24,240 nucleotides of DNA from Candidatus Woesearchaeota archaeon (GTDB lineage Archaea > Nanobdellota > Nanobdellia > SCGC-AAA011-G17 > PNOQ01). The notes beneath the pieces were generated by a model, which was not told the DNA's origin, did not search any database, and saw nothing but the letters and a program-made list of their open reading frames with translations. Location: contig JBDRML010000031.1 in NCBI GenBank assembly GCA_043812195.1, forward strand, positions 1 through 24,240. Reading direction: 5' to 3'. Both the position numbers and the translations under genes were made by a program. Shown in pieces: positions 1 to 24,240 of the stretch; position 1 is the stretch's first letter; the number at the start of each line of letters is the position of its first letter.

Positions 1-3000
1 TTTTCTGGGCCCGCGGGGGTTGGAAAATGTGTTTCTCCAAATACCCCTATTTTGGATGGAGAGGGTAAAATTTTATCTATAGAAGAAGCATATGAAAAAA
101 AGTTGAAATATGTTATGAGTTTAGATAAAAAAGGAAAGATAAGCAAGAATAAAATAGCCTATTTGTATAAAGGATATTCAAAAAAACTTTTGAAAATAAG
201 AACTCAATTCGGAACAAATATAGAAGTAACCCCTGAACATCCTTTTTTGGTTTTGAATGGAGGGAGATTAGAATGGATTGAGTCTAGAAATTTAAAAAAA
301 GGTATGCTCATTGCTTCCCCTGAAAAATTAGAGATTGAGCAAATGAAGAAAAATGGAGTTGCAATACCAGAAAGATTTTCTAAAGAGGGTGATTTTTATT
401 TTTATCATATAAATGGAAGATCATCTTGTAAGATTAAAATTCCTAAACTTGATGAAAATTTTTATTATTGGTTGGGTTTAGTTTTTGGGGATGGTAATTT
501 TAGAAATGCTAGTATAAGGTTTTATAATAATAATGATTTTTTGAGAAATAAATTTAGAGAATTATCTTCAAATATTTTCGGGAACAAGATTGAGATTATA
601 GAAGTGTATGATAATTGCCCATACATTGAAATTAGAAAAGCGACCTCAATAGTCAAATTTATAGAAGAAAATGTAGGATATAGTCTATGTAGAAAGAAAA
701 GTGGAATAATAAAAGCCCCGAGAGAGTTGTATACCTCTAAAAAGAAGAATGCATTATATTTCATTAGAGGATTGTATGAAACTGATGGTTCTTTTTATTC
801 TTCAACCCTTGAAATAGCCAGTATGAGCAAGGAATTATTAATTGATTTGAGGTATTTATTATTACGCTTTGGTATTCTTTCAAGAATAAAAAACAAAAGG
901 ATTCTTATATCTGGGAGTAATATGGTTGAACTATTTAAAGAAAAAATAAGTCCGTGTGTAAAAATTCCCGATAAATTGAAAAAGAATATAACGAATATTG
1001 ATGTTATGGGCATAAATAGAAAAGATATAAAAGCTATAATGAAAAACTTTAATATCCTTCATAGTGAATTAGGTGAATATTATGAACATATTTTTGAAAG
1101 AGGGATTGGTAGTAGAAAAAAAGTTAAGAAATTGTACTCTATTTTACTAAATTTGTCTAAAAATAAAATAAGAAGTGGATTGGATTTAATTTCTGAGCTT
1201 GAAACGATAAGTAATGTAGAAATTGACCCAAATTTAATATTTAACTTGTTTGAAGATAAGACTATCAGGAAAAATGTAGATATTGTAAGGTATGATAGAT
1301 TAAAAGAATATTCTGAAAAAAGAAGGACTCCTAATCTAAAAAATTATATTAGACTAATTAAAAGATTAAAAGAAATGAAACTATACTCTGGAGAAGAGTA
1401 TAATAATATTTTAAAGATTTTGAAAATTAGACAAAGAGTTATTGAAGTTATGAACGTGTTTGGTATAAGTTATAAGGAGATATTTCATGAATCTCAAGTT
1501 GCAAGTTCTTCAGGAGTTGTCAATATTCTTAATAGTAATGGACTTGCTCTCAAGAGTTTGAATAATTTAAAAACCATATTTGATTCTTTTAAAGGTATAA
1601 TTGAAAATAGACTATATAGTGAAAGATGTCTGGTAGCACTTGAAAATATAGATTTTTTACTAAATTCTCAGATTATTTGGGATAAATTAATTAAAATTGA
1701 AGAAATTGAGGGAGGAATAGTTTACGATCTTAATGTTGAAGGTGTCCATAACTTTATTGGTGGAAATAGTCCATTAATTTTGCACAATACTTCATTGGCA
1801 TTGGTTATTGCTAGGAGATTGTATGGTGAAAACTGGGGGCATAATTTTTTGGAGCTCAATGCGAGTGATGAAAGAGGTATTGATGTTGTTAGAAATAAAG
1901 TTAAGGATTTTGCTCGAACTAAGGCTATAGCTGATGTTCCATTTAAAATAATTTATTTAGATGAATGTGATTCTCTAACTAAAGATGCTCAACAAGCTTT
2001 AAGGAGAACTATGGAAACTTATTCTAATACTTGTAGATTTGTTTTAAGTTGTGTAACACCAGATACAAAGATCTTATTACCTGGTGAAAGAGAAATGACT
2101 ATAAATAACTTTATTGATCAGTATGAACAAAATACTAAAAATAAGCATATACAAAATGTAGCAAATGATCAAAATTCTATTAAAAAAGATTTGGTGCTTG
2201 CTACAGTAAAACTTTCTGCAAGTTCTATAGGCAAGAATGTATTGCAAATAACAACTATGACTGGAAGAAAAATTAAGTTGACTGACGATCATAAATTACT
2301 CACTGTGGAAGGATGGAAAAGGGCTGGAAAATTAACAAAGGACGATAGACTGTTAGTTTATCCTAATTTGGAAGGGTGTGAAGTTGAAGATAATAGTAAG
2401 GAAATTATAAATCTTAGTAAATTTATAAAATTTATATCCCGATCAGAAGAACGAGATGGTTTGCAAAAAATTGGTAAAGATGTGCGTTTTAAAAATTTAA
2501 AATCTGACGAGAAGGGAAAAATTCTTCAAAAAATAGATAAACTAAGAGAGATTGTAAAATCTGGTAAGGGGTTGACAGAAAGAGAATTAGAAGTGTATAA
2601 TATTATTAAGCATAATCAAAAAATTACTAGAGAACAACTGCAATATAGATTAAGAATTACTAGAATGGGCATTAATTACTTATTGCCTTCTTTAGAGAAA
2701 AAAGGATTTATAAAAAGAATTGTTAATAAAAAAACTCATTTATTTGTTACTTCTGAATTAAAGCCGATATGTCTTAGAAATGATATGCACATCAAAAGAA
2801 TAATTGAAAAGGAGTTTGGTATAAAAATCTCATATTCAGCTGTTAAAAAGTCTGTTGACTCTCTTGTAGAAAGAGGAAGAATTGATAGAATAATTGGTGA
2901 ATTAAAACGTAAAGAATTATTAGATATTTCTTATAATGATATTGATAAAATTGGTGCTTTAGCAAGAATTTGTGGTTTTATGGTTGGTGATGGTCATCTT

Positions 3001-4491
3001 GTTAAAAATGATATTAGACTTCATTTTTCAGGAAATAGATTAGCTCTTGAAGAAGTACAAAAAGATTTAGAAACATTAAATTTTAATAATTGTTCTAAAA
3101 TAAAATCTGTCAAGATAGAAAATAAAATAGGAGATAGATCTCTTAAAGGTATGAGTACGTCGTTTACATTTGATTCAAAAGCATTATCTTTACTTATTCA
3201 ATATTTAGGAATTCCTACAGGAGATAAAACAATAACACCTTATTGCGTTCCTGAATTTATTATTAATGGAACTAAATATGTGAAAAGAGAATTTTTAAGA
3301 GCCTTATTTGGTTGTGATGCCGATAAACCTCATTGGAAGAGAATGAATTATGGTGCAATTTCTTTGCGACAAAATAAATCTGAATTGCTTAAAAATCAAA
3401 TGTTAAAATATTATAAACAATTAAAAGACCTTTTTAAGGAGTTTGATGTTGAAACATATATCAATATTAGAAATAAAAATGAAGTAAGAACTAAAGATAA
3501 TGTTAGAGTACTTACTTTTGGGCTTATTATAACTCCCAATAATAAAAACTTGTTTAAATTTTTTTCAAGAGTGGGATATTTTTATGAAAAATATAAAGAT
3601 AAACTAAACCGTATTTCATCAGAATATTTGCGTCATAAGTTATATTTAATTGAATGTTTACAAGAAAAATCCCAACTAATTGTTGAATCTGTGAATGGCG
3701 GTTCTGGAATTAGAGAAACTGCGAGAAATTTAAATGTAAGCCCTGATTTTGTTAGCTTTCAAGTTCAAGGTAAAGATGTTCATTTACCAAGAAAGAAATT
3801 TGAGAATGTAGATGATTGGATAAAAAAATATCAATTTAATGATTCGCTTATAATTAATGATATTATGGATATCAAAAAATTGGAGGAAGATGAGGTAATG
3901 GACATTACTTGCCAAAAAGATCATAACTTTATAACAAACGGCTTTATTTCTCACAATTGCAACTATAGTTCTAAAATTATTGATCCTATACAAAGTAGAT
4001 GTGCTGTTTTTAGATTTAAACCTCTTGAAAAAGAAGATTTGAAAGATATACTAAAAAAAATCATTAAAAATGAGAAATTAAAAACTGATGATAAAGCACT
4101 TGATATATTATATAATATAAGTGGAGGAGATGCAAGAAAGGCTGAAAATATATTACAAGGATGTGCTGCAATAAATAATAAAATAGATGAAAAAGTAATT
4201 TATGAAGTTGCTTCTGCTGCAGAACCAAAAGAGATTATTGAAGTATTAAAATTAAGTGTGAATGGAGATTTTCTTAGAGCTAGAGATTTATTATTAGATA
4301 CTATGTTGAAACATGGTTTGTCTGGTTTAGATTTAATTAAACAGATACAGAAAGAAGTTATGAAATTAGATGTTGATGATAAAAAGAAAGTAGAAATGAT
4401 AGAGAAATGTGGCGAGATTGAATTTAGAATGGTTGAAGGTTCTGATGAATTTGTTCAATTAGAGTCGTTGATTGCTAGTTTTTGTAAATAA
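1..4491 (+). CDS. rfcS: Replication factor C small subunit precursor with two inteins; 5'-truncated by the window edge
   Basis: Frame 1 is open from base 1 (FSGPAGVGK|C...), so the track's TTG at 52 is internal. Spliced extein shows Walker [24 protein letters not shown], Walker [22 protein letters not shown]-like [30 protein letters not shown] and C-terminal [15 protein letters not shown]. Confidence 0.97.
28..1788 (+). mobile_element. Intein 1 in RfcS (587 aa) at the Walker A GK/T site, with LAGLIDADG endonuclease
   Basis: Begins CVSPNTPIL right after GVGK. Block [20 protein letters not shown] helices [11 protein letters not shown] and [11 protein letters not shown], block [13 protein letters not shown], ends LILHN with +1 Thr (TSLALVIAR). 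Confidence 0.95.
2050..3957 (+). mobile_element. Intein 2 in RfcS (636 aa) at the FVLS/CNY site, with LAGLIDADG endonuclease and HTH insertions
   Basis: Begins [10 protein letters not shown] after CRFVLS. Block [31 protein letters not shown] and [11 protein letters not shown], block [13 protein letters not shown], ends FISHN with +1 Cys (CNYSSKII). Confidence 0.95.
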
Positions 4492-4493
4492 AG

Positions 4494-6266
4494 CTATATT
4501 TTTAACTTGCTGCTAAACTGTTTAAATTTCCTATCTTTTTTAATTTCATCAAATGTTCCATGTGCTACTACTTTTCCATTTTCAAATAAATAAATATAAT
4601 CAAATTTGTTAAGGAGATTTAACTTGTGAATTGAGGATATAATTGTCTTATCTTTAAACTCTTTTAAAATACTGTCATATATTTTATTTTCATTTAAAGA
4701 ATCTACACTACTAGTTGGTTCATCCAATAAAATAATATCGCTATCTCTAGCTGCTAAAATTCCTCTAGCTAATGCTAATCTTTGTTTTTCTCCCCCACTT
4801 AAAGATACACCCTTTTCTAAAACATTAGTTTCTAATCCATTTTTTAACCTGCTTACAACCTTTCTAAATTGGGCCATATCTATCGCTTTGTTTAAATTAT
4901 CTTTTGAAGTTGAGATATCCATTGTTATGTTATACCTTATTGTATTATTGAATATTTCTGGATCTTGAGGAATTAATGTAACATTATTTTTAAGATCTTC
5001 AAATCCTCTTTTTAATTTATTTTTGTCACAATAAACTGTTCCTTCTTTTGGGGGATACAATCCTCTAATTAATGTAAGAAGTGTGCTTTTTCCTGAACCA
5101 CTTTCCCCAACAAATGCTATTTTTTCTTCTCTTTTTAAAGTTATATTTACTTCATTTATATGCATTCCTTTTCCAGCAACATCATATGTAAAGCCCACAT
5201 TTTTGAAACTAAGTTCCTTCCAATTTTTTGGCAATCTGCCTCCAACTTTTCTTTTAATCTTTTCAAATTCTTCGTCTATTGGACTTACATTAACTACCCT
5301 TGCATTATGTTTAACCATACTTCCGTATAAGCTAGCAAAATTATAGAATGTGTGGCCTATATTATTTAAATAACCATAAAACATATACAAAGTACCAATC
5401 ATTATTGCTCCACCTGAATGGAAATCGGTGTAAGCTTTCCAACTTAGAATTGCTACGGTCATTATTGAAATTGCAATGCTTGCAAATGCCCATTTTGCTT
5501 CCCCAATCATGGATCTCTTTTTGTGAGGTTCAAAAGATGCCATTATTCTGTGATCTATTTCTCTCTTTACTGTTTTTTTAAGTTTTAATGTTATTACAGT
5601 TATTATATTGCTGATATAGTCGAAAATTGCTGCAGAAGCTTTATTTTCAAGTTCATTTATTTGCTTGTGTTTTTTGACTAACTTTTGATCAAATTTGAAA
5701 ATTACAAATAAAGTTATTAAAGAGAACGCTAATGCAAACAATGCTGTTCTATAATCAATAAATAAAAGGACAATTACTGAACCGAATAAACCAATTAAAG
5801 ATTCAATTACCCTAAAAGTCATATGTGCTGCAAATTCTTGTATTGAAGAACTACTTTTGTTTATTTTATCAATTGTATTTCCTGAATGGTGATCTTTATG
5901 CCATGCAACGGGTAATTCTAAGACTTTTGCTATTTTATTATTTAGGAAATGTCTTTTAACAATAAATCCAGTTTTTCTTTCTAAATATCTTCCGCTTCCG
6001 TGAAATATCCAGAATCCGATGGTGATTGCAAGTAATAAAGTTATTTTAAATATTAAATTTTTAAGTTCGGCATTAGAAGTTATTGTTTCTTGAATAGAAT
6101 TAAAGATTAACCCAATTACTAAAGGTTCTGCTAAATTTATTATGTTAGCTATTATAAAGAATAATATGTAGATGCTAAAAACTCTTTTTTCTCCCCCAAG
6201 ATAGTTCCATTCTGTAACAAGAAGGTTTATTATTGCATTTTTTTCCTTTTTTTCCTTTTTTCCCAT
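4494..6266 (-). CDS. ABC exporter half-transporter (fused TMD + NBD, MsbA/MdlB-like), about 590 aa
   Basis: N-terminal hydrophobic helices; Walker A GESGSGKS, Q-loop IPQDP, signature LSGGEKQR, Walker B ILLDEPTS, H-switch SSIH. Start moved to ATG 6266 (MGKKEK) because a TATA-like TTTAATAT lies at 6295-6302 on the minus strand. Confidence 0.93.
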   Translation of the reverse strand: MGKKEKKEKNAIINLLVTEWNYLGGEKRVFSIYILFFIIANIINLAEPLVIGLIFNSIQETITSNAELKNLIFKITLLLAITIGFWIFHGSGRYLERKTGFIVKRHFLNNKIAKVLELPVAWHKDHHSGNTIDKINKSSSSIQEFAAHMTFRVIESLIGLFGSVIVLLFIDYRTALFALAFSLITLFVIFKFDQKLVKKHKQINELENKASAAIFDYISNIITVITLKLKKTVKREIDHRIMASFEPHKKRSMIGEAKWAFASIAISIMTVAILSWKAYTDFHSGGAIMIGTLYMFYGYLNNIGHTFYNFASLYGSMVKHNARVVNVSPIDEEFEKIKRKVGGRLPKNWKELSFKNVGFTYDVAGKGMHINEVNITLKREEKIAFVGESGSGKSTLLTLIRGLYPPKEGTVYCDKNKLKRGFEDLKNNVTLIPQDPEIFNNTIRYNITMDISTSKDNLNKAIDMAQFRKVVSRLKNGLETNVLEKGVSLSGGEKQRLALARGILAARDSDIILLDEPTSSVDSLNENKIYDSILKEFKDKTIISSIHKLNLLNKFDYIYLFENGKVVAHGTFDEIKKDRKFKQFSSKLKI

Positions 6267-6330
6267 TCTAATTATCAAAATTAAAATAACAAATATATTA
6301 AAGTTTTGTATGATTATGTTTTTTGATTTA

Positions 6331-6348
6331 GAGAAAACCATTATAAAT
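6331..6348 (+). promoter_or_regulatory. BRE/TATA promoter of rfcL (leaderless transcript likely)
   Basis: GAGAAAAC then TTATAAAT (6341-6348), 20 nt before ATG 6369; no SD. Confidence 0.6.
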
Positions 6349-6368
6349 CTAAATTACCTTCTATTATC

Positions 6369-7559
6369 ATGATATGGACAGAAAAGTATAAACCTCAGAA
6401 ATTAAGTGATGTTGTAGGTGATAGAGGAGTTTTAGAGCAATTAGAGGACTTTATTTTAAATTATAGAAATCATAAAAAAAATTCTGTTATTTTACATGGA
6501 ATGACTGGAACTGGAAAAACCTGTTCTGTTCATGCTATAGCTAAAGAAAATAATTTAGAGCTTATGGAATTAAATGCTTCTGATTTTAGGAATAAAGCTC
6601 ATATAAATGATATTATTGGTTTTTCTATTAATCAAGCTAGTTTATTTAATAAAGGAAAGATTATTTTGATTGATGAGATTGATGGATTGTCTGGGATGAA
6701 AGATAGAGGTGGTGCACAGGCTTTGGCTAGTCTTTTAAGTAGCTCTGCTTTTCCAGTTGTTTTGACAGCTAATGATGTTTATCAGGATAAATTATCTGGT
6801 TTAAGATCTAAATCTATTTTATTGGAATTTGAAAATTTAAAAAATAATGAAATGCTTGAAGTTTTGAAGAAAATTGTTGATAAAGAGAATGTAAAAATTG
6901 ATGATTTATTTTTGAAGAAATTAGTTGGAAGAAGTGGTGGAGATTTGAGAAGTGCTATTAATGATTTGCAGATTCTTTGTGCTTTAAAGAAAATAAATGA
7001 AGAAGATGTTGAATATTTGGGAGATAGAAGAAAGGAGCAAGAGATATTTGCACTTTTGAGATTAATATTTAAGTCTAAAGAGTTGGATTTGATTTCTAAA
7101 ACTTGTGATGATGTGGATTTGAATTTTGATGAGATGTTTTTATGGATTGATGAAAATTTACCTTTTGAATATTCTGGAAAGGAATTAAGCAGAGCTTATG
7201 ATATGCTGTCTAAAGCTGATGTTTTTAGAGGTAGGATAAGAAGATGGCAACATTGGAGATTTTTAGTTTATCAGAAATTTTTCATGAATGAAGGTGTGGC
7301 TTTAGCTAAAGATGTTAGTAAGAAAGGATATGTAAAATATAGAAGAACCCAGAGATTATTAAAAATCTGGAGATCTAAAATGAAGTATGGAAAGAGAAAA
7401 AGTATATGTGCAAAAATAGCTGATAAAATGCATGTTTCTACTAAGAGAGCTATGAAAGATATATTTCCTTATGTTAAAAATTTGTTAAAAAAAGATGAAT
7501 TTGTAAATAAATTTGATTTTGATGATGATGAAGTTTCTTGGTTAGTAAAGAATTATTAA
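6369..7559 (+). CDS. rfcL: Replication factor C large subunit
   Basis: WTEKYKP, Walker A GMTGTGKT, ELNASDFR, LIDEIDG, GDLRSAINDLQ, WIDENLP, LSKADVFRGRIRRWQHWRF typical of archaeal RFC-L. Confidence 0.95.
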   Translation: MIWTEKYKPQKLSDVVGDRGVLEQLEDFILNYRNHKKNSVILHGMTGTGKTCSVHAIAKENNLELMELNASDFRNKAHINDIIGFSINQASLFNKGKIILIDEIDGLSGMKDRGGAQALASLLSSSAFPVVLTANDVYQDKLSGLRSKSILLEFENLKNNEMLEVLKKIVDKENVKIDDLFLKKLVGRSGGDLRSAINDLQILCALKKINEEDVEYLGDRRKEQEIFALLRLIFKSKELDLISKTCDDVDLNFDEMFLWIDENLPFEYSGKELSRAYDMLSKADVFRGRIRRWQHWRFLVYQKFFMNEGVALAKDVSKKGYVKYRRTQRLLKIWRSKMKYGKRKSICAKIADKMHVSTKRAMKDIFPYVKNLLKKDEFVNKFDFDDDEVSWLVKNY

Positions 7560-7772
7560 TTACATTCCCAAAAATTTCATTGCTTCAAAAATAAGAAATG
7601 CTGGCCAGACTAGAGATTTTATAACACCAAAAACTCCGCCCCAAAAACTGGTTGCTGTTGAAATATAATAAATTGCTGAGCCTATAAATCCTACGCAATA
7701 AATAGATACTCCACCACTGTATCCTTTGAAATTGTTGCCTCCGCAAAATTTATCTTTTATTCCTTTTGCCAT
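7560..7772 (-). CDS. Small membrane protein (70 aa, about 2 TM segments)
   Basis: Hydrophobic segments IYCVGFIGSAIYYI and FWGGVFGVIKSLVWPAFLIF; ATG preceded by a TATA-like TTATAAAT about 21 nt upstream; abuts the rfcL stop. Confidence 0.75.
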   Translation of the reverse strand: MAKGIKDKFCGGNNFKGYSGGVSIYCVGFIGSAIYYISTATSFWGGVFGVIKSLVWPAFLIFEAMKFLGM

Positions 7773-7840
7773 GAAATAAATTTTAAACTTGAAATTTATA
7801 ATACTTTTGTTTAAAGGCTACTTGATTACTGGGATGATAA

Positions 7841-7897
7841 AGAGAAAAGTTAATAAACTAGTTAATTCTAAAAAATTAAATTCATTTTAAGAGGTGA
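7841..7897 (+). promoter_or_regulatory. BRE/TATA and Shine-Dalgarno of the micro-ORF at 7901
   Basis: GAGAAAAG then TTAATAAA (7850-7857); archaeal SD GAGGTGA at 7891-7897 just before ATG 7901. Confidence 0.7.
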
Positions 7898-7900
7898 AAA

Positions 7901-7960
7901 ATGGCTAAGAAAAATGCTAAGGCGGCTAAGAAAACTACCACTAAAAAAGGAAAGAAATAA
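7901..7960 (+). CDS. 19-aa Lys/Ala-rich micro-peptide MAKKNAKAAKKTTTKKGKK (not in the ORF track)
   Basis: ATG...TAA read directly; strong SD GAGGTGA, host-like codons (GCT, ACT, AAG/AAA), upstream TATA and downstream hairpin plus T tracts. Confidence 0.75.
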   Translation: MAKKNAKAAKKTTTKKGKK

Positions 7961-7976
7961 TACCTTTCCAAATAAT

Positions 7977-8030
7977 CTGGTTCTTGAACAATTCAAAAAA
8001 CTAGTTTAAAAATCTTTTTTTATTTTTTAT
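7977..8030 (+). terminator. Putative terminator: imperfect hairpin followed by oligo-T tracts
   Basis: CTGGTTCTTGAA-CAA-TTCAAAAAACTAG (7977-8004) can fold; T-rich tract at about 8013-8030. Confidence 0.5.
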
Positions 8031-8069
8031 ATAGAAAGTTTTAATAAGTTCTTCGATATAATTGTATTA

Positions 8070-9413
8070 ATGACTTATAACATAATTGTAGGAAGAAATG
8101 ATAGCGATAGAAAAAAGTTAGGTGAGAGAGGTACTGTTTTTCTTGGTAGACACTATGTTAGAATGGGTCAGAGTGTTTCTTTAAGCAGTAATATTTTCTT
8201 AGATGTAGCTAGACCGCATGTTATGTTGATAGTTGGGAAGCGTGGAAGTGGAAAGTCGCACAGTTTAGGGGTGATTGCTGAAGAAATGTCTAAATTGCCT
8301 GAAGATATCTCTCAGAATTTGAGTGTTGTTATTTTTGATACTATGGGAATATTTTGGACTATGAAGTATCCTAATAATCGAGATGAAAATTTATTAAGAA
8401 CTTGGAATCTTAAGCCTGAAAAATTAGATACTATAGATGTGTGGATTCCTGAAGGATATTTTAAAGAATATAAAGAAAAAGGAGTTTTAGCTGATAAAAA
8501 ATTATCTATAAAGACTTCTGAGTTGGATGCTGGTGATTGGGCTGGCGTTTTTTCTGTTGATTTAATGGATCCTGTTGGAATATTGATTGAGAATGTGATA
8601 GGGGGTTTGAAAGAGAGCAAGAAAGATTATTCTATTTTAGATATTATTAATGAGATAAAGAAAAGCAAAACTAGTGAAAAAAATGTTAAGGATGCTGCTA
8701 TTAATAGATTTTTAGCTGCTGGAACTTGGGGGATATTCAAGAAAGGAGGAACTGAAATAAGAGATTTGGTTCAGAGAGGAAGGGTTAGTGTTTTGGATAT
8801 TAGTTGTTATACTCATATGGCTGGTTCTTGGGGGGTTAAAACTTTAGTTACTGGTTTAATTTCTAAAAAATTATTATTAGATAGGATGATTGCAAGAAAA
8901 TTAGAAGAATTAGAAACTATTGAATCTGGAAGTGGTTTATTTGATTTGGAAAAAGAAGAAACTAGAGAAGAAATGCCTTTAGTTTGGCTGATGATTGATG
9001 AAGCGCATAGTTTTATTCCAAAGGAAGGAAAAACAGGTGCTAGTGATGCTTTAATTCAATTATTAAGAGAAGGAAGGCAGCCTGGAATTTCAATGGTATT
9101 GGCTTCACAACAACCAGGTGAGCTTGCTAAAGATGCTATTACTCAGGCTGATATAGTTTTAAGCCATAGATTAACTGCTAAGAAAGATATTGTTGCATTG
9201 AATAACATAATGCAAACTTATTTGTCTTCTGATGTTCAAAAATATTTGACTACTTTGCCTAGAATGGCTGGAGCTGCGATTCTTTTAGATGATAATTCTG
9301 AAAGGATTTATCCTATGAATGTAAGACCTAGAGTAACATGGCACGGCGGAGAGGCTCCAACTGCTGTGAAATTAAAAAGTCAAGAGATATTGGATTTAGG
9401 TTTGGATTTCTAA
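8070..9413 (+). CDS. HerA/FtsK-superfamily P-loop ATPase (DUF87-type), no N-terminal HAS barrel
   Basis: PHVMLIVGKRGSGKS (Walker A), VIFDTMG, WLMIDEAH (Walker B), LLREGR (Arg finger), LASQQP. BRE/TATA-like AGAAAGTTTTAATAAG at 8033-8048. Confidence 0.88.
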   Translation: MTYNIIVGRNDSDRKKLGERGTVFLGRHYVRMGQSVSLSSNIFLDVARPHVMLIVGKRGSGKSHSLGVIAEEMSKLPEDISQNLSVVIFDTMGIFWTMKYPNNRDENLLRTWNLKPEKLDTIDVWIPEGYFKEYKEKGVLADKKLSIKTSELDAGDWAGVFSVDLMDPVGILIENVIGGLKESKKDYSILDIINEIKKSKTSEKNVKDAAINRFLAAGTWGIFKKGGTEIRDLVQRGRVSVLDISCYTHMAGSWGVKTLVTGLISKKLLLDRMIARKLEELETIESGSGLFDLEKEETREEMPLVWLMIDEAHSFIPKEGKTGASDALIQLLREGRQPGISMVLASQQPGELAKDAITQADIVLSHRLTAKKDIVALNNIMQTYLSSDVQKYLTTLPRMAGAAILLDDNSERIYPMNVRPRVTWHGGEAPTAVKLKSQEILDLGLDF

Positions 9414-10261
9414 AATTGTGAGAAAATTGATTTGTTAATTTGTTTAGTCATTTCTAAGTTTTTTATTACTGTAAGCTTGATTTTTATTTTTTTATTAACA
9501 ATTTCTAAAAGTTCTTCTAGATTAAAAGATTCTATAGATTTATTCTTTTTGAAGAAATTGTCTAAGGCTTCTACTATTTTTTTAGGATATACTGTTTGGA
9601 TAATTAGATTACCATAGGTTCCAACATAATAGCTTTTATCAAAAGATGATGATGAGTGCCTTATTTGCATGTTAATTCCTATATTTTGATAGAATTTTCT
9701 AATGTTTTTGTCTAAAGGTGTATTTCCTGTGCTAAGAATATTTGATTTTATTCCTTTCTTTTTCAATTGACCCATTAACTTCTTTTCTTTTTCTAAATGT
9801 AAAAGACCTTCCCATGCATGTGCTGCTTGATAACAGTTAATATTATTTTTACTTCTTTTATAATTTTTAAACCAATCATCAATTAGATCTTGCCAAAATT
9901 TCATCATTTGGTTTAGGGTGTTAAATGTGAAGACTGAAATTTCTCCTTTAATAGAGGATATTGCATTTGGTTGAATTTTTTCTTTAGTGATATCTGAGTA
10001 TAATTGGTCTATGATAGTTTTGCTTTTCAGAAGCCATTGTTTGTTGATTTTGTATTTATGGTCTGTTTGTATTAATACTTCTTCTTCAATTAGTTCCAAA
10101 ACTGCTTTTCTGACAGCTTGGAAGGTTACGTATTTACCATATCTCTTTCTTATGTAATTTGTTAATTCTATTAATTTTAGAGGATATTCTTTAGTTAAGA
10201 TTGTAAATACTAGGTTTTTTACATTTGATTTTTTTCCGAAAGGCAGAGTTATTTTTAACAT
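9410..10261 (-). CDS. Putative winged-helix transcription regulator (N-terminal wHTH + uncharacterised C-terminal domain)
   Basis: N-terminus LVFTILTKEYPLKLIELTNYIRKRYGKYVTFQAVRKAVLELIEEEVL-IQTDHKYKIN fits a three-helix plus wing pattern; 283-aa ORF. Confidence 0.7.
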   Translation of the reverse strand: MLKITLPFGKKSNVKNLVFTILTKEYPLKLIELTNYIRKRYGKYVTFQAVRKAVLELIEEEVLIQTDHKYKINKQWLLKSKTIIDQLYSDITKEKIQPNAISSIKGEISVFTFNTLNQMMKFWQDLIDDWFKNYKRSKNNINCYQAAHAWEGLLHLEKEKKLMGQLKKKGIKSNILSTGNTPLDKNIRKFYQNIGINMQIRHSSSSFDKSYYVGTYGNLIIQTVYPKKIVEALDNFFKKNKSIESFNLEELLEIVNKKIKIKLTVIKNLEMTKQINKSIFSQF

Positions 10262-10270
10262 ATTGAACTA

Positions 10271-10299
10271 AAAAAGTTTATCAGATTTTTAAACTTTTT
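10271..10299. promoter_or_regulatory. 10-bp inverted repeat overlapping the putative TATA of the wHTH gene
   Basis: AAAAAGTTTA (10271-10280), 9-nt spacer, TAAACTTTTT (10290-10299); the minus strand reads CAAAAAGTTTAAAAAT as BRE/TATA. Confidence 0.45.
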
Positions 10300-10373
10300 G
10301 GTTTAATTAAAATTGAACCAAGTATATATAATATCTTAAGTTGCTACTAATAAATAATAAATAAGGAGTAAAA

Positions 10374-10754
10374 ATGAATGATATACTAAAAATAGAAAAA
10401 ATGACATTAAAAAAACTTAAGGATGTAGGGACGTTGGTGTCTTGTATAGGCATTGCAAGTAGTATAGGTTATCTGTGTGGTTTAGGTGGGAAAGATATCT
10501 ATAGAGCTTTTGATTATGATCCAGTCTACGTTATATATGAACCTTATATCTCGGGGAATACAATTAAGGATGAAAATGGAAACAGAATAATTCGTTTGGA
10601 TAAAATAGAAGAAGATCCAAATATAGAGAGAGATTTTGCTTTTGTGGAACAGAATGGTTTAGGACGATATAAAGGAATATATTATACTTCAAATGAAGAT
10701 TCTATATTCAGACCTGGTAGAAGAATGCCTGATTATGGACCTACTAAATTTTAA
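10374..10754 (+). CDS. Hypothetical protein with an N-terminal hydrophobic anchor (126 aa)
   Basis: SD AAGGAG before ATG; hydrophobic VGTLVSCIGIASSIGYLCGLGG; fills the gap between neighbours. Confidence 0.7.
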   Translation: MNDILKIEKMTLKKLKDVGTLVSCIGIASSIGYLCGLGGKDIYRAFDYDPVYVIYEPYISGNTIKDENGNRIIRLDKIEEDPNIERDFAFVEQNGLGRYKGIYYTSNEDSIFRPGRRMPDYGPTKF

Positions 10755-10760
10755 ATTTAT

Positions 10761-11531
10761 TTATTTTTTTAAATCTAAACAAACTCTAAATTTTCCTGGT
10801 GCTGGTGCTCCTGCTTTTACTAATTTTGGTTTGAACTTTTGGTATTTGTTTTTTAGTATTTGAAAGTTTTCTTCTCTTTCGAAAATGTAAATATGTATTT
10901 TTCCTTTTGGTTTTAAGTATTTTAATGCTAGTTCTAAATATGCTTCTGAATCTGATGGGTGCGGCATAATGATTCTGTCAAATTTCTTTTTTAATTTGGG
11001 AAGAACTGTTTTAACATCTCCTTTGTATAAAAAAATATTTTTTCTTTTGTTGAGTTTGATATTTTCTAGTGCGTATTTATGTGCGGTTGGATTTATTTCT
11101 ATTCCGTAGATTTCTTTTGCTTTAGAATGCTTTGATATTGTTAAGGGAAATGGTGCTAATCCTGAAAACATTACTAAAACAGATTCTGGTTTTTTTATTA
11201 GTTTTGCAATTCTTAATCTTTCTGTTGCTGTTCTCGGTGAGAAATAAACTTTTTCTGGGTTTAATTTTATTAGAATTCCATTTTCTTTGTGTATTGTTTC
11301 TTTTGATTTCTTTCCTGCTATAATCTTTAATTTTGGAGTTCTGTATTTTCCTGAATATTGCTTTGTTTTGATTGCTACTGTTTTTATTTGTTTTAAAGTA
11401 TCTAGAATAAATTCTCCAATTAATTTTTGTTTTTTTATTAATTCTTTTGGAAAATCTGAGAAAATTAATATATCTCCAACTGCATCAAAAGACCTTGGTA
11501 TTAGTTTTAAGTCTGTTTTTGATAATTTCAT
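10761..11531 (-). CDS. SAM-dependent tRNA methyltransferase of the Trm5/Tyw2 (Met-10+) family, lacking the N-terminal D1 domain
   Basis: PRSFDAVGDI, TIHKENG, KVYFSPR..ER.RI, VMFSGLAPF (motif I), GIEINP.A...A..NIKLN, YKGDV, DRIIMPHP. Confidence 0.88.
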   Translation of the reverse strand: MKLSKTDLKLIPRSFDAVGDILIFSDFPKELIKKQKLIGEFILDTLKQIKTVAIKTKQYSGKYRTPKLKIIAGKKSKETIHKENGILIKLNPEKVYFSPRTATERLRIAKLIKKPESVLVMFSGLAPFPLTISKHSKAKEIYGIEINPTAHKYALENIKLNKRKNIFLYKGDVKTVLPKLKKKFDRIIMPHPSDSEAYLELALKYLKPKGKIHIYIFEREENFQILKNKYQKFKPKLVKAGAPAPGKFRVCLDLKK

Positions 11532-11606
11532 AGTAATTTATTTTATATTATTGTATAAAAGCCTTTTCGTAACATTTAAATATAGCTATCTTGATTATAA
11601 AAACAT

Positions 11607-11990
11607 ATGAATAAAAGAGGAGATTTTACAGGTAGAAGTGCTATATGGTTATTGATAGCTTTAATTTTCTTATATATTGCCTTAACTCCTTTTGGATTTT
11701 TGCCATTTCCTTTTAGTTTGGATTTAACTGAGAGTATTGTGAGAGGATTAATTGCTGTTATTGGTGTATTAATATTCATAGAATCTTTTAATTATGATTC
11801 TAAGCAAAAATTCCTTGGCATTGTTATAGGATTAATCTTCTTTCTTGTGGGAGTTTACATATTATTGATGAGTATAGAAAGTCTTCCATTTTCATTACCT
11901 TATACATTTGAAATAAATGATATATTTTTACAGGTTATTCTTATAATATATGCGCTGTATTTAGCATATGCTTCGTTTAAGCAGGATTGA
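11607..11990 (+). CDS. Hypothetical integral membrane protein (about 4 TM)
   Basis: Four hydrophobic stretches; TATA TTTAAATA at 11575-11582; followed closely by the next ORF. Confidence 0.8.
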   Translation: MNKRGDFTGRSAIWLLIALIFLYIALTPFGFLPFPFSLDLTESIVRGLIAVIGVLIFIESFNYDSKQKFLGIVIGLIFFLVGVYILLMSIESLPFSLPYTFEINDIFLQVILIIYALYLAYASFKQD

Positions 11991-11995
11991 TCAAG

Positions 11996-13345
11996 ATGAA
12001 GTTCCTTAATAAAGTAAAGTTGTTTGTAATTTTAGTAAGTTTATTCTTAGTTCAGAACGTTTCTGCTGAATTGTATAGATTGGCTGATATGAGACCTAGT
12101 GGAATTGGTGGGTTTTTTAATTCTAAGGTTCCTTTTGGAGTATTTGGAGATGTTGGTTGGTGGATGATTGCTTTAATTTGGCTTTTTGTTTTTATTATTG
12201 GTTTTGTGAAGGGATTTAATAGGATGGGTTTAAATAACCGTGCTGCTGCCATTATTCTTTCTGCTATTACAGCTACTGTTTTTGTTGGATCCTCTTATCT
12301 TGATGAGTTCAGCATTATTGTTGCAATTGCTATTCCTGTTGCTATTGCTGGCTTTTTTATTGTTAATTCAATTAGGTGGGTTAGGGGTGGTGGAAAAAAG
12401 AAATATGCTGCTACTAAAATTATAAACAATATTGGGAAAAATCCTGAAAAGAAAGGTTGGTTCAAAAGAATGCTTAATAGAGAGGGTAGAACTGAGAAAA
12501 AATTGCTTCGTGAGATAAATAAACTCAGAAAAGAATTAAATTCTGGACCTGATAAAGATGATGATAAATATGAAAAATGGGCAAATGCAATGTCAGATGA
12601 AATTGCTTCTAACATTAATCCTCTTCTTGAAAGACTTGAATTATTAGAGACTAAAATGTATAGGCGTTTTAAAAGTACTAACAAAGCTTCTAGAAAAAGA
12701 GCTAAATATTTTAAAGCGAAATTAAATTCTATGGAAAGTGCTATTAGTTCTTTAAAAAGTGGAGATTCAGATGGTGCTGCTGATAAAATTGAAGAATTAA
12801 GACGTGAAATGAAAGATGATTATAAAAATTATGTAAGGATAGTTTTAAGAGAAATTGAAAAATTAGAAGGTAAGGTTGATGAATTAAAAGAAAAGATTCC
12901 TGGGGAGCCAGAAGAGAGTGAAGGTGATGAAGGATTGTCTGATGATGATGAGGAAGGAGAAAAAGAACCAGTAGAAAAAGCAGAAGGACCTGAATTTGTA
13001 AAACCAGAAAATATAATAGATAGTATGAATATAGGAGATTTGTATGGATATAAATCAAACACTGGACAAGAGATGTATGTTGAAATAAAAAATAAATATC
13101 CTGAAAGAAACGTTGTGCAAGTACAAAATGTTGCAGGTGGAACTATTTTTGCAATAAACCCTGAACAATTGTATGATGTTGGAAAGGGTGGACCTCAGGC
13201 TGTTAAGAGTCTTAAAAATTATTATGATAGCTTACGTAAAACTGCTATTTCTTTGCCTGAAGGAAGTAATGAAAAATTTGCTGTTGAAAATACTGCTAGA
13301 AAAATTCTAAAACAATTAGAAAAATATGGTTGGAGTCCTAGTTAA
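11996..13345 (+). CDS. Hypothetical membrane protein: signal/TM region, coiled coil, acidic linker, small beta-rich C-terminal domain
   Basis: ATG 11996 (MKFLNK; the track uses TTG 11987). Signal-like LFVILVSLFLVQNVSA, about 3 TMs, long K/E helical region, EPEESEGDEGLSDDDEEGEKE linker. Confidence 0.8.
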   Translation: MKFLNKVKLFVILVSLFLVQNVSAELYRLADMRPSGIGGFFNSKVPFGVFGDVGWWMIALIWLFVFIIGFVKGFNRMGLNNRAAAIILSAITATVFVGSSYLDEFSIIVAIAIPVAIAGFFIVNSIRWVRGGGKKKYAATKIINNIGKNPEKKGWFKRMLNREGRTEKKLLREINKLRKELNSGPDKDDDKYEKWANAMSDEIASNINPLLERLELLETKMYRRFKSTNKASRKRAKYFKAKLNSMESAISSLKSGDSDGAADKIEELRREMKDDYKNYVRIVLREIEKLEGKVDELKEKIPGEPEESEGDEGLSDDDEEGEKEPVEKAEGPEFVKPENIIDSMNIGDLYGYKSNTGQEMYVEIKNKYPERNVVQVQNVAGGTIFAINPEQLYDVGKGGPQAVKSLKNYYDSLRKTAISLPEGSNEKFAVENTARKILKQLEKYGWSPS

Positions 13346-14330
13346 ACCACTTATCTAAATTCTTCTGCTTTTTTTCTGAAACTTTTTCTATAATTTTATT
13401 TATTCTGTCTTCTGAGAATTCTCTTTCTGATAATATTTTAGTGATTTTGGCTATGTTTGGCGCTTCCCATTTTAATTGATAGTTTTTTATTATTGGCATG
13501 TTTTTGAAAGTTGCATATATTTTTTTCCAATTGAAATCTGCTTCTACGTTTTTGAATATTTCATCGAATTTTTTATGTTGCTGAACTAATTTTAATGCTG
13601 TTTTTGGACCTATTCCTTTTACTCCACCTGGATTGTAATCTGTTCCAACTAAAATTGATAATGCCATTAATTGATCTTGGTTTATTTTTAATTTTTTTAG
13701 TGTATATTTAAGCTCGACTATTTCTGGATAAACTTTCACGTATGTTCCTTTTATTTTTTTCCTTTGTGAAACTGTTAGGTTTTTGATAATTCTTGGGCCC
13801 CCATGTATCAAGCAATCAATGTCTGTTGTTGCGCATGCCCAAATATCTCCTTCTTGGTTCATATAAGCCAATTGTGCGTCTGCTTCTGAAATTGATTGTA
13901 TTATTGGTTGTCCCATGGCTTTAAGAAATTCTTTGGTTTCTTCCATCACTTTGTCTTCTATTTTTATTGTTTGTTTTACAAATTTTAGTTTTTCTTCTGC
14001 CGTTTTTGCATTAGATAGTTTTTCTTTCGCAATTTCTTTTCTTTCTGCCCTTTTCTTGATTTCTTGTGATTTTAATTCTGGTGGAACTCCATCAAGTATA
14101 AAACATAATTTAATTCCTTGTTCTATTAAATTTGGAATTCTTGTTGATAAACCCATCAAGTGAGATGTTACATTTCCTCTTGAATCCATTAGTGGTGTTC
14201 CATCTGGTTGTCTAATACTAGAAATAAATTGGTAGAGCATATTGCTAACATCTATTCCTATCTTTTTGCCTTTTAAGCTTTTTAGATCTATTTGTTTTGC
14301 TGTTATTATTTCTTTAAGTTTTACGCCCAT
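13338..14330 (-). CDS. fen: Flap endonuclease 1
   Basis: MGV...LKGKKIGID..NMLYQF..IRQPDGTPLMD..G.VTSHL.G, DG.PP, SEADAQ, D.D, LVGTDYNPGGVKGIGPKTAL (H3TH), C-terminal PIP box QKNLDKWF. Confidence 0.96.
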   Translation of the reverse strand: MGVKLKEIITAKQIDLKSLKGKKIGIDVSNMLYQFISSIRQPDGTPLMDSRGNVTSHLMGLSTRIPNLIEQGIKLCFILDGVPPELKSQEIKKRAERKEIAKEKLSNAKTAEEKLKFVKQTIKIEDKVMEETKEFLKAMGQPIIQSISEADAQLAYMNQEGDIWACATTDIDCLIHGGPRIIKNLTVSQRKKIKGTYVKVYPEIVELKYTLKKLKINQDQLMALSILVGTDYNPGGVKGIGPKTALKLVQQHKKFDEIFKNVEADFNWKKIYATFKNMPIIKNYQLKWEAPNIAKITKILSEREFSEDRINKIIEKVSEKKQKNLDKWFN

Positions 14331-15613
14331 TTTATTAAATTGTGTAATTGTTCTATTCTTTTTAACCTTTGCTGATTTATTATATTTATGTAATTAATTC
14401 CTTTTTTAGTTATAAAAAATCTGTGGGCCTTTTTATCTTGAGATATTTTAATTAAACCGTCTGATTTTGCTTTTTTAGAAATTTTTCTGAAATGATTTGG
14501 AGCCCTACTTTTATGGCCCATTTGATGATATAATTCATCTGTTTTTGGACTAATTTGACTTTCTTTTAATGTCTTTAATAATTTATATGTAAAATTATTT
14601 CTTTGAACATGATTCGAATTATCTATTTTTGGCCTAAGTTCCCTGTATCTATTAAGTCTTTTTTTATTATACTTAAATGGCTCAAAATTTAGTTTTTTTA
14701 AATTTGCCAAAGAGATAGTCAAAATGTTTTCTTTTCTAGAAGGAATTACTTTATTTAATCTACAGATTAATTCTAAAGTATCTAAAACTTTTTGATTATA
14801 CATCTCTATGCTAAAATCTTGTTTGTAATCTGAATTTCTGATATGTCCTTCTCCATCAGCCACTCCTTGAAAAAAACGCTCTGAGAATGATTGATTATTT
14901 GTTATTGATGGCAAAAGAATGTACTTAATTTTATCTATAATTAGCCTATGTATTGAACTATCTTTACAGGCTTCTATGATTAATTTGTTTCCTCTTTTTG
15001 ATTTTTGGATGTTTATTGTTTGTGGTGGAATTCTTAATCTTTTTTCTACTTTTTTAAGGGAATCTTCTGGTTTTAGATTATACAAATAAAAGTTTAAATC
15101 TTTCCTTTCGATTTGAAAATATTTTTCAATAAAATCTAAGAAGAATAAAATAATATTTATATCTGTATTAGTGATAGATACTCTTACTTTACGCTTAGTT
15201 TCGTTTTTCCCTTCTGCTAAGTATATTCCAATAAAATAAGCCAAATCATCTGTTATTTTTAAATATCTTGGAATTTTGTGTTTTTTCCCAGTATGTTTAG
15301 AAAAGAAGAGTACATTTTTGTAAATGGTTTTCTTATCTATTTTTAATTTTGATAATATTTTTTTTAATATATGTACTGGAATTGACGGTCTTTTATTTTG
15401 ATATTTCTTAAGATAGGTGGATGTTAAAATTTGTTGATTTTTTTTTGGAAATGCTAGTTTGGTAAATTGGTATATTGAGCTGTATTTTGACGCTATGTTG
15501 GATCTTAAATTAAGAATAAAATTATTCTTTAAGGTTACTGAGATTTTTTCGTGACAATTAAACATGAGTTCATATAAATCGATTTTTTTATCGGCTATTA
15601 TTTTTGTTGGCAT
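14321..15613 (-). CDS. Free-standing LAGLIDADG homing-endonuclease-like protein with N-terminal HTH-like region and C-terminal winged helix (about 430 aa)
   Basis: Two LAGLIDADG helices, DLAYFIGIYLAEG and ERFFQGVADGEG. No Hint blocks or terminal HN. C-terminus YKLLKTL...KKAKSDGLIKISQDKKAHRFFITKKG is wHTH-like. Start set at ATG 15613, 22 nt from TATA TTTATAAA (15636-15643). Confidence 0.82.
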   Translation of the reverse strand: MPTKIIADKKIDLYELMFNCHEKISVTLKNNFILNLRSNIASKYSSIYQFTKLAFPKKNQQILTSTYLKKYQNKRPSIPVHILKKILSKLKIDKKTIYKNVLFFSKHTGKKHKIPRYLKITDDLAYFIGIYLAEGKNETKRKVRVSITNTDINIILFFLDFIEKYFQIERKDLNFYLYNLKPEDSLKKVEKRLRIPPQTINIQKSKRGNKLIIEACKDSSIHRLIIDKIKYILLPSITNNQSFSERFFQGVADGEGHIRNSDYKQDFSIEMYNQKVLDTLELICRLNKVIPSRKENILTISLANLKKLNFEPFKYNKKRLNRYRELRPKIDNSNHVQRNNFTYKLLKTLKESQISPKTDELYHQMGHKSRAPNHFRKISKKAKSDGLIKISQDKKAHRFFITKKGINYINIINQQRLKRIEQLHNLIKWA

Positions 15614-15635
15614 GTTTAGTATATGGAAAAATGAC

Positions 15636-15675
15636 TTTATAAATAAACCGTTGGTGGTTGTCAACCTTGTCGACC
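15636..15675 (-). promoter_or_regulatory. Promoter of the LAGLIDADG gene with an upstream palindrome/tandem repeat
   Basis: TTTATAAA at 15636-15643; GGTTG-T-CAACC palindrome at 15656-15666; tandem TTGTCAACC/TTGTCGACC at 15658-15675. Confidence 0.55.
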
Positions 15676-15691
15676 TTTGTTGTAATTTAAA

Positions 15692-18001
15692 TTATTTAAA
15701 CCCAAATAAAGTAGTTTGTTTTGCTCCTTCTAATACTTCTTCGAATGTTGTGCCATATAATTCTAAAATTGAATCTGCTATTGGTTTTATTTGTTTGTCT
15801 ATATAATGTTGATAATCTAAATTATGTTTTAGTTCTTGGATTGGTTCTGGGCCTTCTGTTGTTTGATAATATTCTATTATATTTGATTCTAGTTTTTTTA
15901 ATTTACGGGCTGCTTTAATGTGTGGAGGTGTAGTTTTTGTATACTGATCCAAATCTTTTCTTATTGATTTTTTGTAAACTAATTGTTTATCTCTTTTCCC
16001 TGTGTTTATTTCTTCTACATATTTTTTTATGAAAACTGTAACTTCTTTTTTGTGGAATACTCTGTCTAATAATTCTTCCTGAAATTCTTTTGCTGCATCT
16101 GTCCAGTCTGATCTTCTAACTTCCAAACCTACAAATTCTATTTTTTCTTTACCATCTTTTAATAATAATCCTGCATATCTTTTTTTAGCACCTGCTTCTC
16201 CAGATCTTACTTTTGGCATTAGAAATCTTTTGTAACATTTTTCATACTCCATTTCTAAATAGCTTTTTCTCTTATATTTTACTTTGATTAAATTTTCATA
16301 GAATGAATTAATTTCATCTTGTAATTTTTTTCCTATTGCAACAGCTTCATCATAAGATTCTGTTTTAGTGTTTACAAAATTAGAATCTGTATCTTGATAA
16401 ATAACTTCATAGCCCTTTTGATTTATTCTTTCTCCAGTTTGTTTAATTATTTCCTGGCCAAAACTTGTGATTGCATTTGCTATTTTAGTGTTGAAAAATC
16501 TACAAGAAGGATTGGCCATGATCCCAAAGAACGAATTCATAAGTATCTTAATTGCGTATCTGCCTAACTCATCATTTGTTTTTCTTGCTTTTTCTCTGTG
16601 ATACCATAATTTCTGAATGATAATAGGCAAAATTCCATCTTCTGCTCTGAAGTATGCTCCGTTTGGTGATTTAATTGAATCTTTTTCTGGCTTTTCTAAA
16701 TAAGATGCTGGATCTAGATTAAAAGTTCTTATTATAGAAGGATATAGAGATTTAAAATCTAATACTACTATATTATCATATATTCCTGGACTAGATTCTT
16801 TTACAAATCCTCCCTTTATTGGTGCTAGTTTTTCTTTAAAGGAACCGGTTGGAGCTACTAATTTTTTCTTTTTTAATTCTTCTAAGTATAAAAAATCAAA
16901 TGATGCTATTGAAGCGTTTACTTTGTCTAATTGCATTCCAGTTATTAAACTCCTTCTTATTGCTAAATTCAATAACTCTGCTTCTGTTAAAATTCTATAG
17001 GCTAATTCTGAATCTAATAAATTGTATTCTAATAATTTTTTAATGTCTGTTTTGTATAAATTATCTATTTCTTTATATTTTTCTGGACCTGTTGATTCTA
17101 TTAATTTGGATTTTCCTAATAATTTCTTTGCTGCTGTGTTTAGTTTGTAATTTTCTAATTTAATGAATGAACTTTTTATTAAATCTAAACCGTCTAAAAC
17201 TAATCTTCCGTATATTGATGCTTTGCTTGTTCTGAAAAAGTTTGTTTCTAGACTTATTCTACACACTGAATTATCTCTTCCTAAAATAAAAGGTATTTCA
17301 TATTTCTTGAATTTTTCTTTTAAGTATACTAAATCAAAATCTATTACATTCCATCCTGTGATTATGTCTGGATCAAAATCTATTAATTCTTCCTGAAATT
17401 TTTCTAATAATTCTTCTTCTGATTTACAGCTTATTGTATCTGGATGGTCTGCTTTTCCAACTAAAAATGATTTTTTGTAATCTTTTGAATAAAATGAAAT
17501 ACAATATAATTCTTTTCCATCTGAACTTGATTCTACGTCTAATGATAGGACTTTTATGTTTGTTGGAAAATATTCTGCTGGCTTGATTTCTGGTTCTTTG
17601 TATACTCTGTCTATTTTTTCGTTTATTTCAAATTCTCCTTCAATTTCTATACTATTATGAATTTGATTATCTATTAGATATCTTATTGCAAATCTTACAT
17701 CTGCTTCGTAAGTTTTAATTCCGATTTCTTTTAGTTCGTCTCTTAATTCTGGAACCTCTTTTGGTATTGTTAATGTAATTTTCGTGACTTTTTCTCTGTT
17801 GAAATTTGTGAAATCTGTTTCTTCATAATCAAAATCTGCTAATTCTTTTGCTTTTTCTAAATCTGAAGTTTTAATATAGAAATATGGTTTTAATTCTGTT
17901 AGAGTTAGGAAGCTTTCTCCATTTTCTAATCTTCCGAATAGAGCAATGTATGCTTTTTTATCAAAAATCCTGTATGTTTGGTAAATTATGAATCCTTTCA
18001 T
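15692..18001 (-). CDS. polB: Family B DNA polymerase with proofreading exonuclease (Pol II-like), no intein
   Basis: ExoI LDVE, ExoII GWNVIDFD, ExoIII YNLLDS, motif A VLDFKSLYPSII, motif B KILMNSFFG, motif C YQDTDS, KKRYAG, GLEVRRSDW, C-terminal PIP-like QTTLFGF. Confidence 0.97.
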   Translation of the reverse strand: MKGFIIYQTYRIFDKKAYIALFGRLENGESFLTLTELKPYFYIKTSDLEKAKELADFDYEETDFTNFNREKVTKITLTIPKEVPELRDELKEIGIKTYEADVRFAIRYLIDNQIHNSIEIEGEFEINEKIDRVYKEPEIKPAEYFPTNIKVLSLDVESSSDGKELYCISFYSKDYKKSFLVGKADHPDTISCKSEEELLEKFQEELIDFDPDIITGWNVIDFDLVYLKEKFKKYEIPFILGRDNSVCRISLETNFFRTSKASIYGRLVLDGLDLIKSSFIKLENYKLNTAAKKLLGKSKLIESTGPEKYKEIDNLYKTDIKKLLEYNLLDSELAYRILTEAELLNLAIRRSLITGMQLDKVNASIASFDFLYLEELKKKKLVAPTGSFKEKLAPIKGGFVKESSPGIYDNIVVLDFKSLYPSIIRTFNLDPASYLEKPEKDSIKSPNGAYFRAEDGILPIIIQKLWYHREKARKTNDELGRYAIKILMNSFFGIMANPSCRFFNTKIANAITSFGQEIIKQTGERINQKGYEVIYQDTDSNFVNTKTESYDEAVAIGKKLQDEINSFYENLIKVKYKRKSYLEMEYEKCYKRFLMPKVRSGEAGAKKRYAGLLLKDGKEKIEFVGLEVRRSDWTDAAKEFQEELLDRVFHKKEVTVFIKKYVEEINTGKRDKQLVYKKSIRKDLDQYTKTTPPHIKAARKLKKLESNIIEYYQTTEGPEPIQELKHNLDYQHYIDKQIKPIADSILELYGTTFEEVLEGAKQTTLFGFK

Positions 18002-18053
18002 GATTTTGTAATAGGGGGAAATCTTTTAAAGGTTTATTTATTTACATTCTTTA
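18002..18053. promoter_or_regulatory. Putative bidirectional promoter for polB and map
   Basis: 52-bp divergent gap with central TTTTAAA (18024-18030), 22-23 nt from each ATG, with purine-rich BRE-like flanks on both strands. Confidence 0.6.
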
Positions 18054-18911
18054 ATGAAAGATTGGTATAAAGCTGGGGAAATAGCTAAAGAAGCTAAAGA
18101 GTATGGTATGAAGTTAATAAAGCCAGGTGTTTTGTTAATTGAGGTTTCAGAGAAAGTTGAGGCTAAAATAAAGGAGTTGGGAGGTAAACCTGCTTTTCCT
18201 ACTCAATTATCTATAAATGAAATTGCTGCACATTATAATCCATTTGTTAATGATGAGACTAAATTTAAGGAAGGTGATTTAGTTAAGTTAGATTTGGGTG
18301 TTCATATTAATGGTGCTGTGGCTGATATTGCTGTAACTGTAGATTTGGGAGATCACGCTGCATTAGTTAAGGCTAGTAAAGATGCTTTGCAAGCTGCTAT
18401 TGATTTTATCAAACCTGGTGTTGAATTAAGAGAGGTTGGTAAGGTTATTGGTGAAACTATTACTAAAGCTGGTTTTAATCCTATTAGAAATTTAGGTGGT
18501 CATGGTTTAGAATTGTATAAAGTCCATACTTCACCTTTTATTCCTAATTTTGATAATGGAGATACAACTAAGTTAGAGAAAGGAGATACAATTGCTATTG
18601 AACCTTTTGCAACTGATGGTGATGGGATGATATATGAAGGAAAACTTTGTGATGTTTATGAATTAAAAGAAATAAAGCCTGTTAGAGACATGAATTCTCG
18701 TAAGTTGTTGAGATTTATTGTTGAAGAGTATAAAACATTGCCTTTTGCTAAAAGATGGTTAAAAGATAAAAAAGGATATATTTTTGCATTGAATATTTTA
18801 GAGAAACAAGGAATTTTGCATCATTATCCTCAATTGCCTGAAAAAAGTAAAGGATTAGTTAGTCAGCATGAGCATACTGTAATTGTTGGTGATAGGGTTA
18901 CAACATTGTGA
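18054..18911 (+). CDS. map: Methionine aminopeptidase type II
   Basis: PAFP..LSINEIAAHY, KLDLGVHING.VAD.A.T, NLGGHG, AIEPFATDG, type II helical insert (TLPFAKRWL), VSQHEHTV. Confidence 0.96.
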   Translation: MKDWYKAGEIAKEAKEYGMKLIKPGVLLIEVSEKVEAKIKELGGKPAFPTQLSINEIAAHYNPFVNDETKFKEGDLVKLDLGVHINGAVADIAVTVDLGDHAALVKASKDALQAAIDFIKPGVELREVGKVIGETITKAGFNPIRNLGGHGLELYKVHTSPFIPNFDNGDTTKLEKGDTIAIEPFATDGDGMIYEGKLCDVYELKEIKPVRDMNSRKLLRFIVEEYKTLPFAKRWLKDKKGYIFALNILEKQGILHHYPQLPEKSKGLVSQHEHTVIVGDRVTTL

Positions 18912-19153
18912 TGATACTTTACAGAATTGAATGCCTAAATAATTGTATTTATTATTTGAAAAGAAGAGATACTGGTGAAAAAATATTATGGCCTAATATT
19001 GGTTTCTTTTATTTTTTACCTAGATTTACTAAAAGACTTTTAGAAGATGAATGTGCTGCGTGTGTTGAATTTGATGGAAAGATGCCATTAGAAAATGAAC
19101 TTTTTTTGAGAGTTGTTATTGATTTAGCTAATGATAGATTTAGAAAAGATTAA
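18911..19153 (+). CDS. Small hypothetical protein (about 80 aa), translationally coupled to map
   Basis: TGATG stop/start overlap at 18909-18913; fills the gap to the cdc48 stop; no recognisable motif. Confidence 0.55.
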
Positions 19154-22100
19154 CCCATGTAAGAATGGGCTTCTCTTATTGCTGCTCCTCTTGCTGTTCT
19201 TATATATCTTTGTTCTATTTCTTCATAAGTTTTTATGTCTCTATCTGTTATTGATGGTTTGACTTTTTCAAGAGCATCTTTGAAATCTTTTGCTGTAATC
19301 TCTTTTGCTTTAATATCATTTCTTAATGCTAACATTCCTGCTTCTCTGCAAACAGCTTCAATATCTGAACCAACATAATTATTAGTTTGCTCTGCTAATT
19401 TTTTAATGTCTACTTGTTTTGATATTGGCATTCTTTTTGTGTGAACTTTAAATATCTCTTCTCTGCCTTTTTGATCTGGCACTGGAGTCATGATTATCCT
19501 ATCAAATCTTCCTGGTCTTAACAAAGCTGGATCTACCATATCTGGTCTGTTTGTTGCTCCGATAACAATTACATCGTGCAATTCTTCTAGACCGTCCATT
19601 TCAGATAATAATTGATTTACCATTCTTTCTGTTGATTTTGAACCTTGATCTGTTCCTCTTCTTGAGGCTATAGAATCTATTTCATCAAAGAAAATTATTG
19701 TTGGTGAGGCTTGTCTGGCTTTTTCGAAAATTTTTCTTATTCCTTTTTCAGAGTTGTGTGCAAATATTCCTCCAAATCCTGCTACGAAGTTTTGTCCATC
19801 TGGCACAGAGACATCATAAACATAATCCTCGTTGTCTATTACTTTTATTTCTTTTACTAAATCGAAAAATATATCTCCTTCAACCAAGTCCCAATATTCT
19901 TTGTACATTGATTTATCTTTATCTGCATAAACTAACATTTGTTTTAGTCTTTCTTTTCCGATTGTTAGGTTTGATTTTGGATTATAATTTTTAGTTGTTA
20001 AATCTAACAATGCTCCTGAGATTGGAATTAAATCTGATCTTGTCCACTTCCTTGAATTAATATATTTCCCAATTTTCATATTTCTACTTTTGTCAATGAA
20101 TCCTATATCTTTGAAATTCTCAAAATTTTTAACTCCAAAAATAATCAGTTGGTTTGTTGTTGATTCTGTTCTTTCTTTTTTCTCTCGCAAAAATGCAACT
20201 ATTCCAAAGTCAAGCAGCAAATACATTAAATCATTGGCAAGTTCCCTACTTACAGTTCCTGCTTCTAATCTGAATTTGCCTTTTTCGCCTTTTGGAATTG
20301 ATCCATCTCCGCTGAAATATCCTTTGAGAAAGTTTGATTTCGCTTCTTTGTCTAATGCAAATATAATATCTGGTATTCTTTTATTTTCTGCTCCTTCTTC
20401 TAATCCGAGAATGTTTTTGAATAATTTTTGAATTAAGAGAGAGTTTATTGTGAATGAATTTTCAAGTTTAGAAATACTGAATCCATATTTGTCAGCTATT
20501 TTTAATATATCTTCTCTTATCTCTGGGTTTGAATTATGTATTCTTACTGTATATCCATTAAAATCTCCTTCTGCTACCCAGATCCCCACTAATCTCCAGA
20601 AATCACTATTTATTTCTAATATTGGATTGTAGTTGTGCTTGCTACCTTTTAATTTTATTTTTATTTCATCATAGTTTATTCTTAATTTGGCCTCTCTCAA
20701 TAGTTTATCAAATGCTGTAATTGAGACTGGTAAATTTTTACTAATAATATCTGCTAAATATTTTTTTGAAATTCCTAGGATTTCTGAAGTTTTTTCTAGT
20801 CCAAGGATTAATTTTGCCCTAATTAAATAGTCCTTAGCTTTCCCTATAGAAACTGAATCATCGTTTTTGAATCCTTCATAAAGATTAATATTTTTCATCC
20901 TCTCTTTTGGTAAATTTAACCTTTTTGGTATTGCAATGTAGCTTTCGTTAGGTATTAAATGACTTGTTGGCAAGCTACCAAATTTTCCATTTACAAAAGA
21001 AAAAAGTGAATGGTCTGTAGTAACTTTAATTTTCCTTCCTGTTCTTGTAGTTATTTCCACTAATTTTGAAGTTAATGGGTGTTTTATGTAGTCATCTATT
21101 TTTGAAAATCCAACCCGTTTATCTTTGTCGAATGTTAATACTTCAATATCTTCTTTATTTTCTACTATATCTCCTATTTTCATTCTAATTATTTTGCCAT
21201 CTTTTTTTACTATTAACTCTTCATTGTAAGGCAATGATTCTCCAACCCACATAGATACTAATTCTGGACCTTTTACATTAATGAAGTTAGCTTCTGATTC
21301 GTTTGCTACTGCTTTAGCTAATAGAGTTTTACCTGTACCTGGCGGACCATAAATCAATACTCCCTTTGGAGGTTTGATTCCCATTCTTTCAAATGCGTCT
21401 TGGTTTTTTAATGGCCATTCAATTACTTCATGTAGTTCTGTTTTTAATTTATCTAAACCACCAATGTCTTCCCATTTTGTATTTGGTTTTTCAACTAAGA
21501 CTTCTCTCATTGCAGAAGGTCTTACTATTTTTAATGCTGATTTGAAATCTTCATCTGTGATTTTTAATTTATCTAATGTTTCTTTTGGTATAGTTTGTTT
21601 TTCTCTTAATTTAATATCTGGTAATGTTCTTCTTAGAACATTCATAGCTGCTTCTTTAGCTAGTGCTTGTAAATCTGCACCAACAAAACCATGTGTAATT
21701 TTTGCCATTTCTTCTATGTTAACTGATTTTGTTAATGGCATGTTTCTTGTATGAATTTTTAAAATATCTGATCTGCCTTTTTTGTCTGGAACTCCAATAA
21801 CAATTTCCCTATCGAATCTTCCTGGTCTTCTTAATGCTGGGTCTATTGAGTTTGGCCTGTTTGTTGCTCCGATAACTACTACATTTCCTCTCTTGTTTAG
21901 ACCATCCATCATAGCCAATAATTGTGCTACTACTCTTCTTTCAACTTCTCCATGAGTCTCTTCTCTTTTTGGTGCTATTGCGTCTAATTCGTCTATGAAA
22001 ATTATTGATGGTGCTTTTTCTGCTGCTTCCTCGAAAATCTTTCTAATTCTTTTTTCAGATTCTCCATAAAATTTATTCATGATTTCAGGACCGTTGATTA

Positions 22101-22917
22101 AGATAAAATTAGCTTCTGATTCATTTGCTACTGCCTTTGCTAATAGAGTTTTTCCTGTACCTGGTGAACCGTGTAAAAGAACACCTTGAGGAGGATCTAT
22201 TCCTAAAGCCTGGAATATTTCTGGATGTCTTAATGGTAATTCTACCATTTCTCTTATTTTTTTAATTTCTTCATCTAATCCACCAATGTCTTCGTAAGTT
22301 ACATCTGGTAAAATTAATTCATCTTCTGTTATCTGCATTGCTTTTGGACTTACTTTTATTTCTGTATTTTCAGTGATTATGATTGGGGTGCCTGTTGGTG
22401 TGGTTTCAGCTACTATGAATTTCAAACTTCCTATTGAACCCATAAAACCTTGTTCAAAAATTTCGAAGATATCTTCAAATGGACTTCCTGAGAATGTAGA
22501 TCGTCTTCTTCTTCCACCACCTAATGCAACTATGTCTCCTTTAACTACAACTCTTCCTAATAATCCTTTTGTGAATATGCCTGGATCTGCTTGAATCATG
22601 ATACCTTGCTGTGAAGGTGCTACTGTGATTTTCTTAGCTTCTTTAACATCAGCTTTTCTAATTTTGACTTGTTCTCCAATACCTGTTTTTGCGTTTCTTC
22701 TTACAATACCATCCATTCTTATGATGGCTTCACCGACATCTGAAGGATATGCTCTGTCCACAATACCTACTGTTTTTCTTCCACCTTCTATTTCAACTAT
22801 GTCTCCTGCTCTAACACCTACTTCTTTCATAAATTGAGAATCAACTCTAATAATTCCTTTGTATGCTTCTTCTTGCATAGCTTCTTTTACTCTTAAACTG
22901 GTTTCTTTATTTGCCAT
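19150..22917 (-). CDS. cdc48: Cdc48/VAT (p97-like) AAA+ ATPase precursor with one intein (760 aa after splicing)
   Basis: N-domain IRMDG..R.NA. D1: [46 protein letters not shown]2: [36 protein letters not shown]. Confidence 0.97.
19753..21237 (-). mobile_element. Ser1 intein (495 aa) in Cdc48 D2, with LAGLIDADG endonuclease
   Basis: SMWVGE|[10 protein letters not shown]; block [11 protein letters not shown]; [12 protein letters not shown] and [11 protein letters not shown]; block [13 protein letters not shown]; IFAHN|SEKGIR. Removal restores WVGESEKGIR. Confidence 0.95.
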
Positions 22918-22921
22918 TTTT

Positions 22922-23272
22922 TTATAGTTCCCTAAACCTTAATATAATTTTGCCTGGTCTTTCTAAAGATAATCTCATCATTTGGTTCATTTCTCTTTCC
23001 ATACTTATGAATCTTTCTTCAAAATTTATGATTTCTTTTGGGATTGTAACTGAAAATGAATTTCCTACCATTCTTAGTTTTACGTCGAATTGTCTTTTTT
23101 GTAGTTCTTTGAAATTCTGAAAATCTTTAATATCTCCTGGATGAACCCACTGCTTTCTGCAATTAGGACATTCTAAAGCTCTTAGTTTAAATCCTTCTTG
23201 TTCAAGAGGGAACTTTCTAGTTTGTTCGTTGCATTTATCGCATAATATTTTTGTATTGAAGACGTCATTCAT
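22922..23272 (-). CDS. Zn-ribbon + AbrB/MazE-like DNA-binding domain protein
   Basis: CDKC...CPNC zinc knuckles, then [19 protein letters not shown] (swapped-hairpin motif) and a terminal GKIILR strand; 4 nt upstream of cdc48. Confidence 0.8.
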
Positions 23273-23276
23273 TTTC

Positions 23277-23311
23277 GTGTAGACTCGGTGTATATACAGG
23301 TTGTTTATAAA
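23277..23311 (-). promoter_or_regulatory. Promoter and putative operator of the ZnR-AbrB/cdc48 unit
   Basis: TATA TTTATAAA at 23304-23311; perfect palindrome TGTATATACA at 23289-23298 between TATA and ATG. Confidence 0.55.
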
Positions 23312-23331
23312 GATTGTGGTTTAGAAATTTT

Positions 23332-24240
23332 TTAAAAATAATCACCTTCACAATCATTGAAAATTGCATAGTCTCCTGAATAGGTACAGGTTACATTGTT
23401 TATTGACCCTGTGCAGCTAACACCATAAGAAAAATTTCCGGTTTTTGATTTAATAAGATATTGAGTAAAGTTTTCTTTTTTAATACTGCATAAAGATTCT
23501 CTTCCTACAGTGTAATTATATCCAAGATCTGTTGCATTTTGTATAGCCTCGTCTACTAGTTCAGTAGTGTATCCTTGATCTAAAAGATATTGAATTAATT
23601 CATCTCTAGCGCCCGCATAATAATCTTCTATTTTAAAGTTGATATCGCATAAACCAGATGTTTCTCCTTTTAGTTCTATTTTGGATTTAGTTGAAACTAA
23701 TAATCCAGTGCCGAAGATATCTATTGTTTGTGTGGATAAAACTTCTGAAAGGTCACAATCTTCTGACGCTTCTATGAAACACTCTAGTGATTCTTCATTT
23801 TCAACTGTATATGAGTAATTAGTTCCATTTGAATAGTTTAAATTGAAAAAATTATAAGATCCTGTGTCTATAAAAAATGCCCCACAGTCTATAAATTCAT
23901 CTTGTTCCATATAATAACAAATTTTTATAGGTCCAGCAGTACAGATATCTCTAGTTGATGCATTATTGTCATTACAATCAGAATTGTTTAAACATTCATG
24001 AGCAGAAGTATAATTACATTTTGATTGTTTTGTGAATCCATTTTTACATCTATCTGTAGTGTTAATTTTATTATCATCACAGTCTACATCTATACAACAA
24101 GTATAATCTTTGCATATTCCACTTTCTGAGTATTGACATTGTCCGCATCCTACATTGGTTGTACACACACTGTTTTTGCATATTTTTCCTAATGGGCAAC
24201 CTGCATCTTCACAGCAATTATCATAGCCTTCTCCTGTTTC
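23332..24240 (-). CDS. Cys-rich, probably secreted or surface glycoprotein; 5'-truncated by the window edge
   Basis: Frame is open to base 24240 (ETGEGYDNCCEDAGCPLGKICKNSVCT...). Repeats DCDDNKINTTDRC and DCNDNNASTRDIC; 12 N-x-S/T sequons counted. Confidence 0.85.
   Translation of the reverse strand, partial: ETGEGYDNCCEDAGCPLGKICKNSVCTTNVGCGQCQYSESGICKDYTCCIDVDCDDNKINTTDRCKNGFTKQSKCNYTSAHECLNNSDCNDNNASTRDICTAGPIKICYYMEQDEFIDCGAFFIDTGSYNFFNLNYSNGTNYSYTVENEESLECFIEASEDCDLSEVLSTQTIDIFGTGLLVSTKSKIELKGETSGLCDINFKIEDYYAGARDELIQYLLDQGYTTELVDEAIQNATDLGYNYTVGRESLCSIKKENFTQYLIKSKTGNFSYGVSCTGSINNVTCTYSGDYAIFNDCEGDYF

Follow-up and report, generated by a model that had tools for sequence, protein, structure and literature searches.

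A free-standing LAGLIDADG gene overlapping the start of fen1 in a small archaeal genome: a probable homing endonuclease with a promoter module of the radA type

The window analysed here, a 24,240-nt contig from the 0.94-Mb genome (29.5% GC; G000) of a tiny groundwater archaeon, carries between polB and fen1 a free-standing LAGLIDADG gene that we consider, on balance, to be a homing-type selfish endonuclease aimed at the start of fen1 and transcribed from the type of promoter used by the recombinase gene radA. An initial annotation made from the sequence alone had offered a mobile endonuclease or a domesticated regulator, and the former fits better, because the gene is patchily present, empty sites exist, the catalytic acids are kept, one copy has decayed and about 14 such genes occur in this genome. 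The gene has its own start and stop codons and lies among the following features:

15692..18001, minus strand: family B DNA polymerase gene (polB), upstream neighbour (Pfam DNA_pol_B, 1.5e-41)
14321..15613, minus strand: free-standing LAGLIDADG endonuclease gene, 430 aa, ATG start
13338..14330, minus strand: fen1 (flap endonuclease), downstream neighbour and presumed homing target region (Pfam XPG_I, 4e-23; XPG_N, 1e-17)
14321..14330, minus strand: 10-nt overlap of endonuclease stop and fen1 start, ATGGGCGTAA, read from the sequence

The gene directly behind the endonuclease gene, fen1, is an essential replication gene. The open reading frame runs from 14321 to 15664 on the minus strand (TTG start, 447 aa) and its TTG falls within the second of the promoter repeats described below. 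We took the ATG at 15613 as the start because the module-to-ATG spacing is conserved (66 nt from the promoter-module start here and 64–67 nt in seven sister genes of the same genome, where the module match begins at model position 2–3) and because the homologue alignment begins there. ARAGORN detected tRNA genes neither in the window nor in L105.

Relatives of the protein were obtained by exhaustive search of representatives (51 matches), a word-indexed homologue search having returned none. Alignment A1 has 28 rows, comprising the query and 27 of the 51 matches, and leaves out P0001 (a fragment of 124 aa with 99% identity to the query) and 23 weaker matches (P0019, P0021, P0023, P0026, P0029, P0031, P0033–P0042 and P0045–P0051), while alignment A2 contains the 11 closest sequences and was used for the related-locus search. 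P0002 and P0007 correspond to loci L033 and L037, respectively. The domains and motifs of the protein are as follows:

15263..15613, minus strand: N-terminal helical domain, residues 1–117, possibly a degenerate Xre-type HTH (AF2 helices)
14621..15262, minus strand: two-motif LAGLIDADG nuclease core, residues 118–331 (VIA Z and PDB profile matches)
15209..15238, minus strand: LAGLIDADG motif 1, YFIGIYLAEG, residues 126–135, acidic residue E134 (translation)
14846..14875, minus strand: LAGLIDADG motif 2, FFQGVADGEG, residues 247–256, acidic residue E255 (translation)
14333..14605, minus strand: MarR/PadR-type winged helix (residues 337–402) and long terminal helix (403–427) (profile and fold)

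Searched singly against Pfam, the protein stayed under the cut-offs (LAGLIDADG_3, E 0.044; F-93 winged helix, E 0.047). The profile of the 28 relatives matched PI-PfuI (1.7e-10), PI-PkoII, I-Tsp061I and I-DmoI in the PDB, and PF14528 matched 23 of the 28 alignment members. Structure prediction, a check that the initial annotation had proposed, recovered both the LAGLIDADG and the winged-helix folds when AF2 was given the 28-row alignment (pLDDT 91.6, pTM 0.89), the single-sequence model being uninformative (pLDDT 35.6). Residues 118–331 gave VIA Z values of 17.1 to PI-PfuI, 14.4 to I-Tsp061I and 14.1 to both I-DmoI and WhiA, Foldseek gave a probability of 1.00 against bI3 maturase, I-AniI and I-DmoI, all in keeping with the monomeric two-motif LAGLIDADG fold, in which the two motif helices pack at the interface of two alpha-beta-beta-alpha-beta-beta-alpha half-domains. 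Both of the acid-bearing LAGLIDADG helices that had been annotated are intact: E134 is at least 90% conserved and D253, G254, E255 and G256 are invariant in A2, and E134 and E255 align with the motif acids of PI-PkoII and PI-PfuI. Up to E 1, the Intein_splicing model did not match the 430-aa protein, although it does match inteins encoded elsewhere in the window, and no splicing blocks lie in frame within a host protein, in agreement with the annotated lack of splicing domains.

The C-terminal wHTH-like segment of the initial annotation was recovered as a winged helix of MarR/PadR type, with three helices, a beta-hairpin wing and MarR profile similarity. Residues 337–430 matched such proteins with VIA Z values of 10–12 (RosR 12.0; MarR from the MarR–DNA complex 11.3), and MarR-family chains were matched by profile positions 310–405 in the PDB profile search at E 1.6e-4 and weaker. 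The annotated N-terminal HTH is only weakly supported: residues 1–117 are helical and confidently folded in the AF2 model (helices 13–20, 30–44, 47–54, 58–67, 80–90 and 94–98) and the N-terminal regions of sister genes match Pfam HTH_3 or HTH_38, but these residues are covered by no profile or fold match in Pfam, PDB profile or whole-model VIA searches, the whole-model searches barely covering them, and their HTH identity is tentative. Both the N-terminal helical domain and the C-terminal winged helix are probably DNA-binding.

The archaeal enzymes I-DmoI, I-Tsp061I, PI-PfuI and PI-PkoII have the same two-motif fold with an acidic residue ending both motifs. These enzymes lie inside rRNA introns or inteins, whereas 14321–15613 is a separate gene between two others, and its product, 12–17% identical to them in sequence, has an N-terminal domain and a winged helix of MarR type in addition. 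Homing endonucleases of cellular archaeal chromosomes are known mainly from introns and inteins, and free-standing homing endonuclease genes are textbook examples in T4-like phages and organelles. The seg and mob genes of T4-like phages (intronless homing) are likewise intergenic, situated beside conserved genes, patchy in distribution and integrated into the host transcription programme, as described in a T4 review (PMC2988022). The T4-like enzymes are of the GIY-YIG or HNH type and reside in phage genomes, whereas the enzyme described here is of the LAGLIDADG type and is encoded on the chromosome of a cellular archaeon. Unlike the seg and mob genes, many of the G000 copies share one promoter module with radA.

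PF14528 matched 26 times in the genome, with 13 of the matches in open frames under 430 aa in addition to the gene at 14321–15613. The endonucleases of this 0.94-Mb genome number about 14 that are free-standing and about 10 that are carried by inteins. The motif-2 acid is retained in all 12 alignable genome copies, and the glycine that follows it is lost in two. Neighbours of the sister genes include topA, leuS, eIF2-gamma, rpoH/rpoB, trpS or tyrS, tmk and L37ae, and relatives across the order adjoin top6A (8 of 19 loci), topA (3) and glyS (2). Each of the free-standing copies in this small genome sits beside a conserved information-processing gene. Some of the more distant copies, G006:C13 and G001:C23, are interrupted by stop codons. 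Full-text literature searches, within the articles that they reach, returned no account of LAGLIDADG genes standing free in DPANN or Woesearchaeota genomes, or of endonuclease genes having a promoter in common with radA.

Comparison of the polB–fen1 junction in related genomes, as the initial annotation had suggested, showed patchy presence with clean empty sites, which favours homing. polB and fen1 are adjacent on one strand in 21 of 24 same-family genomes, and the endonuclease gene is present at none of these 21 assessable junctions, a profile search having given no match of the endonuclease family at any of them. A spacer of 34–46 nt is all that separates the two genes in 12 of the 21, and unrelated cargo of 326–3297 nt occupies the other nine (coordinates cover all 21 junctions; sequences were read for 15). 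Among 240 genomes of the order, profile search found full-length subfamily members in two, and in the phylum sample of 401 genomes the only member was that of the window's own genome.

In three further lineages, relatives with 34–36% identity to the protein terminate at the start codon of fen1, the copy in L037 having decayed, and all three distinct outside contexts (L033 = L036 = L038; L032 = L035; L037) end on or overlap the fen1 start, with a stop/start overlap like that of the window in L033, L032 and L037. The fen1 start is thus occupied in G000, G143/L033, L032 and L037, and presence/absence polymorphism at one defined site is seen between related genomes, with none observed within a single population. 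The upstream neighbour varies, being an AAA ATPase gene in one outside lineage, while in another the endonuclease gene is separated from polB by two genes. The constant partner is therefore the start of fen1, and the initial proposal of a homing element at the polB–fen1 junction was retained as to the mobile endonuclease but relocated as to its site. Metagenome contigs from three runs span the junctions of the allele that carries the gene (X1 both, X3 the fen1 side, X2 the polB side), and across four runs no contig joined polB to fen1 across the gene, the pieces being short (about 150–1600 nt).

Since endonuclease divergence tracks host-gene divergence, recent horizontal movement is not shown: L032 and L037 are 72% identical in the endonuclease versus 73% in FEN1, and deep pairs are 32–37% identical in the endonuclease versus 43–55% in FEN1. 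From these sequence comparisons, long vertical residence with many losses would fit equally well. Over the first 30 residues, FEN1 of G000 shares 60% identity with that of G036 and L033 and 43–57% with those of its own family, a difference of few residues that would make only a weak case for co-conversion of the fen1 5' end. No duplicates of the fen1 or polB ends (mORF-type) were found within the endonuclease gene (best BLASTP E 0.14).

The homing reading can be outlined as follows. A monomeric two-motif LAGLIDADG enzyme with two extra domains, at home at the start of fen1, is predicted to cut fen1-start alleles without the endonuclease gene, the target being deduced from position only, and RadA-dependent repair off the occupied allele would then copy the gene in. 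The insertion would split the recognition site and so make its carrier immune, and one factor acting on the shared promoter module would cause the endonuclease to be made along with the recombinase that homing needs.

An unlikely alternative, in our estimate, is that the protein has been domesticated as a DNA-binding factor comparable to WhiA or yeast HO and is kept by selection for a host role, for example control of fen1 or the replication cluster. An intact 430-codon frame at 29.5% GC shows selection for the protein, which could be caused by a host role; the confident fold is also in keeping with domestication, as are the divergence parallel to FEN1 and the place of WhiA among the best structural matches, and two possibly DNA-binding accessory domains (the winged helix and the extra N-terminal domain) together with a stop codon overlapping the fen1 start in four lineages are also expected of a domesticated regulator. 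Against this, the gene is missing from all 21 same-family junctions and from 400 of the 401 phylum genomes, and a host function is disfavoured for a gene this dispensable. Furthermore, both catalytic acids are conserved, one same-site copy (L037) has decayed, its frame being disrupted at the 5' end and its winged helix lost in frame, and the gene is one of about 14 sisters beside unrelated conserved genes.

In WhiA, too, a DNA-binding domain lies C-terminal to a LAGLIDADG scaffold (Z 14.1, as above), and Pfam LAGLIDADG_WhiA matches 7 of the 28 alignment members. WhiA is not known to retain the catalytic acids and its HTH is of a different type, whereas the family of 14321–15613 keeps both acids, carries a MarR/PadR winged helix and has a patchy distribution in its clade instead of being present throughout; neither the acid loss nor the clade-wide presence with synteny that mark a WhiA-type protein was found, and a WhiA-like domestication has little support. 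Yeast HO, which is under host promoter control, is also a free-standing LAGLIDADG enzyme to which a DNA-binding domain has been added, but it retains portions derived from an intein and functions in the mating-type switching of a eukaryote; no such intein parts are present in the product of 14321–15613.

We see a similarly small chance that the gene is a spent element, a former homing endonuclease retained since its insertion removed the fen1 TATA box, with fen1 now relying on read-through. Empty sites have a TATA-like box immediately after the polB stop, which is fen1's own, and in G000 this polB-stop-to-TATA spacing is destroyed with no clear TATA 25–30 nt before the fen1 ATG. A fen1 promoter in the endonuclease 3' end was not discerned in this AT-rich sequence, there being no conserved box across the four lineages. 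The decayed L037 copy also persists on the fen1 start. However, a 430-codon stop-free frame with an invariant DGEG and a conserved AEG would not be expected to persist without selection for the protein, and the dedicated promoter module is intact.

That module contains the TATA box and the palindrome/9-bp tandem annotated upstream of the gene, which are present at 15632–15672:

15664-15672: 9-nt repeat GGTCGACAA, from the sequence
15655-15663: 9-nt repeat GGTTGACAA, from the sequence
15653-15663: palindrome GGTTGACAACC, from the sequence
15632-15644: TATA-like box TTTATTTATAAAG, from the sequence
15625..15680, minus strand: shared promoter module, comprising the two 9-nt repeats (15655–15672), an ACCACC spacer and the TATA-like box (nhmmer E 6e-14)

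Its layout of about 50 nt consists of two GGTYGACAA repeats, the spacer and the TATA box, and, as the ATG follows about 20 nt behind the TATA box, the endonuclease transcript is probably leaderless. There are 14 copies of the module in the genome, ten before free-standing LAGLIDADG genes and one before the radA operon. The 16-mer GTYGACAAGGTYGACA occurs nine times in the genome, compared with 0.0005 expected from a base-composition model and none in each of 20 first-order Markov simulations. The tandem repeat with a TATA box precedes radA in 18 of 24 family genomes, and the module itself precedes radA in G010 and in G000, where it lies at about 17310–17365 of contig 3. The repeat word differs by lineage (GGTYGACAA, TTGACAY, CTTGCCA or TGGACAG), and endonuclease promoters carry the host's own word in G000, G010/G021 and G007. 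LAGLIDADG and NUMOD3 genes stand behind the module in G000 and G010/G021, and a module of similar construction lies upstream of LAGLIDADG, Bro-N, KilA-N and Lhr helicase genes in G098/G099, which belong to another family.

The sharing of the module with the radA operon and other endonuclease genes speaks against the initial view of an autoregulated factor. Although the protein has a winged helix, it is quite improbable that this domain binds the repeats before its own gene by analogy with I-TevI, whose autorepression at its own promoter is described in the T4 review (PMC2988022). These repeats recur upstream of at least 13 further genes of the genome, some of them short LAGLIDADG genes that lack such a domain, and the radA tandem-repeat promoter is conserved in 17 other family genomes without a full-length subfamily member. 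The 430-aa protein therefore cannot be the module's dedicated regulator, and the cognate factor must be common to all of them.

We infer that one trans-acting factor reads all module promoters and ties endonuclease synthesis to recombinase synthesis. More tentatively, and with the odds in our judgement somewhat against it, the radA promoter/operator would be the promoter of a swarm of selfish nucleases, a cellular regulon hard-wiring homing endonucleases to the recombinase. The T4 review argues that the timing of phage homing endonucleases coordinates them with the repair machinery (PMC2988022). Most of the about 14 copies in G000 are driven by one module that is also the recombinase-operon promoter, and if the coupling is real it would offer a testable explanation of how the cuts of selfish nucleases are matched in time to the repair capacity of the host, as well as a candidate operator for a regulator of recombination genes in uncultured small-genome archaea. 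If this regulon reading is true, frequent DNA exchange between these tiny cells would be implied, as such a swarm in 0.94 Mb is unlikely to persist otherwise. In practical terms, these genes offer compact LAGLIDADG enzymes with two add-on predicted DNA-binding domains and guessable targets in the form of the empty junctions.

In five family genomes a gene is inserted between the radA promoter region and the operon, and the radA copy of the module could itself be a relic of an earlier insertion instead of a host operator.

The endonuclease gene, a free-standing LAGLIDADG gene of 430 codons, occupies the middle position among three minus-strand genes of the window, and the two 9-nt repeats, palindrome and TATA-like box described upstream of it in the initial annotation were confirmed:

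15692-18001, minus strand, family B DNA polymerase (polB)
15655-15672, two 9-nt repeats
15653-15663, palindrome
15632-15644, TATA-like box
14321-15664 from TTG, or 14321-15613 from ATG, minus strand, endonuclease ORF
13338-14330, minus strand, fen1

The ATG at 15613 was taken as the start codon because the alternative TTG falls within the upstream repeat, because the homologue alignment also begins at this ATG, and because it lies 66 nt from the start of the module (a ~50-nt promoter comprising the repeats, a spacer and the TATA-like box), this distance being 64–67 nt in seven sister genes matched by the module from model position 2–3 onward. The fen1 ATG and the endonuclease stop share 10 nt. 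Junctions of the occupied allele were bridged by contigs from three groundwater metagenome runs (X1 on both sides, X3 on the fen1 side, X2 on the polB side), and a search within the gene for a duplicated host-gene N-terminus found none.

Pfam matches of the endonuclease protein alone were sub-cut-off throughout (LAGLIDADG_3, E 0.044; F-93 winged helix, E 0.047) and word-indexed search returned no homologues. When 1.84 billion representatives were searched exhaustively, 51 matches reached E ≤ 1e-3 and nine of these E ≤ 1e-30, the latter 30–40% identical over the full or nearly the full length, except for one 124-aa fragment sharing 99% identity with the query. The query was aligned with 27 of these 51 matches (A1); the alignment contained PF14528 in 23 of 28 members and, used as a profile, matched PI-PfuI (1.7e-10), PI-PkoII, I-Tsp061I and I-DmoI, with MarR-family chains at ~1e-4 for its C-terminal part. 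Fold results are based on the AF2 model built with A1 (pLDDT 91.6, pTM 0.89), as the single-sequence model was useless. In this model residues 118–331 resembled PI-PfuI (Z 17.1), I-Tsp061I (14.4), I-DmoI (14.1) and WhiA (14.1), residues 337–430 resembled the winged helices of RosR, MarR and PadR (Z 10–12), and Foldseek agreed with these structural matches. Among the 11 closest sequences both motif-end acids were kept, E134 in at least 90% and D253-G254-E255-G256 invariantly, and a Pfam scan for an intein splicing block found none. The proposed LAGLIDADG and winged-helix domains, retained acids and lack of splicing domains were thus upheld. The N-terminal HTH is at most a possible one: the first 117 residues have a confident, mostly helical predicted fold that matched nothing, and they are called a putative HTH by analogy with sister genes whose N-terminal ends match HTH_3 or HTH_38.

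Among 41 related genomes FEN1 was present in 39 and PolB in 38, and polB was followed by fen1 on one strand in 21 of 24 same-family genomes, the exceptions being G006 (polB only 32% identical, other strand), G018 (no polB match) and G023 (no fen1 match). The spacer measured 34–46 nt in 12 of these 21 and was filled by other cargo of 326–3297 nt in the remaining nine, junction sequences having been read for 15 and judged from coordinates for six. In empty sites a TATA-like box stands directly behind the polB stop, ~20 nt upstream of the fen1 ATG; G021 has a second polB-fen1 locus with a 4-nt spacer. Cargo included, as judged by eye from translations, an ORF with a winged-helix-like N-terminus, a hydrophobic-looking ORF, an ORF with an NAD-binding-like start and histidine-phosphatase-like ORFs, as well as a NUMOD3 protein with or without reverse transcriptase. 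Insertions of various kinds thus land at this junction. A 3.3-kb insert in G021 and G010 (L016, L017) carries a NUMOD3 protein behind that lineage's module, a 275-aa ORF that matches no Pfam family and, with an RVT_1 match at 6.5e-25, a reverse transcriptase, and the G007 junction has a NUMOD3 gene with different cargo. No same-family polB-fen1 junction was matched by a profile made from the 11 closest sequences; full-length members turned up in two of 240 genomes from the order (G000, the source of the window, and G143) and, in a phylum-wide sample of 401 genomes, in G000 alone. The endonuclease gene is no fixed part of the replication cluster.

Collection scans identified three distinct outside contexts for homologues:

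L033 (= L036 = L038, G143), a 454-aa homologue (34% identical), separated from polB by two unrelated genes and sharing an 11-nt overlap with the fen1 start
L032 (= L035), a 443-aa homologue (36%) with a 10-nt overlap with fen1
L037, 5' frame broken and winged helix lost in frame, still overlapping fen1, with an AAA ATPase rather than polB upstream

What stays constant across these contexts is thus the fen1 start. Patchy occurrence and empty sites agree with the mobile endonuclease first proposed, but its presumed target is to be redrawn from the polB-fen1 junction to this start. Endonuclease and FEN1 identities were 72% vs 73% between L032 and L037 and 32–37% vs 43–55% in deep pairs, and this parallel divergence gives no sign of recent transfer.

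The G000 genome contains 26 PF14528 matches, 13 in open frames of 213–428 aa and the rest in frames of at least 1068 aa, among which the intein-host check covered three, all confirmed, with LAGLIDADG domains in the inteins of each:

window 1-4491, plus strand, RFC small subunit, two inteins
window 19150-22917, minus strand, Cdc48, one intein
contig 3 (L101 980-4963), RadA (Rad51, 1.2e-75), two inteins

With the ~14 free-standing copies counted as well, the 0.94-Mb genome bears a very heavy load of endonucleases. Free-standing copies adjoin topoisomerase I, LeuRS, eIF2-gamma/S6e, RpoH-RpoB, a class I W/Y tRNA synthetase, thymidylate kinase and L37ae/L11, and the motif-2 acid was kept in all 12 alignable copies, two of which had lost the next glycine. 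Across the order, distant free-standing relatives lie beside top6A (8 of 19 loci), topA (3) and glyS (2), with single loci beside ppsA, fen1 and others. At L049 (G082), top6A has a convergent free-standing LAGLIDADG neighbour and also an intein splicing-domain remnant (PF14890, 2.8e-7, sub-cut-off). On contig 29 of G000 (~46190-46920; L105 6198-6925) an apparent tRNA gene, recognized by eye and called by neither ARAGORN nor Rfam, is split by a ~680-nt intron holding a 211-aa LAGLIDADG ORF (Pfam 1.3e-9); its acceptor ends match, with T-arm GGTTCAAATCC and anticodon loop CTTTTAA, possibly Lys-UUU.

The endonuclease gene is probably a homing-type selfish endonuclease, a reading held with moderate confidence because the fold, kept acids, empty sites, recurrence at one site, decayed copy and swarm all fit it. 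We consider it improbable that the protein is a domesticated factor; the conserved synteny by which domestication was to be recognized was absent at all 21 assessable same-family junctions. An equally doubtful reading is a spent element, retained since it displaced the promoter of fen1. As precedent for the homing-type reading, a review of T4 phages (PMC2988022) describes endonuclease genes that stand free among conserved genes of the phage and autorepression by I-TevI, and argues that, by being expressed late, endonucleases are coordinated with the repair machinery. Full-text literature searches, read at the level of listings and abstracts, returned no account of such genes in DPANN archaea, nor of their sharing a promoter with radA there.

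Nine copies of the 16-mer that covers the repeats are present in G000 (938,338 bp, 29.5% GC), compared to 0.0005 expected from composition and none in 20 Markov simulations. A module profile built from eight full copies, recovered by construction, added six weaker ones. LAGLIDADG genes lie downstream of ten of these 14, the endonuclease gene included (Pfam LAGLIDADG_3 in nine of 12 other scanned downstream ORFs, two weakly); one copy precedes a small conserved ORF and then radA, one a 44-aa ORF and metallophosphoesterase, and two precede ORFs without Pfam family. A one-repeat variant was seen by eye at three further short LAGLIDADG genes. On contig 45 (~49480-49512) three tandem GGTTGACAA units followed by GGATTGTCAGGGTTGTCAGGG form an array of this word in a non-promoter setting, with neither TATA box nor ORF at the usual distance. 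The suggestion that the palindrome and tandem are the gene's own autoregulatory site is not borne out by these 14 copies, and an autoregulator is unlikely because the module stands before radA in genomes without the endonuclease gene.

The small ORF preceding radA was found in 24 of 25 family genomes, with a tandem repeat, spacer and TATA within 230 nt upstream in 18 of the 24; neither repeat nor TATA was found there in G006. An inserted gene fills the promoter space of this operon in five (L121 in G021; L159, L161, L162 and L163 in G023, G020, G007 and G012). The one read, in G021, has the module before it and encodes a 287-aa cysteine-rich protein without Pfam family; G098 (L145) has a similar 287-aa gene downstream of a module. 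The repeat word is GGTYGACAA in G000, TTGACAY in G010, G018 and G014, CTTGCCA in G005, G019, G009, G011, G003 and G015, and TTGTCAT in G017 and G002, and endonuclease promoters match the host's own word. In G010 and G021 TTGACAYNTTGACAY occurs seven times each vs once for the reversed control, upstream of NUMOD3 and LAGLIDADG genes and the radA and metallophosphoesterase operons, while CTTGCCA/CTTGTCA marks the junction NUMOD3 gene and a LAGLIDADG gene in G007 and, in its congener G001, the radA promoter. In G098 and G099, from another family of the order, a like-built module (TGGACAGATGGACA, GC-rich spacer, TATA; L131-L145) precedes four LAGLIDADG, three Bro-N and one KilA-N gene and one Lhr-type helicase, TGGACAGATGGACA occurring 8 and 7 times vs 0 in controls. 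The radA module across the family and the endonuclease promoters that follow the host's word favour, from sequence comparison, an ancestral host promoter type that would have been taken up by selfish genes; alternatively, the radA copy could be a relic. Between TATA box and start codon of the small ORF, ~30–60 nt upstream of it, nearly all family genomes (L146-L169) also share a conserved leader near TGAAATAAGATGCGAAAGCAAGGAGG, sometimes double, with a putative GCGAAAGC hairpin inside.
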